This document shows, piece after piece, positions 1-64,000 of a stretch of DNA of 64,000 nucleotides. The stretch spans positions 1,504,001 through 1,568,000 of the forward strand of contig CAVSIV010000006.1 of assembly GCA_963728205.1 (NCBI GenBank), given 5' to 3'. Made by a program: the position numbers and the translations under genes. A model generated the notes under the pieces. The model saw only the letters and a list, made by a program, of their open reading frames with translations, had not been told where the DNA came from and ran no database searches. Numbering within the stretch: the stretch's first letter is position 1; the number at the start of each line of letters is the position of its first letter. The stretch comes from an uncultured Chloroflexia bacterium (lineage in GTDB: Bacteria; Chloroflexota; Dehalococcoidia; UBA2979).

Positions 1-46
1 CCGAGCGCCGCTTCGGGCTCCCCGGGTCCGAACGGCCGGATACTCG

Positions 47-1144
47 CTACTCCGCGCGCAGCGCGCCGATGCCCGTCGCGTCCCAGAACGACGCCTCGAG
101 CGCGTCGAAGCAATCGTCGAGCGGCACGCCGATGGCGTCGGCGACGCGGTTGATGCCGTCGAAGCCGGCGGCGACGCCGATTGCACGCACGACGCCCGCC
201 GCTCCGAGCTCCGAGATGCCGTCGGCGTGCAGCGCGCGCACCGCTGCGTGGTCGCGGCGCACGACGGCGTCGGTCAGTCGCGCGAGGTATGCGCCGTGCG
301 CCACGCCGGCGCCCACCGAAGCCGCCTGCATCACCTCGTCAAGCGCGTACTCCTCGTGGACCGTCTGGCCGCTCTCACGGAGGGCCACCGCGTGGTAGGT
401 CGTTCAGTAGAAGCACGCGTTGAGCGCCGACGTGCGCGACGCGACGAACTCAATCTGCGGCCGGCCCATCGCGTCGCCCGGCTCGAGCTGCAGCGGCCGG
501 TAGTGCGGCGTGAAGACGTCCCAGAACTCGTGCTGCGCGAACGGCACGAGCGCGAGCGCCCGCGCGATGTTCGCGACCTTGCCCGGCCCGGGCCGTCGGT
601 CCCACGGCGGGAGCGGCCGGTCGGCGTCCATGATCGGCACGCGCGCCCCGGCGTCGACGACGACGGGGTTCGCCTCGCCCGACGGCTCGCCGGGCTCCGG
701 CCCAGGGAGCGACGGCACGACGCCGCCGAGCGCGACCGCGTGCGTGTCGACGACGGTGGCTGCGCCGACGAGCCCCGTGGCCTCGACGTACTCCTCGCGC
801 GAGAGGCCGGCCGCGATGAGCGCGTCGAACCAGGCGGTGGTGACGCGGCCGGGGTCCGTCGTGAGGCGGTGGGCGAGCTCGACCAGCGGCGCGCCGAGCG
901 CGCCGTCGTGCCCCGCGCGCTCGTGCGTGCCGGCGACGGCGGCCGGTGAGAGCGCCGCGCGTCGCGAGGCACACAGACGGCACGCCCGGGCCGCGCGCGT
1001 CGCCTCGACGAGGGCGCGGCGCGTCGCGCCGTCGAGGAACGCACCCGGCGCCGCGAAGCGCCGCAGCGCGGCGGCGTGCGCCGCGGCGACGGCGGGCGGG
1101 ACCGTCAGGTCCGCGTCGTCGGAGAGGCCGGTCATGCGACGCAT
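47..1144 (-). CDS. AhpD-like alkylhydroperoxidase-related selenoprotein (in-frame TGA at 404-406 read as Sec)
   Basis: ORFs 404..1144 and 47..388 are in the same frame. The junction reads ALNACFY-TGA-TTYHAVALRESG, i.e. the AhpD/CMD CxxC-xxx-H motif with the second Cys as TGA. Start may be 1135. Confidence 0.8.
366..387 (-). promoter_or_regulatory. Candidate bacterial SECIS hairpin
   Basis: Minus-strand UGGCC-CUC-(CGUGA)-GAG-C-GGCCA begins 16 nt after the UGA, with GU at loop positions 2-3. Confidence 0.55.
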
Positions 1145-1171
1145 CCTACCGCGCGCCGAGCCAGCCCCCTG

Positions 1172-2698
1172 CTACTGGCCCCACACGCTCGTGTCGGGGT
1201 AGTCGGCCGACCAGGCGAACCAGAACACCGTCCGCGTCGCGAAGGCGTTGCGCACGCGGCCGTTGCGCGCGTTCAGCAGCCGCCGCTCGTCCATGAACCA
1301 GCGCAGGCCGTCGTCGCTCGTGACCTCGAGCGCGTCCGGCGGGCCCTCGACGCCAGTGAACGTGACGTCGCTCTCGTCGAAGACCGACACGCCCGTGCCG
1401 GCGCCGAGTGACACCAGCAGCACGTCCTGTCCCCCGACGCGGTCGTGCACGAAGCCGGCCGCCTGGATCTTCGCGAGCGGGTAGGCGCGCGCCGCCCCGT
1501 TCACGACGATGCCGAGCACCCGGTCCTTCGCGCCGAGCCGGTTGTCGACCGTGCCGGCCGGGTAGAGCGGTCCCGGTGCCGCGTCGACGGCCTTCGTCGC
1601 CGCGCCGGCGCTGTAGTCGCGCACGAAGCCCGTGTCGAGCGCGAGCACCTCGGTGGCGGGGTGGCGCGCCGACCAGTCTGCCCACGTCGTGCGCAGCAGC
1701 GGCAGCGCGATCAGGTGGACGCCGGCGGCGGCCGCCGGCCCGGCGATCGCGGCGCCGGACAGCGGATCCCAGAGGCTGTGCGTCTGCTCGTCGAAGAGCA
1801 GCCGGCGCGAGCGATAGACGAGCCCCGACGTGCCGAACGTGTACGTCGTGCCGTCGCTGGCCGTGCGACGGAACGCCGCGGCGCTGCCGCAGGTAGCGCA
1901 ATCCACGATCAGCACGTCGGCGCCGCCCACGACGTCGCTCACGATCTCGTGCCAGGCGAGGATGCGCTCCGGGTACGCCACGCGGTCCTCGTTGAGGAAG
2001 AGCCCGTAAACGATGTCGCCGTCGGCCAGGTAGCGCTCCTCCGAGCGGTGCACGCGCTGCGGCCCGACGAGCGGCGGCAGGCCGTCGACGGCGACCTGGC
2101 CCCAGATCAGCTCGTCGGGCCGCACGGCGCCCCCGAGCTGGTCGTCGATCAGCCGCGCGAAGCGCGGGTCGACGAGGCTGAGCAGGTGTCCCTTCCACGT
2201 CGCGTAGCCCTGCGGCAGCGGCGGCTGGTGCTGTGCGACCCACGCGTACCAGGCGTTGCCGTCGGCGAGCTGCTGGCCGGTGATGCGCAGCAGCGCCTCT
2301 CGGCAGTAGCGCGACCAGCCGACGTCGAGCGACAGCATGTCGACGAGCGGCGCGATGAACCGCTGATCGCCGCTCTGCGCCATGGTCTCGATTGCGGCGA
2401 CGACGTCGGGACCGGGCGGCGTGCACTTCGGGCCGAGCGCCGGGTCGGCGTACCAGCAGACGGCCTGCTGGAGGATCGCCATGACGCCGCCGTCCGTGAG
2501 GTTGCGCGGCGGCGTGGCGGTGGGCGTCGGTGTCGCGCCAATCGTGCGCGGGATGAAGACGGGCTGGGGCGTCGCGGTGGCGGAGGGCGCGGCGGTGCGC
2601 GGCGCGGCCGCGCACCCGGCGGCGACCGCGACGAGCACGGCGAGCGCGGCAGCGACGGCGGCTGCGCGCGGCGTCCCCGGCCGCGCGGTCCGCGGCAA
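1172..2698 (-). CDS. DUF3179-family lipoprotein
   Basis: C-terminal part of track ORF 1172..3901. TTG start just after the upstream stop, lipobox VAAGC, and family-like motifs WHEIV.D, CATCGS, FGTSGLVY, LWD, FWFAW. Confidence 0.75.
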   Translation of the reverse strand: MPRTARPGTPRAAAVAAALAVLVAVAAGCAAAPRTAAPSATATPQPVFIPRTIGATPTPTATPPRNLTDGGVMAILQQAVCWYADPALGPKCTPPGPDVVAAIETMAQSGDQRFIAPLVDMLSLDVGWSRYCREALLRITGQQLADGNAWYAWVAQHQPPLPQGYATWKGHLLSLVDPRFARLIDDQLGGAVRPDELIWGQVAVDGLPPLVGPQRVHRSEERYLADGDIVYGLFLNEDRVAYPERILAWHEIVSDVVGGADVLIVDCATCGSAAAFRRTASDGTTYTFGTSGLVYRSRRLLFDEQTHSLWDPLSGAAIAGPAAAAGVHLIALPLLRTTWADWSARHPATEVLALDTGFVRDYSAGAATKAVDAAPGPLYPAGTVDNRLGAKDRVLGIVVNGAARAYPLAKIQAAGFVHDRVGGQDVLLVSLGAGTGVSVFDESDVTFTGVEGPPDALEVTSDDGLRWFMDERRLLNARNGRVRNAFATRTVFWFAWSADYPDTSVWGQ

Positions 2699-2700
2699 CG

Positions 2701-3901
2701 TCAGCGCTCCGGGTGACGGGAGGCGGTCAGCCGGCGGGCGAGCGCGGCGACCGGCCGCAGCGTGCGCGATCCGATCGGCCCGAAGGTGCGCGGCACGTCG
2801 TGGTAGTCGATCTCGCCGCGCACGAGCCGGCAGCACTGGCGCCAGACGCGGTCCACGTGCTGCAGCGACCACACGAACGGCTCGGGCCGCGCCTGGAAGA
2901 TCTGCCACAGCGCATACGAGGTCTCGAGATCGTCGCCCAGCTGCGTCTCGACGGCGTCGTGGTATGCCGCGAGCGAGGTCGCGCGCTCGCCGAGCAGCGC
3001 CTCGACCGGCGCGGCGACCGCGATGCCCGACACGATCGCGGCGTGGATGCCCTCGCCGGAGAGCGGGTCGACCAGCCCGGCGGCGTCGCCGACCACGGCC
3101 GCGGCGCCCTGCGCCGCGAGCATGCCGCGGCGGCGCATCGGCAGGTGGTGGCCGCGCAGCGACTCCAGCCGGCCCGCGTCGAGCCCGTAGAATCTCGCAC
3201 ACGCGCCGCAGCGCCGGGCGCAGCCGCTTGCCGGCGACGCCCCGGTACCCGCCGACGCCGACGTTCACGTGGTCGCCCTTCGGGAAGACCCAGCCGTAGC
3301 CGCCCGGCACGTAGCCGAAGTTCAGCACGACCGTGCGCCGGAACTCGGCGGGGATGCCGCCGGGGAACGGGATATTCCCCTCGAGTGCGACCGCCGCGTC
3401 GGCGGCCGGCGCGAAGCCGAGCGCGCCGGCGACCACGCCGTTCGCGCCGTCGGCGCCGATCACGACGCGGGCGCGCAGCGTTCCGCCGGCGGTGTCGACG
3501 GCGTACGAGCCGTCGGCGAGCCGGCGCACGTCGCGCACGAGCTGGCCATCGCGAAACTCGACGCCGGCCTCCTGCGCGCGCTCGACGAGGTAGGCGTCGA
3601 GCCGCCGTCGCTGCGTCATGAACGTGAGCGGCACGCCCGCCTCGAGGCGCACGTCCTCGCCGTCGCGCAGCCGCACGCGCGCGCTGCTGACGAGCGACTC
3701 CACCACGGGGTCGAGCGGGAACGGGAGCAGTCGCGAGGTGCGGATGGTGACGCCGCCGCCGCAGGGCTTGTCGCGCGGGAACGTCGCGCGGTCCAGCAGC
3801 AGCACGCGCGCGTGCCCGCGCAGCGACGGCCGCGACGCGATCTCGCGGGCCGCCGTGCTCCCGGCCGGCCCGGCTCCGACGACGATGACCTCGGCGTCCA
3901 T
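2701..3901 (-). CDS. Geranylgeranyl reductase family FAD oxidoreductase (one +1 frameshift near 3193)
   Basis: VIVVGAGPAG, FPRDKPCGGG, GADGANG and GYGWVFPK in one frame; VGDAAGLVDPLSGEGI in the frame ending at 2701. Removing one base at ~3193 restores VCEFYGLD. Confidence 0.85.
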
Positions 3902-3944
3902 GTCGCCCGATGGTATCGGCGCCCCCCGATCCGGGCGAGCGCCC

Positions 3945-3978
3945 CCGCGGCGAACGGCCCCGCGTCAGCGGGCTGAGG
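3945..3978 (+). repeat. Dispersed intergenic repeat family C, copy 1
   Basis: CCGCGGCGAACGGCCCCGCGTCAGCGGGCTGAGG; near-identical copies at 12669-12702 (reverse) and 57427-57460. Confidence 0.75.
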
Positions 3979-4038
3979 CAGCCACGCGGTCCGTTCGCCG
4001 GTGGGCCGCTCACCCAAGGAGCGGCAGCGGTAGCAGCG

Positions 4039-4875
4039 CTACCGCTCGATCGGCACGTCGATCATCGAGCCGTACTCGGTCCACGAGCCGTCGTAGTTCT
4101 TCACGTCCGGCATCCCGAGGATGTGCTTCAGCACGAACCACGTGTGCGATGAGCGCTCTCCGATGCGGCAGTACGCGATCACCGGGCCGTCGGCGTTGAC
4201 GCCGGCGCCGCTGTAGAGCTGCTTCAGCTCGTCCGGCGACTTGAACGTGCCGTCCTCGTTCACCGCGCGCGCCCACGGGATGTTCTTCGCACCCGGCACG
4301 TGCCCGCCGCGCTGCGCCGTCTCCGACAGTCCCGGAGGCGCGAGGATCTTGCCCGTGAACTCGTCCGGGCTGCGCACGTCGACGAGCTGCTTGCCGCCCT
4401 CGGTCGCGGCCTTCACGACCTCGTCGCGCCGCGCGCGCAACGACAGGTTCGGCTCCTTCGCCGTGTACTTCGTCGCGGCCGGGCTCGGCACGTCGCCCGT
4501 CGTCGCGCGGTTCTCGGCGAGCCACTTCACGCGACCGCCGTCCATCAGCGACACGTTCTGGTGGCCGTAGAGCTCGAGCAGCCACAGCGCGTACGCGGCG
4601 AACCAGTTGTTGTTGTCGCCGTACAGCACGACGTGCGTGTCGTTGCCGATGCCCGACTTGCCCAGCAGGGTCTCGAGGTCGCCCTTCGCGATGATGTCGC
4701 GGCGCTGCTGGTCCTGGAGCTGCGTCGTCCAGTTCCAGCTGACCGCGCCCTGGACGTGCCCCTGGCCGTAGGCCTCGGTGTCGACGTCGACCTCGACGAG
4801 GCGGACGTTCGGATCCTTCGCGTGCTCGGCGACCCACTCCGTGCTCACCAGCTTGTCGACCATGCGCTCCCCCAT
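4039..4875 (-). CDS. sseA: Thiosulfate/3-mercaptopyruvate sulfurtransferase (tandem rhodanese)
   Basis: LVSTEWV, GHVPGA, active-site YCRIGERSS, C-terminal NYDGSWTEY. Confidence 0.9.
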   Translation of the reverse strand: MGERMVDKLVSTEWVAEHAKDPNVRLVEVDVDTEAYGQGHVQGAVSWNWTTQLQDQQRRDIIAKGDLETLLGKSGIGNDTHVVLYGDNNNWFAAYALWLLELYGHQNVSLMDGGRVKWLAENRATTGDVPSPAATKYTAKEPNLSLRARRDEVVKAATEGGKQLVDVRSPDEFTGKILAPPGLSETAQRGGHVPGAKNIPWARAVNEDGTFKSPDELKQLYSGAGVNADGPVIAYCRIGERSSHTWFVLKHILGMPDVKNYDGSWTEYGSMIDVPIER

Positions 4876-4941
4876 TCGCAGCCGTGACGCGGCACCGCCC
4901 CGCCGCCGGCGTGTTCGTTCGCTTCGCGGACATCAGAAATA

Positions 4942-4963
4942 GAGCAACCCGACTTGGTTGCTC
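4942..4963. promoter_or_regulatory. Palindromic operator upstream of sulfurtransferase
   Basis: GAGCAACC-N6-GGTTGCTC perfect 8-6-8 inverted repeat in an AT-richer patch. Confidence 0.5.
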
Positions 4964-5014
4964 AACAATAGCCTACGAACGCCGTCAACCAGAGCCGCCG
5001 CCCGCGCTTCGCGA

Positions 5015-5917
5015 CTAGACCCCGCGCAGCGCGATCTCCAGCGCCGCGATGAACGCCACCTGCACGAGCGCGGCCGCGACCAGCAGCACGTAGCTTGCGA
5101 CGCGCTCCCAGGTGTGCGCCGCCACGCCGAGCACGAGGTTCACCGCCAGCATCAGCGTCGCCACGCGCGGCAGCTCGAGGATCGCGCTGCGCGAGACCAC
5201 CTCGACGAGCGGCAGCTGCTGGGTCGGCGGGAAGTGCACCTCGAGCGTCTGTGGCAGCCCCGCCCAGCGCAGCGCGACGGCCGCCCACATCGCCGCGCCG
5301 GCCGCCAGCGCGATGCCCGCCAGCGCCAGCGCCACGCGGTCGTTCCAGAACGATTGCAGCGACGCCGCGCTGCGCTCGACGTGGTGGGTGACCTCCGCCG
5401 TCGGCCCGAGGTCGAGCCGGATCTGGATGTGTCGCGCGAAGTCGGCCGGGTTCTCGACCGAGATCGCGTAGTTGCGCTCGGTCGTCATCACGTAGAGGAC
5501 TTGCTCGGCGGTCTGGTGCGTCGAGTAAAAGAGCACGTCGCCGATGCGCTGGATGTGCGCGCCGCCCACGTGGTAGCCGAGCCAGCTCACGCCGCGCACA
5601 TGCGGGACGCCGACCGCGGTGCCCGGCACGAGCCGCTCGATCGCCTGCAGGGGGATCACCTGCCGCGTCGCGCCCCAGGTGATCACGAGCCCGTTGCGGT
5701 CGAGCGCGTAGGCGAGCGTCGCCAGCGCGTAGGTCCAGTAGCCGAACAGCAGCGCGAGCCCCAGCGACGCGATGGCGCCGGCGTACGCGAGGATCGCGGC
5801 GATCTGGATGTCGGACGTGAGCCCGTAGTTGAAGAGGAGCACGGCGACGCCGGTGGCCCACAGCGTGAGCACGGACCCGACCAGCAGGCCGAGCGCGCGC
5901 GGCGGCTGGTAATACAC
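5015..5917 (-). CDS. Membrane protein with bacterial PH domain and DUF1648-like C-terminal helices
   Basis: Two N-terminal TM helices, YALDRNGLVITWG...IPL.AI, YAIS.ENP..F, then LPQTLEVHF plus TM helices. Confidence 0.65.
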   Translation of the reverse strand: MYYQPPRALGLLVGSVLTLWATGVAVLLFNYGLTSDIQIAAILAYAGAIASLGLALLFGYWTYALATLAYALDRNGLVITWGATRQVIPLQAIERLVPGTAVGVPHVRGVSWLGYHVGGAHIQRIGDVLFYSTHQTAEQVLYVMTTERNYAISVENPADFARHIQIRLDLGPTAEVTHHVERSAASLQSFWNDRVALALAGIALAAGAAMWAAVALRWAGLPQTLEVHFPPTQQLPLVEVVSRSAILELPRVATLMLAVNLVLGVAAHTWERVASYVLLVAAALVQVAFIAALEIALRGV

Positions 5918-5940
5918 CGGCCGCTAACTCTGGCTCGCGC

Positions 5941-6008
5941 CGACCGCGCGCCGACGGAGGCCGTGCCCGGCGCCAGCCGACGCGGCCGGAGGAGGATCAG
6001 AGCGCGGC
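5941..6008 (+). repeat. Dispersed structured repeat family A, solo copy
   Basis: CGACCGCGCGCCGACGGAG...GGAGGAGGATCAGAGCGCGGC matches 19377-19448 and the array unit at 21051-21572. Confidence 0.8.
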
Positions 6009-6013
6009 ACAGT

Positions 6014-6958
6014 TCAGCGCGGCGCCGCGACCGGCGCCTTCCCGTAGGTCGGCATCAGCCACTGCGCGTACTGCGGCAGGCGGCCCGTGATCATCTGGAA
6101 GTACGTCGTCTGCAGCTGCTTGCTCACCGTGCCGGGCCGGCCCTCGCCGATCGGCACGCGGTCGACCTCGACCACCGGCGTCACGTGCGCCGCCGTGCCG
6201 GTCATGAAGATCTCGTCGGCGATGTAGAGCTCGGAGCGGTCAATCGAGCGGCGCTCCACCTCGAGGCCGAGCTCGCGCTGCGCGATCTCGAGCACCGTGT
6301 CGAGCGTGATGCCCTCGAGGATGTTGTCCTGCGGCGCCGGCGAGACCAGCCGGCCGTGCCGCATGATCACGATGTTCTCGCCGGACCCCTCGGACACGTG
6401 CCCGTCCTGGTTGAGCATGATCGCCTCGTCGAAGCCGTTGAGCTGCGCCTCGGTTTTCGCGAGCGCGCTGTTCACGTACGCCCCGTTCACCTTCGCGCGC
6501 GCCGGGATCGAGTTGTCGTCCACGCGCCGCCACGACGATGTCGCGCACCGCGCGCCCGCCTCGGGGTCGAGGTACGCACCGAACGGCGTGACGAAGAGCA
6601 GGAAGTCGTCGTCGAGGTTGTGCATGCGCACGCCCACGACCTCGGACGACTTGTAGACCATCGGCCGGATGTAGACGTCCTCGCGGTAGCCGTTGCGCTC
6701 CGCGAGCTCGCGCACGGTGTCGACGAGCTCGTCGTCGCTGTACTTCAGCGACAGTCGCAGGATCTTCGCGCTCTTGCGCAGGCGCTGGATGTGCTCGCGG
6801 ACCTTGAAGAGGTAGAGCTCCTCGGCGTCCTCGTTCCAGTTGCCGCGGATGCCCTCGAAGACGGCGGTCCCGTAGTTGAAGGCGTGGGTCATCACGCTGA
6901 TCTTGGCCTGCTCCAGCGGTACGAATTCGCCCTGGAAGAACGCGGTCGGCGTTGGCAT
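6014..6958 (-). CDS. ilvE: Branched-chain amino acid aminotransferase
   Basis: THAFNYGTAVFEGIRG, AKVNGAYVNS (PLP Lys), EGSGENI, ILEGIT, FMTGTAA; ATG at 6958. Confidence 0.92.
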   Translation of the reverse strand: MPTPTAFFQGEFVPLEQAKISVMTHAFNYGTAVFEGIRGNWNEDAEELYLFKVREHIQRLRKSAKILRLSLKYSDDELVDTVRELAERNGYREDVYIRPMVYKSSEVVGVRMHNLDDDFLLFVTPFGAYLDPEAGARCATSSWRRVDDNSIPARAKVNGAYVNSALAKTEAQLNGFDEAIMLNQDGHVSEGSGENIVIMRHGRLVSPAPQDNILEGITLDTVLEIAQRELGLEVERRSIDRSELYIADEIFMTGTAAHVTPVVEVDRVPIGEGRPGTVSKQLQTTYFQMITGRLPQYAQWLMPTYGKAPVAAPR

Positions 6959-7171
6959 GGCGGGACCCTCCACTTCGAGGGGAGCGGCGACGGGGCCCCC
7001 TCGGCGGAGGGGTGTGCCCGGGCCCGGGTGGGGAATGGCGGAATCATAGGTTCGGGCTCGAACGGGCGGCAAGGCCAATCGGCGCGGCCGGCTCCGGGCC
7101 GCCCGTGGGCTGGCGCGTGCGGTGCGCCGGCGCGGTGGGAGTATTCTCGGCCGCGCTGAAGGGAGCCGGTG

Positions 7172-8017
7172 ATGGGGAAGCTGAGCGAGACGTTCGAGGT
7201 CGGTGACCTGCGCGTGGCGGCGCTGTCCGACGGCGCGCCCGAGCGGGCGCTCGGCGGCTTCTTCCACGGGGTCGACCAGGCCGAGTGGATGCGCGCGATC
7301 GGCGTGACCAACCCGGAGCAACGCCTGCCCTTCAACTTCGGGACGTTCCTCGTGCGCGGCGGCGGGCGCACCGTGCTCGTCGACTCCGGCCTCGGGCGCG
7401 TCGCGCGCACGATGGGCGTGCCCGGCGGCGGCGAGCTGCTCGAGCGCCTCGCCGAGCAGGGCGTCGCCCGCGAGGACGTCGACGACGTCGTGCACACGCA
7501 CCTCCACTTCGACCACTGCGGATGGGACGTCTCGGGCGACGACGGCCGCGAGCTGACGTTCCCCAGCGCGACCATCCACGTCGCGGGCGCCGAGCTCGAC
7601 TACTGGCTCGACCCCGCGCGCGACGGCGAGGACCGCGCGCAGCAGGCGCGCGCCGCGATCGTCCCGCCGCGCGACGCCGGTCGCGTGCAGACCTTCGACG
7701 GCGAGGTCGACCTGCTGCCGGGCGTGCGCACGATTCCGACGCCGGGCCATACGCCCGGCCACACCTCGGTGCTGCTGTCGTCGCAGGGCGCGCACCTGCT
7801 GATCCTCGGGGACGCCGCGCACCACCCTGTGCACCTCGAGCACCACGACTGGATCCCCGGTGTCGATCTCGATCCTGCGGAGTCGCAGCGGTCGCGCGCG
7901 AAGGTTGCGGCGCTGGCGGCCGACCGCGGCGCGGTGGTCACGGGCGGCCACTTCCCGATCCTCACGCTCGGCCGAGTGGAACGCAGCGAGGGCGGCTACC
8001 GCTGGCGCGCGGTGTGA
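7172..8017 (+). CDS. MBL-fold metallo-hydrolase (AHL-lactonase-like)
   Basis: THLHFDHCG, TPGHTPGH, GDAAH, GHF. Confidence 0.85.
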   Translation: MGKLSETFEVGDLRVAALSDGAPERALGGFFHGVDQAEWMRAIGVTNPEQRLPFNFGTFLVRGGGRTVLVDSGLGRVARTMGVPGGGELLERLAEQGVAREDVDDVVHTHLHFDHCGWDVSGDDGRELTFPSATIHVAGAELDYWLDPARDGEDRAQQARAAIVPPRDAGRVQTFDGEVDLLPGVRTIPTPGHTPGHTSVLLSSQGAHLLILGDAAHHPVHLEHHDWIPGVDLDPAESQRSRAKVAALAADRGAVVTGGHFPILTLGRVERSEGGYRWRAV

Positions 8018-8520
8018 GCGAGACCGGCGCGCTCGCCACGCACGTGCGCCCTGCGAGGCGCGACGACATCCCCGCGATCATCGCCTTCGTGCGCGGGCTC
8101 GCCGCCTTCGAGCGCGAGCCGCCGGAGAGCGTGCGCCTGGCGCCCGCCGACCTCGAGCGCGACCTCTTCGGCGCGACGCCGCGCGCGGAGGTGTTGATCG
8201 CGGAGCAGGGCGGCGCGCCGGTCGGCTTCGCGCTGTTCTTTCACAACTACTCGACGTGGGAGGGGCGGCCCGGCCTGTACGTGGAGGACCTCTTCGTCGA
8301 CGCGGCCGCGCGCGGCACCGGCGCCGGCCGCGCGCTGATGGCGGCGCTGGCCCGCCTCGCGCGCGACCGCGGCTGCGCGCGGCTCGAGCTCGCGGTGCTC
8401 GACTGGAACCCGGCGCGCGCCTTCTACGCGCGGCTCGGCATGCGCTGGATGCGCGAGTGGCTGCCGTATCGCGTCGACGGCGCGGCCCTCGACGCGCTCG
8501 CAAACGAGGCCGCCCCGTGA
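8014..8520 (+). CDS. GNAT N-acetyltransferase (SSAT-like)
   Basis: FFHNYSTWEGRPGLYVEDLFV, RGTGAG, VLDWN; GTGA overlap with the upstream stop. Confidence 0.85.
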   Translation: MSETGALATHVRPARRDDIPAIIAFVRGLAAFEREPPESVRLAPADLERDLFGATPRAEVLIAEQGGAPVGFALFFHNYSTWEGRPGLYVEDLFVDAAARGTGAGRALMAALARLARDRGCARLELAVLDWNPARAFYARLGMRWMREWLPYRVDGAALDALANEAAP

Positions 8521-8993
8521 CCGCACCCGCGGGCGGACGCGTGGTGGCGCTCGTCGTGGCGACAGCGGCCGGCGCGCCGGCCGAGTCGCGCGAGGCCGTC
8601 GACCTGGTGGCCGGCGTCGGCGTCGCCGGCGACCGGTACGCCGAGTGCCGCGGCTACTGGAGCGACCCGCGCTGGCCGGACCAGGAGCTCACGCTCGTGG
8701 AGGCCGAGGTGGCCGACGCGCTCGGCATCGCGCCGGTGGCGCTGCGGCGCAACGTCGTCACGCGCGGCGTCGCGCTGGGCGCGCTCGTCGGCGCGCGCTT
8801 CCGGCTGGGCGATGCGCTGATCGAGGGCGTGCGCCCGTGCAATCCGTGCGCCTACATCGAGCAGCTCAACGCGCGACCGGGGCTGCTTGCGGCGCTCGCA
8901 GGGTGCGGCGGCCTGCGTGCGCGCATCGTGGAGGGCGGGCGCGTGACGGTGGGCGACCGTGTCGTGCGCGTGGGCGCGGCGTCGCCGGGCTAG
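8517..8993 (+). CDS. MOSC domain protein
   Basis: GVAGDRY, LTLVE.E, RRNVVTRG, CNPC, GG+RA.I..GG.V.VGD. Confidence 0.85.
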   Translation: MTAPAGGRVVALVVATAAGAPAESREAVDLVAGVGVAGDRYAECRGYWSDPRWPDQELTLVEAEVADALGIAPVALRRNVVTRGVALGALVGARFRLGDALIEGVRPCNPCAYIEQLNARPGLLAALAGCGGLRARIVEGGRVTVGDRVVRVGAASPG

Positions 8994-9997
8994 TCGCTCT
9001 CCGCGGCCGGCTTGCGGCGGGGCGTCTCGCGTGGCGACGGCGTCGCGCTCCCCGGCCGCTCGAACCGCGACGGCGGCTCGGCGCCCGGACCCGCTGTCTC
9101 CACCGGCGGCGTCACGGGGTGCAGCCGGCGCTCGCGGTCGGCCGCCGTCTCGCCGCTCGGCAGCCCGATCGTCTGCGGCTCGGCGTGCGCGTGGAGGATG
9201 GCGTTGAGCTCCGCGCCGACGAGCATGATGAACGACGTAATGTACAGCCACATCATCAGCACGATGATCGTGCCGGCCGCGCCGTAGGTCGCCTGGTACG
9301 CGCCGAAGCGCGACACGTACACCGCGAACCCCGCCGTCGCGAGCACCCACGTGACCACGAACAGCAGCGAACCGACGACGACCCGCCGCATCGGGATGCG
9401 CACGTTCGGCGCGACGCGGTAGACGAACAGCATCGCGACGAAGAGCACCAGGAGCGTGACCGGGAACCGCGCATAGGCGACCGCCAGCCCCCACGCTCCG
9501 CCGAGCCCGAGCGAGCGCGCGAGGTGGTCGCCGGCAAACTGCCCGACGACGAGCAGCGCGAACCCGGCCACGAACGCCGCCCCGGCGAGCAACGTGAGGC
9601 CGATGCCCAGCGCCTGCTTGCGCACGAAGGGCCGTCCTTCGTCGACGTCGTACGCGCGGTTCATCGCCTTGATCGTCGACTTCACCCCGCTCGACGACGC
9701 CCACAGCGCCGCGATCGCGCCGAACGAGAGCAGGCCCGGGTGCGCCGACCCCAGCACGCTCTCGAGCTGCGAACGCAGGAAGCCCGCGGCGCTCGGCGGG
9801 ATCGACGTCGCGACGCGGCTCATCACCTCCTGCGTCGGGTTCTGCACATGCAGCCAGCTCGCCGCGAACCCGCCGAGCGCGGCGAGGAAGATGAAGAAGG
9901 GAAACAGCGCGAAGAGGAAGCGGTACGCGAGTTCCGCGGCGAGCCCGGGCACGTCGTCGTCCTGGATTTCGTGGAGCAGCTCGCGAAGGATGTCCAT
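8990..9997 (-). CDS. YihY/BrkB family inner membrane protein
   Basis: AAELAYRFLFALFP, LWASSSG, NRAYDV.E.R, Y.ATYG...I.LM.WLY. Confidence 0.88.
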   Translation of the reverse strand: MDILRELLHEIQDDDVPGLAAELAYRFLFALFPFFIFLAALGGFAASWLHVQNPTQEVMSRVATSIPPSAAGFLRSQLESVLGSAHPGLLSFGAIAALWASSSGVKSTIKAMNRAYDVDEGRPFVRKQALGIGLTLLAGAAFVAGFALLVVGQFAGDHLARSLGLGGAWGLAVAYARFPVTLLVLFVAMLFVYRVAPNVRIPMRRVVVGSLLFVVTWVLATAGFAVYVSRFGAYQATYGAAGTIIVLMMWLYITSFIMLVGAELNAILHAHAEPQTIGLPSGETAADRERRLHPVTPPVETAGPGAEPPSRFERPGSATPSPRETPRRKPAAESD

Positions 9998-10137
9998 GGG
10001 ACCTCCTCCGACCACGTTACCCGATGCGTGCTCGCACTCCCGCGCAGAGACATGCGCCGGACGTTGCGAGTGCATTGCCGCCGGCTCCGGCCGCGCCGCC
10101 CGTCGATGCAGGGCAGCGCGGGCGGGCGGGCGGGGCC

Positions 10138-10953
10138 TCACACCTTGCGGTAGCGGTTCACCGCGATCGGCGCCGCGACCAGCGTGATCGCCGCGATCCA
10201 GAGCAGCGCCAGCCACACGGAGTCGCCGACGGGCGTGCCCAGCGAGAGCGCGCGTACGGCGTCCACCGTGTGCGACACCGGGTTCGCCTCCGCGATCGCG
10301 CGCAGCCAGGCGGGCATCGTCTGCACCGGGACGAACGCCGACGACACGAACACGAACGGGAAGACCCAGAAGAAGCCGGCGGTCTGCACCGTCTCGACGT
10401 CGCGCACGCTCACGCCGATGGCGGCGGAGATCCAGGAGAACGGCACGCCGAAGAGGACGGCCATCACGACGACGAAGAACGCGTCGACCGGCCCGCCGTG
10501 GAAGCGGAACCCGATCAGATACCCGACCGCGATCATCAGCAGCACGACGAACACGTTGCGGATCGTGTCCGCGATGATGCGACCGGACACCACCGCCGGG
10601 CGCGCCATCGGCAGCGAGCGGTAGCGGTCGATCATGCCGGCCGAGAGATCCTCGGCGAGCCCGAGGCCCGTGGCCATCGACCCGAACAGCACCGTCTGCA
10701 CGAAGATGCCCGGCAGCAGGAAGTCGGTGTAGTTGCCGGTCGCGCCGCTCACGGCGCCGCCGAAGACGTAGTTGAAGAGCACGACGAACATCACCGGCTG
10801 CACCGTCGAGAAGAACAGCAGCTCCGGCAGGCGCACGTAGCGGAGCAGGTTGCGTCGGGCCATCGTCAGCGAGTCGGTGACGACCCACCGCATGCGCGTC
10901 GCCCGCGAGGGGCGGATCGGCGCCGCCGACATCGTCCCGGTCAGCGCCGTCAT
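10138..10953 (-). CDS. ABC-2 type permease (DrrB-like)
   Basis: QPVMFVVLF.YVFGG, G.IDRYRSLPM, SSAFVP..TMP.WL..A..NP. Confidence 0.9.
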   Translation of the reverse strand: MTALTGTMSAAPIRPSRATRMRWVVTDSLTMARRNLLRYVRLPELLFFSTVQPVMFVVLFNYVFGGAVSGATGNYTDFLLPGIFVQTVLFGSMATGLGLAEDLSAGMIDRYRSLPMARPAVVSGRIIADTIRNVFVVLLMIAVGYLIGFRFHGGPVDAFFVVVMAVLFGVPFSWISAAIGVSVRDVETVQTAGFFWVFPFVFVSSAFVPVQTMPAWLRAIAEANPVSHTVDAVRALSLGTPVGDSVWLALLWIAAITLVAAPIAVNRYRKV

Positions 10954-12035
10954 CGCCCGCCCCTTCCGCGTCGCCGGCCGCGCGCAGCCGGCGCCTCGTT
11001 GTCCGCGTTGCCGTCGCCGGCGCTCGCGACGCCGGCGGCCCCGGGGTCCTCGGCGCGGTGACCCGTGAGCGCGAGGAACACGTCGTCGAGGGTCGGGTGG
11101 CGCAGGCCGATGTCGGTGAGCTCCACGCCGGCGGCGTCGAGCTCACGCACGGCCTGCGCAAGCACCATCGTGCCGCCGGCGACCGCGACCGACAGGCGGC
11201 GGTCGTCGCCGTTCACCTGAGGCTCGTCGTCGCCGAGGCGAGCGAGCACGTCGCGCGCGGCGGGCACCTGCTCCGGCTGGGCGACCTGCAGCGTGAGCAC
11301 GGCGCTCGCGCTGCGCGCCTTCAGCTCGTCGGACGTGCCCTCGGCGATCACGCGGCCGCGGTCGATCACGGTGATGCGGTCGGCAAGCTCGTCCGCCTCC
11401 TCGAGGTACTGCGTCGTGAGCAGCACGGTCGTGCCCTCGTCGACGAGCCCGCGGATCACCTCCCACATCTGGATACGGCTGCGCGGGTCGAGGCCGGAGG
11501 TGGGCTCGTCGAGGAACAGCACCGGCGGGTGCGCGATCAGGCTGGCCGCGAGGTCGAGCCGTCGCCGCATCCCGCCGGAGTAGTTGCGCGCCATGCGGTC
11601 GGCGGCATCGACGAGGTCGAACCGCTCGAGCAGCTCGCTCGCGCGGCGCCGCGACTCGTCGCGCGGCAGGTGGTAGAGGCGCGCGACCATCTCCAGGTTC
11701 TCGCGGCCGGTGAGGTACTCGTCGATCGCGGCGCTCTGGCCGGCGAGGCCGATCACCGAGCGCAGGGCCTCGGCGTCGCGCACGACGTCGAGCCCGGCGA
11801 CGGTGGCGCTCCCGCCATCGGGACGTAGCAGCGTGGTGAGGATGCGCACGAGCGTGGTCTTGCCGGCGCCGTTCGGGCCGAGCAGCCCGAGTACGCTCCC
11901 GTGCTCGACCTCCAGGTCGACCCCGGCGAGCGCCTCGACGTCGCCGAAATGCTTGCGCACGTCCGCGACGCGGATGGCGGGGCCCGCGGGGTCGCGGCCG
12001 CCGGCGCCACGGTTGATGTGTGCCGTCGATGTCAC
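10950..12035 (-). CDS. ABC exporter ATP-binding protein (DrrA-like)
   Basis: Walker A GPNGAGKTT, YSGGMRRRLDLA, LFLDEPT, C-terminal PTLDDVFLALTG; GTG start at 12035. Confidence 0.9.
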   Translation of the reverse strand: MTSTAHINRGAGGRDPAGPAIRVADVRKHFGDVEALAGVDLEVEHGSVLGLLGPNGAGKTTLVRILTTLLRPDGGSATVAGLDVVRDAEALRSVIGLAGQSAAIDEYLTGRENLEMVARLYHLPRDESRRRASELLERFDLVDAADRMARNYSGGMRRRLDLAASLIAHPPVLFLDEPTSGLDPRSRIQMWEVIRGLVDEGTTVLLTTQYLEEADELADRITVIDRGRVIAEGTSDELKARSASAVLTLQVAQPEQVPAARDVLARLGDDEPQVNGDDRRLSVAVAGGTMVLAQAVRELDAAGVELTDIGLRHPTLDDVFLALTGHRAEDPGAAGVASAGDGNADNEAPAARGRRRGRGGR

Positions 12036-12062
12036 TCGGTTCGCCTTTCTCGGTCGGAGCCG

Positions 12063-12123
12063 GGCGGGGCTGTGCAGCCGTGAGCCCGACCGATCCATGG
12101 TCGGGCTCACGGCCAGCCCCCGC
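12063..12123 (-). terminator. Long GC hairpin between the micro-ORFs and drrA-like gene (terminator/attenuator candidate)
   Basis: Perfect 15-bp stem GCCGTGAGCCCGACC/GGTCGGGCTCACGGC (12077-12113) extended by GGCGGGGCTG/CAGCCCCCGCC; no U-tract. Confidence 0.5.
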
Positions 12124-12136
12124 CACCGCGCCGGGA

Positions 12137-12292
12137 CTAGACGAGGCGCCGAGCGCCGCGCTCCGCCTCGTACAGCGGCAGGCACGCCGCCGCGAGGTCG
12201 CGGCACGACTCCGCGCGGGTCGGCTGGCCGCAGCGCACGAGGCGAGCGCGGTACAGGACGCGCTCGTGGAAGCGATTGATGCTGGGTTCCAT
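12137..12292 (-). CDS. Small protein, 51 aa (paralog B)
   Basis: RBS GGAGG 6 nt before ATG; MEPSINRFHERVLYRARLVRCGQPTRAESCRDL...; colinear with 12388-12537. Confidence 0.75.
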   Translation of the reverse strand: MEPSINRFHERVLYRARLVRCGQPTRAESCRDLAAACLPLYEAERGARRLV

Positions 12293-12387
12293 GGGGTTCC
12301 TCCCGGGTGATCGTCGCCGATCGCCCCTCACTGTCGCGTCGCCGATCCGGCGGGCGTCCGCCCGCGCGATCGGTCCCGCTCGAACGG

Positions 12388-12537
12388 CTAGGCCAGGCGC
12401 CCGCGAAAGCGCGACGCGCCCGCGATCTGCGCGTGTCGTGCCTCCACGTCACGGCGGCTCTCATCGCGCGATGGGAGGCCGGCGCGGTTCCGGCCGAGCT
12501 TCAGAACGCTGTTGTGGAAGCGATCGACGTCGAACAT
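12388..12537 (-). CDS. Small protein, 49 aa (paralog A; not in ORF track)
   Basis: RBS GGAG 6 nt before ATG; MFDVDRFHNSVLKLGRNRAGLPSRDESRRDVEARHAQIAGASRFRGRLA. Confidence 0.75.
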   Translation of the reverse strand: MFDVDRFHNSVLKLGRNRAGLPSRDESRRDVEARHAQIAGASRFRGRLA

Positions 12538-12580
12538 CTGGGGCTCCGCTCGCGCCTCTCGGTGCGCTGATGTTGTCCTG

Positions 12581-12617
12581 ACGACGTCACTATGACGTCA
12601 TAATGGCGTCTTGTCAA
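12581..12617 (-). promoter_or_regulatory. Sigma70-type promoter with three phased operator repeats
   Basis: Minus strand TTGACA (12617-12612)-17 nt-CATAGT (12594-12589); repeats ACGACGTCA, ATGACGTCA, ATGGCGTCT at 12581, 12592, 12603. Confidence 0.7.
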
Positions 12618-12668
12618 CTGCGGTGGAGGGGGCCGGTTCGCGCGGGCGGTTGGGGGCGCGCGCGGCGG

Positions 12669-12702
12669 CTCAGCCCGCTGACGCGTGGCCGTTCGCCGCG
12701 GG
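12669..12702 (-). repeat. Repeat family C, copy 2
   Basis: Reverse complement CCCGCGGCGAACGGCCACGCGTCAGCGGGCTGAG matches 3945-3978. Confidence 0.75.
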
Positions 12703-12782
12703 CGGCCCTCGCCGCGGGCGGTCGTCCGCCCAGCGCTCCCGTGGCACACTGGCCGGCGTTCCCGCAGCGAGAGGGGTGATGC

Positions 12783-13220
12783 ATGTCCATGACGCCGGAG
12801 CAGCTCGACGCGTTCCTCGCGCAACCGCTCGTGGCCGCCATCGCGACCGTCGACGACGACGGCCGCCCGCGCCAGGCGCCCGTCTGGTACCACTGGGCCG
12901 ACGGCGCGGCGTACGTCTTCACCGGTCGCGGCACCCTGAAGTGGCGCAACCTCGAGCGGCGCCCCGTCGCCTCGCTGTGCGTCGACCGCCGCGAGCCGCC
13001 CTACGCCGCGGCCATCCTCACCGGCCGCGTCGAGCCGAGCGATCGCCCGCTTTACGACCTCGTGCGCACGATGGCCGTCGCCTACTACGGTGAGCGCCGC
13101 GGCGTCGAGTTCGCCGAGTCCTACCGCGACAACCCCGGCGCCGTCGCCTTCCGCATCGTCCCCGACGAGATCGCGTCGTGGGACTACCGCGATCGCGACG
13201 GGGAGGCCGGGGAGGCGTGA
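12783..13220 (+). CDS. PPOX-class (pyridoxamine 5'-phosphate oxidase-like), probably F420-dependent
   Basis: IATVDDDGRP...PVWY, K.RNL.R.P..SLCVD, SWDY. Confidence 0.85.
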   Translation: MSMTPEQLDAFLAQPLVAAIATVDDDGRPRQAPVWYHWADGAAYVFTGRGTLKWRNLERRPVASLCVDRREPPYAAAILTGRVEPSDRPLYDLVRTMAVAYYGERRGVEFAESYRDNPGAVAFRIVPDEIASWDYRDRDGEAGEA

Positions 13221-13236
13221 GCCGGGGGAGGTCCGC

Positions 13237-14133
13237 GTGAGCATTCCGTCCGGGGCCCGCTACCGCGTCGGCGCGGTGGACTTCGCCATCGTCAACGACG
13301 GCACGTACTGGTACGACGCCGGCGCGATCTTCGGCGTGGTGCCGCGCGTGATGTGGGAGCGCGTGCAACGCGACCTTGACGATCGCTACCGCATGCCGCT
13401 CGGCCTCAACTGCATCCTGCTGCGCTCGCGCGGCAAGACCGTGCTGGTCGAGACGGGCGTCGGCGGCAAGCCGGGCGACCGCGACGCCGCCTCGCCCGCC
13501 GAAGACGGCACCCTGATGACGTCGCTCGCCGCGCTCGGCGTCGCGCCCGCGGACGTCGACGTCGTCGTGAACACGCACCTCCACGCCGACCACTGCGGCT
13601 GGAACACGACCGTCGACGCGGACGGCATCCTGCGGCCGACCTTCCCGAACGCGACCTACGTCATCAACGCGCGCGAGTGGGAGGACGCGACACACCCGAA
13701 CGAGCGCACGCGCGCCACGTACCTCGAGCGGAACCTCGACCCGATCGAGGAGCACGTCGAGCTGGTCGACGGCGACTACGCCATCACCGACGAGCTGCAC
13801 TTCGTCCCGGCACGCGGCCATACCGAGGGGCACAGCACCGTCGTCATCCGCTCCGGGCAGGAGCTCGCCGTGTACCTCGGCGACCTCGCGCAGCACCGCA
13901 CGCAGCTCGAGCGCACGGCGTGGGTGTCGGGGCTCGACATCCTGCCGCTCGTCTCGTTGGAGACGAAGCGGCAACTGATGGAGGACGCGATCGAGCGCGA
14001 CTCGCTGCTCGTCTTTTGCCACGGCGCGTATCCGGGGGTGGGCCGCATGACGCGCACGCCCGAGGGCTACCGCCGCTGGGTCGACGAGCCGCCGCTCGGC
14101 GACGCGGTGGAGCCGGGGGCGGCGCCCGCGTGA
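13237..14133 (+). CDS. MBL-fold metallo-hydrolase (YtnP-like)
   Basis: DAGAIFGVVPRVMW, THLHADHCG, NERTRATY, GHTEGH. Confidence 0.85.
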   Translation: MSIPSGARYRVGAVDFAIVNDGTYWYDAGAIFGVVPRVMWERVQRDLDDRYRMPLGLNCILLRSRGKTVLVETGVGGKPGDRDAASPAEDGTLMTSLAALGVAPADVDVVVNTHLHADHCGWNTTVDADGILRPTFPNATYVINAREWEDATHPNERTRATYLERNLDPIEEHVELVDGDYAITDELHFVPARGHTEGHSTVVIRSGQELAVYLGDLAQHRTQLERTAWVSGLDILPLVSLETKRQLMEDAIERDSLLVFCHGAYPGVGRMTRTPEGYRRWVDEPPLGDAVEPGAAPA

Positions 14134-15311
14134 CCGCGCCGCGCGAGCCCGGCACGCCCGGCGACGGTGGCGGCGTCGGCCGCTCCGACGTGCCGCCCCA
14201 GAACACGCTGCCCGTGCTGCAGGCCCGCGACCGCACGAACGTGCTGCCGCTCGCGTCGCTGCACCTGCGCCAGGGCTGGCACCCCGCGCCGGTCTACGGC
14301 TGGACGCTGCCGCTGTGGTTCCGCGGCCTCTACGACGAGCAGCTCGCCGCGCGCACGACCGCCGCGATCTTCGACCGCTCGCACCTCGGTCGCTTCTACG
14401 TGACCGGCGAAGCGGCCGCCGACGTGCTCGGCCGCGTCTTCGCGACCGACCCCGCTCGCGTCGCGCCACTCGGCGTGTCGCGCGCCGTCGCCTGCCGCGA
14501 CGACGGCGCCATCCTCGACGTCGCCACCCTGTGCCACCTCGACGCGGGCCGCTGGCTCGTCGTCACGGGGCCGCGCGCGCAGGTGCGGCTGCGCGAGGAC
14601 GTGGCGGCTGTGGTCGCGGCCGGCGAGGACGTGGTGGTGCGCGACCGCCTGCCGGAGTCGGTGCTGCTCTCGGTGCAGGGTCCGAACGCGGCCGCGCTGC
14701 TCGAGCAGGTCGTGGGCCAGACGCTGCCGCACGCGGTGCCGCGCGGCGAGGCGCACGAGCTGCTGCTCGGCGGCTACCGCGCGCTGGTCGCGCGCACGTC
14801 GCAGATCGGCGAGGACGGCTACTGGTTCCTCGTATCGGGCGAGGTCGGGGAGCACTTCTGGGAGAGCTGCGCCGCGGCCGGCATCGTGCCGGCCGGGCTC
14901 GCCGCGCACGACGCGCTGCGCCTCGAGGCCGGCGTGCTCGAGTCGCCGCACGAGACGCCGGCGCCGGCCACCCCCGCGGCCGCCGGCATGGGCGACCTGG
15001 TCGACCTCGACGCGCGCGACGGCGCGCCGCGCGCCTTCCCCGGCGCCGCGGCGCTGCGCGCCGCCGGCCCTCCGTCCCGCCGTGCCGCCGGCCTGCGCCT
15101 CGAGGGCCGCGCGCTCGCGAAGCGCGGCGCACGCGTCCGCGTCGACGGCCGCGACGCCGGAGCCTGCCTCGCCGGCGCCTACTCCGCGAAGCTCGCCACC
15201 AGCATCGCGCTCGCCTACCTCCCGCCCGGCGTCGCGCGCGTCGAGGTGGAGGTGGACGGCGCCGTCGTGCCGGCGGAGGTCGTGTCGCTGCCGTTCGTCG
15301 CCCCGCGCTGA
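14130..15311 (+). CDS. GcvT-like aminomethyltransferase (divergent)
   Basis: GWTLPLWF, FDRSHLG, LSVQGP, GEDG, GLAAHDALRLEAG, YS..L...IALAYL, VV.LPF. Confidence 0.75.
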   Translation: MTAPREPGTPGDGGGVGRSDVPPQNTLPVLQARDRTNVLPLASLHLRQGWHPAPVYGWTLPLWFRGLYDEQLAARTTAAIFDRSHLGRFYVTGEAAADVLGRVFATDPARVAPLGVSRAVACRDDGAILDVATLCHLDAGRWLVVTGPRAQVRLREDVAAVVAAGEDVVVRDRLPESVLLSVQGPNAAALLEQVVGQTLPHAVPRGEAHELLLGGYRALVARTSQIGEDGYWFLVSGEVGEHFWESCAAAGIVPAGLAAHDALRLEAGVLESPHETPAPATPAAAGMGDLVDLDARDGAPRAFPGAAALRAAGPPSRRAAGLRLEGRALAKRGARVRVDGRDAGACLAGAYSAKLATSIALAYLPPGVARVEVEVDGAVVPAEVVSLPFVAPR

Positions 15312-15480
15312 CCGCCCCCGGTTCACGTTTTCGGCGCGCGGAACACGCCGGCGTTCCGGACGAATCCCGCGAAGCGAGCCACGGCGCTCCCGTGCACCGA
15401 GCCATCGCCGCGCGCGGCGTGGGGTGATGGCTCGAACCCCGAGCCCCGTCGTGGCCTGCGGACGCGGGTGCGGCCGTCCG

Positions 15481-15588
15481 CCGCACCACAGCGGCGGCGG
15501 ATACGCCGCCGACAGCACGCGGACGCCAGTCCGCGCTGCTGCTGCCGCACACCTGTCGGCGGCATGTCTGCCGCCGCTGTGGGTGCGG
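15481..15588. repeat. REP/BIME-like inverted pair, family B
   Basis: CAGCGGCGGCGGATACGCCGCCGACAG ... CTGTCGGCGGCATGTCTGCCGCCGCTG between convergent genes. Confidence 0.75.
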
Positions 15589-15601
15589 CGGACGGACCCG
15601 C

Positions 15602-17707
15602 CTACAGGTGCCGCTGGATCGGCAGCTCGCGGTGCCGCTGGCCCGTCGCCGCGAACACGCCGCTGGAGATCGCCGCGGCGATCGGGACGATGCCCGGCTC
15701 GCCGGCGCCCGTCGACGGGTCGCTGTCGTCGCCGACCAGCGACGTGTCGATGCGCGGCGTGTTGTTGATCCGCGGCACGCGGTAGCGGGTGAAGCCGGGG
15801 TTCAGCAGGCGGCCCGCCTCGAAGTCGATCGCCTCGTAGAGCGCCGTGCCCATGCCCATCACCACCGAGCCCTCGACCTGGTTGCGCACGCCCTCGGGGT
15901 TCACGACGAGGCCGCAGTCGAGCGCGGCGGCGACGCGGTCGACGCGCACCTCCTTGCCCTGCACCCGCAGCTCGACCGCGGTGGCGACGTAGCTGCCGAC
16001 GTCGATCCCGAGCGCGATGCCGAGCCCGCGCGCGCGCTGTTGCGCCGGATCGGCGTCCCAGCCGATGTCGGCGGCGGCGCGCTCCAGCACGCGGCGGAAG
16101 CGCGGGTGCGAGAGGTTGCGCAGGCGCAGCTCCAGCGGGTCCGCGCCGACCGCCTCCGCGATCTCGTCCATGTGCACCTCGCGCGCGAAGTGGTTCACCG
16201 CCGCGCCCAGCGATCGATATGAGCCGCTCGGCAGCGGGCTGTCCGAGCGATAGACCATCGAGCGCACGTGCGCGACGTCGTATGGCGTCTCCGAGCCGCG
16301 CCGGCCGATCATCACGCGCTCGCCGGTGTGGTACGCGTTCGCCTCCCACGCGGTCAGCGTGCCGTCGGCGCGGAAGCCGCTCTTAATCTGGATCAGGGCG
16401 CAGGGGCGGAAGGTCGCCCACGTCGTCTCCTCGGGGCGCGTGTACGCGACGCGCACCGGGCGCCCCGCCGCACGCGCGAGCCGCGCCGCCTCGATCGCGA
16501 TCGGGTAGATGCTCTTGCCGCCGAAGCCGCCGCCGATCTCGGGCGCGATCACCTGGATGCGCGACTCGTCGATCTCGAGCGCCTGCGCGAGGTCGGCGCG
16601 CACGCCGAAGGGGCGCTGCGTGCCGGCCCAGACGGTGAGGTGGGCGCCCTCCCACGCGGCCACCGCCGCGCGCGGCTCCATCGGCGCGTTCGTCACGTAG
16701 GGGATGAAGTAGGTCGACTCGAGGACGTGTACCGCCTCGCGGAAGCCCGCGTCGAGGTCGCCCGCCTCCTGCGTCGCGTAGCCGTCGGCGGCGCTCTCGA
16801 CGAGCAGCGTCGGCATGTCCCAGCGCGACGGCTGGCCCGGCTGCTCCTCCCACTCCGCGCGCAGCACGCGCGCCGCGAGCTCGCCAGCCTCGTCGCTCTC
16901 GGCGAGCACCGCGAGCAGGTTGCCCTCGCGCACGACCTGCGCGACGCCGGGCATCGCCTCGGCGGCCGTCGCGTCCACGTCGCGCAGCTGGGCGTGGTAC
17001 GAGGGCCGCCGCACGACGGTCGCGAAGAGCATCCCCGGCACCTGCACGTCCTGCGAGTAGACGGCCTGCCCGGTGACGCGCATTACCGCGTCGACGCGCT
17101 GTGTCACCTCGCCCATCACCGTGAATTCCGCGCGCTCGTTCAGCGGCGTCTCGCGGTCGAGCGGGATCGCGAGGCGCTGGCCCCGCACGAGCTCGCCGTA
17201 GTCGACCGCGCGCGAGGGGTCGTTCGTCGACACGACGCGGCCGTCGCGGCAGGCGAGCTGGCTCACCGGCAGGTCGAGCCGGTCGGCGGCCAGCGCCTTC
17301 AGGTACTCGCGGGCGGTCGACGCCGCGCGCCGCAGCTGCAGGCCGACGCGCGCCGTCGACTGGCTGCCGAACGTGCCCATGTCCCACGGCACGACGTCGG
17401 TGTCGCCGAGGATCGTCGTCACGCGCTCGAGCGGCAGGGCCAGCTCGTCGGCGACCTCGACGGTGAGGCCGTGGCGGATGCCCTGGCCGTACTCGACCTT
17501 GCCGGCGAAGGCGGTGGCGGTGCCGTCGGGGTGGACGCGCAGCCACGTCGCCGTCTCGCGCTCGGGCTCGGTGTTGCCGTACGTCGCCTGGCCGTAGCCG
17601 CTGCGACTCGCCGGGAAGCCCACGGTCACCTCGCCGGTGACCGACAGGCCCTCGTCGGCCGTGTCCGCGGCGGTGGCCGTGGCGGGGATGTGCGGGGTGG
17701 TGGTCAT
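15602..17707 (-). CDS. Xanthine-dehydrogenase-family molybdopterin subunit (IorB-like)
   Basis: GKVEYGQG, GTFGSQS, APMEP, GGGFGGK, DCGLVVNP...NQVEG, GAGEP. Confidence 0.88.
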   Translation of the reverse strand: MTTTPHIPATATAADTADEGLSVTGEVTVGFPASRSGYGQATYGNTEPERETATWLRVHPDGTATAFAGKVEYGQGIRHGLTVEVADELALPLERVTTILGDTDVVPWDMGTFGSQSTARVGLQLRRAASTAREYLKALAADRLDLPVSQLACRDGRVVSTNDPSRAVDYGELVRGQRLAIPLDRETPLNERAEFTVMGEVTQRVDAVMRVTGQAVYSQDVQVPGMLFATVVRRPSYHAQLRDVDATAAEAMPGVAQVVREGNLLAVLAESDEAGELAARVLRAEWEEQPGQPSRWDMPTLLVESAADGYATQEAGDLDAGFREAVHVLESTYFIPYVTNAPMEPRAAVAAWEGAHLTVWAGTQRPFGVRADLAQALEIDESRIQVIAPEIGGGFGGKSIYPIAIEAARLARAAGRPVRVAYTRPEETTWATFRPCALIQIKSGFRADGTLTAWEANAYHTGERVMIGRRGSETPYDVAHVRSMVYRSDSPLPSGSYRSLGAAVNHFAREVHMDEIAEAVGADPLELRLRNLSHPRFRRVLERAAADIGWDADPAQQRARGLGIALGIDVGSYVATAVELRVQGKEVRVDRVAAALDCGLVVNPEGVRNQVEGSVVMGMGTALYEAIDFEAGRLLNPGFTRYRVPRINNTPRIDTSLVGDDSDPSTGAGEPGIVPIAAAISSGVFAATGQRHRELPIQRHL

Positions 17708-18180
17708 GCCGCGCCGCCGTTCGCGCCGGCGCCCGCCGCGGCCGCGCGCTCGACCGCGCGCTGGATGCGCTGGTACGTGCCGCAGCGGCAGATGTGCTCC
17801 GAGAGCGCCTCGCGGATCTGCTCCGACGATGGGTCGTGCTCGCGCTGCAGCAGCCCGACCGACGTCATCACGAAGCCGGGGATGCAGTACCCGCACTGCA
17901 GCGCCTGCTCCTCGACGAACGCGCGCTGCACCGGGTGCAGCGCGCCGTCACGCGCGAGGCCCTCGATGGTGGTGACGTCGCCGCCGGCCACGGCGCCGAC
18001 GGTCGTGAGGCACGAGCGGATCGGCTGCCCGTCGACGAGCACCGTGCAGGCGCCGCACAGCCCCTCGCCGCAGCCGTACTTCGTGCCGGTCAGCCCGAGG
18101 TCGAAGCGGAGGTACGAGAGCAGGTTGCGATCGCCGCGCGCTGCCTCGCAGGCCTCGCCGTTCACGTTCAGGGTCGGCAC
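17704..18180 (-). CDS. (2Fe-2S)-binding small subunit (IorA/CoxS-like)
   Basis: GTKYGCGEGLCGACTVL, QCGYC, CRCG. Confidence 0.9.
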   Translation of the reverse strand: MPTLNVNGEACEAARGDRNLLSYLRFDLGLTGTKYGCGEGLCGACTVLVDGQPIRSCLTTVGAVAGGDVTTIEGLARDGALHPVQRAFVEEQALQCGYCIPGFVMTSVGLLQREHDPSSEQIREALSEHICRCGTYQRIQRAVERAAAAGAGANGGAA

Positions 18181-18404
18181 GTCGTGTCCTTTCCGGTGCG
18201 GTCGAGGCGCAGGATAACGCCGCGCCGCCTCGGTGGCGGCCCGCCGGTGGCCGGGCGACCTCCGTGCGGCGGCGAGCCCACCTTCGTGACGAGACGACGC
18301 ACACGCGACACGCGCCTCCGGCGCGGCGGCTGCTCCCTCGCGTCGCGGCATCACGAGAGAGCAGGGGGCTGACGCCGCTCCGCTCGCCGCGGCGGAGAAG
18401 GGCG

Positions 18405-18434
18405 TTGACATGTGACTGATAGGTCACATATAAC
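18405..18434 (+). promoter_or_regulatory. Promoter with palindromic ArsR operator
   Basis: TTGACA at 18405, TATAAC at 18429, ATGTGAC-N6-GTCACAT (18410-18429) in the spacer; ATG follows at 18441. Confidence 0.7.
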
Positions 18435-18440
18435 TCGGAC

Positions 18441-18770
18441 ATGGACGACGACGACCGCGTGTTCCGCGCCCTCGCCGACCCCACGCGCCGGCTCCTCCTC
18501 GACCGGCTCTTCGAGCGCGACGGCCGCACGCTCACGGAGCTCGAGTCCGAGGTGGCGATGACGCGCTTCGGCGTGATGAAGCACCTGCGGGTGCTCGAAG
18601 ACGCGGGGCTCGTCGTCACCCGCCGGTCCGGGCGAGAGAAGCTTCACTTCCTCAACCCGGTGCCGATCCGCCTGATCCACGACCGCTGGATCGACAAGTA
18701 CACGGAGCGCCGGGTGTCGGCGCTCGCGGACCTGAAGCACGAACTGGAGCGAGATGACCACCATGCCTGA
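18441..18770 (+). CDS. ArsR/SmtB family transcriptional regulator
   Basis: VFRALADPTRR, MTRFGVMKHLRVLE, GREKLHFLNPVPI. Confidence 0.9.
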   Translation: MDDDDRVFRALADPTRRLLLDRLFERDGRTLTELESEVAMTRFGVMKHLRVLEDAGLVVTRRSGREKLHFLNPVPIRLIHDRWIDKYTERRVSALADLKHELERDDHHA

Positions 18771-19275
18771 GACGAAGACCGAGCAGGTGTACCGGGTCTA
18801 CATCCGGGCGACGCCCGAGGCGATCTGGGACGCGATCACGAAGCCCGAGTGGACGGTGCGGTACGGCTATGCCCCGCTCGTCGAGTACGACCTCCGGCCC
18901 GGCGGTGCGTTCCGCGCCCACGCCAACGAGGGCATGAAGGCCGTGCCCGGCATCCCCGACGTCGTCAGCGACGGCGAGGTGCTCGAGGTCGACCCGCCGC
19001 GGCGCCTCGTCCAGACGTGGCGCATGACGATGACGCCGGAGCTGGCGGCCGAGGCGTACACGCGCGTGACCTGGGAGATCGAGCCCGTGCGCGGTGGCGT
19101 GACCCGCCTCACCGTGACGCACGACGTCACGGGGGCGCCGATGTGGGGCTCCGTGTCCGCGGGCGAGCACGAGTCGGAGGGCGCCGGCGGCGGCTGGAAC
19201 GAGATCCTGAGCAGCCTGAAGACGCTGCTCGAGACCGGCGAGGCGCTGCCGTTCCAGAGCGGCCCGGCGAACTGA
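18763..19275 (+). CDS. SRPBCC (AHSA1/START) domain protein
   Basis: YIRATPEAIWDAIT, GEVLEVDPPRRLV.TW, GW..ILS.LKTLLETG; typical ArsR partner. Confidence 0.88.
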   Translation: MPETKTEQVYRVYIRATPEAIWDAITKPEWTVRYGYAPLVEYDLRPGGAFRAHANEGMKAVPGIPDVVSDGEVLEVDPPRRLVQTWRMTMTPELAAEAYTRVTWEIEPVRGGVTRLTVTHDVTGAPMWGSVSAGEHESEGAGGGWNEILSSLKTLLETGEALPFQSGPAN

Positions 19276-19371
19276 GGAGGGGACTTCCGCGGCGAGCGCG
19301 GGGCCACGCCGCCCCGTGCTCGCCGCGCGGGCCTGCACGGCGGGGCCCGTGGCCCGCCGCGCGCGCCGCGC

Positions 19372-19448
19372 ACGCGACGACCGCGCGCCGACGGAGCCGG
19401 TGCCCGGCGCGAGCCGACACCGGCGGAGGAGGATGAGAGCGCGGCGGA
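19372..19448 (+). repeat. Repeat family A, solo copy
   Basis: CGACGACCGCGCGCCGACGGAGCCGGTG...CACCGGCGGAGGAGGATGAGAGCGCGGCGGA between convergent genes. Confidence 0.8.
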
Positions 19449-20225
19449 TTACCTTGCCCGGCTGCCGCCGTCGACCGTGTAGATCCCGCCGGTGATGAAC
19501 GACGCGTCGTCGCTCGCGAGGAATGCGACCAGCGCGGCCACCTCCTCCGCCGTCCCGATGCGCCCCATCGGCCCGAGCATCCCCATGTTCCGCTTCGCCG
19601 CGTCCGGATCGTCCGGGTTCGCCCCGCGCGCGAGCTCGTCGCCCATCGGCGTGTCGATCACCGCCGGGCACACGGCGTTCACGCGGATCTTCGACGGCGC
19701 CAGCGCGAGCGCCGCCGACTTCGTCATCCCCACCACCGCGTGCTTGCTCGCGCCGTAGGCGAACAGCGTCGGCGTCCCCTGCAGGCCCGCGACCGACGCC
19801 GTGTTCACGATCGCGCCGCCGCCGCGCGCGCGCATCGCCTGCGCGACCTCGCGCAGCCCCAGCCAGACGCCCTTCACGTTCACCTGCAGCACGCGGTCGA
19901 ACATCTCCTCCGGGTAGTCGAAGAGCGTCGTGACCGGGCCGAGGATGCCGGCGTTGTTGAAGAAGACGTCGATGCCGCCGAAGCGCGCGGTCGCGTCCTC
20001 GACGTAGCGGCGCACGTCGGCCGCCTGCGTGACGTCGGCCGCGATCGTGTGCGCCTCGCCGCCGGCGCGCTCGACCGCGGCGGCGCTCTCGGCGAGCGCG
20101 GTGCCCGCGAGGTCGACGAGCACGACGCGCGCGCCCTCGGACGCGAAGCGCGCCGCCGCCGCGCGGCCGATGCCGCCCGCGGCACCCGTGATCACCGCCA
20201 CCTTGCCGTCGAAGCGCCCCGCCAT
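19449..20225 (-). CDS. Short-chain dehydrogenase/reductase
   Basis: TGAAGGIG, NNAG, NTAS, YGASK. Confidence 0.92.
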   Translation of the reverse strand: MAGRFDGKVAVITGAAGGIGRAAAARFASEGARVVLVDLAGTALAESAAAVERAGGEAHTIAADVTQAADVRRYVEDATARFGGIDVFFNNAGILGPVTTLFDYPEEMFDRVLQVNVKGVWLGLREVAQAMRARGGGAIVNTASVAGLQGTPTLFAYGASKHAVVGMTKSAALALAPSKIRVNAVCPAVIDTPMGDELARGANPDDPDAAKRNMGMLGPMGRIGTAEEVAALVAFLASDDASFITGGIYTVDGGSRAR

Positions 20226-20323
20226 GCCCGACCTCCTCCATGCCGCCGACGCGGCGAGCCGCGAGCCGTCGGCCCGCCGGTTTGCGCGCGGAGTCTAGCG
20301 GGTCGACCGGACGGGACGCGGGG

Positions 20324-20980
20324 TCAGTACTCCGCCTCGATCGCGTTGCCCCACTGGAAGGGGCGCGTCAGGACACAGCCCAGCCGGTGCTCGGCCGCGA
20401 AGTGCTTCACCGCCGCGCGCAGCGGCTCGGTGAGCTCGGCGCGGTAGCCGACCTCCTGCGCGTACATGCGCGGGTGCAGGTAGACGTCGATGTACGCGAT
20501 GCGCCCCGCCGCCGGCGGCAGCAGCGCCGCCGCCTGAGCGAACTCCTGCGCTGCCTGGCGCAGCAGCTCGTCCATCGTGCGCACGGGCCACAGGCGGCGC
20601 GGCGCGACGTAGGCGTCGTGCGCGGCGACGTGGACGAGCATCGGCGCGTCGGCGGCCTCCGCCTGCGGCGCGAACCGCGGCGGGCCGAGGTGCGCGGCCG
20701 CCCACGCGAAGGCACACGCCTCGGTGAAGACGTCCTGCAGTCGCTCGTCGCGCTCCGACCAGCCGTCGCACGCGTCCTCGCCGTGCGCGTGCACGAGCCG
20801 CGTCGCGAGCGTCTCGATGCCGCCGCCCTCCGCCACCGCGTCGAGGGCGCGGCCGAGCCAGTAGATCGGCGGGTTGTGCTCCGGCGTGCGCGACTTCAGC
20901 CACGCCACCCAGCACGACTCGCCCCACTGATCGGGCTCGATGCGGGGAAAGAGCTGTTCTGCCCAACCGGCGATTTCCAC
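20324..20980 (-). CDS. Hypothetical protein
   Basis: Globular, protein-like composition and GC3-biased codons from GTG 20980 (VEIAGWAEQLFP...RPFQWGNAIEAEY); no family recognised. Confidence 0.6.
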   Translation of the reverse strand: MEIAGWAEQLFPRIEPDQWGESCWVAWLKSRTPEHNPPIYWLGRALDAVAEGGGIETLATRLVHAHGEDACDGWSERDERLQDVFTEACAFAWAAAHLGPPRFAPQAEAADAPMLVHVAAHDAYVAPRRLWPVRTMDELLRQAAQEFAQAAALLPPAAGRIAYIDVYLHPRMYAQEVGYRAELTEPLRAAVKHFAAEHRLGCVLTRPFQWGNAIEAEY

Positions 20981-21050
20981 GCGGCCATCGTACGGGGACG
21001 CTGCCGGAGCGGCCTGCGCGCCGCGGCATTTCCCCCCGCCGGCCGGCGGC

Positions 21051-21572
21051 ACGCGGACGGAGGAGGGTCAGAGCGCGGCGCTCGGCGGCTACCCACACGA
21101 CGACCGCGCGCCGACGGAGTCCGCGCCCGGCGCGAGCCGACGCGGACGGAGGAGGAGGCGCTCAGCGGCTACCCACACGACGACCGCGCGCCGACGGAGT
21201 CCGCGCCCGGCGCGAGCCGACGCGGACGGAGGAGGAGGCGCTCAGCGGCTACCCACACGACGACCGCGCGCCGACGGAGTCCGCGCCCGGCGCGAGCCGA
21301 CGCGGACGGAGGAGGAGGCGCTCAGCGGCTACCCACACGACGACCGCGCGCCGACGGAGTCCGCGCCCGGCGCGAGCCGACGCGGACGGAGGAGGAGGCG
21401 CTCAGCGGCTACCCACACGACGACCGCGCGCCGACGGAGTCCGCGCCCGGCGCGAGCCGACGCGGACGGAGGAGGAGGCGCTCAGCGGCTACCCACACGA
21501 CGACCGCGCGCCGACGGAGTCCGCGCCCGGCGCGAGCCGACGCGGACGGAGGAGGATCAGAGCGCGGCGGAT
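21051..21572 (+). repeat. Tandem array of family A: six 80-bp units plus a partial lead-in
   Basis: ACCCACACGACGACC recurs at 21091, 21171, 21251, 21331, 21411 and 21491; no variable spacers. Confidence 0.95.
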
Positions 21573-21627
21573 CACGTGTAGGATTCCCGCGCCCCTCGAC
21601 ACGCACGCGAACGCGGGAGAACGCCCG

Positions 21628-22431
21628 ATGCTGGAGACGCTCAAACTCGACGGCAAGACGATCATCGTGACCGGCGGCGGCCGCGGGCTGGGTCGCGCAA
21701 TGGCGAAGGCGCTGGCCGAGGCCGGCGCGCGCGTCGTCGTCGCCGCCCGCACGCAGGAGCAGCTCGACGAGACCGTGAAGGAGATCACGGACGCCGGCGG
21801 CGAGGCGATGGCCGTCCGCACCGACGTCACCGACTCCGACCAGGTGAACTCGCTCGTCGCCGCGGCGGTGGAGACCTACGGCCGGCTGGACGGCATGTTC
21901 GCGAACGCCGGCATCGGCGGCGGCACGAACGCCGAGTTCTGGGACTACCCGGACTGGGCGTTCGAAGAGGTCCTCGCCGTCAACCTGAAGTCGGCGTTCT
22001 ACTCCGGCCGCGCCGCGGCGAAGCAGTTCGTCGAGCAGGGCAGCGGCGGCGTGATCGTGAACACCGCGTCCGGGACGGCGATGCGGGGCAACAAGGGCTT
22101 CGCCTACCCGACGGCGAAGGGCGGCGTGCTCTCGCTGACGAAGTCGGAGGCGACGATGCTCTGGCCGCAGGGCATCCGCGCGAACGTGATCGTCCCCGGC
22201 TTCGTCTCGCAGCGCCCGCCGAAGGACGAGGCAGAGGCCGCGTTCCGCAAGCAGCGCGGGTCGTTCGTCCCGGTGCGGCGGCTCGGCGAGTGGTGGGAGC
22301 TCGGCCCGCTGGCGGTGTTCCTCGCCTCGGACGCCTCGAAGTACATCACCGGCAACGAGTTCGTCATCGACGGCGGTGGGCTCGCCGGCGGCCTCGGGCC
22401 CGTCGGCTTCGAGCCGCAGCACGAGTGGTAG
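21628..22431 (+). CDS. SDR oxidoreductase (canonical)
   Basis: TGGGRGLG, NAG, NTAS, YPTAK. Confidence 0.9.
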   Translation: MLETLKLDGKTIIVTGGGRGLGRAMAKALAEAGARVVVAARTQEQLDETVKEITDAGGEAMAVRTDVTDSDQVNSLVAAAVETYGRLDGMFANAGIGGGTNAEFWDYPDWAFEEVLAVNLKSAFYSGRAAAKQFVEQGSGGVIVNTASGTAMRGNKGFAYPTAKGGVLSLTKSEATMLWPQGIRANVIVPGFVSQRPPKDEAEAAFRKQRGSFVPVRRLGEWWELGPLAVFLASDASKYITGNEFVIDGGGLAGGLGPVGFEPQHEW

Positions 22432-22442
22432 GGGGACGCACG

Positions 22443-23225
22443 ATGCCGAAGGCCGCGCACTTCAACCTGGAGGGCAAGCGGGCGATGGTCGTCGGGGTCG
22501 AGAACCCCGCCGCCGCCGCGATCGCGCTCGCGTTCGCGGAAGCCGGCGCCGACGTCGCGCTGTGCACGCTCGAGCCGAACGAGGCCGTGCCCGCCGCGCG
22601 CAAGGTCGCGAAGCAGATCGAGGGGATGGGACGAAAGTCCGGCGTCTACGTGATGGACGTGACGCTCGGCAAGAACGTCCAGGTCACGACGCGCCAGGTC
22701 GCGAAGGAGATGGGCGGCCTCGACCTCGTGGTGAGCGCGCCCGATCACTTCCTCGCCAAGCCGATCACGAAGATCAGCGACACCGAGCTGGCGAACGTGC
22801 TCAAGGTGAACTTCAGCGCGCACTTCTTCGTCGTGCGCCAGGCGGTCGCCGAGCTGCAGAAGAACGACGAAGGCGGCCGCATCATCGTGGTCACGAGCGT
22901 GCTCGGCGAGCGCGGCCTGCCCAACACGTCGGCCTACTCCGGGGCGACGGGCGCGGCGTACAACCTCGTGCGCGCGGTCGCGCAGGAGGTCGCCGACGAC
23001 GGGATCACCGTCAACGGCATCGCGCTCGGCTGGATGGACTGGCAGAGCGACCGGCTGGCCCCCGGCGACGAGCAGGCGCAGCGTGCGACGCGCTTCCCGA
23101 TCATGAAGCGCCCCGGGACGGCGGAGGAGGTGGGGCCGCTGGCCGTGTATCTCGCGGGCACCGGCACCGGCTACGTGACGGGCCAGATCTTCCCCGTCGA
23201 CGGGGGCCTGCTGCAGCACCTGTAG
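22443..23225 (+). CDS. SDR-fold protein with degenerate NAD-binding and catalytic motifs
   Basis: SDR layout (GGLDLVV, ITVNGIA.G, YVTGQ..PVDGG) but VGVENPAA replaces TGxxxGxG and YSGAT replaces YxxxK. Confidence 0.8.
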   Translation: MPKAAHFNLEGKRAMVVGVENPAAAAIALAFAEAGADVALCTLEPNEAVPAARKVAKQIEGMGRKSGVYVMDVTLGKNVQVTTRQVAKEMGGLDLVVSAPDHFLAKPITKISDTELANVLKVNFSAHFFVVRQAVAELQKNDEGGRIIVVTSVLGERGLPNTSAYSGATGAAYNLVRAVAQEVADDGITVNGIALGWMDWQSDRLAPGDEQAQRATRFPIMKRPGTAEEVGPLAVYLAGTGTGYVTGQIFPVDGGLLQHL

Positions 23226-23548
23226 CGTGGGGGCGCCGAACGCGCCCGGGTGCGTCATGCGGGCGCCCTGCACTTGCCGCGTGAGGCGCCACTCGGGCCG
23301 CACAAGCCGCGCGCGTCACGCGGGCGGTGCGCCGCGGCGCGGGGCGCGGTCGGCGTGGCTGGCTCGGCGGTACACGGCGTACCGCCCGCGTCATGCGGGC
23401 GGCTTTGCGTGTGCCGCGTGCGGCGCCCACCGGGGCCACGCAAGCCACCCTCGGCACGCGGGAGGTGCGCTGGCGCCGCCCCGGGAGCCCGCGCACCTGT
23501 TCCGCCGGGTGCATAATCCCCGCGCACACGACGAGCGAGGGGGACGCC

Positions 23549-24451
23549 ATGGACTACGAGACGCTGATCGTCGAGAAGGAGCGCGGCCGCGCGCGCATCA
23601 CCCTCAACCGCCCCGAGAAGCTGAACGCGCTCTCGGGGCGCCTGCAGCAGGAGCTCCGCGAGGCGCTGCTCGACGCCGACCAGGACACGCGCGTCCACTG
23701 CGTGATCCTGCGCGGCGCCGGCCGCGCGTTCTGCGCCGGCTACGACCTCACGCCGGAGCGCCGCCGCCCCGGCGAAAGCGATGCCCGCGACGACTACCCC
23801 GAGGTCTACCGCAACAGCACCGCGTTCGATGACGACGTGTGGCGGATGGAGTCGGCGCAGCACGACCGCATGACGATCTTCGACATGCACAAGCCGGTCA
23901 TCGGGCAGGTGCACGGCTACTGCGTCGCCGGCGGCACCGACCTCGTGTTCCTGTGCGACATCGTGGTCGCGGCCGACGACGCGCGCATCGGCTTCCCGCC
24001 GGTGCGCGCGATGGGCGGACCGCCCGCGCACATGTGGACCTACCACGTCGGCCCGCAGTGGGCGAAGTACATGCTGCTGACCGGCGAGTTCGTCTCGGGC
24101 GCCGAGGCCGAGCGCATCGGCCTCGTGTGGAAGGCCGTCCCGGGCGACCAGCTGACGGAGACGGTCGAGGAGCTTGCCGACCGCATGGCGATGATCGACC
24201 CGGACTTCCTCGCCGGGAACAAGCGCGCGGTGAACCTCGCGCTCGAGCTGCAGGGCGCGCGCACGATGCAGCGCCTCGCCGCCGAGCTCGACGCGCGCAT
24301 GCACACGTCGCCGGCGATGGAGGACTGGCGCCGCCGCAATCGCGAGGAGGGCCTGAAGCAGGCGCTCGCCTGGCGGGACGGCCGGTTCGCCAACCTCGAC
24401 CAGCGCCGCGACTGGCAGCGGGAGCAGTGGTCCGAGGGTCCGCGCCAGTAG
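23549..24451 (+). CDS. Enoyl-CoA hydratase/isomerase family protein
   Basis: ITLNRPEKLNAL, AFCAGYDL, KPVIGQVHGYCVAGG, IGFPP. Confidence 0.9.
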   Translation: MDYETLIVEKERGRARITLNRPEKLNALSGRLQQELREALLDADQDTRVHCVILRGAGRAFCAGYDLTPERRRPGESDARDDYPEVYRNSTAFDDDVWRMESAQHDRMTIFDMHKPVIGQVHGYCVAGGTDLVFLCDIVVAADDARIGFPPVRAMGGPPAHMWTYHVGPQWAKYMLLTGEFVSGAEAERIGLVWKAVPGDQLTETVEELADRMAMIDPDFLAGNKRAVNLALELQGARTMQRLAAELDARMHTSPAMEDWRRRNREEGLKQALAWRDGRFANLDQRRDWQREQWSEGPRQ

Positions 24452-24470
24452 CGGGCGGCCCCGGTGGCTT

Positions 24471-24531
24471 GCGTCCAGCGGCGGCAGCATGCCGCCGACC
24501 GCATCGGCGGCATGCTGCCGCCGCTGGACGC
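24471..24531. repeat. Family B perfect 28-bp inverted repeat
   Basis: GCGTCCAGCGGCGGCAGCATGCCGCCGA-ccgca-TCGGCGGCATGCTGCCGCCGCTGGACGC. Confidence 0.85.
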
Positions 24532-24601
24532 GGGCGTTCGCCCCGGCTCGCGAGCAACGTTAGGATTCGCGAACGCACGTCAGACGGGAACGGGTGAAGC
24601 G

Positions 24602-25402
24602 ATGGGGATCCTCGACCAGTTCGATCTCAGCGGCCAGGCCGCGATCATCACCGGCGCCGGCAGCGGCCTCGGCCAGCAGATGGCGCTCGCGCTCGCGGAA
24701 GCGGGCTGCGACGTCGTCGGCGCCGGGCGCCGCGCGGAGCCGCTCGAAGAGACCGGCGCGATGATCCGCGCGCAGGGCCGGCGCTACCTCGCCTGCCCCG
24801 GCACGGACGTGACCGACTCCTCCGCCGCCAACGACATGGTGGAGAAGGCCATCGCCGCGATGGGCCGCATCACCGTCCTCATCAACAACGCCGGTCTCGG
24901 CGGCTCCGGTCGCGGCAAGACGCTGCCCGAGCTCACCGACGAGGACTGGCACAGCGGCATCGACAGCAACCTCAGCAGCGCCTTCTACTGCGCCCGCGCC
25001 ATCGTCCCGCACATGCTCGAGCACGGCGGCGGCCGCATCATCAACATCACTTCGGGCTGGGGCTTCCGCGGCGGCCGCAACAACTTCATGTACTCGGTCG
25101 CCAAGGGCGGCGTGATCCAGCTGACGAAGGCGCTCGCGATGACCTACGCGCGCGACAACATCCGCGCGACCTGCATCGCCCCCGGCCTCTTTCCGCACAC
25201 CGACAACGAGGACATGCTGAACCAGCTCGGCGAGAAGCAGCCCGGCGGGCGCGTCGGCCGCATGAAGGAGATCGGTCCCCTGGCCGTCTTCCTCGCCGCG
25301 CCGGCGTCCGACTACGTGTCGGGTGAGACGATCCTGATCGACGGCGGCGCGATCGCCGCGGGCGTCACGCCCGCCGGCCTCGAGCCCGTGGCGGAGGGGT
25401 AG
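24602..25402 (+). CDS. SDR oxidoreductase (canonical)
   Basis: TGAGSGLG, NNAG, NITS, YSVAK. Confidence 0.9.
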   Translation: MGILDQFDLSGQAAIITGAGSGLGQQMALALAEAGCDVVGAGRRAEPLEETGAMIRAQGRRYLACPGTDVTDSSAANDMVEKAIAAMGRITVLINNAGLGGSGRGKTLPELTDEDWHSGIDSNLSSAFYCARAIVPHMLEHGGGRIINITSGWGFRGGRNNFMYSVAKGGVIQLTKALAMTYARDNIRATCIAPGLFPHTDNEDMLNQLGEKQPGGRVGRMKEIGPLAVFLAAPASDYVSGETILIDGGAIAAGVTPAGLEPVAEG

Positions 25403-25408
25403 AGCACC

Positions 25409-26179
25409 GTGGCCTTCTTCGATCTCTCGGGCAAGCACGCCCTCATCACCGGCGCGACCGGGCCGCTGCAGCGCGCGCTGGCGGTCGCGCTGGCCGACGC
25501 CGGCGCCGACGTCTCGCTCACGACCCTCCACGCCGATCAGGCGGAGGAGGTACAGGCGAACTCGATCCTCAACGAGTGCTGGTCGTTCGGCCGCAAGGGC
25601 GAGGTGAAGACCGTCGATCTCACCGACGCGACTGCCGTCGACCGCGCGGTCGGCGAGCTGGAGTCGTCGGTCGGGCCCATCGACATCCTCGTGAACGGCG
25701 TTCACGAGGCGAACATCAAGCCGATCCTGCAGACCAGCGCCGCTGAGTGGGAACGCGAGCTGTCCCGCGACGCGACGAGCGTCTTCGTCGCGACGCAGGC
25801 CGTCGGCAAGCGCATGCTCGAGCGCGGCAAGGGCCGCGTCGTCGCGCTGGTCTCGATCCTCGAGGACCGCGGCGTGCCGAACTGCGCGACCTTCGGCGCC
25901 GCGCAGGGCGCCGTGCTCGGCTTCGTGCGGTCCGCCGGCATCGAGTGGGGGCGCCACGGCGTGACCGTGAACGCGCTCGCGCTCGGGTTCTTCGACGACG
26001 TCGCCGGCCCGCAGCGCGACGAGGAGCTGCACGCGGTGCTCGAGCGCTACATCCCGCTGCGCCGCCTGGGCACCCCGGCGGACCTGCAGGGCGCGCTCCT
26101 CTACCTCGTCTCCGACGAGGCGGCCTTCGTGATGAGCGAGACGATCACCGTCGACGGCGCGATCGCGATCCACGCGTAG
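25409..26179 (+). CDS. SDR-fold protein with degenerate motifs
   Basis: TGATGPLQ instead of TGxxxGxG; FGAAQ instead of YxxxK; otherwise SDR-like (GPIDILVN, VTVNAL, IPLRRLG.P). Confidence 0.8.
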   Translation: MAFFDLSGKHALITGATGPLQRALAVALADAGADVSLTTLHADQAEEVQANSILNECWSFGRKGEVKTVDLTDATAVDRAVGELESSVGPIDILVNGVHEANIKPILQTSAAEWERELSRDATSVFVATQAVGKRMLERGKGRVVALVSILEDRGVPNCATFGAAQGAVLGFVRSAGIEWGRHGVTVNALALGFFDDVAGPQRDEELHAVLERYIPLRRLGTPADLQGALLYLVSDEAAFVMSETITVDGAIAIHA

Positions 26180-26181
26180 TG

Positions 26182-26772
26182 GTGAGCGCGGGCGAGCAGC
26201 CGCGCGGACCGGCCGGCCGGCGCGCCCCGGTGGGGCAGCCCGGCCCGACCTGGACCGGCGACGGCTCGCTGCGCCCGCGGCCGCAGCGGCCGGAGCCGCT
26301 CAACCTCACGCCGCACAAGGTCGCCACCGGCCCCGCCGGCCTCGAGATCGCGACCTTCCGCCGCCGCCTCGGCGGATTCCTCATCGACCAGGGCATCCTG
26401 TCGCTGATCGCGATCGGCATGGCGATGGTGATCTTCGCGGGCGTCGACCTGAAGGACCCGGTGCAGTCCGATGCGGCATTGCAGCGGCTCGCGCTCGCGT
26501 ACTACGCGGTGATGACCGTGTACTACTGGTACTTCAACATGCGTGGCCAGACGCCCGGCAAGCGCGCGATGGGACTGCGTCTCGTCGCCGCGGACGGCAG
26601 TCCGCCGGGCATCTGGCGGTCGTTGCTGCGCGCCGCCGCGATCCAGATCAGCTCGTTTTTCTGGCTCGGCTACATCTGGGCGTCGTGGGACCCCCACACG
26701 CAGACCTGGCACGACAAGTGGGCGCGGACGTGGGTCGTGCGTGCGCCGGAGTCGGGCCGTCCGCCGGCCTAG
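26182..26772 (+). CDS. RDD family membrane protein
   Basis: ATFRRRLGGFLID, GQTPGKRAMGLRLV, QTWHDKWARTWV. Confidence 0.88.
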   Translation: MSAGEQPRGPAGRRAPVGQPGPTWTGDGSLRPRPQRPEPLNLTPHKVATGPAGLEIATFRRRLGGFLIDQGILSLIAIGMAMVIFAGVDLKDPVQSDAALQRLALAYYAVMTVYYWYFNMRGQTPGKRAMGLRLVAADGSPPGIWRSLLRAAAIQISSFFWLGYIWASWDPHTQTWHDKWARTWVVRAPESGRPPA

Positions 26773-26851
26773 ACGGCCGCGCCGTAGCGTCCGCGGCGCC
26801 GCATCCCTCGGCGGAAGAGCGGCCACCGCGCGGACGACGCGCCCGACCTGG

Positions 26852-28819
26852 TTAGCTTGCGCGCCGTGTCCACGACCGCGGGTCGATTCGCGACACGCGG
26901 GGCGCCTCGGCGCCTTCCGACCGCTCCTGAGGCGCGGTCGCCGTGATGGCGAACCGGTACGTGATGTCGTCGGCGCGGACCCAGTACTCGTTCACCCCGT
27001 CACGGCTGGACCAGAGCACGGGCAGGCCGCGCTGTTCGGCGACGCGCGCGAGGTCGTCGAAGCTTTCGACGGTGATCGCGCTTGGCGCGTCGAGGGGCCG
27101 CGGCGGCACCAGCGAGGCCGGGAGGATCAGCCCTCCCTCCCCCTGCGCCGGCGGGGGTGTTGCCACGGGCTGCGGAGCGCGCGGCGGCGCGACCGCGGCC
27201 GAGGGTGGGAGTGCAGTCGGAACGAATGGCGACGGCGACGTCGCTCTGGGCGGTGCCACGGGCAGCGCGCGGTCGGCTGTGGGGGGCGAAAGCGTCGTCG
27301 CCGCGGGAGCCATTCGCGCTCGCCGCGCGCGGCGGCGCGTGGGTTGCGCGCGACGGCGATTGCGTGGCAGCGCCGTCGGCGTCAACGACGAGGCGCCCAC
27401 GGTGGCTTCCGGGACTCCGCGATCGTCATCGTCGAGGGCGACCAGCAGGTGGCCATAGCGCGCGCGGATCTGCGAGACGGGTCCCCGCCGCGACACCGCG
27501 CGCGTGCCGAGCGCCACCGCGAGGAAGCCAAGTGCTGCGACCACGACAGACCCGAGGGCGATGTCGGGCAGCCGCGAGAACGGCAGCTCCACGCCCAGCA
27601 GGGGGATCGGCATCGTTCGCGGCACGATCGCCGGCCGGCCGACGGTGATGTTGGCGTTCGACTCGAGTGCGCTCGCCTTCGTGTCGAACTGCATCTGGTT
27701 TTCGGTGAGGCGGAAGTCGAGCCCCTGATCCGTGTCGCGCGAGAACGGGACGCCGCCGAACGTTCCGTCGGCATGCACCGTCGCCCCGATGTGGATCGTG
27801 TAGTAGAGCGACTTCACGCCTGTCTGGGTTTCCGCGGCCGTGATCGTGTTCAGGATCTCGCCGAGGTCGATGACGCCCTGCGCGCGTGCGGCGTTCCCGG
27901 CGAAGAGCACCGTGCCCTGGACGGGGATCGTTTTGCTCCACCCGTTCGGATGCTGGATCTGCACGTTGAGCTGCGTCGCGCCCGCGACGTCGGCGAGCGC
28001 GGCGCCCGGGGTGATCGGTGCAAGCTGGTAGTCGAAGGTCACCGGGAGACTGCGCACGAGGTCGAGGAAGACCGGCTGTGGCGCCCCGAGCTGGTTCCCG
28101 TCGTAGACGCCACCCGGCACCGTCGAGCCGTAGGTGAAGCGGCCGGCCTCGGAGAACGCCAGCGTGTGCGTCACGGACGTCTGATCGCCGCGGACCGCAT
28201 CGAGACCCGCGAGCGCCCCGCCCACCAGCAGGACCACCACGAGCGAGCCGACGATGGCCTGGCCGGTGGCCCCGTGGATCGTGAGCGTCTCCGCGAGCCG
28301 CCGGCGCGTGCGTCTGCCGCCACCCGTCGAGCGCGGCGCGGCCGGGCCGGCGCCGCCGCTCCGCCGACGCCGGACCGCGCTCCCCGCGACGAGCAGGAGC
28401 GCCAGCCCCCCGAGGAGCGCGACGAGTGCGCGCGGCCGCTGGAGGGCGTGCAGCACGTATCCCGCGTGCGGGATGATCCCCCACTCCTTGCCGATGATGT
28501 CTGATCGCGTGGGGTGGTAGCTGTCCGCGCTCGTGCGGTTGTCGCCCCGGAGCGTGAAGCGCTCGCCGTCGTCGGCGACGATGCGGTGCATCACGATCCC
28601 GAGGTCCGGGTTTCGCGACGCGACGATGTCGCCGACGCCGTAGTCCGATGCGCGCCGGATCAGCACGGCATCGCCGGTGTGCAACAGCGGTGACATCGAG
28701 TTGCCGTTGACGAACGCGTAGTCGAAGGCGCCACCGACCGATTGCGGGGCGAAGGCGATCCAGATGCTGATCGCGAAGACGACGGCAAGCCCGGCGCGAA
28801 ACGCGGAGAACGCCGGCAT
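26852..28819 (-). CDS. SipW/ER-type signal peptidase I (S26) fused to a DUF5305-like membrane-anchored domain
   Basis: VNGNSMSP...GD (Ser), VMHRIV (His, not Lys), RGDN...D, IIGK; then further TM helices flanking a beta-rich domain and a C-terminal VESFDDLA...Y.V...ITYRF segment. Alternative GTG start at 28864. Confidence 0.8.
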   Translation of the reverse strand: MPAFSAFRAGLAVVFAISIWIAFAPQSVGGAFDYAFVNGNSMSPLLHTGDAVLIRRASDYGVGDIVASRNPDLGIVMHRIVADDGERFTLRGDNRTSADSYHPTRSDIIGKEWGIIPHAGYVLHALQRPRALVALLGGLALLLVAGSAVRRRRSGGAGPAAPRSTGGGRRTRRRLAETLTIHGATGQAIVGSLVVVLLVGGALAGLDAVRGDQTSVTHTLAFSEAGRFTYGSTVPGGVYDGNQLGAPQPVFLDLVRSLPVTFDYQLAPITPGAALADVAGATQLNVQIQHPNGWSKTIPVQGTVLFAGNAARAQGVIDLGEILNTITAAETQTGVKSLYYTIHIGATVHADGTFGGVPFSRDTDQGLDFRLTENQMQFDTKASALESNANITVGRPAIVPRTMPIPLLGVELPFSRLPDIALGSVVVAALGFLAVALGTRAVSRRGPVSQIRARYGHLLVALDDDDRGVPEATVGASSLTPTALPRNRRRAQPTRRRARRARMAPAATTLSPPTADRALPVAPPRATSPSPFVPTALPPSAAVAPPRAPQPVATPPPAQGEGGLILPASLVPPRPLDAPSAITVESFDDLARVAEQRGLPVLWSSRDGVNEYWVRADDITYRFAITATAPQERSEGAEAPRVSRIDPRSWTRRAS

Positions 28820-28895
28820 GCGTCGGCGTCCGCTCCCCAGCGCGGCGGGCCGCGCGGCGCTCACGTGCCCGCTGAAGGTGCGTGGTCCGTCATCG

Positions 28896-29309
28896 CTACT
28901 CCGAGATGACGATGTCGAACGCGGTGGTGTTGGCCACGGTCAGCTGGCTGCCCACGGTGGTGTCGCAGGAGATGTTGTGCGCGGGCGCGACGCCGCCCGT
29001 GCGCGTGCACGTGTACCAGTGGCCGGGCAGCGTTTCGAAGTTCGCTTTGATGTTGGGCAGCACGGCGACGACGCTGCCGTTGTCGGCGGTTGCGGTGAAC
29101 GTGATCGAGTCGATGTTGCGTGGGTCGGCGGCGTTCAGGTTGTACACGATGCTCGAGATCGTGTAGCCGGACACGGTGTTCGTACCTTCACCTGCGGTGC
29201 TGTCGGGCACCGTGTTCGCGGCGGTGATCACGGTGCCGCCCACCGCGAACGCGGCGAGCACCACTGCCAGGGGCACGAGCCATCGGCGCAATCTGCTGAA
29301 GAGAGCCAC
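28896..29309 (-). CDS. Small secreted beta-rich protein (putative fibre major subunit), 137 aa
   Basis: RBS AGGAG then GTG; signal-like RLRRWLVPLAVVLAAFAVGGTVITAA; mature part NTVPDSTAGEG...; two Cys; Thr/Asn-rich. Confidence 0.75.
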   Translation of the reverse strand: MALFSRLRRWLVPLAVVLAAFAVGGTVITAANTVPDSTAGEGTNTVSGYTISSIVYNLNAADPRNIDSITFTATADNGSVVAVLPNIKANFETLPGHWYTCTRTGGVAPAHNISCDTTVGSQLTVANTTAFDIVISE

Positions 29310-29388
29310 GGTTGCTCCTGCCGTTCCGGGTCCGTGCCTGCTCCGGGTCCCGCTCGTGTTCGAACGATGTGGACAACGCCCGCGGACA

Positions 29389-29429
29389 CCGGTTCTCAGG
29401 TTCAGTATCCGAACGAACCCGAGAACCGG
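29389..29429. promoter_or_regulatory. Inverted repeat in divergent promoter region
   Basis: CCGGTTCTCAGGTTC-N11-GAACCCGAGAACCGG (14/15 match). Confidence 0.5.
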
Positions 29430-29572
29430 AGATCGGGCGAAACCCTCAACACCATCTGAGCGCCCCCCGAGTTGGCGGAACGTCCTGAGATGTCGTTGCG
29501 GGCTGTCTCCGCGCGGCACGAGGGGCTTCACGGAGAGACGCGCACCCGCGTCGCACCTAACGTCGAATCCGG

Positions 29573-30619
29573 ATGAAGCTGTCGCGCATCGCCCAGGTCG
29601 CCGTAGCGGTGCTGATCATGACGATCGGCGCATCGTTCATCACGGGCGCTGCCGACTCGAACGCGGTTCCTCCGTCCTCGGCCGGGGAGCAGACCCACAC
29701 CCCGGTCGTGGACGACTTCAAGCCGGCGGCGTGCGCGGCGCTCAGCCTCACGTCGCTGGTGACGGGCAGTGGCGTGATCAGCGGTACGGGCGGGAACGAC
29801 CTCATCCTGGGCAGCAACGCCGCCGATACCATCACCAGCAACGCGGGCGACGACTGCGTGCTCGCGGGCGGCGGGAACGACGGCATCTTCGCGGGAACCG
29901 GCGGCGGAGCCGGCGGCGGCAGCGACGTCCTGGACGCCGGGAGCGGCTCGGACACGTGCCACGGCGAAGCCGGGATGCCGACGTACATCAGCTGTGAAAC
30001 CGTCGTGGTTTCGGGGCTCGGGAGCTGGGTCAGCGGGCTCGTGCACGCCACGCCGGCCGGACAGGGCCGTGCGCTCGTCTTCGTCGGCATGGCCGAGAAC
30101 AACCCCGCGCGCACGCTCAGCGGCGTGACCTACGGCGGGCAGCCCCTCACGTGGGTCGCCAGTGCGACGTCAGGATCGACACCGGTGACGGTTGAGGTCT
30201 GGGTCCTCAACGAGGCGGGGATCGCGGCGGCGACCGACTCGACCTTCGTGCCGACGTGGACCGGCGCCGTCGCGAACGAGAACGAGTCGAGCTTCTTCCT
30301 CGGGGACGTCAACCAGTCGTCGCTCGCCGGCGCAACGAGCACCAGCGTTGGCCTGAACGGCTCCCCGCTCACCGCAGGCGCCCTCGCGAACACGGCGGGG
30401 GACATGGTGATCTTCGCCGCCGGAACGGGAAACGCGATCACGATGAGCCCCAACAACGGCTTCATCGAAGGTACTGACACGAACGTGGGAACCACGACCC
30501 TGGAAACCGGCTATCAGGAAGCGACGGGCGTGAACCTGACGCCGAGCACGACCCCAGGCGGCAACGCCGGTCGGTGGACCGTCGTCGGCGCGGTGTTCAA
30601 GTCCGTCACCACCCCGTAG
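29573..30619 (+). CDS. Secreted protein with GGxGxD-like Ca-binding repeats and a Thr/Gly-rich beta domain (putative minor/adhesin subunit)
   Basis: Signal-like N-terminus, SNAVPPSSAGE, repeats GTGGNDLILG, NAGDDCVLAGGGND, GGSDVLDAGSGSDTC. Confidence 0.75.
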   Translation: MKLSRIAQVAVAVLIMTIGASFITGAADSNAVPPSSAGEQTHTPVVDDFKPAACAALSLTSLVTGSGVISGTGGNDLILGSNAADTITSNAGDDCVLAGGGNDGIFAGTGGGAGGGSDVLDAGSGSDTCHGEAGMPTYISCETVVVSGLGSWVSGLVHATPAGQGRALVFVGMAENNPARTLSGVTYGGQPLTWVASATSGSTPVTVEVWVLNEAGIAAATDSTFVPTWTGAVANENESSFFLGDVNQSSLAGATSTSVGLNGSPLTAGALANTAGDMVIFAAGTGNAITMSPNNGFIEGTDTNVGTTTLETGYQEATGVNLTPSTTPGGNAGRWTVVGAVFKSVTTP

Positions 30620-30649
30620 GGCGGTCGCGGTGGCCGCCTGTGTGCAGCG

Positions 30650-31095
30650 GAACACGTCGGCGCCGGCGAGCGCCGCCACGCGATCCTCCGCGTAGCCGGC
30701 CAGCACCGTCGGCACCTCGGACGCGTCCGGCCCGAACGTCGGCGCCGCGTGCTCCACGCGTGCCGGCGTGCGCGACAGGCGGAACCGCCGGTCCTCGACG
30801 ACGGCCTCGCCGAGAACCGGGTGCGCGCGCCGCACGAAGTGGCCGCGGTGCGCGAGCTGCGGATCGCGCACGAGCTCGGTGCTGTTCTCCACGGTGTGCG
30901 CGGGAAGTGCAGCGACGCCTCGGCCTGCGCGCAGTCGATGTGCAGGCCCTCGCCGGTGCGGTCGCGGTGGTCGAGCGCGGCCAGCAGCGCCGCGCGCGTG
31001 AACCGCGGCGCGACGTCGTCCGTGTACGCCGCGACCATCGCCGGGTCGCGATCCGGCCAGCCGGCCACGCTGTTGAAGCCGGCGATCGCGGCGCC
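30650..31095 (-). pseudogene. CaiB/BaiF (family III) CoA-transferase remnant
   Basis: Middle segment AYTD..APRF...LLAALDHRDRTGEG.HID.AQ.E joined out of frame near 30903 to C-terminal DPQLAHRGHF...RLSRTP...AP..G; N-terminus missing. Confidence 0.75.
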
Positions 31096-31114
31096 CGTCG
31101 TGCGCGTGCGGCGC

Positions 31115-32491
31115 CTATGCAGGCGGAGGCTCGGTTCCACGCCGGCGCCGCGCGGCGATCACGCGCAGCGCCACGTAGCCGCCGACGCCGGCCACGACCG
31201 ACGCGCCGATGATGCCGAGCTTCGCGGCCTCCGCGGCGGCCTCGTCGGTGAACGCGAGCTCGGTGATGAAGAGCGACACGGTGAAGCCGATCCCGGCGAG
31301 CACGCCCAGCCCGGCAAGCGCGCTCCAGGTCACGCCCGGCGGCACGCGCGCCCCCGCGCGTACCGCCACCCACGTCCCCGCGAGGATGCCCGCCGGCTTC
31401 CCGATCGCCAGCGCGAGCAGCACCGCCCACGTCAGCGGCGACCCCGCCGCGGCGGACAGCGCCGACGGGCCGAGCGCGACCCCCGCGTTGGCGAACGCGA
31501 ACAGCGGCACGATGCCGAACGCCACCAGCGCGTGCAGCTCGTGCTCGAGCCGGTCCAGCGGCGCGACGGCCTGCGACGTCATCTTGCGCAGGTGCAGCAG
31601 CGTCTGCTGCTGTGCCTCGTGCCCGGCGCCGCCGCGCGCCGCCTCGCCCGGCTCGCCGGGCGGGCGCAGCCGCTGCAGCAGCGCCCCGGCGCGGTCGGGG
31701 AGCGCCTCCGGCCGGCCCCACCCGCGCCACGGCGTCAGCAACCCGAACGCCACGCCGACGATCGTCGGGTGCACGCCCGACTCGAGCACGCCGAACCACG
31801 CGAGCACGCCGAAGACGACGTAGAGCGGCACGTACCAGATGCCGATCTGCTGAGCGACCCACGCCAGCCCCAACATCAGCAGCGCGATCAGCAGCGGCGC
31901 GACGACGACCTGGTCCGTGTAGAACGCCGCGATCACGCCGATCGCCGCGATGTCGTCGAAGATCGCGATCGCGAGCAGCAGCGCCTTCAGCCCGGCGCCG
32001 ACGCGCGGCCCGAGCAGCGCCATCACTCCCAGCGCGAACGCGATGTCCGTCGCGATCGGGACGCCCCACCCGTGACGGAGCTCCGGGTCGTGCACCAGCG
32101 CGACGAAGATCAGCGCCGGCACCACGACCCCGCCGAGCGCCGCGCACAGCGGCAGCACGACGCGTCGCCGCGACCTGAGCTCGCCGACCGTCAGCTCGCG
32201 CTTGATCTCCAGCCCGACGACGAAGAAGAACAGCGTCATCGCCCCGTCGTTGACGAGCGCGTGCAGCGACTTCGCCACCGAGTAGAAGCCGAGGTCGAAC
32301 GCGACGCGGTGCTCGAAGAGCCGCTGATAGCCGTCGGCCCACGGGGAGTTCGCCCAGGCGAGCGCCAGCACAGCGCCGAGGATCAGGAGGAGGCCGCTCG
32401 ACGCCTCCGTGCGCGTGAAGTCCTGGAGCGGGCGGACGTAGCGGTCGAGCCGCTCCCGCCGCTGCGCCGGGTTCTGCCGCGTGAACTCCAT
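31115..32491 (-). CDS. nhaA: Na+/H+ antiporter NhaA
   Basis: VNDGAMTLFFFVVGLEIKRE, GWGVPIATDIAF, AIFDD, SGVHPT, GKPAG, GIGFTVSLFI. Confidence 0.93.
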   Translation of the reverse strand: MEFTRQNPAQRRERLDRYVRPLQDFTRTEASSGLLLILGAVLALAWANSPWADGYQRLFEHRVAFDLGFYSVAKSLHALVNDGAMTLFFFVVGLEIKRELTVGELRSRRRVVLPLCAALGGVVVPALIFVALVHDPELRHGWGVPIATDIAFALGVMALLGPRVGAGLKALLLAIAIFDDIAAIGVIAAFYTDQVVVAPLLIALLMLGLAWVAQQIGIWYVPLYVVFGVLAWFGVLESGVHPTIVGVAFGLLTPWRGWGRPEALPDRAGALLQRLRPPGEPGEAARGGAGHEAQQQTLLHLRKMTSQAVAPLDRLEHELHALVAFGIVPLFAFANAGVALGPSALSAAAGSPLTWAVLLALAIGKPAGILAGTWVAVRAGARVPPGVTWSALAGLGVLAGIGFTVSLFITELAFTDEAAAEAAKLGIIGASVVAGVGGYVALRVIAARRRRGTEPPPA

Positions 32492-32659
32492 GAGCGGACC
32501 TGTCGGTGCCGGCGGTGCCCTTCGCCTGATCCAGCATGACGGTCGGCGCACGGGGCTGCACGGAGCGAAACGGCCCGCCGGCAGCGGGCCCACGAGGACA
32601 TCACGCATGATTTATCATCGTCAGCGTCGAGCGCCCGCTCACACCCCGGAGGATGCCCC

Positions 32660-33796
32660 ATGACCACGACGAGCGACCCGCAGCGCCGGCCGGAGCCGCC
32701 GGCGCAGACCGCCTACGAGCGACTCCTCGAGTACGGCCGCGGCCGCGGCTACAAGCTCGACTGGATGCAGGCCGCACCGACCCTCGGCGATGAGCAGCAC
32801 CCGGACCGCTCGCGCGGCGGCTTCCTCCTGCAGGACGCCGACGTCGGACCGTTCGGCGAGGTGCCCGAGTGGAGCGACAACATGACGGGCCGCCCGCGCG
32901 GCTCGATGGTTCGCCCCAACGCCCCGAAGATCGGCAACTACTCGGTGCGGACGAAGTCCGACATCTGGCTGCGCAACGCCTCGCAGCTCTACGAGGAGGC
33001 CGTCCAGCGCCAGTGGTCGTCGGCCGTCGACATCCCGTGGGAGACGCTCGAGGAGCTGCCTGACGACATCGAGCGCGCCGAGTGCCAGCTGACCACGTTC
33101 CTGACGGAGGTCGAGTTCGTCGCGGGCGACGTGCCGGGCAAGTGGATCGCGGACACCACGCCCGACTACTACGAGCCGCGCATGTTCCTGATCTCGCAGA
33201 TCATGGACGAGGCCCGGCACCTCGACGTCTTCCGCAAGCGCACCTTCGCGAACGGCGGCGGGCTCATGGAGCAGACACCGCTGCCCGCGGTGGGCGTCGA
33301 GATCGACAACGCGCGCGACTTCACCGAGATGTCGGCGCGCCTGCACATCTCCGGCGAGGGCGTCGTGCTGTCGCTCTTCCGCATGGGCGAGCGCATGTCC
33401 TACAACGACGCCGAGAAGGCGATCTACCGCCTCGCTGCCTCCGACGAGTCGCGCCACGTCGCGTTCGGCGTGATGCACCTGCAGTACCTGGCGCAGACCG
33501 ACCCCGAGCGGCGCGACGAGATCCACTCCTTCCTCGACGAGATCGAGGTGGGGCTGGCGTCGGGGCTCGGCGTGCAGAACCCGGCCGGCAGCGGCTTCGC
33601 CGCGAGCGACGCGCTGCGCGTGCTGCTCGGCGGCGGCTCCGACCCGGTCTCGCTTGCCGAGGGCGAGCGGATCGCGCTCGCGGTGCGCCAGCGCCAGGTC
33701 AAGGAATACATCCAGCGGATCAAGGTGGCCGGCCTCGGCGACCGCTTCCAGGACGGCCGCGCTCGCCCCGAGATCATGCAGTACGCGCAGGCATAG
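32660..33796 (+). CDS. Ferritin-like diiron-carboxylate protein
   Basis: E..., DEARH, E..., DESRH ligand pattern; RBS GGAGG. Confidence 0.8.
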   Translation: MTTTSDPQRRPEPPAQTAYERLLEYGRGRGYKLDWMQAAPTLGDEQHPDRSRGGFLLQDADVGPFGEVPEWSDNMTGRPRGSMVRPNAPKIGNYSVRTKSDIWLRNASQLYEEAVQRQWSSAVDIPWETLEELPDDIERAECQLTTFLTEVEFVAGDVPGKWIADTTPDYYEPRMFLISQIMDEARHLDVFRKRTFANGGGLMEQTPLPAVGVEIDNARDFTEMSARLHISGEGVVLSLFRMGERMSYNDAEKAIYRLAASDESRHVAFGVMHLQYLAQTDPERRDEIHSFLDEIEVGLASGLGVQNPAGSGFAASDALRVLLGGGSDPVSLAEGERIALAVRQRQVKEYIQRIKVAGLGDRFQDGRARPEIMQYAQA

Positions 33797-33813
33797 CCGC
33801 GGCGCGTGAGTCA

Positions 33814-33901
33814 AAGCGGCGGCAGACATGCCGCCGACAGACGCGCGGCGCCAGCCGCGGACTGCGTCCACGTCCTGTCGGCGGCATGTCTGCCGCCGCT
33901 T
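33814..33901. repeat. Family B inverted pair (27-bp perfect arms)
   Basis: AAGCGGCGGCAGACATGCCGCCGACAG ... CTGTCGGCGGCATGTCTGCCGCCGCTT between convergent genes. Confidence 0.85.
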
Positions 33902-34009
33902 CCCGACGGCGTTCACGCCCGGCACGGCGCCCCGGCCGGGGCACATCGACGGCCGTGGCTGGTCGGTGCGCGCCCGGAACACGGCAGGCTCACGCCCGCC
34001 GCGCGCCCG

Positions 34010-34426
34010 TCACTCGGCGCGCCACTCCGTCACGCGTTCCGGCTCCACGCGGATGATCGGCCTCGCCTCCAGCGCCATCGTCGCGTACTGCGGGTAGCGG
34101 CCTCGCAACGCCGCCACCGCGGCGGCGTGCTCCGCGCCCGCGTCGATCACGGCCGCGCGACCGCGCACCATCACCCACGCGAGCCGCGACCAGTCGTCCT
34201 CGTATCGATCGAACACCAGCGACACGCGCGGCTCGCGCGCGATGTTGCGCAGCCGCTGCAGGCGCGTCGTGCGCTTCGGCTTCTCGTCGATCGCCGAGTA
34301 GATACGCCCGTCGACGAGCGCGAACGTGATGGGAACGACGTGCGGCCGCCCGTCCGGGTCCACGGTCGCCAGGTGCGCCACCGGCCGTGCGTCGATGAAG
34401 GCCCGCACCGCGGGCGTCAACTCCAT
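34010..34426 (-). CDS. PPOX-class F420-dependent oxidoreductase (Rv0121-like)
   Basis: AHLATV...GRPHVVPITFA, IDEKPK, LQRLRNI, DRYEDDWSRLAWV, YPQY. Confidence 0.88.
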   Translation of the reverse strand: MELTPAVRAFIDARPVAHLATVDPDGRPHVVPITFALVDGRIYSAIDEKPKRTTRLQRLRNIAREPRVSLVFDRYEDDWSRLAWVMVRGRAAVIDAGAEHAAAVAALRGRYPQYATMALEARPIIRVEPERVTEWRAE

Positions 34427-34554
34427 GTCGCGAGCGTACCCGGCCCCGCTGCGCCCTTCATTCGGGGTGTCGCGCTTCCGATAGTCAGAAGGAGGGAGAC
34501 TGCGCCCCACGTGCGGTGTGCCCGAACGCGGCGCCCGGATGCGCCGCCGGCGGG

Positions 34555-35682
34555 ATGGCGATACCGATGAGGCTGCCCCGGTTCCGCGGCGTCCCCTGGC
34601 TGCCCGCGCTCTCGGCGGTCACCGCCGTCGCGCTCACGGCGACGGCCGCGGCGGCGCTCGCCCAGCCGATCCCCGGAGGGCGCCCGCCCGCGCTCGAGTG
34701 GTTCTCGCGCGGCAGCGGCTTCGCGGCGTCCGTCGCGCTCAGCGCGACGATGGCCATCGGCTTCGTTCGGTGGTGGATTCGGCCGACGCGCGTCACGCTG
34801 GTGCGCCGCACCGGACACCTGCGCGACGCGATGGCCGCCGCCGTGCTCGCACTCGGCGGCGCGCACCTCCTGGCGATCGCCGAGATCGCCCGGGCGGATG
34901 GCCGCCTCGGGCCCCGCGTCGTCGTCGCCGGCGGGATCCTCGCGGCGCTCGTCGCGCTGCTGCTCGTGTCGCGCCGTCTGCGCTCCGCGCTGCACCGGCC
35001 CACGTGGGACTTCGTGCGGCGCGCCGCCTACGTCGTCTTCGTGATCGCGCTCGTGCAGACGGCCATCGCCGGCCCCGGCTTCGTCGAGACCGCGCTGCGC
35101 TGGCTGTATCTCGCGACCGGGGTCGCGGTCGCCGGCAACGGCATCGTGCGCATCGTCCTCGGCCGGCACCGCGAGGCCGACGACCCCGCGCCCGGCTCCG
35201 TCCCGGTGCCGAACGCGCTCGGCGAGGAGATCGGCGGCGAGCCCCGCCGCGTCGACCTCGTTGCCTACCTGCGCGACTCTATCCGCTTCGCGCGCGACAT
35301 CGGCGAGCACGTCGCCGTGTTCGTCGTCGACCTTGCCCCGGTGGTGGCGATCGAGGGCTCGCCGCAGCCGGCAATCGACCGCATCCGCTCGCGCGCCCGC
35401 CGCCGCGACTTCATCGCAATCGACGGCGTGACGCTGATCCTTGTGCGGCGGGCGCGGTTCGCCGGGCGCGACGCGCACGTCGTCGGCGAGCAGCTGCTGC
35501 TGCTGGCGCGGCCGGCGGGGCGCGACGGCCGGTCGCCCGCCCGGGTGGGCGTGGCGGCGTTCCCGAAGGACGGCTGGGAGCCGGCGCTGCTGCTCAAGAA
35601 CGCGGTGGGCGCCGTGCACGAGGCCGAGAGCGATGGCGGCGTCGCCCACGCCGAGGGCGTGATCCGCCGCGCGGTCGCGTAG
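34555..35682 (+). CDS. Membrane protein: ferric-reductase-like TM region plus degenerate GGDEF domain
   Basis: SRGSG..A...L...G and W....AYV.F..AL.....AG helices; C-terminal VGVAAFPKDG...LLKNA..A..EA GGDEF-type tail without the GGDEF motif. Confidence 0.55.
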   Translation: MAIPMRLPRFRGVPWLPALSAVTAVALTATAAAALAQPIPGGRPPALEWFSRGSGFAASVALSATMAIGFVRWWIRPTRVTLVRRTGHLRDAMAAAVLALGGAHLLAIAEIARADGRLGPRVVVAGGILAALVALLLVSRRLRSALHRPTWDFVRRAAYVVFVIALVQTAIAGPGFVETALRWLYLATGVAVAGNGIVRIVLGRHREADDPAPGSVPVPNALGEEIGGEPRRVDLVAYLRDSIRFARDIGEHVAVFVVDLAPVVAIEGSPQPAIDRIRSRARRRDFIAIDGVTLILVRRARFAGRDAHVVGEQLLLLARPAGRDGRSPARVGVAAFPKDGWEPALLLKNAVGAVHEAESDGGVAHAEGVIRRAVA

Positions 35683-35765
35683 CTGCGCGCGTCCGACGGG
35701 CGGTCGGACTGCGCGCGTCCTCGCCCGGCACGGGGCGGTCCTCGCCGCGCTCGTCGCGGTCCGCG

Positions 35766-36230
35766 CTACAGCAATCGGCGCAGCAGGAGATCGTTGTGCG
35801 GGCCGGCGGGGCCGAACCCCTCCTGCTCGACGGCACGCCGCGCGTCCGCCATCGCCGGCGGCAGCACGGTCTCGATGCCGCGGTACCCCCGCTCCTGCGC
35901 GTACTCGACCGCGGCGCGCGTGAGCGCGCGCAGACCGTGGCCCGCGAGTCGCCGCAGCAGCGCGAGCTCGCCATCGCCACGGTCGAGCGCGGCGCAGCCG
36001 ATGGGTGTGCCGTCGGGACGCGTCGCCACCCAGATGCCGCGGCCGGACTGGTGGTAGTAGGCGGGGTCCGCCAGGTCGGCGTCGCGCTCGGCATCGGGCG
36101 GATCGAAGCCGCCGGCCAGCAGCGCCTCGGTCACGATCAGCCGCACCGCCTCGGCGTCCCCGGCGTCGGCGAGACGCACGTCGCGGTCGCCCGGGCCGGG
36201 CCCGGGGCCGGACGGGGGCCCGCTCGTCAC
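35766..36230 (-). CDS. GNAT-like acetyltransferase
   Basis: DADLAD...YY...G.IWVA, IGCAAL, ALLRRL, AVEYAQERGY. Confidence 0.65.
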   Translation of the reverse strand: MTSGPPSGPGPGPGDRDVRLADAGDAEAVRLIVTEALLAGGFDPPDAERDADLADPAYYHQSGRGIWVATRPDGTPIGCAALDRGDGELALLRRLAGHGLRALTRAAVEYAQERGYRGIETVLPPAMADARRAVEQEGFGPAGPHNDLLLRRLL

Positions 36231-37156
36231 GCCCGCGCCTGCTCCCACGGCAGCGACCGCGGCTGGAGCACCTGCCGCACGCGCGCGTCGGCGACGAGCA
36301 CGATCAGGTCCAGCGCGCCGTACGCCGCCGGGTTCATCCCGCGCAGCGCCGCCGTCGCGAGCTCGTCCTCGATCTGCCCGAGCGCCGCCACCAGCACGAG
36401 CACCGAGAGGTCGCACGTCCCCGCGCGCCGCTGCTCCACCGCGCGCGTGACGTGGCGACGGAAGTGCCGCCGCACCGCAGCCCCGTCGACCGGATCGGTC
36501 TCAGGCGGCGCGGCGAGCACGGTCACGCCGCCGGGCGCTCCCGCCGGCAGCCGCGAGACGCGCCAGTAGTCGTGCACCTCGACCTCGGTGACCTCCTCGG
36601 GGTTGAGCAGCGCCGCGCGGTCGCGCACGCGCGACACGACGATGTCGCGCTCCGCCGACTCCTCGGGCAGGCGGTGTAGCGCGCGCGCGTCGAGGTGGTA
36701 CGCGCCGGAGATGCCCTCCGACAGCCGCGTCCACTCCCGCGACAGCACGCCGCTCACCGAGACGTACTGCCCTTCGTCCTGGATCTTCGCGAGCTGCAGC
36801 GTGACCGGCAGTCGCACCTCGCGACGCTCGCCCGGCGCGAGCCCGCCGAGCCCGCGCGCGAGCACCACCCGCAGGTTCGACCGGAACGGCTCGTCGACCG
36901 GCAGCTCGACGCGCGGGGGCACCCACACCACGTAGCCGGGCGCACCCGCGTCGGCGACGTCGTCGCTCAGCAGGTCGGCGAGCTCGGACGCGCCCGCCAG
37001 CTCCGTACTCTCGTCCCACAGCGCGCCGACTGTCACGCCGATGCGCCGGTCGCGCTGCTGGAGGAGCGCGTCGAACGGCGCCGGGTCCTGGTCGAGCGCG
37101 CGGAACGTGCGGAAGTAGCGCTCGCTCATCCACGCGGCGAGCATCGGCAGCGCCAC
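36227..37156 (-). CDS. Hypothetical protein (start uncertain)
   Basis: Long protein-like frame ending with a GTGA overlap onto the next gene; no family recognised. Confidence 0.6.
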   Translation of the reverse strand: MALPMLAAWMSERYFRTFRALDQDPAPFDALLQQRDRRIGVTVGALWDESTELAGASELADLLSDDVADAGAPGYVVWVPPRVELPVDEPFRSNLRVVLARGLGGLAPGERREVRLPVTLQLAKIQDEGQYVSVSGVLSREWTRLSEGISGAYHLDARALHRLPEESAERDIVVSRVRDRAALLNPEEVTEVEVHDYWRVSRLPAGAPGGVTVLAAPPETDPVDGAAVRRHFRRHVTRAVEQRRAGTCDLSVLVLVAALGQIEDELATAALRGMNPAAYGALDLIVLVADARVRQVLQPRSLPWEQARA

Positions 37157-37230
37157 GGCGCGCGGCGGATCGACCCTGTCAGCGTCCAGGAAGTGCCCCC
37201 GTCCGACGATCGTGTGGCGTCGGCTCGAGG

Positions 37231-37662
37231 TTACGCGCCCTCGGCGGCCTCGGCCCGCGCGCGGTTGCGCGCGTCGCGCCGGTCGAGAATCGGCAGCAGG
37301 CCGTTGGTGATGACCTGGTACGCGATCATGAGGTTCAGCACGAGGAAGTCGAGGATCGCGACGAGCTTCAGCCCGGTGGCGAGCGCGGTGCCGTCGTTTC
37401 CGGTGTGCTGCGCCCACACGACACCGAGCGTCAGCAGCAGCAGGAGGACGAGCGACGCGAGCGGCGCGTCCCACCTGCGGACGAACCGCGCAAACGCGGC
37501 GAGCAGCCCGCCGGCGATCGCGAAGTTGCCGGCCATGAAGCCGAGCAGCGGCGTGCCGTGGTGGTGCCACACTTGGAACGCGTTGAGGAAGAGCCACATC
37601 AGGAGCACCGGGCCCACCGCGGCGATCAGGATGCCGGGCAGGTCGGACCGCTTGAATCGCAT
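37231..37662 (-). CDS. Small four-TM membrane protein
   Basis: MRFKRSDLPG... with four hydrophobic segments; RBS GGAGGGG. Confidence 0.7.
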   Translation of the reverse strand: MRFKRSDLPGILIAAVGPVLLMWLFLNAFQVWHHHGTPLLGFMAGNFAIAGGLLAAFARFVRRWDAPLASLVLLLLLTLGVVWAQHTGNDGTALATGLKLVAILDFLVLNLMIAYQVITNGLLPILDRRDARNRARAEAAEGA

Positions 37663-37723
37663 GGGCTCGTGTTCCCCTCCCGCGCGGCGCCCGCGGCGCC
37701 GGCCCCATTCTCGCGCGTGACGG

Positions 37724-38494
37724 CTAGATGTTCGAGCGCGACTGCCCGCCGTCGACGTTGAGCGTCGCGCCGATGATCCACGACGCGACCGGCGACGCCA
37801 GGAACACGACCGCCGCCGCAACTTCCTCCGGCCGCCCGAAGCGGCCGCCGGGGATCTGCTGCTCGATGAACCGCGCCATCGTCTCGGGTTCCTCGGCGAG
37901 GCGCCGGCCCCATGAGCCGCCCTCGAAGGCGATCGACCCGGGCGCGACGTTGTTTACGCGCACGCCGTCGGCGGCCCACTGCAGGGCGTACGCCTTGGAC
38001 ATCGCGATCTGCGCCGACTTCGTCGCGTTGTACTGGGGTGGCCCGCCGGACTCGCGCCCGTAGATCGACGAGATGTTCACGACCGCGCCCCCGCCCTCCG
38101 CGCGCACGAGGTGCGGCTTCGCGAGCTCCATCAGTCGCGTGGCGGCGAGCACGTTGAGATCGAAGGAGCCGCGCCACGCCTCGTCGAGCGTGCCGGCGCG
38201 CACGGTGGCGCCCGCGTTGTTCACGAGCACGTCGAGCGCGCCGTAAGCGTCGACGGCCGCTGTGAGCAGGCGCTCGGCGGCGGCGGCGTCGGTGACGTCG
38301 GCGGCGACGGCCTGCACCTGCGCGCCGGGGTGCGCGGCCGCGATGGCCGCGCGCGTCGTCTCGAGCGTCTCGGCGCCGCGCGCGCAGAGCGTGAGCCGCG
38401 CGCCCTCGGCCGCGAACGCCTCCGCGATCGCGCGCCCGATGCCGCGGCTGGCGCCGGTGACGAGCACGGAGCGGCCGGCGAGCTGCAGGTCCAT
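37724..38494 (-). CDS. SDR oxidoreductase
   Basis: TGASRGIG, NNAG, NISS, YNATK. Confidence 0.9.
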   Translation of the reverse strand: MDLQLAGRSVLVTGASRGIGRAIAEAFAAEGARLTLCARGAETLETTRAAIAAAHPGAQVQAVAADVTDAAAAERLLTAAVDAYGALDVLVNNAGATVRAGTLDEAWRGSFDLNVLAATRLMELAKPHLVRAEGGGAVVNISSIYGRESGGPPQYNATKSAQIAMSKAYALQWAADGVRVNNVAPGSIAFEGGSWGRRLAEEPETMARFIEQQIPGGRFGRPEEVAAAVVFLASPVASWIIGATLNVDGGQSRSNI

Positions 38495-38691
38495 GATCCT
38501 CCGCGTTCGGTGTTCCGCCCTGGTCCGCGACGTCGAAGCGGCGACGGACACGCCGCCGACGGTCGATGCCGCGGGTGTGCATCCTACGGGGTGTGTTCCT
38601 GATACGGTACGTCCGCTCGCCGCGCCACCCGGCGACGCCGGCGGATCCCGGCGAGCCTCCGGCAACCGGCAGCGCGCAGACGCAGGGAACC

Positions 38692-39450
38692 ATGCCGCTC
38701 TCCCTCTCCGTCGACGCCTTCGTCGCGACCCTGCTCGTCGAGCCGGCGGGCGGGCTCGCCGATCGCGCGTTCGCGCAGGCGCTCACGGACGCCGCTGCGC
38801 AGATCGCGGCGGACACCGACGGCGTGCGCGCGGTCGTCCTCGCCGCCGCCGGCGACGACTTCTGCGTCGGCTGGAGCGACGCCGCGCTCATGGAGGAGGA
38901 CGGGCTGCCGGGCGTGCCGCACCTCGGCGCCGGCTTCGACGCCCTCGCCGCCGTGCCGCAGCCCGTGATCGCCGCCGTGCACGGCCGCGCCCACTCCGCC
39001 GGCCTCGAGCTCGCGCTCGCCGCCGACATCCGCCTCGCAGCGGACGACGCGCGCTTCGCGATGCCGGAGACCGCCGCCGGCGTGCTCCCGCGCGGCGGCG
39101 GCTCGCAGCGGCTGCCGCGCGCGGTGGGACGCGCGCACGCGCTGCGCCTGCTGCTGCTCGGCGAGGAGATCGACGCCGCCGAGGCCCGCCGCATCGGCCT
39201 CATCTCGCGCGTCGTCCCGCGCGGCGACCTGCGCGACGCCGCGACCGCGGTCGCGCGCACCATCGCCTCGCGCGGGCCGATCGCGACGCGCCTCGCGAAG
39301 GAGGCGGTGCACCGCGGCGCCGAGCTCACGCTCGAGCAGGCGCTGCGCTACGAGCTGGATCTCACGCTGCTGCTGCAGACGACGGCCGACCGCGCCGAGG
39401 GCGTGCGCGCCTTCGCCGCGAAGCGGCCGCCCAACTTCATCGGACGCTAG
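38692..39450 (+). CDS. Enoyl-CoA hydratase/isomerase family protein
   Basis: PVIAAVHG, GLELALAADIR, FAMPE, GGSQRLPR, EGVRAF..KRPPNF.GR. Confidence 0.88.
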   Translation: MPLSLSVDAFVATLLVEPAGGLADRAFAQALTDAAAQIAADTDGVRAVVLAAAGDDFCVGWSDAALMEEDGLPGVPHLGAGFDALAAVPQPVIAAVHGRAHSAGLELALAADIRLAADDARFAMPETAAGVLPRGGGSQRLPRAVGRAHALRLLLLGEEIDAAEARRIGLISRVVPRGDLRDAATAVARTIASRGPIATRLAKEAVHRGAELTLEQALRYELDLTLLLQTTADRAEGVRAFAAKRPPNFIGR

Positions 39451-39540
39451 TCTCCGGTCGCGCGACCGCCGGGCGTTGACGCCTGCGGCCGCGCCCGACA
39501 GCATCGGGTCGAACACGAGTGGCACACCTTGGAGGTGCGC

Positions 39541-39807
39541 ATGAACGTCATCCTCAACACGGAGGAGGTGCACGCGGTGCTCAGCCTCGTCACCGCGCAG
39601 GTGCTCGACCACGTCGAGCTCTCCGCCGATGCGAAGAAGAGCGTCCGCGCGTGGCGCCGCGCGCACGACCTCGACACGGTCGGCCTCGACGAGTTCACGG
39701 AGACGATGAACACCGCGATCGGCAACTTCATCGACGAGCGCACGACCCGCTACCTGCGCAAGCGCGGGAAGATCAAGGTGTCGGCGAGCACGGAGCTGCG
39801 GGCATGA
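39541..39807 (+). CDS. Small hypothetical protein (88 aa)
   Basis: RBS GGAGGT before ATG; MNVILNTEEV...; resembles the downstream ORF. Confidence 0.75.
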   Translation: MNVILNTEEVHAVLSLVTAQVLDHVELSADAKKSVRAWRRAHDLDTVGLDEFTETMNTAIGNFIDERTTRYLRKRGKIKVSASTELRA

Positions 39808-40043
39808 AAGTCGAGTTCACGCTCGAGGAGATCCAGCGGATGCTCGACGCGGTCGTCGACGAGCTCGTCGAGCTCAAGCTCGACAAGACCGACCGCGCGA
39901 AGCTGCGCCGCTGGCGGTCGAACACGATGACCCCCACGTCGGCGTCGATGCAGCTGCTCGCCGAGAAGGTCAACGCCGAGATCCAGCGCACGCACGATCT
40001 CAGCGAGGCGAGTCCGATCAAGAAGCCGGACTGGGCGAGCTAG
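39804..40043 (+). CDS. Small hypothetical protein (79 aa)
   Basis: ATGA overlap; MKVEFTLEEI...IKKPDWAS. Confidence 0.75.
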   Translation: MKVEFTLEEIQRMLDAVVDELVELKLDKTDRAKLRRWRSNTMTPTSASMQLLAEKVNAEIQRTHDLSEASPIKKPDWAS

Positions 40044-40124
40044 CGCGCGCCGCCCGCGACCGCCCGCATGGCCGAGCGGCCTCGTGCCGTTCGCCCCTGC
40101 GCGCCGTCGAAGGGCCGAGGACCC

Positions 40125-40853
40125 ATGCCTGACCCGCTCGTCCGTTACGACCGCGACGGCGACGTCGCGTGGCTCACCCTGAACCGCCCGGAGCGTCTCA
40201 ACGCCGTGCACATGGCGATGCGCGACGAGCTGTGGGCGATGCTCGGCCTGCTGCGCGACGACCCGACGGTGCGGGTCGCCGTGCTGCGCGGCGCCGGCGA
40301 TCGTGCCTTCTCGGCCGGAGCCGACATCACCGAGTTCGGCACCGCCCCTTCGGTGCTCGGCGCGCGCGACGCGCGGCGGGGCCGCGACCTGTGGGGCCTG
40401 ATGTCCACCCTGCGCATCCCGCTGATCGCCGCGATCCAGGGCTTCGCCTACGGCGCCGGCCTCGAGATGTCGATGTACTGCGACCTGCGCGTGGCCTCGG
40501 AGGAGGCGCGCTTTGCCATCCCGGAGGTCACGCTCGGCTACATCCCGTCCGCCGGTGGGACGCAGACCGTCGCGCGTCACGTCACGCGGAGCGATGCTGT
40601 GCTCATGGCGACCACCGGCGAGCCGTGGAGCGCGGCGGACGCGTTCGCGGCCGGGCTCGTACACGCGGTGGTCCCGCACGACGCGCTCGAGGCGACCGCG
40701 CGTGGGTGGGCGGAGACGCTCGCCGGCTATGCGCCGGGCGCCCTGCAGGCGATGAAGCGCGCCGTGGTCGAGGGCATCGACCTGCCGCTCGTCGACGGCC
40801 TGGCGCTGGAACGACGGCTGGCGCGCACGAGCGCCGGGAAGGGATCCGCATGA
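40125..40853 (+). CDS. Enoyl-CoA hydratase/isomerase family protein
   Basis: LTLNRPERLNA, AFSAGADITEF, GLEM, PEV.LG.IP.AGGTQ. Confidence 0.9.
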   Translation: MPDPLVRYDRDGDVAWLTLNRPERLNAVHMAMRDELWAMLGLLRDDPTVRVAVLRGAGDRAFSAGADITEFGTAPSVLGARDARRGRDLWGLMSTLRIPLIAAIQGFAYGAGLEMSMYCDLRVASEEARFAIPEVTLGYIPSAGGTQTVARHVTRSDAVLMATTGEPWSAADAFAAGLVHAVVPHDALEATARGWAETLAGYAPGALQAMKRAVVEGIDLPLVDGLALERRLARTSAGKGSA

Positions 40854-41401
40854 CCGCGCACGCCTGGCAGCTGCTGTCGCACTGGTTCGCACCCGTCGGC
40901 CGGCGGCTCGAGGCCGCACAGCGCCAGTTCGAGCGGCTGCCGCGCTGGTTCGGGCCGACCGTGCTGATCCTGCTCTCGGCCGTGTTCATCGGCGGCGCCG
41001 TCTACGGCGCGTTCTTCGCGCGCCCGCCCATCACCGTGAAGGAGTTCGATGCCGGCCCGGTCGAGCAGTTCGCCATCGGCAAGGTCAACGCGTTCCCGCA
41101 GTACGCGCTCTACCTCGTCGGCATGCCGGATGGGCGCATCCGCGCCATCGACACGCGCGTCGAGTCGAGCGGTTGCACGGCGGTGTGGCACCCGGACGAC
41201 CCGCGCGGCGCCTCCGACAACCCGAACCACGAGCCGGGCGTCTTCATCGACCCGTGTAGCGGCGGCGTGTGGTCGATGGTGGGCGACGCGCTCTCCGGAT
41301 CGTCGACGCCGCTGCGCACGCCGCAGGTAAGCCACACGACCGGGGCCGACGGCCACGATCACGTGCTGGTCGAGGCGATCAACAACCCCGCGGTGCCATG
41401 A
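40850..41401 (+). CDS. Membrane-anchored Rieske-fold-like protein lacking cluster ligands
   Basis: One TM helix, then RVESSGC.AVW ... FIDPCSG..W...G...SG...PL in place of CxHxGC...CPCHG. Confidence 0.6.
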   Translation: MTAHAWQLLSHWFAPVGRRLEAAQRQFERLPRWFGPTVLILLSAVFIGGAVYGAFFARPPITVKEFDAGPVEQFAIGKVNAFPQYALYLVGMPDGRIRAIDTRVESSGCTAVWHPDDPRGASDNPNHEPGVFIDPCSGGVWSMVGDALSGSSTPLRTPQVSHTTGADGHDHVLVEAINNPAVP

Positions 41402-41610
41402 CGCAGATGCGCCGACGGTTCTGGCGTCGAATCAGGCGATTTCCTATGATGGCGCCGCCGACGCGGGGTCGATTCCGCGACGAGGGGGACGCGCCTGCGT
41501 CAGGCATGGCCGCCGTTGCCGGGCGGCTTTTTGATGCTTGCGCGTGATCGCGGTATGACTGCGGGCGCGTCGGCGCCTGCTATATCTGTGCAAATACGCG
41601 GGGGGCACGA

Positions 41611-43185
41611 ATGAACACAGCGGAGTTCCTCACGATCAGCGCCGCGATCGTGCCCGACCGGCCCGCGCTGGTCGGCGAGGACGAGCGTTACACCTACGCC
41701 GAGCTGCAGACGCGCGTAAACAAGCTCGCGCAGTCGCTGCAAGCGCTCGGCGTCGGCCGCGGGGCCAATGTCGGCATCATGGCCGTCAACGCTCCGGCGT
41801 TCGCCGAGATCTACTACGCGACCGCCGCCGTCGGCGCCACGTTCGTCCCGCTCAACTATCGCGCGAAGACCGAAGAGCTCTCGTACATGGTCAACGCCGC
41901 GGACGTGAACGTCCTCTTCGTGGCCGAGCGCTACTGGTCGATCTTCCAGGAAATCAAGTCGGGCATGCCGGGCGTGCAGCACGCAATCACGCTCGACTTC
42001 GAGGCCGCGGGCTTCCAGTCGTACGCCGCGTTGCGCGAGGCCGGCGAGGACATCCCGGTCTTCGCGGAGACGGATGACAACGACCCGACGCTGATCATCT
42101 ACACGTCGGGCACGACGTCGCTGCCGAAGGGCGTGGTGCTGTCGTACAAGGCGATCACGGCGCTCGTGGTGAACACGCAGTCGCCGGCGGACCCGACGAG
42201 CGACCAGGAGGTCGTGCTCGTCTCGGTGCCCTTCTACCACATCGCCGGCGCCACCACGTTGATGAGCGCGGTGTTCTCCGGGCGCCGCCTCGTCATCCTC
42301 CCCGCGTTCGACCCGCAGGCGTGGCTCGCCGCCGTCGAGCGCGAGAAGGTCACGCACGCCTTCGTCGTGCCCACGATGCTCAAGCGCGTGATGGAGGTCG
42401 ACGACTTCGACCAGTACGACCTTTCGACGTTGCGCCTGATCACCTACGGCGCGGCGCCGATGCCATTCGAGGTCGTGCGTCGCGCGTGCGACGTCTTCCC
42501 GCCGCGCGGCGTCGACCTGATGAACGCGTACGGCCAGACCGAGGCCACCGGCTCGATGACGTTCCTCGGCCCCGACGACCACCGCCTCGACGGCACGCCG
42601 GAGGAGAACGAGAAGAAGATCAACCGCCTGCGCTCCGTCGGCCGCACGATGCCCGACGTCGATGTCGCGATCCTCGCCCCCGACGGTCGTGTGTTGCCGC
42701 AAGACGAAGAGGGCGAGATCTGCATCCGCGGCGACCGCATCATGCGCGGCTACAACAAGCGCGACGAGGACACGGGCGACGCGATCCGCGACGGCTGGCT
42801 GCACACCGGCGACGTCGGCAAGCTCGACGAGGACGGCTACCTCTTCATCACCGGGCGCATCAAGGACATGATCATCCGCGGCGGCGAGAACATCGCGCCG
42901 GCGGAGATCGAAAACGTGCTCGAGGATCACCCGGCAATCGCGGAGGCCGCGGTGATCGGGGTGCCCGACACCGAGTGGGGCGAGATCATCAAGGCGATCG
43001 TCGTGAGCGACCGCGGCGAGCAGCCGGGCGACGACGAGCTGACGGCTTACGTGAAGACGCGCATCGCCTCATACAAGGCGCCGGCGCTCTATCAGTGGAT
43101 CGACGAGCTGCCGCGCAATCACCTCGGCAAGGTCCTGAAGACCGAGCTGCGGGAAAAGTACGGACAGCCGGCCCCGACGAGCTAG
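41611..43185 (+). CDS. Long-chain acyl-CoA synthetase (AMP-binding)
   Basis: YTSGTTSLPKG, AYGQTE, GWLHTGD, GRIKDMIIRGGENI, LPRNHLGK. Confidence 0.92.
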   Translation: MNTAEFLTISAAIVPDRPALVGEDERYTYAELQTRVNKLAQSLQALGVGRGANVGIMAVNAPAFAEIYYATAAVGATFVPLNYRAKTEELSYMVNAADVNVLFVAERYWSIFQEIKSGMPGVQHAITLDFEAAGFQSYAALREAGEDIPVFAETDDNDPTLIIYTSGTTSLPKGVVLSYKAITALVVNTQSPADPTSDQEVVLVSVPFYHIAGATTLMSAVFSGRRLVILPAFDPQAWLAAVEREKVTHAFVVPTMLKRVMEVDDFDQYDLSTLRLITYGAAPMPFEVVRRACDVFPPRGVDLMNAYGQTEATGSMTFLGPDDHRLDGTPEENEKKINRLRSVGRTMPDVDVAILAPDGRVLPQDEEGEICIRGDRIMRGYNKRDEDTGDAIRDGWLHTGDVGKLDEDGYLFITGRIKDMIIRGGENIAPAEIENVLEDHPAIAEAAVIGVPDTEWGEIIKAIVVSDRGEQPGDDELTAYVKTRIASYKAPALYQWIDELPRNHLGKVLKTELREKYGQPAPTS

Positions 43186-43234
43186 GGATCGCACGCACGA
43201 AGACTGGCCCCAGGGCCGGGGAAGCGAGCGTCAG

Positions 43235-45454
43235 ATGTCGGTAGAGACCCCGGAGCCCGGGCGACCCGTCCGCCTCGTCGGTGGGTGGTGGGGGCCGTCG
43301 ATCGGTATCTCGCTCCTGGGACTCTTCGGGTCCTTCCAGCTCAGCACCGGCGAGCAGCCCGTGCGTCCCGACTTCTGGGAGCACGTCGCGCCCCCGGCAT
43401 CGGTCTACCTGTTCCTCGCCGCGCTCGTCGGCCTGCTCGTCTACGCTCTCGTGCGCCACGCCAGCCTCTGGGCCGTCGGGCAGCCGCACGATCAGAACGT
43501 CCTCAAGCAGGTTCCACACCGCCTCCGCAACGCGATGCGGCTCGGGCTCGCCCAGGACAAGGTCCGGCGCGACCGGTACGCCGGCGTCATGCACTGGTGC
43601 ATCTTCTCCTCGATCGTGGTGCTCACCTTCGTCACCGCCCAGGTCGGCCTCCAGGACGACACGCCGCTCGACTTCCTCAAGGGCGGCTACTACCTCTTCT
43701 TCCGCTTCTACGGCGACCTCTTCGGGCTGATCGGACTGATCGGCGTCGGCATGGCGCTCAACCGACGCTACTTCCAGGACTACGCGCGGATGCGCTGGGA
43801 CGAGCGGCTCGAGGACCACCTCATCATCTGGGGCCTCGGGCTCGTGCTGCTCACCGGCTTCCTCGTGCAGAGCTTCCGCATCACCGACTCGGTGCTCGTG
43901 CAGCACCCCGACTGGGCGCGCTTCGCGTTCGTCTCGTTCGGCATCGCGAAGTTCCTGCATCTGTTCGGCTTCAGCAGCAGCCAGCTCATCCACGCGCACC
44001 ACTTCCTGTGGTGGACGCACGTGTCGCTGGCGTTCTCGTGGCTCGGGCTGATCGTCTTCACCAAGCTCGACCACCTTTTCTTCGCGCCGGTGAACGCGTT
44101 CTTCCTGCGCACCGACTCGTACGGGCGGCTGTCGCGCATCCCCAACCTCGAGGAGCGCGAGGTCTTCGGCATCGGGCAGATCCAGGACTTCACCTGGAAG
44201 CAGCTGTTCGAGCTCGACGCCTGCGTGCGCTGCGGTCGCTGCACCGAGGTCTGCCCCGCCAACCTCGCGGGCCAGCCGCTGTCGCCGATGCACCTGATCC
44301 AGGACCTCAAGCGCCATTTCGCGAACGTCGGTCCGGAGATCCAGCGCGTCGGCAACGAGGGCGGTGACGTGCGCGCGGTATCCCCCGTCGCGATGGTCGG
44401 CGACGTGATCAAGGACGAGACGTTGTGGGCCTGCCGCACCTGCTATGCGTGCGTGCAGGAGTGCCCGGTGATGATCGAGCATGTCCCGACGATCGTGGAC
44501 ATGCGGCGCTACCTGGTGATGGACGAGGCGCGCATGCCCGCCACCGCGCAGCAGGCGCTCGAGAACATGGAGATGCGCGGCCACCCGTGGCGCGGCACGA
44601 GCCTCGAGCGCACGACGTGGATGGAGGGCCTCGGCGACGTGCCGCTGTTCGACGGCACGCAGGAGTACCTCTACTGGGTCGGCTGCAGCGGATCGCTGGT
44701 GGAGCGCAACCTCCCGATCACGCAGGCGGTGTTCCGGCTGCTGCGCGAGTCGGGCGCGTCGTTCGGCGTGCTCGGCCAGGAGGAGACCTGCAACGGCGAC
44801 CCCGCGCGGCGACTCGGCAACGAGTACCTCTACCAGATCCTCGCCGAGCAGCTGGTGATGACCTTCAAGGCGAAGAACGTGCAGAAGGTCATCACGAACT
44901 GCCCGCACTGCTTCAACACCTTCAAGAACGAGTACCCGCAGTTCGATGGCCACTTCGAGGTGCTGCATCACACGGAGTTCCTGAGCAAGGCGGTTCAGGA
45001 TGGGTCGCTGAAGCCGACGTACGCGATCGACGCGAACGTCACCTACCACGACTCCTGCTACCTCGGTCGTGTGAACGGCGTGTATGACGCCCCGCGCCAG
45101 ATCCTGCAGATGGTGCCGGGCGCGAACGTCACCGAGATGCGCCGCAACATGAGCAAGGGGCTCTGCTGCGGCGCGGGTGGTGGCAACATGTGGCAGGAGG
45201 AGATCGGCGAGCGCCGTGTGAACCACGTGCGCACCGAGGAGGCCGTGCAGACCGGCGCCTCGCAGGTGATCTCGAACTGCCCCTTCTGCATCCAGATGTT
45301 CGAAGATGGCGTGCCCGCGATTCAGCCGGAGGAGGAGGGGCGCATCCGTCCCTTCGACATCGCCGAGCTGCTGGAGCGCTCCGTCTTCGGACCGGGCGGC
45401 GGCGGTTCCGCGCAGCAGCCGGCGGCCTCCGCCGCAGGCGGTGGCGAGAGCTAA
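43235..45454 (+). CDS. fadF: FadF/EtfD-type membrane Fe-S oxidoreductase (TM region, two 4Fe-4S motifs, two CCG domains); start may be 43361
   Basis: CVRCGRCTEVCP, CRTCYACVQECP, WVGC, TNCPHC, YHDSCYLGR, CCGAGGG, CPFC; adjacent to etfBA. Confidence 0.85.
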   Translation: MSVETPEPGRPVRLVGGWWGPSIGISLLGLFGSFQLSTGEQPVRPDFWEHVAPPASVYLFLAALVGLLVYALVRHASLWAVGQPHDQNVLKQVPHRLRNAMRLGLAQDKVRRDRYAGVMHWCIFSSIVVLTFVTAQVGLQDDTPLDFLKGGYYLFFRFYGDLFGLIGLIGVGMALNRRYFQDYARMRWDERLEDHLIIWGLGLVLLTGFLVQSFRITDSVLVQHPDWARFAFVSFGIAKFLHLFGFSSSQLIHAHHFLWWTHVSLAFSWLGLIVFTKLDHLFFAPVNAFFLRTDSYGRLSRIPNLEEREVFGIGQIQDFTWKQLFELDACVRCGRCTEVCPANLAGQPLSPMHLIQDLKRHFANVGPEIQRVGNEGGDVRAVSPVAMVGDVIKDETLWACRTCYACVQECPVMIEHVPTIVDMRRYLVMDEARMPATAQQALENMEMRGHPWRGTSLERTTWMEGLGDVPLFDGTQEYLYWVGCSGSLVERNLPITQAVFRLLRESGASFGVLGQEETCNGDPARRLGNEYLYQILAEQLVMTFKAKNVQKVITNCPHCFNTFKNEYPQFDGHFEVLHHTEFLSKAVQDGSLKPTYAIDANVTYHDSCYLGRVNGVYDAPRQILQMVPGANVTEMRRNMSKGLCCGAGGGNMWQEEIGERRVNHVRTEEAVQTGASQVISNCPFCIQMFEDGVPAIQPEEEGRIRPFDIAELLERSVFGPGGGGSAQQPAASAAGGGES

Positions 45455-45585
45455 CCCACGCCGAACGCGCGCGCTTCCGGCTGCGGCGCCGGGGCGCGGG
45501 CACATGAACGAACGAACGCAGGCCGGGGGCCGGGCCCCTCGGCGAGCAGTAGCGCGGGGGCGCCGTCCCCGCCGAGGAGGTCCAG

Positions 45586-46391
45586 ATGCACTTTGTTGTC
45601 TGCGCCAAGCAGATCCCTGACCCGGAGACGCCGCCCTCGGCGTTCAAGGTCGACGCGACCAAGAACGAGGTGATCCCCGCCCCCGGCATCGCCCCCGTCC
45701 TCAGCCAGTTCGACGGCATCGCCGCCGAGGCGGCGCTCCGCATCAAGGAGGCCGCCGGCGACACCAAGATCACCCGTGATCTCCGATGGGCGCCGAGAGC
45801 GCGCAGGCCGCCATCAAGCAGGTGCTCGCCATGGGCGCCGACGAGGGCCTCCTGCTGCAGGACCCGGCGTTCGACAAGGGCGACCCGCACACCACGGCGA
45901 AGGTGCTCACCGCAGCGATCAAAAAGCTCGGCGACGTCGACGCGGTCTTCTGTGGCCGCCAGGCGGCCGACTGGGACTGGGGCCAGACCGGGGTGCTGAT
46001 CGCCGAGGGCATCGGCGCCCCCGCCGCCATCATCGCGAAGGGCGTCGAGTTCCAGGACGGCAAGCTGCGCGTCCAGCGCGTGCTCGAGGATGGCTACGAG
46101 ACGGTCGACGTGCCGCTGCCCGCGGTCGTGACGGTCTCGAACGAGTTCGGCGAGCCGCGCTACCCGAAGCTCCAGCAGATCATGCAGGCGGCGCGGAAGA
46201 CCGTGACCACCTGGAAGGCCGCCGACCTCGGCCTCGACCCGGGCGAGGTGGGCGCGGCCGGCGCGCGGCTCAAGCTCGAGCGGCTCTACATCCCCGAGAA
46301 GGAGGGAAAGGCCGAGATCATGGAGGGCGATACGCCGGCCGACCAGGCCAAGCAGCTCGTCGAGAAGCTCCAGGCCGCGAAGATCCTCGAG
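45586..46391 (+). CDS. etfB: Electron transfer flavoprotein beta subunit (frameshift at ~45773-45786; stop apparently lost near 46389)
   Basis: VVCAKQIPD, LAMGAD, CGRQAAD, PRYP; two extra C restore ITVISMG when removed. Confidence 0.85.
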
Positions 46392-46445
46392 GCCCGCACA
46401 CCCCGTCGCCGCGCGCCTGGCGCGCGGCGAGGAAAGGACGATTTC

Positions 46446-47420
46446 ATGGCACGCAACGTTCTGGTGGTGGGCGAGCTCGCCGAGGGTGCGCCGACCACCA
46501 CGACCATCGAGCTGCTCGGCGCCGCCACGCGCCTCGCCGGCGGCGGCACCGTCGGCGTGACGCTGCTCGGCACCGGGGCCACCGCCGCGGCGGCGCAGAC
46601 CTTCCCGGCCGGCGCCGCGAAGGCGTTCGCCAGCGACGACGCCAACTACGACCAGTTCCGTTCCGACCAGTGGCTCGCCGCAATCGAGGCCGCCGTAGAG
46701 CAGGTCGGCGCCGAGGTGATCCTGCTCCCGCAGGACCTGTTCGGCCGCGAACTCGCCCCGCGCCTGGCCTTCCGCCACAACAGCGCGGCGGCGATGGACT
46801 GCACGGTCGTCGAGGACGACGGCGGCACGCTCAAGGTGACCCGCCCGGTCTACGGCGGCAACGCACTCGCGCAGTTCTCGTTCGCGAGCACGCCGGCGAT
46901 CGCCACGGTGCGCGCGAAGTCGCAGGATCCGATCGAGCCGAACGCCGGCGCGACGGGCGAGACCGTCGCCCTCCCCGGCGCCGGCGACTCGCGCACGACC
47001 ACGGTCGGCCGCGAGAAGGTCGAGTCCGAGGGCCTGCAGATCACGGATGCCACGGTCGTGGTGTCCGGCGGCCGTGGCCTCGGTGCTCCGGAGGGCTTCC
47101 AGCTCGTCGAGGCGCTGGCGGCGGCGATCGGCAAGGACAAGGCCGCCGTCGGCGCCTCGCGCGCCGCGTGCGACCTGGGCTGGTACCCGCCCAGCCAGCA
47201 GGTCGGCCTCACCGGCAAGGTCGTCACGCCCGACCTGTACATCGCGGTCGCGATCTCGGGTGCCAGCCAGCACATGGCGGGCTGCTCGGGCTCCAAGACC
47301 ATCATCGCCATCAACAAGGACCCGGAGGCCAACATCTTCAAGTCGGCCCGATTCGGCATCGTGGGCGACTACAAGCAGGTCCTTCCGCCGCTGATCGAGG
47401 CGATCAAGGCCGCCGGTTAG
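46446..47420 (+). CDS. etfA: Electron transfer flavoprotein alpha subunit
   Basis: RPVYGGN, VVSGGRG, GASRAA, QVGLTGK, ISGASQH, AINKDPEA; own RBS AAGGA. Confidence 0.93.
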   Translation: MARNVLVVGELAEGAPTTTTIELLGAATRLAGGGTVGVTLLGTGATAAAAQTFPAGAAKAFASDDANYDQFRSDQWLAAIEAAVEQVGAEVILLPQDLFGRELAPRLAFRHNSAAAMDCTVVEDDGGTLKVTRPVYGGNALAQFSFASTPAIATVRAKSQDPIEPNAGATGETVALPGAGDSRTTTVGREKVESEGLQITDATVVVSGGRGLGAPEGFQLVEALAAAIGKDKAAVGASRAACDLGWYPPSQQVGLTGKVVTPDLYIAVAISGASQHMAGCSGSKTIIAINKDPEANIFKSARFGIVGDYKQVLPPLIEAIKAAG

Positions 47421-47445
47421 GGATTCACGGCGCTGAGCGTCAGAG

Positions 47446-47480
47446 AGCGGGCGGACCAATCGGTCCGCCCGCTTGGTTTC
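47446..47480 (+). terminator. Intrinsic terminator-like hairpin after etfA
   Basis: AGCGGGCGGACC-aatc-GGTCCGCCCGCT followed by TGGTTTC. Confidence 0.6.
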
Positions 47481-47519
47481 TCCGGGAATCGCTCGAAATC
47501 GGCCGTTTCTGTGTTTGCC

Positions 47520-47548
47520 TTGCACGCGTATGTGCACGCAAATACAAT
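47520..47548 (+). promoter_or_regulatory. Sigma70-type promoter for coaE operon
   Basis: TTGCAC-17 nt-TACAAT, overlapping palindrome TGCAC-N6-GTGCA. Confidence 0.55.
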
Positions 47549-47594
47549 TACAAGCGCGGGCGATGGTACTTCGCCGTTACCCCATGGAGCGAAC

Positions 47595-48221
47595 ATGGCC
47601 GTCGTCATCGGTCTCACCGGAGGCATCGCCTCGGGCAAGTCCACGGTAGCCGGGCAGTTGCAGGAACTCGGCGCGCACGTGATCGACGCGGATCGCCTCG
47701 GTCACCGCGTGTACGAGCCGGGCACGAGTGCCTTTCAGAAGGTCGTCAACGCGTTCGGCCACGACATCGTGGCGAAGGACGGGACGATCGACCGCCGCGT
47801 CCTCGGCGGGAAGGTGTTCGGTGCACCCGAGCAGCTCGCCCGACTCTCCGAGATCACGTGGCCGGAGATCCGCAAGCTCGCCGCCGCCGAGATCGCCGAG
47901 TGGAAGCGGAAGGACCGCCAGGGGGTGATCGTCCTTGAGGCGGCCGTCCTGCTCGAGGCCGGCTGGCAGGACCTCGTCGACGAGGTCTGGGTGGTCACCG
48001 TCAAGGTCGCGACCGCCGCCGAGCGGCTGATGGCGCGCAACGGCCTCACCGAGGACGCGGCCCTGTCGCGGATCCAGTCGCAGATGTCCACGCGCGAGCG
48101 TCTCGATCACGCCGACGTGAAGATCGATAACTCGGACGCGCTCGAGGATCTGCGACGTCGTGTCGAGCGCCAGTGGAAGCAGCTCGAGAAGCGCATCGCC
48201 GCCCCCGCCGGGAAGCGGTAG
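47595..48221 (+). CDS. coaE: Dephospho-CoA kinase
   Basis: IGLTGGIASGKS, VIDAD, IDRR.LG..VF, EAAVLLE, RIQSQM. Confidence 0.93.
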   Translation: MAVVIGLTGGIASGKSTVAGQLQELGAHVIDADRLGHRVYEPGTSAFQKVVNAFGHDIVAKDGTIDRRVLGGKVFGAPEQLARLSEITWPEIRKLAAAEIAEWKRKDRQGVIVLEAAVLLEAGWQDLVDEVWVVTVKVATAAERLMARNGLTEDAALSRIQSQMSTRERLDHADVKIDNSDALEDLRRRVERQWKQLEKRIAAPAGKR

Positions 48222-48311
48222 CCTATCCCGACATCGGCGCAGCCCGGCTGACCCGGCCGCGCCCCCGGTTCGCGATCCCCAGCACCAGCGTTCAAGGCAG
48301 GCGGGTTCACA

Positions 48312-49181
48312 TTGGCCACGACAGAGCAGATGAGCGGGTACAAGCAGATCCAGGTCGAGGATTTCCGGATCACCGAGGAGCCGTACTACCTCCCGATCAA
48401 CGACGAGGTGCAGCTCTTCGAGACCGCCTACTCCGAGAACGTCCCCGTCCTGCTCAAGGGCCCGACCGGCTCCGGCAAGACCCGCTTCGTCGAGTACATG
48501 TCATGGCGCCTCCACCGCCACATCGGCAACGTCGACGAGGAGGGCGTGCCGCTGATCACCGTCGCCTGCCACGAGGACCTCACCGCGTCCGACCTCGTCG
48601 GCCGCTACCTGCTCGAGGGCGACGACACCCGCTGGATTGACGGGCCGATCAGCCGCGCGGTGAAGGTCGGCGCCATCTGCTACCTCGACGAGATCGTCGA
48701 GGCGCGCAAGGACACCACCGTCCTGATCCACCCGCTGACCGACTACCGGCGCCTGCTGCCGGTGGAGAAACGCGGCGAGCTGCTGGAGGCCGCCGACGGC
48801 TTCCTCCTCGTGATGTCCTACAACCCGGGCTACCAGTCCGCGCTGAAGGACCTCAAGCACTCCACGCGTCAGCGCTTCATCGCGATCGAGTTCGACTACC
48901 CGCCGCGCGACCAGGAAGCCGAGATCATCCACGTCGAGTCCGGCGTCAGCCGCGAGATCGCGCAGGACCTGGCGAAGCTCGCCGAGAAGGTGCGCAACCT
49001 CAAGGAGCACGGCCTCGCCGAGGGCGTGTCGACGCGCCTGCTCGTCTACACCGGTAAGCTGATCGCCAAGGGCATCACCCCCCGCCGCGCCTGCCAGACC
49101 GGCGTCGTCTGGGCCCTGACCGACGACGTCGAAGTGCAGCGCTCGATCGAAGAGGTCGTGACGTCCATCTTCGACGAGTAG
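48312..49181 (+). CDS. CbbQ/NirQ/NorQ-type AAA+ ATPase
   Basis: [52 protein letters not shown]...KDLK.STRQRF, STRLL. Confidence 0.92.
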
Positions 49182-49244
49182 ACGCGCCGGGGCCGATGGT
49201 GACCCGCCGCTGACCCAGCGCCGCCCTTCCGGGAGGGGAGCGAG

Positions 49245-52200
49245 ATGACGCTCGCCCAGGACCTCACTGCACGCTACGCACCCGAGCTGCGCGGGTTTGG
49301 CGGTTCGCTGCCCGACGACTTCGGGGCGGCCGCCGACGCGCTCGCCGGCTCGCTCGACGAGGCGCAGCTCGATCGCTGGGCGCGCACCGGCGTCGACCTC
49401 GCGAACCACTCGCTGCGCTCGTGGGAGGCCGCCGCGGAGTACTTCCGCGCCAGCCCCACGATGGCCACCCGGGTCAACTTCGACGCCCTCATGCACTGGG
49501 TCGAGGTCGCGACGACGCTCTCCGCCCGCTCCTCGCTGATCGCCGCCGCCTTCCTCAAGGCGACGCCCGAGGTGCTCGACCACCTCGCGCTCGACCGCCT
49601 CGACGCGTGGTCGGAGCAGGGCGACCGCCTCTGCCGCGGCAACTGGAAGTCGATCGCGCTCTCCGCGCTCTTCTTCCAGGTCAGCCCCGGCCTGCTCGGG
49701 GCGCTGTCGCTCGACGCCGTCGGGCGGCTCGTCGACATCGTCGACCAGCTGACGGAACGCTCCTACGAGCTTGCGACGACGTGCCTCGAGAGCGCGGGCC
49801 CGATTTTCGCGAAGCTGGCGCCGGAAGACCGCGAGCCGTTCCTGCGCTTCGCGCGGGCGGTGACGCGCGCTTCGTGGGCCGACACGCGGCTGTACTTCGA
49901 GCGCGGGCCGAAGCTGCTCGAGACCATCGAGCACAGCCAGCGCGCCGCGTTCCTCGACCTCGCCTCGCGCGTCACCATGGCCGTCGGCCGGCAGGGATTC
50001 CCGCTCTTCGCCGACGCCGCGGCCGCGCTCGCGCAGTGCGACCCGATTGATCACCAGGAGCTGCTCGCGTTCGCCGCGCGCCTCGCGCCCGGGAGCCCGC
50101 AGGCGGCGATGGAGTACCTGAAGTCCGCGCCGTTCGTGCGCACGCGCCTCACGCCCGAGCAGATGCAGCGCTGGGCCGAGACCGGTGTCGAGATCCTGCA
50201 GCAGGAGCGCAACGCCGAGGGCGCGGAGGCGTACTTCCGGCTCGAGTCGACGCGCGCCGAGGAGATGATGCGCTCGCTGTCCGCGCGCGTGGAGCTCTCC
50301 AGCGTGAACAGCATGCTCCGCATGTACGCGAAGGCGCTCTCGGGCGAGCAGGTCTCCGTGCAGTCCGCGGAGAACCTCGTCGACAAGAACATCGGCTGGA
50401 TGAGCGAGGGCGCGGCGACCACCGAGGGCACCTCAATCTACCTGCCCCCCTTCGTGAACACGTTCGAGGAGCAGCACGCCAACTTCCAGGTCTACAAGGT
50501 CTTCACCACGCACCAGGCCGGCCGGCTCGAGTTCGGGTCGTTCGGGTACCGCTGGAGCGAGCCCGGCCGCTACGCGCCCGTGACGGTGGTCGACCGCGAG
50601 GCGCGGCGCGCCGAGGAGCAGGCCGCGGCCCCCGCCGACGACGGCGCGAAGAAGCGCGGCGAGGCGATGACCGCCATGCAGCGCTTCTTCAACCTCTTCG
50701 AGGACCGCACGCTCATCCACGGCCTGTTCACCGTCGTGGAGGACACGCGCGTCGACGCCTATGTCGGCCGCGAGTACGGCGGGATCCGGCGCTGGCTGCT
50801 GCGGCTGCAGTCGCACGAGGCCGACAACCGCCCGAAGGTCTACTCGATGGGCCTCCGGCAAGCCTTTATGGAGAACCTGCTGCGCATGTCGCTCGGCCGG
50901 CCCGACACCGTGCGCTGGCCGAACACGCTCGAGCGCTACCTCGCGCGCGGCGTCGCCGCCCTGCGGGTCATCGAGCAGCCCGACGCGGTCGTGCAGGACT
51001 CGGCGGAGGTCGCCGCCGCGCTGTACGACATCGCCGTCTCGATCCCAAACGTCCTCGCGGACCTGCCCGAAGGCGACTGGGTCCCGCCCGACGAGGAGAT
51101 GCTCTCGATCGCGCCGAGCATGCCGGGCGGCGGCGGCGAGGGCGAGCCGCAGATGATGCCGAACGGCGAGGAGATGGCGTTCGAGAACCCGCCGCAGCCG
51201 GAGTTCCGCGGCGACTTCAAGCCGGAGCTCGTGCAGCTGCTGATGAAGCTCAAGCTCCAGCAGCAGGGGCAGCAGGCCGACGGCGCCTCGTCGCCGCTGA
51301 CCAAGGAGCAGCTCATGGAGCTGCTCGAGAACTCGGCGGAGATCACGATCAGCGAGTGGGCGGAGGGCGACCTCGCGTCCAGCCTCGGCATGTTCCTCAC
51401 CAACCTCGAGAAGGAGGCGGGCACGCCCGCCGGCGACCCGAAGCAGAAAGGCGAGGGGCAGCAGCAGGACGCGGGCGGCGGCGACGGCGGCGACGAAGAA
51501 GAGCTGCCGATGCGGATCGACTACTTCTACTACGACGAGTGGGACTTCCGCGCCTCCGACTACCGCCCGCGCTGGACCCGCGTCGGCGAGCGCATCTCCG
51601 AGGAAGGCGACGGCGAATTCTACGAGGAGACCCTGCGCCGCTATCACGGCCTCGTCCTCGAGACCCGCCGCCAGTTCGAGCTGATGCGCCCGGAGTCGTT
51701 CCGCAAGATCAAGAAGCTCGAGGACGGACACGAGCTCGACCTCGACGACGCCATCGAGTTCCACGTCGACAAGAGGGCCGGCGTCGGCCCGATCGCGCGC
51801 ATCTACTCGCGCCGCAACAAGGTGGAGCGCGACGTCGCCGTGGCGTTCCTGCTCGACATGTCCGCGTCGACCGATGAGGAGATCGAGAAGCAGCGCCAGA
51901 AGTACGACAAGGACGACGACGACGACAACTTCGACGGCGACCCGCGGAAGTACTTCCAGTGGCTCGCCCAGCGCCGCGCGCGCCAGGCGATCGAGCCGCC
52001 GAAGCGGATCATCGACCTCGAGAAGGAGTCGACGGTGCTGGTCGTCGAAGCGCTCGAGGCGATCGGCGACGCCTACGGCATCTACGGCTTCTCGGGCTAC
52101 GGCCGCGACAACGTCGAGTTCCACGTCATCAAGGACCTCGACGAGACCTTCGACGACTCCGTGCGCAAGCGCATCGCGAAGATCGAGCCGATCCGGTCGA

Positions 52201-52532
52201 CGCGCATGGGCCCCGCGATCCGGCACACGATCCACAAGCTCAACGAGTACGACGCGAAGGTGAAGATCCTGATCCTCGTCTCCGACGGCCGCCCGCAGGA
52301 TCACGGCTACGGCCGCGACCGGACGGAGAAGGAGTACGCGGTTCACGACACGAAGCAGGCGCTCGTCGAGGCGAAGCGGGATGGCATCATCCCGTTCCTG
52401 ATCACCGTCGACAAGGAAGGCCACGACTACCTGAAGCAGATGTGCGACGACATCGGCTACGAGGTCGTGGACAACATCGAGTCGCTGCCGCGGCGACTGC
52501 CGACGCTGTACCGGCATCTAGCCGCCGACTAG
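49245..52532 (+). CDS. NorD/CbbO-like VWA protein with long N-terminal helical region
   Basis: YDEWD, MIDAS LLDMSAST, STRMGPAIRH, VSDGRP.D; directly follows the AAA+ gene. Confidence 0.85.
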   Translation: MTLAQDLTARYAPELRGFGGSLPDDFGAAADALAGSLDEAQLDRWARTGVDLANHSLRSWEAAAEYFRASPTMATRVNFDALMHWVEVATTLSARSSLIAAAFLKATPEVLDHLALDRLDAWSEQGDRLCRGNWKSIALSALFFQVSPGLLGALSLDAVGRLVDIVDQLTERSYELATTCLESAGPIFAKLAPEDREPFLRFARAVTRASWADTRLYFERGPKLLETIEHSQRAAFLDLASRVTMAVGRQGFPLFADAAAALAQCDPIDHQELLAFAARLAPGSPQAAMEYLKSAPFVRTRLTPEQMQRWAETGVEILQQERNAEGAEAYFRLESTRAEEMMRSLSARVELSSVNSMLRMYAKALSGEQVSVQSAENLVDKNIGWMSEGAATTEGTSIYLPPFVNTFEEQHANFQVYKVFTTHQAGRLEFGSFGYRWSEPGRYAPVTVVDREARRAEEQAAAPADDGAKKRGEAMTAMQRFFNLFEDRTLIHGLFTVVEDTRVDAYVGREYGGIRRWLLRLQSHEADNRPKVYSMGLRQAFMENLLRMSLGRPDTVRWPNTLERYLARGVAALRVIEQPDAVVQDSAEVAAALYDIAVSIPNVLADLPEGDWVPPDEEMLSIAPSMPGGGGEGEPQMMPNGEEMAFENPPQPEFRGDFKPELVQLLMKLKLQQQGQQADGASSPLTKEQLMELLENSAEITISEWAEGDLASSLGMFLTNLEKEAGTPAGDPKQKGEGQQQDAGGGDGGDEEELPMRIDYFYYDEWDFRASDYRPRWTRVGERISEEGDGEFYEETLRRYHGLVLETRRQFELMRPESFRKIKKLEDGHELDLDDAIEFHVDKRAGVGPIARIYSRRNKVERDVAVAFLLDMSASTDEEIEKQRQKYDKDDDDDNFDGDPRKYFQWLAQRRARQAIEPPKRIIDLEKESTVLVVEALEAIGDAYGIYGFSGYGRDNVEFHVIKDLDETFDDSVRKRIAKIEPIRSTRMGPAIRHTIHKLNEYDAKVKILILVSDGRPQDHGYGRDRTEKEYAVHDTKQALVEAKRDGIIPFLITVDKEGHDYLKQMCDDIGYEVVDNIESLPRRLPTLYRHLAAD

Positions 52533-52564
52533 CGCTGGCGCGGGACTGCCGACGAACGTCAGAA

Positions 52565-52587
52565 TCGGCGGCGTGTCTGCCGCCGTT
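52565..52587 (-). repeat. Family B single copy
   Basis: TCGGCGGCGTGTCTGCCGCCGTT between convergent genes. Confidence 0.65.
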
Positions 52588-52630
52588 TACCAGCGAATCG
52601 GGGTTGCGGCCCGGCGTTCACGCCGGGCCG

Positions 52631-53002
52631 CTATTTGTGCTGGCGGGCCACCGCGTCGTCGATCGCGCGGTAGTACCCGAGCCGCCGCCGTGCGAATACG
52701 ACGCCGCGCAGCGCGGGCACTGCGGTGACGAGCGCGAGCCCGATCAGCGCCAGCGCCAGCGAGAAGCCGTCGGGCAGGGGCAGCAGCACGATCGCGGCCG
52801 TGCCGTACCACGCGCCGGCGCGCTGCAGGTCGCGACCCACCGCGTGCGCGGTGTCGCGGCGGACCCGGTCGTCGCCATAGGTGCCGGAACGTTGCGGGTG
52901 ATACCAGCGGCCGAGCCGCACCCGGCACAGCGCGACGCCGAGCGCCCAGTAGAGCAGGCCCGCGCCGGCGAGCGTCAGCAGCGCACCGTCGCCCGAGCTC
53001 AT
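52631..53002 (-). CDS. Small membrane protein
   Basis: Three hydrophobic segments; RBS-like AAGGA upstream. Confidence 0.55.
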   Translation of the reverse strand: MSSGDGALLTLAGAGLLYWALGVALCRVRLGRWYHPQRSGTYGDDRVRRDTAHAVGRDLQRAGAWYGTAAIVLLPLPDGFSLALALIGLALVTAVPALRGVVFARRRLGYYRAIDDAVARQHK

Positions 53003-53017
53003 CGCGTCTTGTCCTTC

Positions 53018-54031
53018 TCACCCTTCCCGTAGTCGATATCGTCGCACGCCCGCGCCAGCATCGGATGCCTCCGCCAGGCCCTGTTCTTCGAGCAGGTCGA
53101 GGTGCCCGATCACCTCGGTGACGGCCTGCCCGATGCGCTGCGCCGGCAGGCGCGGGAAGAGGCGTCGCGCGAGCTCGTACGCGGTCGCGGGGCCGTCTGC
53201 GAGCAGCGCGCGCAGGCGGGCGGCACGGCGCGCGTGGTGCGCCTCGAAGCGCTCGAACAGGCGCGCGACGCCGGCGGGGTCGTCCACGGTCTCGCCGTGG
53301 CCCGGCAGGAGTCTGCGCACGTGCAGCGCGCGCAGGCGCTCCACGGCGCGCAGGAACGGCGGGAGCGACGGCCAGCGCGCACCGGGGTCGCCGTCGCCGG
53401 GCGCGCCGGGGATGGCCGCCGGGAAGTGCAGGCCGGCGGTCGGGATCGTCGTCGGCAGGAGGGTATCGCCGGAGAAGAGGTCGCCCTGAGCGGCGAGGGA
53501 GGCGACGAGGTTGCCCGGCGTGTGCCCGGGCAGGCCGAGGAGCTCCAGCGCCGCGCCGCCGGCCAGCCGGACGCCGCCGTCGCCCACGACCGGGTCGACG
53601 CGGTCGGGCGTGCACGGCTCCCACCGCAGGCGGCGTCCGCCGCGCAGCGTGCCGAGGTGGCGCAGCAACTCCTCCGGGCAGCCGTGGCGGCGCAGCTCCG
53701 CGAGCCGCGGCGCGCGCTGCGCCTCGTTCGACGCGCGGCCCGCGAGCACCGCGGGGACATCCGCGGCACCGACGAGCACGCGCGCGCCGGCGCGCGCCCA
53801 GCGCGCCGCCAGGCCCGCGTGGTCGATGTGCGCGTGGGTGATGACCACGGCCCGCACGTCCGCCGGCCCGAAGCCGTGTACCCGCGCCTGGCGCAGCGCC
53901 GACTCCCACGTCGGCCCCTCGTCGAGGAGGTCGAAGTCGGGGCCCGCGTCGACGAGCACCACGCCGCCGGCGTCGAGCGGGAGCGCGTAGATCACGTTGT
54001 CGCCGAGGACGATGGGCGCCGCGTCGATCAC
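53018..54031 (-). CDS. MBL-fold metallo-hydrolase with C-terminal winged helix
   Basis: THAHIDHAG, PGHTPG, SGD, LLPGHG, EVIGHLDLL. Confidence 0.85.
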   Translation of the reverse strand: MIDAAPIVLGDNVIYALPLDAGGVVLVDAGPDFDLLDEGPTWESALRQARVHGFGPADVRAVVITHAHIDHAGLAARWARAGARVLVGAADVPAVLAGRASNEAQRAPRLAELRRHGCPEELLRHLGTLRGGRRLRWEPCTPDRVDPVVGDGGVRLAGGAALELLGLPGHTPGNLVASLAAQGDLFSGDTLLPTTIPTAGLHFPAAIPGAPGDGDPGARWPSLPPFLRAVERLRALHVRRLLPGHGETVDDPAGVARLFERFEAHHARRAARLRALLADGPATAYELARRLFPRLPAQRIGQAVTEVIGHLDLLEEQGLAEASDAGAGVRRYRLREG

Positions 54032-54117
54032 GCGACGAGCCTACGGGGCGCCCGCCGCGCCCGCGACCGGCGGCGAGTAGCCACCAGGTGAGCGTGGACG
54101 GCTGCGGCGACTCGTCC

Positions 54118-55173
54118 TCATGCTGCGCCCGCCTCCGCGAGCGCCCGGTCCTCGGCGGCGTAGCCGAGGCGGGCGCGAGCCTGCGCGGGATCGGCGAGCC
54201 ACGCCGGGGGGTGGGCCCGCTCCCACGCAATCGTGCGGCGCAGTCCCTCGTCGTACGCGACGACCTCCCCGTAGCTGAGCTCCCCGCGGATGCGCGAGGT
54301 GTCGGCGGCGATGTGATGCCGCGCGTCGATCGATGGCCGCAGGTGCGCCGGCAGCGCGGGCTCCGGGAGCGCGACGACCCGGCCGCTCCAGCCCGCCGCC
54401 GCACCAACCCGTGCGACGCGTTCGGCCGTGGTCGGCGTCGCCGCCGGCCCGACGTTGTACACGCGGCCGGCTGCCATCGGATGTGTCGCGGCGAGCGCGA
54501 GACCGTGTGCGACGTCCTCGACGTACCCGTGCGTCCACCGCCAGCGAGCCACGGTCTCGTCGAGCAGGATCACCGGTCGCCCGTCGTCCATCCGGCGCAC
54601 CCACTCGGCGAACCGGTGCTGACGGTCGCCGGGCCCGTACGTCGCCGGGAGCCGCACGACGACGCCCTCCAGTCCGCTGGCCGCCAGCACCACCCGCTCC
54701 GCCGGAATCTTGTCGTAATGCTCGGGGTCGACCAGGCCATCGGCGGGGATGCTGCTTCCTCGATACGGGTAGAGCACCGTGCGAAGCGGCGCATCCTCGT
54801 CCGTCCCGTCCGTCCCGTCCGCCTCCGGCTCGCTCGGCTCCATGCCGCGTAGCCGTCCGTATGCCGCGTAGACGTCCATGCTGCTCGCCAGCACGAGCCG
54901 CCGTGCCGCGCCGGCGAAGGCGGCGACCACGGCGCGCGCCGGCGCTTCGCCCATGCAGGTCATGTCGACAACGACCTCGGGCGCGAAGGCGCGCAGCGCG
55001 GCGGCGCTCTGCGCGAGCCGGGTGCGATCGCCGCGCACGTGCGCGACCGCCGCCGGCAGCTCCGCCTGCGTCTCCCCGCGATGGAACACGGCGAGGTCGT
55101 GCCCGCCCGCCGCGAGCTCGCGCACGAGGTAGGGCCCGATGAACGCCGTCCCGCCGAGGACCAGGATCCGCAC
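54118..55173 (-). CDS. NAD-dependent epimerase/dehydratase family protein
   Basis: ILVLGGTAFIG, FHRG, SSMDVY, YDKIPAE, RLP..YGPGD. Confidence 0.88.
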   Translation of the reverse strand: MRILVLGGTAFIGPYLVRELAAGGHDLAVFHRGETQAELPAAVAHVRGDRTRLAQSAAALRAFAPEVVVDMTCMGEAPARAVVAAFAGAARRLVLASSMDVYAAYGRLRGMEPSEPEADGTDGTDEDAPLRTVLYPYRGSSIPADGLVDPEHYDKIPAERVVLAASGLEGVVVRLPATYGPGDRQHRFAEWVRRMDDGRPVILLDETVARWRWTHGYVEDVAHGLALAATHPMAAGRVYNVGPAATPTTAERVARVGAAAGWSGRVVALPEPALPAHLRPSIDARHHIAADTSRIRGELSYGEVVAYDEGLRRTIAWERAHPPAWLADPAQARARLGYAAEDRALAEAGAA

Positions 55174-55182
55174 CGTGCCGCC

Positions 55183-56020
55183 CTACGCGTCCCGGAACTG
55201 CTCGATCAGCGCCGCCTGCCTGTCGAGCAGCGGCAGCACGGTTTCGGCGGGCGCCGGCGGCAGCGGGAAGATCGCGCGCTCCACGCCGGCCGCGATCATC
55301 TGCTCGACACCCTCCGGCGTCGGCCGCACGCCGTAGACGGTGACGGGGATGGAGCCCCGACCCGCGTCCGCCGCCATGCGCTGCAGCTCGGCGACGCGCT
55401 CGGCGATATTTGCGACGCGGTTCGGCATCCACCCATCGCCGTACGCGATCACGCGGCCGCAGCGTGTTCGGCCCCTGCCCGCCCACCAGGATCGGCGGGT
55501 GCGGCTTCTGCACCGGCTTCGGCACTGGTAGGCCGGCGGAAAGTTGACGAGCTCGCCGTGGTACTCGGCCTTCGACTGCGTCCAGAGCGCCTTCATCGCC
55601 TGGACGCGCTCGCGCAGCAGCCGCCAGCGCTGTCCGGGTCGGCGCCGTGGTTCGCCATCTCCTCGACGTTCCAGCCGCCGCCGATGCCGAAGATGAAGCG
55701 GCCGCCGGAGAGCAGGTCGAGCCTCGCGACGTATTTCGCCGTGACGATCGGGTCGCGCTCGGCACGAGGCGATGCCGGTGCCGAGCCGCAGGCGCTCTGG
55801 TCGCCGCGCGCGGCAAGGACAGCGCGACGAACGGGTCATAGGTGTGGAGATACTCCTTGGGCAGCTCTCCCCCGCCGGGGTAGGGCGTCTTCCGGCTGGT
55901 CGGGATATGCGAGTGCTCCGCGAAGAAGAGCGACTCGTAGCCGCGCGCCTCCATCGCCCGGCCGAGGTCGGCCGGGCGGATCGAGTAGTCGGTGGGGAAG
56001 ATGAACGCGCCGAACTGCAC
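55183..56020 (-). pseudogene. LLM-class F420-dependent oxidoreductase with several frameshifts (real decay or sequence error)
   Basis: FIFPTDY, EHSHIP.SRKTPYP.GG, DPFVAL, SGGRFIFGIGGGWNVEEM.NHG, PKPVQKPHPP and YGDGWMP occur in different frames. Confidence 0.75.
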
Positions 56021-56102
56021 GGGGGCCTCCTCGCGACGCTGCGCCGGGGGCCGACGGCGCGCCGCCCGGGACGCGCATGGTAGCGGACGGAGCGGGGCGT
56101 CC

Positions 56103-57354
56103 TCAGGCGAGCGGGTCGACGTCGCCGCCCGCCACGGCGTCCGCCGCGGCAAGGAGCGCGGACGGGCGCGGCGGCGCGCTCTCGACGCGCAGCCACGCGA
56201 CGTACGCGGCGCCGCCGCCCGCGGCCAGCGCCGCGCCCAGCGCGAGGAACGCGCCGGGGAACGACGTCGTCGCGATCAGCCCCAGGGCCGGCAGCAGGCC
56301 GGCGAGCGCGATCGTCCGGCCGAGCTGCGGGACCGAGAGCGCCGTCGCGCGGACCTCGGACGGCACGCGCGCGTTGAGGTAGTCGAACAGCAGCGGCCGC
56401 GCGAGGGCGCCGAGGAATGCGAGCAGCGCGAAGCCGACCACGGCGGCCAGGTGGTCGACGCCGCCCATCACGCAGAGCGTCGCAGCGGCGCCGAGCACGA
56501 TCGCGCCGAACGCGAACCGCCCGCCCAGGCGGCGCTGCACCCACGACGCCGACAGCGATCCGCCGATCGCGAGCAGCCGGATCGGCAGCACGACGACGGC
56601 GAACGCCGCGATCGGCACGCTGTGCCGGACGAGGAACGGCTGCAACAGCAGCATGCCGGGGGCCATCACGGCGGCGAACGACACCGAGAGCAGCACGAGC
56701 CGCCAGGACGCCGGGTCGGCGCGCAGCACGCGGAGCCCGCCACGCAGCGCCTGCGCGTAGCCGCTGCGCCCGCGCGCCGCCGCGCTCGCCGGCGGCTCCG
56801 CGAGCGCCAGCACGAGCGGCACGGCGGCGAGATGCGCGACGCCGCCGAGCACGATCGGCGCGGCGAGCCCGAGCGGCGCGGCAATCAGCGGGCCCACGAC
56901 CGCGCCCGCGAGCGCGGCGGTGTTGAGCGCCGCGTTCAGCCGGCCGTAGCGGTCGGCGAACTCGCCGCCGCGTCCGTCGCTCTCCAGCAGGTCGAAGAGG
57001 TACGCGCCGTCGTTGCCGCTGTAGAACGCGATGCCGCTCGCCCACAGCACGTACGACGCGAGCAGCAGCCCGAAGTTGCCCGCGAGCCCGAACACCACGA
57101 GCCCGAGCGCCCTGCACGACGTTCGCCACGACGAACGTCAGTCGCCGCCCGAAGCGATCCGAGAAGGCGCCCGCCGGCACCTCCGCAGCGATCGCCACCG
57201 CCCAGAAGAACGTCTCCAGGATGCCCACCTGCGCCAGCGTCAGGTGGCGCAGGTCCGTCAGGTAGACGACCCACACTGCGGCGTGCGGCGCGAAGCCGCC
57301 GACCAGTGTCGCGGCGACGAGGATGCGCAGGTTGCGATCGACGCGGAGCGGCAT
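56103..57354 (-). CDS. MFS transporter (+1 frameshift near 57111)
   Basis: EVPAGAFSDRFGRR, SG.D.A.LFD, PSEVRATALS; an extra G in a GGG run splits the frame. Confidence 0.8.
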
Positions 57355-57426
57355 GGCGGTGGCGTCTCCTCGGATCAGCGGGGCGGCAGCGTACCAGCAC
57401 CGAACCCTGTACAACGGGTCCCCATG

Positions 57427-57460
57427 CCGCGGAGAACGGCCACGCGTCGGCGGGCCGAGG
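57427..57460 (+). repeat. Repeat family C, copy 3
   Basis: CCGCGGAGAACGGCCACGCGTCGGCGGGCCGAGG. Confidence 0.65.
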
Positions 57461-57519
57461 ATTACGGGCCAGCCGGTGATCCCACCGGCCCACCGCGGGC
57501 CTGGAGAAGGGAACGAACC

Positions 57520-57891
57520 ATGCCACTGCACATCCGGAAATCGGACGCAGGCGGGTCGGTGGAGCGCACCGGCCAGCCGATCTTCGAGGGCCAGGTCTGG
57601 GCGCGCGAGCTGATCGAGAGCGGCGCCAGCCGCGACTTCAGCGCGAGCGTCGTCCAGTTCGCGCCGGGCGCGCGGGCGAAGCCGCACCGCCACACGTCGG
57701 ACCAGTTGCTCTACGTCGTGGCCGGCATCGGCAAGGTCGGCGACGCCGACGGCGAGCACGTGATCAGCGCCGGCGACGCCGTGCTGATCCCCGCGGACAC
57801 GGATCACTGGCACGGCGCCGGCGACACGACATCGCCCATGACGCACATCTCGTTCCTGCGCTCGGACAGTCAAACCACCGTGGGGGAGTAG
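57520..57891 (+). CDS. Cupin domain protein
   Basis: VQFAPGAR..PHRH..DQLL, GD.V.IP....HWHGA. Confidence 0.88.
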   Translation: MPLHIRKSDAGGSVERTGQPIFEGQVWARELIESGASRDFSASVVQFAPGARAKPHRHTSDQLLYVVAGIGKVGDADGEHVISAGDAVLIPADTDHWHGAGDTTSPMTHISFLRSDSQTTVGE

Positions 57892-57934
57892 CCGCGGGCG
57901 CGTCGGTGGCGTAGCCTCGAATGAGCACACAATT

Positions 57935-58228
57935 GTGACCACACCGGAGACGACGATGGAGCAAATCGGCGTCCGCGATCTCAAGGAGCGCGCGTCGGAG
58001 ATCCTGCGGCGCGTGCGCGAGGAGGGAGCGTCGTACGCCGTGACCTACCACGGGAAGGTGATCGCGCGGCTCGAACCCGAGCCGGACGAGGAGACGCGCC
58101 GGCGTCACGCGGGCGAGGCGCTGGCGCGGCTGGAGGCGACCCGCAAGGAGATCGCGAAGCACCTGCTGCCGGGGGCGTCGGCGGTTGAGCTGATCCGCGA
58201 AGGACGCGATCGGCTCGACCACATCTAG
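57935..58228 (+). CDS. Phd/YefM family antitoxin
   Basis: IGVRDLKERASEILRRV, VTYHGKVIARLEP; palindrome CACAATTGTG at 57928-57937. Confidence 0.88.
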   Translation: MTTPETTMEQIGVRDLKERASEILRRVREEGASYAVTYHGKVIARLEPEPDEETRRRHAGEALARLEATRKEIAKHLLPGASAVELIREGRDRLDHI

Positions 58229-58230
58229 TC

Positions 58231-58644
58231 ATGTTCGTCGTCGACGCCAGCGTCTGGGTCGGGTACTTCGTCCCGGGGGACGGCTTTGGCGAGCCATCTC
58301 ATTCGTGGCTGGTCGACGTCCTCGCGCGCGCCGAGACGTTGCACGTGCCCGCGCTGGCGTTGGCGGAGGTCGCGGGTGCGGTGAGACGGCGGACGGGTGC
58401 TGCCCCGCTCGCCGAGCGCGCGGTCGGTGACCTGCGCTTCCTGGTTGGCGACGCGCTCCACGCCGTCGACGCCCACCTCGTCGAGGCTGCCGCCGCGCTC
58501 GCAGCCGAGACGGGCCTGCCCGGCGCCGACGCCGTCTACGTCGCGCTCGCCGTCGTCCTCGACCTGCCGCTCATCACCTGGGACGTCCGTCAGCTCGCCG
58601 TCGCCGGATCGCGCGGGCGCACGCCGCTGGACGCCGCCACGTAG
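58231..58644 (+). CDS. vapC: VapC/PIN toxin
   Basis: VVDASVWV, LAEV, ADAVYVALA, LITWD. Confidence 0.88.
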   Translation: MFVVDASVWVGYFVPGDGFGEPSHSWLVDVLARAETLHVPALALAEVAGAVRRRTGAAPLAERAVGDLRFLVGDALHAVDAHLVEAAAALAAETGLPGADAVYVALAVVLDLPLITWDVRQLAVAGSRGRTPLDAAT

Positions 58645-58648
58645 CTCG

Positions 58649-59897
58649 CTACCGCACCGCCCCCTGCGCGCGCGACATCAGGTAGCGCCGCAGCAGCGAC
58701 AGCGACTGCAGCACCGCGCGCCGCTTGGCCGCCTCGCGGCCCTGGTAGTAGCGGTGCGTCGCGTACTCGATGCCTTCGCCGTCGAAGAGCGCGATGTGCA
58801 TCGTCCCGGGCGGCTGCCCCTCAATCTCCTCGCCACCGGCGATGCCGGTGATGCCGAGCCCGAGGTCGGCGTGCAGCCGCTCGCGCGCGACCTTCGCCAT
58901 CGCCTCTGCCGTCTCGCGCGAGATCACGCCGTGCATCGTGATGATCTCGGGTGGCACCCCGACCTCGATCTTCGACGCCGCGGTGTAGGCGATGAGCGAG
59001 CCCTGGAAGTAGTTCGACGCGCCGTCGTTGTCGGTGAGCGCGTTCGCGATCGAGCCGCCGGTGGCAGACTCCATCAGGGCGAGGGTCAGACCCTGCTGCT
59101 CGAGCATCTGGCCGATGGCGCCGGCCAGCGAGTCCTCGTCGGTCCCCCAGAATCGACGGGCCGAGGATGCGCCGCGCCTCCTCCTCGACGGGCTCGATCA
59201 GGTGCCAGGCCTCCTCGCGCGTCGCCGCCTTCGCCGAGATGCGCGCGTGCACGCCATCGGCGCGCGCGTAGATGCCAATCGACGGGTTCGTCCCCTTGAG
59301 CAGCGGCGAGAGCATCTCGTCGACCGAGCCCTCGCCGATGCCGGTGGTCTTCAGCGTGCGGGAGACGAGGATCGAGTCCGCGCGGCGCTCGAGCTCCGGC
59401 ACAATCTCGTGCTCCCACATCCGCGTCATCTCCTGCGGCGGCCCGGGCATCACCGCGATCACCTTGCCGTCGCGCTCGACCCACCAGCCGGGCGCGGTGC
59501 CGCGCGGGTTGGGGATGGCGCGGGCCGAGGGGATGAGCATCGCCTGCTTGAGGTTGCGCTCGGGCATCGCCGCCGCGCCGCGGTTGGCGAAGAACGAGCG
59601 CACGACGCGCTCCTGCTCCTCGTCGATGTAGAGCTCCTCGCCGAGCACCTTCGCGATGGTCTCGCGGGTGAGGTCGTCCTCGGTCGGGCCGAGCCCGCCG
59701 GTGCAAAACACGAAGTCGGAGCGGTCCCACGCGCGGCCCATCACCTCCTGCAGGCGCGCCGGGTTGTCGCCGACCTGCGAGACGTACAGGAGGTCGATGC
59801 CGAACTGCGGCATGGCCGATGCGATGTAGGCCGCGTTGGTATCCGTGATCTCGCCGAGCAGGATCTCGGTGCCGATCGAGACGATCTCAGCGCGCAT
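58649..59897 (-). CDS. cinA: CinA-like protein (MoCF domain plus NMN deamidase; +1 frameshift near 59151)
   Basis: IGTEILLGEITDTN, GGLGPTEDDLT, GTAPG, PGPP.EM; then ESATGG, GITGIAG, PGT in the next frame. Confidence 0.88.
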
Positions 59898-59972
59898 GCC
59901 GTCGCTCCTCCTCCGCGCGTTTGGTTGGCGCCCGGGAGCATAACGCGGGCACGCGCCGCCGGCCCATCCGGC

Positions 59973-60278
59973 AGGCGCCTCCGCGCCGCCCGCAAGCGGA
60001 GGCAGACACGCCGCCGACATCGCCGCGCTCGCAAGCGCGACCAAGCGCGCGCCTCCGCGCCGCCCGCAGCGGCGGCAGACACGCCGCCGACATCGCCGCG
60101 CCCGCAAGGGCGCGACCGAGCGCGCGCCTCCGCGCCGCCGCCCGCAAGCGGCGGCAGACACGCCGCCGACATCGCCGCGCCCGCAAGGGCGCGACCGAGC
60201 GCGCGCCTCCGCGCCGCCGCCCGCAAGCGGCGGCAGACACGCCGCCGACATCGCCGCGCCCGCAAGGGCGCGACCGAG
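59973..60278 (+). repeat. Tandem array of ~4 units (75-79 bp) containing the family B hairpin
   Basis: CGCGACC recurs at 60036, 60111, 60190 and 60269; each unit has GGCAGACACGCCGCCGACA and GCAA-loop hairpins. Confidence 0.9.
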
Positions 60279-60288
60279 TGCGATGCGA

Positions 60289-61740
60289 TTACCCCAGGCT
60301 CGTGAGGTACGTGTGCAACCAGGTCGCCGCGCGCTTGCCGTCGGCGATCGCCGTCACCACCAGGTCCGCGCCGTTCACGACGTCGCCGCCGGCGAAGATG
60401 TACGGCACGTTCGTCTGGCCCGTGCGCTGATCCACCTTCACGAGGTTCCACTGGTTGACCTCGATCGGCGCCTGTTGCGCAAAGTCCGGGTCGGCGTTGT
60501 AGCCGATCGCGATCACGACGCAGGTCGCCGGGATCGTGTACTCGGAATCCGGAACCGGCACGGGGCGGCGCCGGCCGCTCTCGTCCGGCTCGCTCAGCTC
60601 CATGCGCACGAGCTGCACCCCGGCGATGTGGCCGGCGTCGTCGCCGACGAAGCGCGTCGGCGTCGTGAGGTAGGCGAAGTGCACGCCCTCCTCGCGGGCG
60701 TGGGTTCGCTCCTCGGCGCGCCCGAGCATCTCCTTCTCGGTGCGCCGGTAGACACACGTGACCTGCCGTGCGCCGAGGCGAATCGCCGTGCGCACGCAGT
60801 CCATCGACGTGTCGCCGCCGCCGATCACGACGACGTCGGTGCCGACCTCGGGACGCCCGCGCAGGCCCTCGGGCAGCTCACGCTCGCTGAGGTTGCCGCG
60901 CACCAGGAAGTCGGTCGCCTGGTAGACGTTCTCGAGATCCTCGCCCTCGACGCGGAGCTGGTTTCCCACGCCGGCGCCGGTGCCGACGAAGACCACGTCG
61001 AACCCCTCGTCGTCGTGGAGTTGCTGTAGCGAGACGTGCTCGCCGACGCGCGTGTTGTTGCGGAACTCCACGCCCATGCGGCGGAGCATCTCGAGCTTCT
61101 CCTCGAGGATCTCCTTGCGCATCTTGAAGTTCGGAATGCCGTAGCGCAGGACCCCGCCCGGCTCCGGCCACATGTCGAAGACCGTGCAGCGGTGCCCGCG
61201 CTCCGCGAGCTCCTGCGCGACCGTCAGCCCGGCCGGCCCGCTGCCGATGATCGCGATGCTGCGCCCCGTCGACGGCGCGACGAACGGCACGGGGAACCCG
61301 CCCAGCTCGCGCCGCTGCGTATCGGTGACGAACGACTCCAGCCGGCCGATGGCGACCGGCGGCTGCTTCGCCCCGTCCGGCCGCAGCGCGAAGCCGACCA
61401 CGCACGCGCCCTCGCAGAGCGACTCCTGCGGGCAGAGCCGGCCGCACATCTCCGGAAGCGTCGACGTCTCGCGGAACTTCGCCGCCGCGCCCAGCGGGTC
61501 GCCCGCGTCGAGCAGCATCAGCGCCGACGGGATGTCGTTGTGCACGGGACACGCGTCCATGCATGGCGCCGAGGGGCAGTCGAGGCAGCGTGCCGCCTCG
61601 ATGATGGCGGCGTCGAGGTCGAGCCGCAGGTATGTCTCGTCGAAGTTGCGGACGCGGTCGGTCGGCGCCTGCTTCGGGACGTGCTGGCGCGGGATGCTCA
61701 GGCGGTTGCGGATGGCCTCGGTACGTTCGTTCGTCGTCAT
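60289..61740 (-). CDS. GltD/SudA-like NAD(P)H flavoprotein oxidoreductase
   Basis: EAARCLDC...PC...CP, CGRLCPQE.LCE, GSGPAG, GGGDTSMDC, AGGD; no gltB in window. Confidence 0.88.
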   Translation of the reverse strand: MTTNERTEAIRNRLSIPRQHVPKQAPTDRVRNFDETYLRLDLDAAIIEAARCLDCPSAPCMDACPVHNDIPSALMLLDAGDPLGAAAKFRETSTLPEMCGRLCPQESLCEGACVVGFALRPDGAKQPPVAIGRLESFVTDTQRRELGGFPVPFVAPSTGRSIAIIGSGPAGLTVAQELAERGHRCTVFDMWPEPGGVLRYGIPNFKMRKEILEEKLEMLRRMGVEFRNNTRVGEHVSLQQLHDDEGFDVVFVGTGAGVGNQLRVEGEDLENVYQATDFLVRGNLSERELPEGLRGRPEVGTDVVVIGGGDTSMDCVRTAIRLGARQVTCVYRRTEKEMLGRAEERTHAREEGVHFAYLTTPTRFVGDDAGHIAGVQLVRMELSEPDESGRRRPVPVPDSEYTIPATCVVIAIGYNADPDFAQQAPIEVNQWNLVKVDQRTGQTNVPYIFAGGDVVNGADLVVTAIADGKRAATWLHTYLTSLG

Positions 61741-61800
61741 GGTGGGTCTCCCCGGTCGTGCGCGGAGGTTACCAGACCGCCGGGCGCGCAAGCGGCGCGC

Positions 61801-62280
61801 TCAGCGGGCGAGGAGGCGGCGCGCCTCGCGCAGCGCGGACTCAGCCTGGCGCAGCGCGGAGTGTACGTAGTCGTGCCCGTTCGCGGCGCCGCGCCCGGCG
61901 ATCGCGAGGGGGCGGTCCAGCACGTCGCCCGCCCCCTCCAGCGCGGCGGCCGCGGCGTCGACCCCGGCGGCGAGGTGCTCGCGTAGCGGGCGCAGCCGCA
62001 GCTGCTGCGCCGCGAACATCGCCTCGCCGCGGAAGCGACGCAGGTGCAGCGGATCCGACGCGCCGGCGCGCAGCTGATCGAGGACGTGCGGCAGCTCGAC
62101 GTCGAACGCGGCCAACGCGGCGAGGTCGTGGCGCAGCGTCCACCCGGGCCGCTCCAGCGCGGCGCCCAGCCGCGTCTCCGGCAGGTCCTCGAGCAGCGCG
62201 ACGAGCTCCGCGCGCAGCGCGCGCAGGCGGCGCGCGGCCTCGGCGGCGTCGAGCGGACCGTGTGCCTCGTGGTCGGCCAT
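61801..62280 (-). CDS. DinB/MDMPI-N-like helical protein
   Basis: PGWTLRHDLAALA resembles the GWTxxDxxAHL signature but lacks its His. Confidence 0.5.
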   Translation of the reverse strand: MADHEAHGPLDAAEAARRLRALRAELVALLEDLPETRLGAALERPGWTLRHDLAALAAFDVELPHVLDQLRAGASDPLHLRRFRGEAMFAAQQLRLRPLREHLAAGVDAAAAALEGAGDVLDRPLAIAGRGAANGHDYVHSALRQAESALREARRLLAR

Positions 62281-62376
62281 GCGTGCGCTCCCGGCAGCTT
62301 CCGCGGGCGTGCGCCCGCAGCGGAGGGGTAGGATCGCCCGAATCGCGGGAGTGTGCGAGTGCCGGTGCGAGACCCG

Positions 62377-62760
62377 ATGGCGTCCCTGAAGCGCAGCGCG
62401 CGCCGCGCGCTGACGCTGGCGCTGCTGACGGCGCTCGCGCTGGCACCGGTTGCGTGCGTCTTCGGCGGTGGGTCGCACTCCGCGGAGCTGGCACAGCCGT
62501 CGGCGCTCTGGGCGGCCCCCGCGCACTACGAGAACAAGCTCGTGCGCACGACCGGCGTCGTGGAGGGCTTCCTGCTCGGGACGTCGAACGAGCACTACGT
62601 CGTCGAAGACGCCGCGCCACACCGCGTCCAGCTGCTCGACGTCGATCACGCGCGGCTCGCCGCGATGGCCGGGAAGCGCGTCGCGGTCGTCGGCACGTTC
62701 CACTTCAGCGACACGCGCGGTTACACGATCGACGTGCAGTCGATCAGCGTCGTCGGGTAG
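62377..62760 (+). CDS. Putative lipoprotein, OB-fold-like
   Basis: Signal peptide ending PVAC; P..YENKLVRTTGVV, GKRV.VVGTF. Confidence 0.6.
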   Translation: MASLKRSARRALTLALLTALALAPVACVFGGGSHSAELAQPSALWAAPAHYENKLVRTTGVVEGFLLGTSNEHYVVEDAAPHRVQLLDVDHARLAAMAGKRVAVVGTFHFSDTRGYTIDVQSISVVG

Positions 62761-62873
62761 CCCGCCCGGCCACCGTGATCTTGCCCCCGCTCGTGGCCCC
62801 GCGTGCTCTGGTATTGTGGCGCGACCCCGAGCGAGGCGACGTAACGAGAGAGCGGGCCGCCGTGCAGGAACCG

Positions 62874-63851
62874 ATGGGACGCGAGTCGGCGACCGCCGAG
62901 ATCGCGGCGATCCACGCGGCTGCGGCGCGCATCCGCGAGAACGTCGACCGGGTCATCGTGGGCGCCGACGAGCCGGTGACGCTCGTGCTGGTCGCGCTGC
63001 TCACGGGCGGCCACGTCCTGCTCGAGGACGTGCCCGGCACCGGCAAGACGACGATGGCGCGCGCGTTCGCGGCCTCCATCGGCGCGCAGTTCCACCGCAT
63101 CCAGTTCACGCCGGACCTGATGCCGTCGGACATCGTCGGCATCAACTTCTTCTCCCAGAAGACGAGCGAGTTCGAGTTCCGCCCCGGTCCGCTCTTCGCG
63201 AACATCGTGCTGGCCGACGAAGTGAACCGCGCGACGCCGCGCACGCAGTCGGCACTGCTCGAGGCGATGGAGGAGCGGACGATCACGGTCGAGGGCGAGA
63301 CGCACCGGCTGCCGGCGCCGTTCGTCGTGCTCGCGACGCAGAACCCGGTCGAGCTCGAGGGCACGTTCCCGCTGCCCGAGGCGCAGCTCGACCGCTTCCT
63401 GGTGCGCCTCAAGGTCGGCTACCCGAGCGAGGACGGCGAGGTCGAGGTGCTGCGCCGCTTCGAGCAGCGCTCGCCGCTCGACGCGCTGACGCCGGCCGTG
63501 CAGGCCGAGGAGCTCGTGTCGCTCGCGGCGGCACTGCCGCGCGTGCACGTCGAGGACGAGCTCGCGCGCTACGTCGTGCGGCTGTGCCGCGCGACGCGCG
63601 AGCACGACGCCTTCGAGCTCGGCGCGAGCCCGCGCGCCTCGCTCGCGCTCTTCCGCGCGGCGCGCGCGTACGCGGCGATCGACGGCCGCGACTACGTGCG
63701 GCCGGACGACATCAAGCGGCTCGCGCACGCCGTGCTCGCGCACCGGCTCGTGCTGTCGTCGAACACGCGCCTGCGCGGACGCACGTCGGACGACGTGCTC
63801 GACGAGATCCTCGCGGACGTGCCGGTGCCGGTCGCCGACGCCGTCTCGTGA
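62874..63851 (+). CDS. moxR: MoxR family AAA+ ATPase
   Basis: GHVLLEDVPGTGKT, RIQFTPDLMPSD, DEVNRATPRTQSALLEAM, LPEAQLDRF, GASPRA. Confidence 0.93.
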   Translation: MGRESATAEIAAIHAAAARIRENVDRVIVGADEPVTLVLVALLTGGHVLLEDVPGTGKTTMARAFAASIGAQFHRIQFTPDLMPSDIVGINFFSQKTSEFEFRPGPLFANIVLADEVNRATPRTQSALLEAMEERTITVEGETHRLPAPFVVLATQNPVELEGTFPLPEAQLDRFLVRLKVGYPSEDGEVEVLRRFEQRSPLDALTPAVQAEELVSLAAALPRVHVEDELARYVVRLCRATREHDAFELGASPRASLALFRAARAYAAIDGRDYVRPDDIKRLAHAVLAHRLVLSSNTRLRGRTSDDVLDEILADVPVPVADAVS

Positions 63852-63887
63852 GCGCGCGGGTCGTTCGCGGCCCCCGGGGCTGAGGCC

Positions 63888-64000
63888 ATGCGCACGCTGA
63901 TCGCCGAGTCCTGGCTGTTCGCCTCGTCGGTGCTGGTCGCGCTGGGCATGGTCACGGGCTCCGTCGTGATCGTCTCGCTCGGCATCCTGCTGCTCGGCAC
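63888..64000 (+). CDS. Partial membrane protein, probably the DUF58 partner of MoxR (runs off the window)
   Basis: MRTLIAESWLFASSVLVALG... hydrophobic N-terminus directly after moxR; the call rests on usual gene order. Confidence 0.45.
   Translation, partial: MRTLIAESWLFASSVLVALGMVTGSVVIVSLGILLLG

Follow-up and report, generated by a model that had tools for sequence, protein, structure and literature searches.

Organization of the micro-protein locus

The window – the 64,000-nucleotide stretch of DNA that was analysed as a whole – carries two short open reading frames, A and B, arranged in tandem on the reverse strand and followed by genes coding for an ABC ATPase, an ABC-2 permease and a YihY/BrkB-family membrane protein. 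Upstream of A lie a promoter, a candidate operator and a divergently transcribed gene for a PNPOx-like flavoprotein (Table 1). The original prediction described A and B as paralogous proteins of about 50 residues; our coordinates and translations agree with it, as does its hand count of about 20 identities, with MAFFT giving 20 identical columns and BLASTP 17/42 identities (E 2e-7). Each gene also has the ribosome binding site proposed for it, GGAG lying 6 nt before the ATG of A and GGGAGGA 5-6 nt before that of B, although the longest ORF in the B frame begins further upstream, with a GTG at 12331.

Table 1. Features of the micro-protein locus, in order of position on the reverse strand
Feature	Coordinates	Strand	Details
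Divergent PNPOx-like flavoprotein	12783-13220	+	PF01243, E 4e-17; adjoins the common promoter/operator region
Sigma-70-type promoter	12589-12617	-	TTGACA 12617-12612, 17-nt spacer, CATAGT 12594-12589
Twin palindromic operator (candidate)	12581-12602	-	Overlaps the -10 box; TATGACGTCATA 12602-12591, GTGACGTCGT 12590-12581, centres 11 bp apart
Micro-protein A	12388-12537	-	ATG start; 49 aa; pI 11.6; no hydrophobic segment; RBS GGAG 12547-12544
GC-rich hairpin after A	12342-12373	-	No U-tract; 100-nt A-B spacer, -48.6 kcal/mol
Small stem-loop abutting the B RBS	12299-12326	-	Stem-loop 12326-12305; GGGAGG 12304-12299
Micro-protein B	12137-12292	-	ATG at 12292; 51 aa; pI 9.6; three Cys, not conserved family-wide
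Long GC hairpin between B and drrA	12055-12133	-	About 4 nt past the B stop; no U-tract
ABC ATPase (DrrA-like)	10950-12035	-	GTG start at 12035; PF00005, E 8e-31
ABC-2 permease (DrrB-like)	10138-10953	-	PF01061, E 2e-32; start overlaps the drrA stop by 4 nt
YihY/BrkB-family membrane protein	8990-10102	-	PF03631, E 2e-65; 35 nt past drrB

The exporter had been called DrrAB-type. An ABC_tran ATPase followed by an ABC2_membrane permease is indeed present, but the models specific for DrrA and DrrB score below their cut-offs (22.9 against 27.4 bits for the DrrA C-terminal model PF13732, DrrA1-3_C; 95.5 against 146.9 and 90.2 against 223 bits for the NCBIfam DrrB-type models TIGR00025 and TIGR01247), and the designation is thus justified only if taken broadly, as ABC-2. 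The operon may end with the YihY/BrkB gene. The surrounding genes encode PNPOx-like, MBL-fold, ABC-2 pump, BrkB, class IV aminotransferase, bPH and rhodanese proteins. Modifying enzymes and peptidases are missing from this neighbourhood, and the ATPase has no C39 domain, in keeping with the earlier view that a RiPP is not supported.

A and B are coding and belong to a larger family

The GC content at codon positions 1, 2 and 3 is 0.74, 0.50 and 0.84 in A and 0.75, 0.54 and 0.92 in B, a pattern that resembles those of neighbouring genes (0.80, 0.50 and 0.94 in drrA) and is confined to the proposed frame, being absent from the other five. Together with the ribosome binding sites, this gives A and B the look of coding sequences, as had been claimed. 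When compared with an independent HMM of 41 family members, from which A, B and their four closest relatives had been removed, A scores 20.1 bits and B 15.1 bits, values reached by none of 1000 shuffles of either sequence, and the core residues R16, P22, E26 and D30 (A numbering) are kept in both. These features argue strongly that A and B are genuine protein-coding genes and members of the family, and we regard this as very likely.

The family consists of soluble, hydrophilic, basic proteins, 33-53 aa long in the extracted set (median 43), that share the core [RQ]-[YF]-[YH]-x2-[ILV][ILV]-x3-5-R-x3-6-P-[TS]-x2-E-[AS]-x-[RK]-D, in which R, P and E are invariant and D nearly so. Conservation sits in the N-terminal and central core, and the C-terminal 10-15 residues are variable. 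The median pI is 10.3 and all 122 members are hydrophilic, no 15-residue window exceeding a Kyte-Doolittle mean of 1.12; A and B have GRAVY values of -0.81 and -0.43 and highest 15-residue means of 0.01 and 0.56. One further match, L182, which lies inside a 510-aa ORF, was omitted from the tree and from these property statistics. We read the sequences as possible helical hairpins.

Searching 1.84 billion proteins with the family profile gave 123 cluster representatives at E<=1e-3, nearly all of 38-75 aa. Among 299 candidates, 67 proteins matched at E<=0.01, and those with names are all annotated as 'hypothetical protein' from Dehalococcoidia or Chloroflexi MAGs. None of 47 members tested matched Pfam, its small DNA-binding folds (RHH/CopG, HTH) included, or NCBIfam, the best hit of a sequence profile search of the PDB had an E of 0.93, and ESM Atlas searches with a stored homologue (P0002) gave best scores of 0.79-0.80, to unnamed clusters and below the useful range. 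Literature on small proteins associated with MmpL, TetR or uORFs, and on small proteins of Dehalococcoidia, yielded nothing on the family, although catalogues (e.g. PMC11364881) may contain its sequences without function. The proposal of an undescribed small-protein family is thus upheld, with homologues found both by six-frame searches and by HMM. Two narrower searches were less productive: a first profile made from A and B alone returned mostly R/A-rich noise from 61 relatives, with only the match in genome G014 real, and a narrow alignment of related loci returned only two loci that were already known.

Within the window's own GTDB family, six-frame searches place the micro-protein in 58 of 99 genomes, spread over 19 of 21 genera. 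A class-wide sample has it in 17 of 401 genomes (the window's own genome, G000, included), and 400 other genomes of a phylum-wide sample gave two marginal matches. No family gene was found in any of the 19 genomes of one genus within the same GTDB family – in one of these, rimO abuts DUF503 – and the protein is therefore not a core ribosomal component. Of the sequencing runs listed for the sequence none is RNA; there were only three, all of soil DNA, and their word shares were small (0.06-0.07).

The comparison of dN/dS values that had been proposed as a check gave a divided answer. Values of 0.17-0.58 across eight family orthologue pairs from other genera indicate that the family is under selection, but A versus B gives ~1.1 and their relatives in G014 and G033 give 0.86 (from 12 differences only). 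A is sister to B in the tree (SH-aLRT 91), with long branches of 1.06 and 0.94 and an odd composition of B. From these ratios and branch lengths, purifying selection on the A and B copies themselves is not demonstrated; the ratio is, however, weak evidence for this pair because a GC content of 73% leaves synonymous sites saturated or constrained. A and B are fast-evolving, diverged tandem paralogues of a lineage-restricted family.

A canonical gene and operon-heading duplicates

We classified the contexts of 123 HMM matches in 116 fetched stretches, calling neighbouring genes with a GC3 heuristic and tblastn (E<=1e-6) and confirming representatives of each class with Pfam. The largest class, with 57 ORFs, is a canonical one in which the gene stands alone, flanked by rimO and a convergent DUF503 gene and without a co-directional neighbour downstream. 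The 66 non-canonical copies include 38 that head transporter operons: 18 are followed on the same strand by TetR and/or MMPL genes, 14 are in a YibE/F context, and six, in five loci, precede an ABC ATPase and an ABC-2 permease. A further four are in a response-regulator context, two in a PNPOx-only context, and 22, among them L182, are without a classified context, four of these preceding an RHH (HicB-like) ORF. The micro-ORF is the first cistron in 44 of the 66. On the tree there are 22 changes of context label, compared with a shuffled mean of 61 and with none of 200 shuffles as low, and context therefore travels with the sequence of the micro-protein.

The canonical copy of the window's own genome lies elsewhere (G000:C6:1009024), and A and B are therefore paralogues and not the canonical orthologue; both are upstream of ABC genes and not at the rimO/DUF503 position. 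Three genomes of the same genus have the canonical copy only and no close DrrA orthologue (best 50% identity), so that the A-B-pump cassette is seen in one genome only. The association with exporters is thus real at the family level, but linkage of the micro-proteins to DrrAB specifically, as originally envisaged, is not conserved: the nearest relatives of A and B, in G014 and G033, have no ABC genes downstream, the commonest member stands alone, and others head TetR-MMPL, YibE/F, response-regulator and RHH operons. A frameshifted family member exists at another locus.

Junctions between the micro-ORF and the next gene vary with context. Where TetR follows, the junctions displayed have the micro-ORF stop at a distance of 2-8 nt from the TetR start codon, and in one the two overlap. 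Hairpins intervene at the window locus and at loci of the YibE/F and response-regulator types. The remaining four ABC-type loci have -3 to 109 nt between the micro-ORF and the start of, or match to, the ATPase, and no large hairpin is visible at either of the two that were displayed.

Promoter, operator and divergent gene

The near-consensus promoter noted upstream of A matches at 10 of 12 positions and is the sole such site in 11900-12900, where 50 shuffles give an expectation of 0.0. Its -35 and -10 boxes are also conserved in G014 and G033, which share with the window the twin TGACGTCA operator and a divergent PNPOx gene (53% identical, in the matching position), with no pump. The linkage to an operator that had been suggested is likewise seen more widely, the core GTCATAGTGACGTC occurring upstream of family micro-ORFs at seven loci in four genera (WIN, L033, L094, L081, L157, L160 and L181). 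Because the -10 box lies inside two TGACGTCA-type palindromes, the arrangement suggests a repressor-controlled, inducible efflux operon.

With up to two mismatches allowed, a pattern search of the window's own genome found, besides this site and its overlap with itself, just one further promoter, which lies 2.6 kb from an HxlR gene. The latter site, with two mismatches, precedes a 480-aa gene that has no micro-ORF, and this weakens the notion of the micro-protein as the operator-binding factor.

HxlR genes are present in five related micro-ORF loci, three of which have the exact operator core, and the divergent partners of operator loci are flavin or quinone-type oxidoreductases (PNPOx-like proteins, and a Zn-ADH in L181). 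In both respects these loci resemble the redox or electrophile regulons of MarR/DUF24 (HxlR-type) regulators (PMC3351151). The window differs in that tblastn with queries from related loci (E<=1e-3) found no TetR or HxlR gene in its 64 kb, a search that may miss diverse TetR proteins. We infer that HxlR proteins may bind the TGACGTCA sites.

RNA structures

Hairpins had been noted after both A and B, and both exist, but that after A is within chance for sequence of such composition (z -1.3; equalled by 18 of 200 shuffles). The hairpin after B, at -67.9 kcal/mol, exceeds it (z -4.7, none of 200 shuffles as good). It has no second copy in the 4.1-Mb assembly, and this single occurrence rules out a REP-like repeat. 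No terminator-like sites were found, neither trailing hairpin having a U-tract.

The canonical gene has a 5'-UTR stem-loop beside its Shine-Dalgarno sequence, with ten pairs and compensatory changes in all of them. In the alignment 84.3% of cells are paired compared with 64.6% in shuffles, and the covariation is 0.551 compared with 0.225 (0/500 shuffles as high), slid controls giving at most 0.142. A model of this element (R1), run on six genomes, gave five matches at E<0.01, all directly upstream of a family ORF and including one frameshifted copy and one outside the training set. In the window's own genome R1 finds the canonical copy only (E 1e-4). The small stem-loop of B occupies the same position as the family element but differs in sequence and is undetected by R1, and the region upstream of A does not align to the element, which A lacks. 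Rfam searches gave one chance match at the window locus (E 0.37), and in 12 related loci no match reached the gathering score.

Discussion

We propose that A-B-drrA-drrB(-brkB) is one operon with A and B as its first two cistrons, and the promoter, the operator and the gene order make it quite probable that they head an operator-controlled pump operon. The rimO/DUF503 gene, standing alone and preceded by a covarying 5'-UTR stem-loop, would be the ancestral family copy, and its duplicates would repeatedly have been turned into the first cistron of ABC-2, TetR-MMPL, YibE/F, response-regulator and RHH operons. We take the peptide to be a small cytoplasmic regulator or adaptor that would act in trans and be co-induced with the pump at this locus; it probably binds a regulator or nucleic acid, with the 5'-UTR stem-loop as a candidate site of autoregulation. 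The downstream proteins are mutually unrelated across contexts, and a common binding partner among them is therefore unlikely. We put forward the explanation in full – family genes, operon heads and trans-acting micro-proteins – as the best available, with confidence that falls a little short of even; the regulator or adaptor role and its target, which we infer from context, are offered tentatively. We do not think that the micro-protein is exported or is purely a cis leader.

Two known arrangements bear on action in trans. Ribosomal proteins have autoregulatory mRNA leaders, and the likeness here is that of a small basic protein whose gene has a covarying stem-loop beside its own Shine-Dalgarno sequence, upstream of this family only. 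In contrast to a core ribosomal component, the micro-protein gene was not found in a genus of 19 genomes, and RNA or ribosome binding is here a conjecture. The leader peptide peTrpL is much smaller, at 14 aa. It is encoded outside the efflux operon that it affects, derives from a trp attenuator and has no sequence similarity to the family; the likeness is that of a very small peptide linked to post-transcriptional control of an efflux operon that includes a TetR-type regulator. Its description from Sinorhizobium meliloti (PMC7298713) as a leader peptide acting in trans on a multidrug-efflux operon indicates that 'leader' peptides can do so.

The strongest competitor holds that A and B are cis-acting leader ORFs whose translation, through position, stalling or coupling, controls read-through of the hairpin and translation of drrAB, with no role in trans. 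Such leaders are familiar from erm and cat, and BmrB provides a close parallel: its ORF of ~50 codons lies just upstream of an ABC exporter, in one transcript with it and with an RNA hairpin between, and it works in cis by ribosome-mediated attenuation. To our knowledge BmrB is a member of no stand-alone protein family. The window likewise has ORFs of ~50 codons ahead of an ABC exporter and an intervening hairpin, strong and unique, directly after the B stop. BmrB is the leader peptide of the bmrCD ABC multidrug transporter of Bacillus subtilis (PMC4191407), and this serves as precedent. The frequent first-cistron position (44 of 66 non-canonical copies), the close or overlapping TetR junctions and the hairpins after the micro-ORF at YibE/F- and response-regulator-type loci also fit a cis-acting role. 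However, the 57 canonical copies converge on DUF503 and have no gene to regulate, conservation falls on core residues and not on the C-terminal 10-15, and tandem duplication is atypical of leaders. The hairpins are without U-tracts, an alternative between terminator and antiterminator is not demonstrated, and the other ABC-type loci have gaps of -3 to 109 nt, the two of their junctions that were displayed being without a large hairpin. From BmrB the family differs further in its stand-alone and tandem copies, the lack of a U-tract terminator and the DNA operator at the promoter. We consider a purely cis-acting role unlikely.

Another explanation accepts the family but takes A and B to be functionless, relaxed and decaying duplicates carried in the 5' region of the pump operon. 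It would account for the A-B dN/dS of ~1.1, the long terminal branches of both, the odd composition of B, the lack of the 5'-UTR element upstream of A and the restriction of the cassette to one genome, and a frameshifted member is known at another locus. Yet both frames are intact, with ribosome binding sites and GC3 values of 0.84 and 0.92, every invariant residue of the family is kept in both, both score far above shuffles with the independent HMM, and dN/dS is a weak guide at 73% GC with synonymous sites saturated or constrained. Decay is accordingly rather improbable.

The micro-proteins could instead be accessory subunits that bind the pump from its cytoplasmic side and modulate it, as soluble counterparts of AcrZ. 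AcrZ is a 49-aa partner of the AcrB pump of Escherichia coli (PMC7267776), so that small pump partners have a precedent of similar size tied to multidrug efflux. Co-encoding with membrane transporters (38 of 66 non-canonical copies) and the covariation of micro-protein sequence with context class on the tree agree with such a role. AcrZ, however, is a transmembrane helix that binds AcrB in the membrane, whereas hydrophilic, basic sequence characterizes A, B and the 122 members alike, none of which has a membrane segment. The family accompanies three unrelated transporter types, no domain is common to the ABC-2, MMPL and YibE/F proteins, and other copies precede regulators only (response regulator, RHH or TetR) or nothing. 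This makes an accessory subunit very unlikely.

Least probable among the readings that give the peptides a function, and highly improbable in our view, is that they are exported, RiPP-like peptides that leave through the neighbouring pump, the conserved N-terminal part serving as 'leader' and the variable C-terminal part as 'core'. The conserved N-terminus and centre, the variable tail, the tandem copies and the adjacent exporters have this general appearance, but modifying enzymes, peptidases and a C39 domain are lacking, the neighbouring genes encoding PNPOx-like, MBL-fold and BrkB proteins, the tails are basic without enrichment in Cys, Ser or Thr, the canonical copy has no adjacent exporter, and coupling to TetR and response-regulator genes would be left unexplained. 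Spurious long ORFs are common at 73% GC, but an origin of A and B by chance in GC-rich non-coding sequence is effectively refuted by the frame-specific codon-position pattern, the match to a family of 123 protein clusters and the homologues found by six-frame searches in other genera.

Known small proteins linked to pumps are either cis leaders, such as BmrB, or membrane partners, such as AcrZ, and this family fits neither, having a housekeeping-like stand-alone copy and many duplicates that head three unrelated transporter types, often with a stop codon abutting the start of the TetR repressor gene in the operon. Its description fills an annotation gap, since members are known only as 'hypothetical protein' and have no Pfam or NCBIfam model, and it provides testable handles in the peptide itself, the covarying 5'-UTR stem-loop specific to the family and the twin operator shared across genera. 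If the peptide acts in trans, the family would represent a reusable wiring of pump expression in a large uncultured soil lineage, the Dehalococcoidia. A more speculative extension, which we think possible but on the doubtful side, is that the family is a portable trans-acting control module: a lineage-specific micro-protein with an ancestral 5'-UTR switch, copied to head unrelated inducible operons, for example as a switch that binds RNA or a regulator and whose translation is coupled to that of the operon's own repressor. Were this true, efflux operons would have a previously undescribed type of 'header gene'.

The micro-ORFs and their pump operon

Micro-ORFs A and B are genuine genes belonging to a new family, and form the first two cistrons of a pump operon that carries an operator. 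Our translations are identical to those of the original prediction, and the paralogy proposed there from about 20 identities is borne out by BLASTP (17/42 identities, E 2e-7) and MAFFT (20 identical columns). Across codon positions 1/2/3, A has GC fractions of 0.74/0.50/0.84 and B of 0.75/0.54/0.92, a signature shared with the flanking genes and absent from every other frame across the two intervals. Each has its own ribosome binding site as claimed – GGAG 6 nt 5′ of the ATG of A, and GGGAGGA 5-6 nt 5′ of that of B – but of the two trailing hairpins described only that following B is stronger than chance, the A-B spacer folding at the level of its shuffles (z -1.3). B has three cysteines; any cysteine is found in only 6 of 122 family members.

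The near-consensus promoter also stands, as the sole promoter-like site within 11900-12900, and its -10 box lies within the palindrome pair TATGACGTCATA and GTGACGTCGT. The exporter had been described as DrrAB-type, and although ABC ATPase and ABC-2 permease genes are present, the pump falls short of the curated cut-offs of both the NCBIfam models for DrrB and the Pfam model for the DrrA C terminus, so we refer to it as 'DrrAB-like ABC-2' and not as a certified DrrAB.

Features of the window and related loci (L, fetched genomic stretch; G000, the window's assembly; G014, a relative's genome; C, contig)
Feature	Position	Strand	Remarks
Promoter TTGACA-17-CATAGT	12617-12589	minus	10/12 matches; shuffles predict none
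Palindrome TATGACGTCATA	12602-12591		overlaps -10 box region
Palindrome GTGACGTCGT	12590-12581		centre 11 bp from that of TATGACGTCATA
Micro-ORF A, 49 aa	12388-12537	minus	ORF translation
Micro-ORF B, 51 aa	12137-12292	minus	ATG at 12292; ORF translation
Hairpin between B and next gene			-67.9 kcal/mol, z -4.7; single occurrence in genome; U-tract absent
ABC ATPase gene	10950-12035		downstream of B; PF00005
ABC-2 permease gene	10138-10953		overlaps ABC ATPase gene; PF01061
YihY/BrkB membrane protein gene			35 nt beyond ABC-2 permease gene
PNPOx-like gene	12783-13220		divergent from A/B promoter region
136-aa ORF after micro-ORF	L033:6714-7121, L094:5297-5752	+	then terminator-like hairpin
Further operator-like site	L189:4663-4679 = G000:C1:645662-645678		promoter of 480-aa gene
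HxlR-family regulator gene	L189:7242-7586		near further operator-like site
RHH-associated loci	L083:4985-5617, L120:534-1181, L121:3487-4098, L132:4116-4634
Stem-loop, ~55 nt	L052:1443-1497 = G000:C6:1008965-1009019		own genome, outside window
Stem-loop and frameshifted micro-ORF (L203)	G014:C12:644232-644287 and ~130 nt after	minus	RNA model

Family membership and distribution

Neither A nor B matches Pfam or NCBIfam. Relatives were searched with a six-frame profile, weaker matches then widening the set, which yielded a 41-aa homologue in two relatives' genomes (G014 and G033) and a wider set of ~43-aa ORFs with the same core. Against a 41-member HMM from which A, B and the four sequences nearest to them had been withheld, A reaches 20.1 bits and B 15.1 bits, with 0/1000 shuffles of either as high. 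Of 299 candidates in profile searches, 67 proteins reached E<=0.01; those with a name are solely 'hypothetical protein' entries of MAGs assigned to Dehalococcoidia or Chloroflexi. Among 1.84 billion proteins, 123 cluster representatives matched (E<=1e-3), nearly all of 38-75 aa; six long multi-stretch matches in the latter search look like low-complexity matches. None of 47 members tested matched a Pfam or NCBIfam model and no PDB relative was found, in agreement with the proposal of an undescribed small-protein family. Every one of the 122 members extracted is hydrophilic and basic (median 43 aa, median pI 10.3), and none contains a membrane-like segment. That they are exported peptides is one of the less likely readings.

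The flanks of all matches at E<=1e-4 in the own GTDB family were surveyed, with neighbouring genes called by an in-house GC3 heuristic and labelled by tblastn with reference proteins of Pfam-confirmed families. The family HMM located 123 ORFs in 116 stretches, 57 of them (52 loci) canonical, in which rimO lies upstream in the same orientation and/or a convergent DUF503 gene follows. Transporter or regulator operons repeatedly have a duplicate as their first gene: the duplicates precede TetR and/or MMPL (18 ORFs, 16 loci), YibE/F (14 ORFs, 14 loci), ABC ATPase and ABC-2 permease (6 ORFs, 5 loci) or a response regulator (4 ORFs, 4 loci), and 38 of the 66 non-canonical copies head transporter operons. 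Two ORFs at two loci have only the divergent PNPOx gene, and 22 ORFs (22 loci) have other contexts. The latter include two copies in HxlR-containing operons, a probable false match (L182, one ORF), and four copies that overlap or precede an ORF encoding a HicB-type RHH domain; these four are 52-53 aa long with an extended C-terminal tail and form one clade (SH-aLRT 97). Those in L083 and L132 adjoin nuo genes, and those in L083 and L121 lie beside a ~900-aa ORF, identified by Pfam as ValRS in L083. At the TetR-type junctions displayed, the micro-ORF stop is 2-8 nt from the TetR start, with one overlap (TAGTG). Further tandem pairs are found at one TetR-type locus and, in one genus, at the canonical locus.

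The own GTDB family has matches (E<=1e-4) in 58/99 genomes and 19/21 genera, the two remaining genera having none in 19 and 4 genomes, respectively. Three genomes of the 19-genome genus were inspected: rimO abuts DUF503 in one (L196), leaving no room for a micro-gene, a ~750-nt stretch separates them in the second (L197, G008:C1), and no DUF503 ORF was seen near rimO in the third. By eye, frame translations of the L197 stretch look GC-poorer. A class-wide sample matched in 17/401 genomes including G000; without G000, these were 13/25 of the own family and three from other families. Among 400 other genomes sampled across the phylum there were two marginal matches. In the own genome a first search saw only A and B, and in total it has four copies: A and B, the canonical one and a further one on contig 1.

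The protein tree has only 44 columns, with most deep forks unresolved, and places A and B as sisters (SH-aLRT 91) on long branches, adjoining the G014/G033 pair (support 89). Context labels require 22 changes on this tree versus a shuffled mean of 61 (0/200 shuffles as low); the duplicates have therefore been passed on jointly with their operons. The suggested dN/dS check gave 0.17-0.58 for eight orthologue pairs of other genera, but ~1.1 for A versus B; the latter and the 0.86 for G014 versus G033 (on 12 differences only) neither prove nor exclude selection, because synonymous sites are constrained and saturated (73% GC, GC3 ~0.9). That A and B are decaying duplicates is a less likely reading.

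Operator linkage

The G014 and G033 homologues (L033 and L094) have the promoter, operator and divergent PNPOx gene (53% identity) as in the window, yet lack ABC genes, so a specific linkage to DrrAB is not conserved. A role as accessory subunit of the transporter is among the less likely readings. The 136-aa ORF that follows is Asp/Arg-rich, has an acidic Asp/Phe run and then an Arg/His/Ser-rich run, is 66% identical between the two genomes, and has no Pfam match.

Seven loci in four genera (the window, L033, L094, L081, L157, L160 and L181) have the operator core GTCATAGTGACGTC, accompanied by a TTGAC -35 box, 5′ of the micro-ORF. The divergent partner is PNPOx-like in the window, L033 and L094, RraA-like in L080, L081, L157 and L166, and a Zn-dependent dehydrogenase in L181. 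The own genome has only one further operator-like site (2 mismatches), with one of its three HxlR genes 2.6 kb away; as the site precedes a 480-aa gene without a micro-ORF, the operator is not strictly tied to the micro-ORF. ABC-type operons of one genus end with HxlR-type and TetR-type regulators, and HxlR is also present in L166 and L181. The operator more likely belongs to a separate repressor, putatively HxlR-type, than to the micro-protein, and the further site may mark a small regulon shared with the window's operon. MMPL-type loci have ATGAACGTTCAT-like repeats upstream in place of the GTCATAGTGACGTC operator, as expected for their own TetR.

A 5′-UTR stem-loop and the role of the peptide

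The ancestral member of the family stands alone and carries an RNA element of its own, a stem-loop common to canonical, YibE/F-type and response regulator-type copies that ends just 5′ of the Shine-Dalgarno sequence and matches no Rfam family. In an alignment of the own-genome copy with 26 other loci, RNAalifold predicts 10 pairs, all 10 with compensatory changes; paired cells are 84.3% versus 64.6% in shuffles, and covariation is 0.551 versus 0.225 (0/500 as high), with slid registers at <=0.142. A covariance model run on six genomes gave five matches at E<0.01, all directly 5′ of a family ORF, including one locus outside the training set and one frameshifted copy. In the latter (L203), missed by the protein search, the stem-loop is intact. 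The element is absent at A, and B has a different hairpin at its position.

A purely cis-acting leader keeps real weight as an explanation, given the first-cistron position of the micro-ORFs, their coupling to TetR and the hairpins, but the commonest family member has no downstream gene to regulate, conservation follows the pattern of a folded core and not of a stalling tail, and the 5′-UTR element, specific to the family, is suggestive of feedback from a factor acting in trans. For these reasons we prefer a role in trans, in which the micro-protein would serve in the cytoplasm as a small regulator or adaptor.

Follow-up and report, generated by a model that had tools for sequence, protein, structure and literature searches.

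A conserved three-gene cassette of a signal peptidase–DUF5305 fusion and two secreted proteins, a candidate surface fibre system of Chloroflexota and Actinomycetota

Positions 26852–30619 of the window (the whole 64,000-nucleotide stretch of DNA that was analysed, from an uncultured Chloroflexota bacterium) encode three parts, namely a Ser-His signal peptidase and two secreted proteins, here called A and B. The features are as follows.

26852..27097, minus strand: C-terminal, predicted cytoplasmic domain of the peptidase, residues 590–670 (stop codon included), matching the end of DUF5305
27098..27490, minus strand: low-complexity, predicted cytoplasmic linker of the peptidase, residues 459–589, Pro/Ala/Arg-rich, splitting the DUF5305 module
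27491..28285, minus strand: DUF5305-type module of the peptidase, with TM3 (194–226), a conserved ectodomain (227–430) and TM4 (431–458)
28385..28765, minus strand: S26 catalytic domain of the peptidase, residues 34–160, defined by HMM matches, between TM1 (about 18–40) and TM2 (144–166)
28896..29309, minus strand: gene A, 137 aa, proposed major fibre subunit; GTG start, AGGAG 7 nt upstream
29184..29222, minus strand: conserved block of A, residues 30–42, A-A-N-T-V-P-D-S-T-A-G-E-G, proposed donor strand or recognition element
29310..29572, no strand: divergent A–B intergenic region with the presumed promoters, 263 bp, GC 0.658
29573..30619, plus strand: gene B, 348 aa, proposed initiator, tip or adhesin subunit; leader, shared block (N30), RTX beta-roll and jelly-roll head
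29648..29686, plus strand: shared block of B, residues 26–38, A-A-D-S-N-A-V-P-P-S-S-A-G, identified by family conservation
29753..29995, plus strand: RTX-type calcium-binding beta-roll of B, residues 61–141, with four Cys conserved in the family
30050..30616, plus strand: C-terminal jelly-roll head of B, residues about 160–348, lineage-specific and without a Pfam family

Every element named in a preliminary description of this DNA (the peptidase, the 137-aa and 348-aa secreted proteins, their motif, the A/T content and the pseudogene) is found in the sequence. The peptidase lies just 3′ of the 137-aa gene, as described, with 31 nt from the stop of A to the peptidase start and both genes on the minus strand. 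The A–B intergenic region was scanned for a sigma-70-like site or a terminator and neither was found; an Rfam search of it gave zero matches at E ≤ 1. The reported A/T enrichment is real but mild. GC is 0.682 in 28600–30600, which ranks at the 7th percentile of 2-kb windows (genome mean 0.725, sd 0.029), and GC3 is 0.89–0.91 there against 0.95–0.98 in flanking genes, but the whole peptidase gene, at 0.723, is typical of the genome. The abutting pseudogene is also borne out: two CoA_transf_3 fragments in different frames (30514–31140 and 30620–30892, both on the minus strand) adjoin B and span profile positions 137–204 and 314–365 of 366, while positions 1–136 have no match in either frame scanned.

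The peptidase gene (ORF 26852–28864, minus strand) encodes a 670-aa protein in which an archaeal/ER-type Ser-His signal peptidase is fused to a DUF5305-type membrane module. The archaeal-type signal peptidase I model TIGR02228 matches residues 34–160 over profile positions 19–152 of 158, at 51.8 bits (cut-off 51.85), and Peptidase_S24/S26 matches the same residues. The bacterial-type model TIGR02227 scores 30.7 (cut-off 47) and the Bacillus SipW equivalog model 33.8 (cut-off 190). Across the window peptidase and 19 orthologues, S56, H93, R94, D108, N109 and D114 each reach 90% conservation or more, within the boxes S56-M57-x-P59 (in G-x-S-M-x-P), H93-R94, G107-D108-N109 and D114. With Ser and His, not Lys, together with the Asp boxes, the protein has the hallmarks of an archaeal/ER-type signal peptidase I; we take the S56, H93 and Asp boxes to be the catalytic ones. 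The genome also encodes two ordinary LepB-type peptidases, so the cassette peptidase is an extra one.

In the second half, the window protein itself reaches 26.9 bits against PF17231 (gathering score 29), and only over profile positions 171–217 of 217. PF17231 is matched by nine of ten syntenic orthologues, five of the ten above the gathering score (up to 51.8 bits), and six of the nine matching proteins cover the full profile, positions 1–217. Hydropathy segments 194–226 and 431–458 flank a conserved stretch of about 200 residues, and Y245, Y254, F266, Y279, G308, W309, F321 and G323 are conserved in the module in the orthologue alignment. The linker that follows (131 residues; P 20%, A 18%, R 15%; pI 12) does not align in orthologues, and tblastn alignments skip from query residue about 480 to about 577. 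Beyond it lies the conserved C-terminal domain, matched by tblastn in eight loci. A topology of TM, outside beta-rich domain, TM and cytoplasmic domain, with sidedness predicted from the sequence, fits DUF5305, for which a preprint gives TM, extracellular domain, TM and cytoplasmic domain (bioRxiv 10.64898/2026.01.04.697558). The fusion is not obligatory, because the peptidase is short with no DUF5305 part detected in two loci (L023 and L035), and the two parts lie in separate frames in a third (L004).

Protein A has an Arg-rich n-region, a hydrophobic leader, a conserved block ending at the invariant N32, and a six-strand, disulfide-bearing beta-sandwich. It ends right after the last strand, without a C-terminal hydrophobic tail; its mature size would be about 105 aa. 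The AF2 model (mean pLDDT 80.6) has a leader helix at residues 2–24 and the sandwich at 49–136. Confidence is about 90 or more in the sandwich and below 50 at residues 27–46, where the conserved block lies. The monomer model shows neither self-complementation nor a clearly missing strand. Among 95 A sequences, N32, G40, G48, C101 and C115 are invariant, whereas the leader is poorly conserved, its hydrophobic region of about 20 residues being the least conserved part of the protein.

Homologues of A number 206 at E ≤ 0.01; all of the 120 listed lack a Pfam domain, and no name other than 'hypothetical protein' is given. The family comprises at least 1789 cluster representatives at E ≤ 0.001 and has no Pfam or NCBIfam model, and A itself matches neither collection at E ≤ 1. 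When 95 members were compared with Pfam, each family matched at most six of them, the best E-value of any being 0.00072, and the TasA/camelysin family PF12389 was not among the 25 families listed. When A3 was aligned by hhalign with the PF12389 protein encoded in this genome, the probability was 0.3% over 6 columns, and a PDB profile search retrieved only antibody chains, at E ≥ 0.12. The statement that the subunits are not recognisably TasA thus agrees with the Pfam, NCBIfam and hhalign results, and neither these searches nor the PDB profiles show sequence or profile similarity of A to TasA/camelysin. A separate, classical PF12389-plus-SipW locus lies about 150 kb away in the same genome.

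Protein B was said to carry Ca-binding-like repeats and a Thr/Gly-rich domain, and it carries both. HemolysinCabind scores 36.6 bits (gathering score 23), and the nonapeptide-repeat HMM match combined with a beta-roll fold places the protein with the RTX family (PF00353); Thr makes up 15% and Gly 14% of the last 198 residues. The AF2 model has a pLDDT of 90.0 and a pTM of 0.76. Residues 1–145 are the conserved portion and correspond to the third cassette gene. B is usually only about 125–165 aa long and consists of nothing but the beta-roll; a head, and with it the length of 348 aa, is special to the closest relatives of the window. A and B belong to protein families of which no description is known.

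The two proteins resemble each other in one place only, at the leader end, where both have [A/T]-A-[A/S/T]-N-x-V-P-x-[S/T]. Of 267 A-family proteins, 239 have the anchor, and in these conservation is N 1.00, T 0.87, V 0.89, P 0.90, S/T 0.88, A 0.90 and G 0.95, with small residues at −3 (T/A 0.92) and −1 (A/S/T 0.90); no other part of A is as well conserved as the block. In B (20 of 25 proteins with the anchor) the values are N 1.00, V 0.90, P 0.95 and S/T 0.95; position +7 is A, L or I and +8 is unconserved, so that A-G at +7/+8 is conserved in A and not in B. Small −3/−1 residues thus precede an invariant Asn in both proteins across genomes, and in A the predicted cut falls between A31 and N32. 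A six-frame scan of the 4.13-Mb genome with the motif as a regular expression gave three matches: A, B and one inside a 467-aa frame without a leader. As a leader-end motif the block is therefore confined in this genome to A and B, in line with the earlier observation that they share a motif only after their leaders.

The three genes form one conserved unit. In 34 of the 36 related loci, which come from Chloroflexota and Actinomycetota, A is followed immediately, on its own strand, by the peptidase gene, the exceptions being L010, which ends at a contig end, and L015, which is decayed. B follows in all 29 loci with a long enough contig; the seven without it all stop at a contig edge. In 13 of these 29, the peptidase stop and the start of B have 4 nt in common. 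Clustering of ORFs from the 36 loci gives A (36), the peptidase (31) and B (29) as the only conserved families, a fourth cluster being made up of frames antisense to the peptidase gene. Genes for an ATPase, a sortase, a chaperone, an usher, a prepilin peptidase, a platform protein, a regulator or a signalling protein are not among the families conserved in this clustering. Tandem copies of A occur in several loci (L007, L008, L025 and L028); tandem paralogues are usual for pilin genes.

The cassette is conserved in many soil and sediment bacteria, and its distribution is patchy. Among 61 related genomes, 15 have A together with the DUF5305 part of the peptidase, two have the peptidase part only, none has A only and 44 have neither; the DUF5305 part is thus present in 17, including all 15 with A. 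The cassette was not found in three congeners searched (completeness 95, 80 and 90%). The preliminary description had staked its reading on motif proteins being linked to S26 genes elsewhere. They are linked, in 34 of 36 loci, and A never occurs without the peptidase in the 61 genomes.

As the best explanation we propose that the cassette builds a thin surface fibre without sortase or chaperone, using a cut at Asn, an N-terminal donor strand and a B that starts assembly in the manner of TapA, a reading that we consider about as probable as its negation. The genes, their domains, the motif, the synteny and the co-occurrence are observed; from them we infer the cut site, polymerisation, the role of B, calcium dependence, a platform role for DUF5305, anchoring by the peptidase and processing of the substrates. 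A and B would be exported by Sec with their long leaders, and the Ser-His S26 peptidase would cut both after the small −3/−1 residues, just before the invariant Asn. Cut there, mature A and B would both start with N-x-V-P-x-S/T-x-(A/L). The fused DUF5305 part, with its TM, beta-rich ectodomain, TM and cytoplasmic domain, may act as accessory or platform. The N-terminal segment of A, unstructured in the monomer model, would act as a donor strand that enters the sandwich of the following A subunit, and so build a filament. B has a complete beta-roll rather than a sandwich and could therefore only donate a strand, so that it would prime or cap the fibre, as TapA does for TasA, and in this lineage its jelly-roll head may bind a ligand.

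Synteny, gene content, co-occurrence, the A–B motif, the disordered segment of A, tandem A copies, the extra peptidase and published precedents argue for the fibre. Against it count the missing sequence link to TasA, the patchy distribution, the absence of the fusion in some loci and the features of the monomer model given above. The block itself can be read in two ways. Its Pro and Gly are unusual for a beta-strand, so it could be purely a peptidase recognition signal, and the cassette would then be a secretion and processing module without a filament, its A and B forming a released or wall-held calcium-dependent complex, adhesin or matrix. The block straddles a classic −3/−1 site, alternating conservation is also expected from a peptidase substrate groove, A resembles ordinary FnIII, CBM or receptor-type sandwiches, and the B head is also found in glycoside hydrolases that are secreted and in T9SS proteins. 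However, A and B are conserved at least 6–8 residues past the predicted cut, beyond what a signal peptidase normally reads, in what is the most conserved region of A, and tandem A paralogues are typical of pilins. Moreover, the characterised archaeal-type peptidase plus DUF5305 systems cited in the available parts of PMC11821415, PMC12337348 and the AbpX preprint all build fibres. We regard a module without a filament as rather unlikely.

Two further readings keep the hydrophobic N-terminus in place. A and B might be signal-anchor proteins, with the peptidase a regulated sheddase or signalling protease; about 20 hydrophobic residues are enough to span a membrane, and the peptidase's cytoplasmic domain could sense or signal. 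This is improbable given the small −3/−1 residues conserved before the invariant Asn in both families, the poorly conserved leader sequence and the lack of a conserved regulator or signalling gene in the loci. That A resembles type IV pilins or archaellins, with its helix retained as filament core, is hardly credible: the matches behind it have an rmsd of 7.9–8.7 Å, the helix has only 23 residues and runs into a disordered stretch, the sequence ahead of and within the hydrophobic segment is variable and lacks a conserved Gly/Ala site for prepilin cleavage, and the partner conserved beside A is an S26 peptidase, with prepilin peptidase, ATPase and platform genes not conserved nearby. Membership in the type IV pilin/archaellin class was accordingly rejected (no class III cut site; no such genes in 36 loci), as was that among sortase-assembled pili (no conserved sortase in 36 loci; no C-terminal hydrophobic tail).

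Returning to the fibre reading, Chloroflexota and many soil Actinomycetota are abundant and mostly uncultured, and their cell surface is poorly understood. If true, the reading would give these bacteria a defined fibre or adhesion system, with at least 1789 A clusters now lacking a family model, and would extend the pairing of a dedicated peptidase with strand-donating subunits beyond Bacillus and archaea to a new subunit fold. More tentatively, and with some doubt, the cassette may represent a new class of bacterial strand-donation fibre, with a disulfide-bearing Ig/FnIII-like subunit of about 105 residues that has no kinship with TasA jelly rolls, a miniature RTX beta-roll as primer or tip through which initiation would depend on calcium, and a peptidase–DUF5305 protein as sole machinery, both maturase and platform; it would then be a minimal three-gene pilus system widespread in both phyla. 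The natural fusion is a place to test DUF5305 function, and three genes are few enough for reconstitution. Even without a fibre, the invariant block at the predicted cut would be a new cognate signal of a specialised signal peptidase, useful for annotation.

The closest known systems are archaeal Tafi, the AbpX loci and Bacillus TapA–SipW–TasA. Chaperone–usher pili of diderms can also be compared: their subunits too are small and Ig-like, with an N-terminal extension proposed to complete the neighbour, but the cassette has a dedicated signal peptidase instead of a chaperone or usher gene, and its hosts have no outer-membrane context.

In tapA–sipW–tasA the same three-gene logic is seen, with a major and a minor protein served by a dedicated archaeal/ER-type signal peptidase (PMC10151520, PMC9245690). 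TapA is a donor of its N-terminus whose own fold is complete, and so only initiates (PMC10151520); in both systems the minor protein resembles the major one in the N-terminal segment alone and has its own complete fold. The peptidase gene also overlaps that of the minor subunit in both, as tapA–sipW (PMC10151520) and as peptidase–B in 13 of 29 loci. In contrast to TasA, A lies outside PF12389 and does not appear to be a jelly roll of some 230 aa, B does not resemble TapA, and the cassette peptidase carries DUF5305.

Like the cassette, whose subunits have a pI of about 4, AbpX has acidic subunits and possible calcium involvement, a dedicated peptidase, a proposed DUF5305 peptidase accessory, and minor and tip subunits (bioRxiv 10.64898/2026.01.04.697558). 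Its peptidase has ten membrane spans against four in the cassette, and its subunit, one of the jelly rolls of the TasA superfamily, has its calcium sites at the donor-strand interface, whereas the cassette repeats sit in a separate protein, B.

Tafi comprises the S26 peptidase TafD, the DUF5305 protein TafG, TafA/TafE or DUF1102 pilins and a TafC-like two-domain tip protein (PMC11821415, PMC12337348). TafD has a Ser/His/Arg triplet and is required for TafA processing and for tafi, and taf-like clusters contain DUF5305 TafG and two-domain tip proteins (PMC11821415); TafE pili assemble by strand donation (PMC12337348). The cassette shares with Tafi a DUF5305 module and a dedicated S26 peptidase that spans the membrane four times and has two domains outside. 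In each, one to three small beta-rich subunits are secreted along with a larger protein of two domains and about 300 aa, and both do without chaperone, usher, sortase or ATPase. The Sec-type leaders of the cassette are as in non-halophilic taf-like clusters. The differences are that Tafi are fibres, whereas the cassette is a candidate fibre system; that its host is bacterial, with peptidase and DUF5305 in one protein; that A is smaller and has no detectable similarity to any Pfam family; that the second subunit is an RTX beta-roll; and that neither a transcription regulator nor a TafF-like anchor is conserved. Bacterial peptidase–DUF5305 fusions, including those of Chloroflexota and Actinomycetota, are mentioned in PMC11821415 and bioRxiv 10.64898/2026.01.04.697558, the latter noting one in Anaerolinea thermophila; the available parts of both mention no substrates for them. 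The claim that the system is undescribed accordingly holds only in part, with Tafi and AbpX published in 2025–2026 and the bacterial fusions already on record. The picture of a major and a minor or adhesin-like subunit agrees with these published relatives. That the cassette is their bacterial counterpart, a relative of Tafi and taf-like clusters, AbpX and tapA–sipW–tasA built from different subunit families in monoderm-type Chloroflexota and Actinomycetota, is to us an evenly poised proposition.

The locus, 26852-30619, is filled by three genes, listed here with the head domain of B:

26852-28864, minus strand: gene for the 670-aa peptidase, starting 31 nt past the stop of A.
28896-29309, minus strand: gene A, 137 residues, with a GTG start and AGGAG 7 nt upstream.
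29573-30619, plus strand: gene B, 348 residues, divergent from A across 263 bp.
30050-30616, plus strand: head of B, residues ~160-348, a jelly-roll module without a Pfam family.

A begins with an Arg-rich stretch and a leader of ~20 hydrophobic residues; the block A-A-N-T-V-P-D-S-T-A-G-E-G follows, and then a domain rich in Thr, Asn and Ser that contains two cysteines. In B, the leader and the block A-A-D-S-N-A-V-P-P-S-S-A-G are followed by RTX nonapeptide repeats (PF00353, 36.6 bits versus 23) and then by the head. The preliminary description of a Ser-His signal peptidase downstream of a 137-aa secreted protein, and of a divergent 348-aa secreted protein with Ca-binding-like repeats, is correct.

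The three genes form a conserved, widespread cassette. With each species represented by one genome, a degenerate-pattern scan (12-sequence alignment) yielded 36 confirmed loci; their record titles place 27 in Chloroflexota (Dehalococcoidia, Anaerolineales, Ardenticatenaceae, Thermoflexus and Chloroflexia) and 9 in Actinomycetota (Gaiellaceae and Actinomycetes MAGs). When searched by tblastn with the three window proteins, 34 of the 36 have the peptidase gene directly downstream of A on the same strand, so the proposed linkage of motif protein and peptidase gene holds elsewhere. The exceptions are locus L010, whose contig ends 12 nt after A, and locus L015. The latter (7166-8315) is a decayed cassette, in which B and one A paralogue are intact, unrelated genes lie upstream, and a 127-aa frame resembling the C-terminal domain by eye is the peptidase remnant. 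A homologue of the first ~145 residues of B is present in 29/36 loci, and all 7 loci without B reach a contig edge before the expected B position. Most loci show the order peptidase then B on the same strand, the peptidase stop overlapping the B start by 4 nt in 13 of the 29. B is mostly ~125-165 aa long (25/29 frames are under 200 aa, and the four longer ones include over-extended ORF calls). The arrangement in the window, with B divergent upstream of A and extended by ~200 C-terminal residues, recurs only in three close relatives (50-63% identity). Several loci (L007, L008, L025, L028) carry two or three tandem A paralogues.

When every ORF of 90 aa or longer in the 36 loci was clustered, just three families proved conserved: A in 36 loci, the peptidase in 31 and B in 29. 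One more cluster, with members in 29 loci, consists solely of opposite-strand frames that shadow the peptidase gene in antisense; after it, the largest family is confined to 6 loci. Because only A, the peptidase and B recur as families, this clustering contains no conserved ATPase, sortase, chaperone, usher or regulator. Among 61 related genomes, the window's own included, A was found in 15 and the DUF5305 part of the peptidase in 17, which cover all 15 A genomes; in the two further genomes the match is close to a contig start. The remaining 44 genomes, the 3 congeners searched (completeness 95, 80 and 90%) among them, gave no match to either. No statistic is given for this co-occurrence, since related genomes are not independent samples.

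The peptidase is probably of the archaeal type. Its residues 34-160 score 51.8 bits against TIGR02228 (archaeal-type signal peptidase I; cut-off 51.85), and the bacterial-type model fits less well, at 30.7 bits. Of the 31 clustered orthologues, 19 were picked as single full-length frames; aligned with the window protein, they show at least 90% conservation of S56-M57-x-P59, H93-R94, G107-D108-N109 and D114, and aromatic and Gly residues between 245 and 348 are conserved as well. Because hydropathy marks four membrane segments (~18-40, 144-166, 194-226 and 431-458), the predicted layout is a membrane segment, the S26 domain, a second segment, an Arg-rich loop, a third segment, an ectodomain of ~200 residues, a fourth segment and a cytoplasmic tail.

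In Pfam, the peptidase matches Peptidase_S24/S26 and, at residues 590-638, the last 47 positions of DUF5305 (26.9 bits versus a gathering score of 29). The second match is partial because a 131-residue insert splits the module in the window protein. This insert (residues 459-589; 27098-27490, minus strand) lies in the cytoplasmic tail, is Pro/Ala/Arg-rich with a pI of 12, is not aligned in other loci, and makes the window peptidase ~100 residues longer than a typical orthologue. DUF5305 is matched by 9/10 orthologues scanned, 5/10 above the gathering score, with the full profile covered in 6 of the 9. The fusion is not universal. In locus L004 (8425-10397), the S26 and DUF5305 parts are two separate overlapping frames, and loci L023 (8292-8861) and L035 (8483-8962) have short S26-only genes, with no DUF5305 part detected with this query. 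L035 also encodes a 663-aa B protein.

The peptidase under study is an additional, specialised enzyme, since the same genome also encodes two LepB-type peptidases of the ordinary kind (TIGR02227 scores of 150 and 79 bits) and carries a second SipW-type gene. The latter lies ~150 kb away and adjoins a true TasA/camelysin protein (PF12389, 47.2 bits):

G000:C6:1372000-1386000 (locus L042), ORFs 6878-8503, 9513-10073 and 10130-10546, all plus strand: second SipW-type locus, ~150 kb upstream of the window start.

The SipW-type peptidase of L042 (TIGR02228, 104.9 bits) has a long coiled-coil-like cytoplasmic tail, and besides the PF12389 protein the locus encodes an fn3 protein whose leader ends in a similar way. 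Two distinct systems dependent on a dedicated peptidase are therefore present in the organism, one of them of the classical TasA type.

On sequence evidence, A is a member of a real protein family. A word-indexed search gave 206 A-like proteins at E<=0.01, and all 120 homologues listed lack a Pfam domain; where they have a name, it is "hypothetical protein". A profile built from A and 94 of these 120, picked by eye after setting aside the copy from the window itself and entries that were truncated or nearly identical, was searched against 1.84 billion and matched 1789 cluster representatives at E<=0.001, of which 960 also pass E<=1e-10. Invariant in this 95-sequence alignment are N32, G40, G48, C101 and C115. 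Exactly two cysteines follow the motif in 226 of the 239 motif-anchored members (267 examined). A itself has no Pfam or NCBIfam match, and a Pfam scan of all 95 aligned members found no family in more than 6. A sequence-profile search of the PDB with the alignment found no relative of A; its sole matches, antibody variable domains at E>=0.12, are regarded as chance. Foldseek with the A model found nothing in the PDB at E<=0.001, and an ESM Atlas search gave only unnamed clusters from Chloroflexota and Actinomycetota. One protein from the profile search, P0303 (336 aa), joins an A-like N-terminal 106 residues to a histidine-kinase-like C-terminus and is probably a gene-call or assembly chimera, not a real fusion.

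AlphaFold2, given the 95-row alignment, models A with a mean pLDDT of 80.6: residues 2-24 form a leader helix and 49-136 a confident six-strand sandwich. Residues 27-46, which include the most conserved block, fall below a pLDDT of 50.

A six-frame scan of the whole 4.13-Mb genome with the motif regex gave three matches, two of which are A and B; the third lies inside a 467-aa frame without a leader. The motif proposed as common to A and B is confirmed, these two being the only leader-bearing matches genome-wide. With the invariant Asn set to position 0, the motif could be anchored in 239 A proteins and in 20 of 25 B proteins. From -5, the A family reads A, F, T/A, A, A/S, N, T, V, P, x, S/T, x, A, G, x, G, and the B family A, L/F/I, A, A, T/A/S, N, x, V, P, x, S/T, x, A/L/I, diverging thereafter. 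In both families the residues at -3 and -1 are small, in line with the classic signal-peptidase rule. The alternative of a shared cut after the A-G of A (after A39) was rejected, as 45% of B proteins have Leu or Ile at +7. Because -3 and -1 are small in both families and the A-G site is not conserved in B, we infer that the peptidase would cut A and B directly before the Asn, so that both mature proteins would begin N-x-V-P-x-S/T-x-(A/L).

Foldseek against the PDB found nothing for B at E<=0.001. Its C-terminal head recurs in 40 other secreted proteins (P0126-P0164 among them), the few with a named organism coming from Planctomycetota, Acidimicrobiales and Bacteroidia. Some carry GH5, GH10, fn3, dockerin, PKD or T9SS domains. 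The head may be an undescribed binding module; the domains alongside fit this reading and fall short of proof. Mature A, the B roll and the B head alike have a pI of 4.1-4.4.

The A/T enrichment noticed by eye is present and modest. GC over 28600-30600 is 0.682 against a genome mean of 0.725 (windowed GC/codon analysis) and ~72% for the window, which places it at the 7th percentile of the genome's 2-kb windows; GC3 is 0.89-0.91, against 0.95-0.98 in the flanks. A genomic-island reading was rejected because the dip is 1.5 sd, lies largely at first-codon positions of Thr/Asn/Ser-rich proteins, and leaves GC3 at 0.89-0.91; the dip is not taken as a sign of recent transfer. The pseudogene reported next to the locus was also verified. 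It is a family III CoA-transferase in two frames (30514-31140 and 30620-30892, both minus strand) that match profile positions 137-204 and 314-365 of 366, the first 136 being unmatched in the two frames scanned. The remnant is wedged between B, whose end it overlaps, and an NhaA-like antiporter gene (31115-32608). Rfam gave no match over 26000-31500, and a promoter/terminator scan found no site. The sequencing runs listed include no RNA run, and the DNA runs, with word shares of 0.09 or less, carry no weight here.

There is good support for reading the cassette as a dedicated peptidase together with its two cognate substrates. Analogy, the conservation pattern and the disordered N-terminus in the A model argue for what we consider the best reading, held at about even confidence, that the cassette may build a strand-donation fibre with B as primer or tip. 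The main rival, which we regard as possible and rather less probable, has the block serve for cleavage alone, with A and B joined in a surface complex that forms no filament. A homo-oligomer prediction for three copies of A residues 31-137, run with the 95-sequence alignment, scored 0.00 with controls absent and speaks neither for nor against binding.

The proposed strand-donation fibre has precedents. In the haloarchaeal Tat-fimbriae of Galeva et al. (PMC11821415), TafG is a DUF5305 protein and TafD is a four-span S26 peptidase with two domains on the outside; when TafD is deleted, TafA is no longer processed and the fimbriae are lost. Their taf-like clusters in Thermococcales and Archaeoglobus combine a peptidase, DUF5305, two to three small Sec-leader DUF1102 proteins and a two-domain tip protein of ~300 aa, and the authors remark on DUF5305-containing peptidases in some bacteria (Actinoplanes, Tepidiforma). 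The solved TafE pilus assembles by strand donation (Sonani et al., PMC12337348). A preprint on AbpX puts DUF5305 forward as an accessory subunit of the peptidase and mentions a fused form in Anaerolinea thermophila (bioRxiv 10.64898/2026.01.04.697558). In Bacillus, TapA donates its N-terminus to TasA, and a role for TapA beyond initiation is considered unlikely because its own fold is complete (Roske et al., PMC10151520).

The operating principle and the peptidase-DUF5305 pairing are thus already in print. In the main texts open to search, no description was found of either subunit family, of the motif or of the bacterial cassette. As the preliminary description had it, the subunits are not recognisably TasA: A, unmatched in Pfam and NCBIfam, has a profile similarity probability of 0.3% with the genome's own PF12389 protein. 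Compared with the Tafi and TapA-TasA systems, A would correspond to the pilin, the fused gene to TafD plus TafG, and B to TapA or a TafC-like initiator or tip, whereas the subunits of the cassette come from different families.
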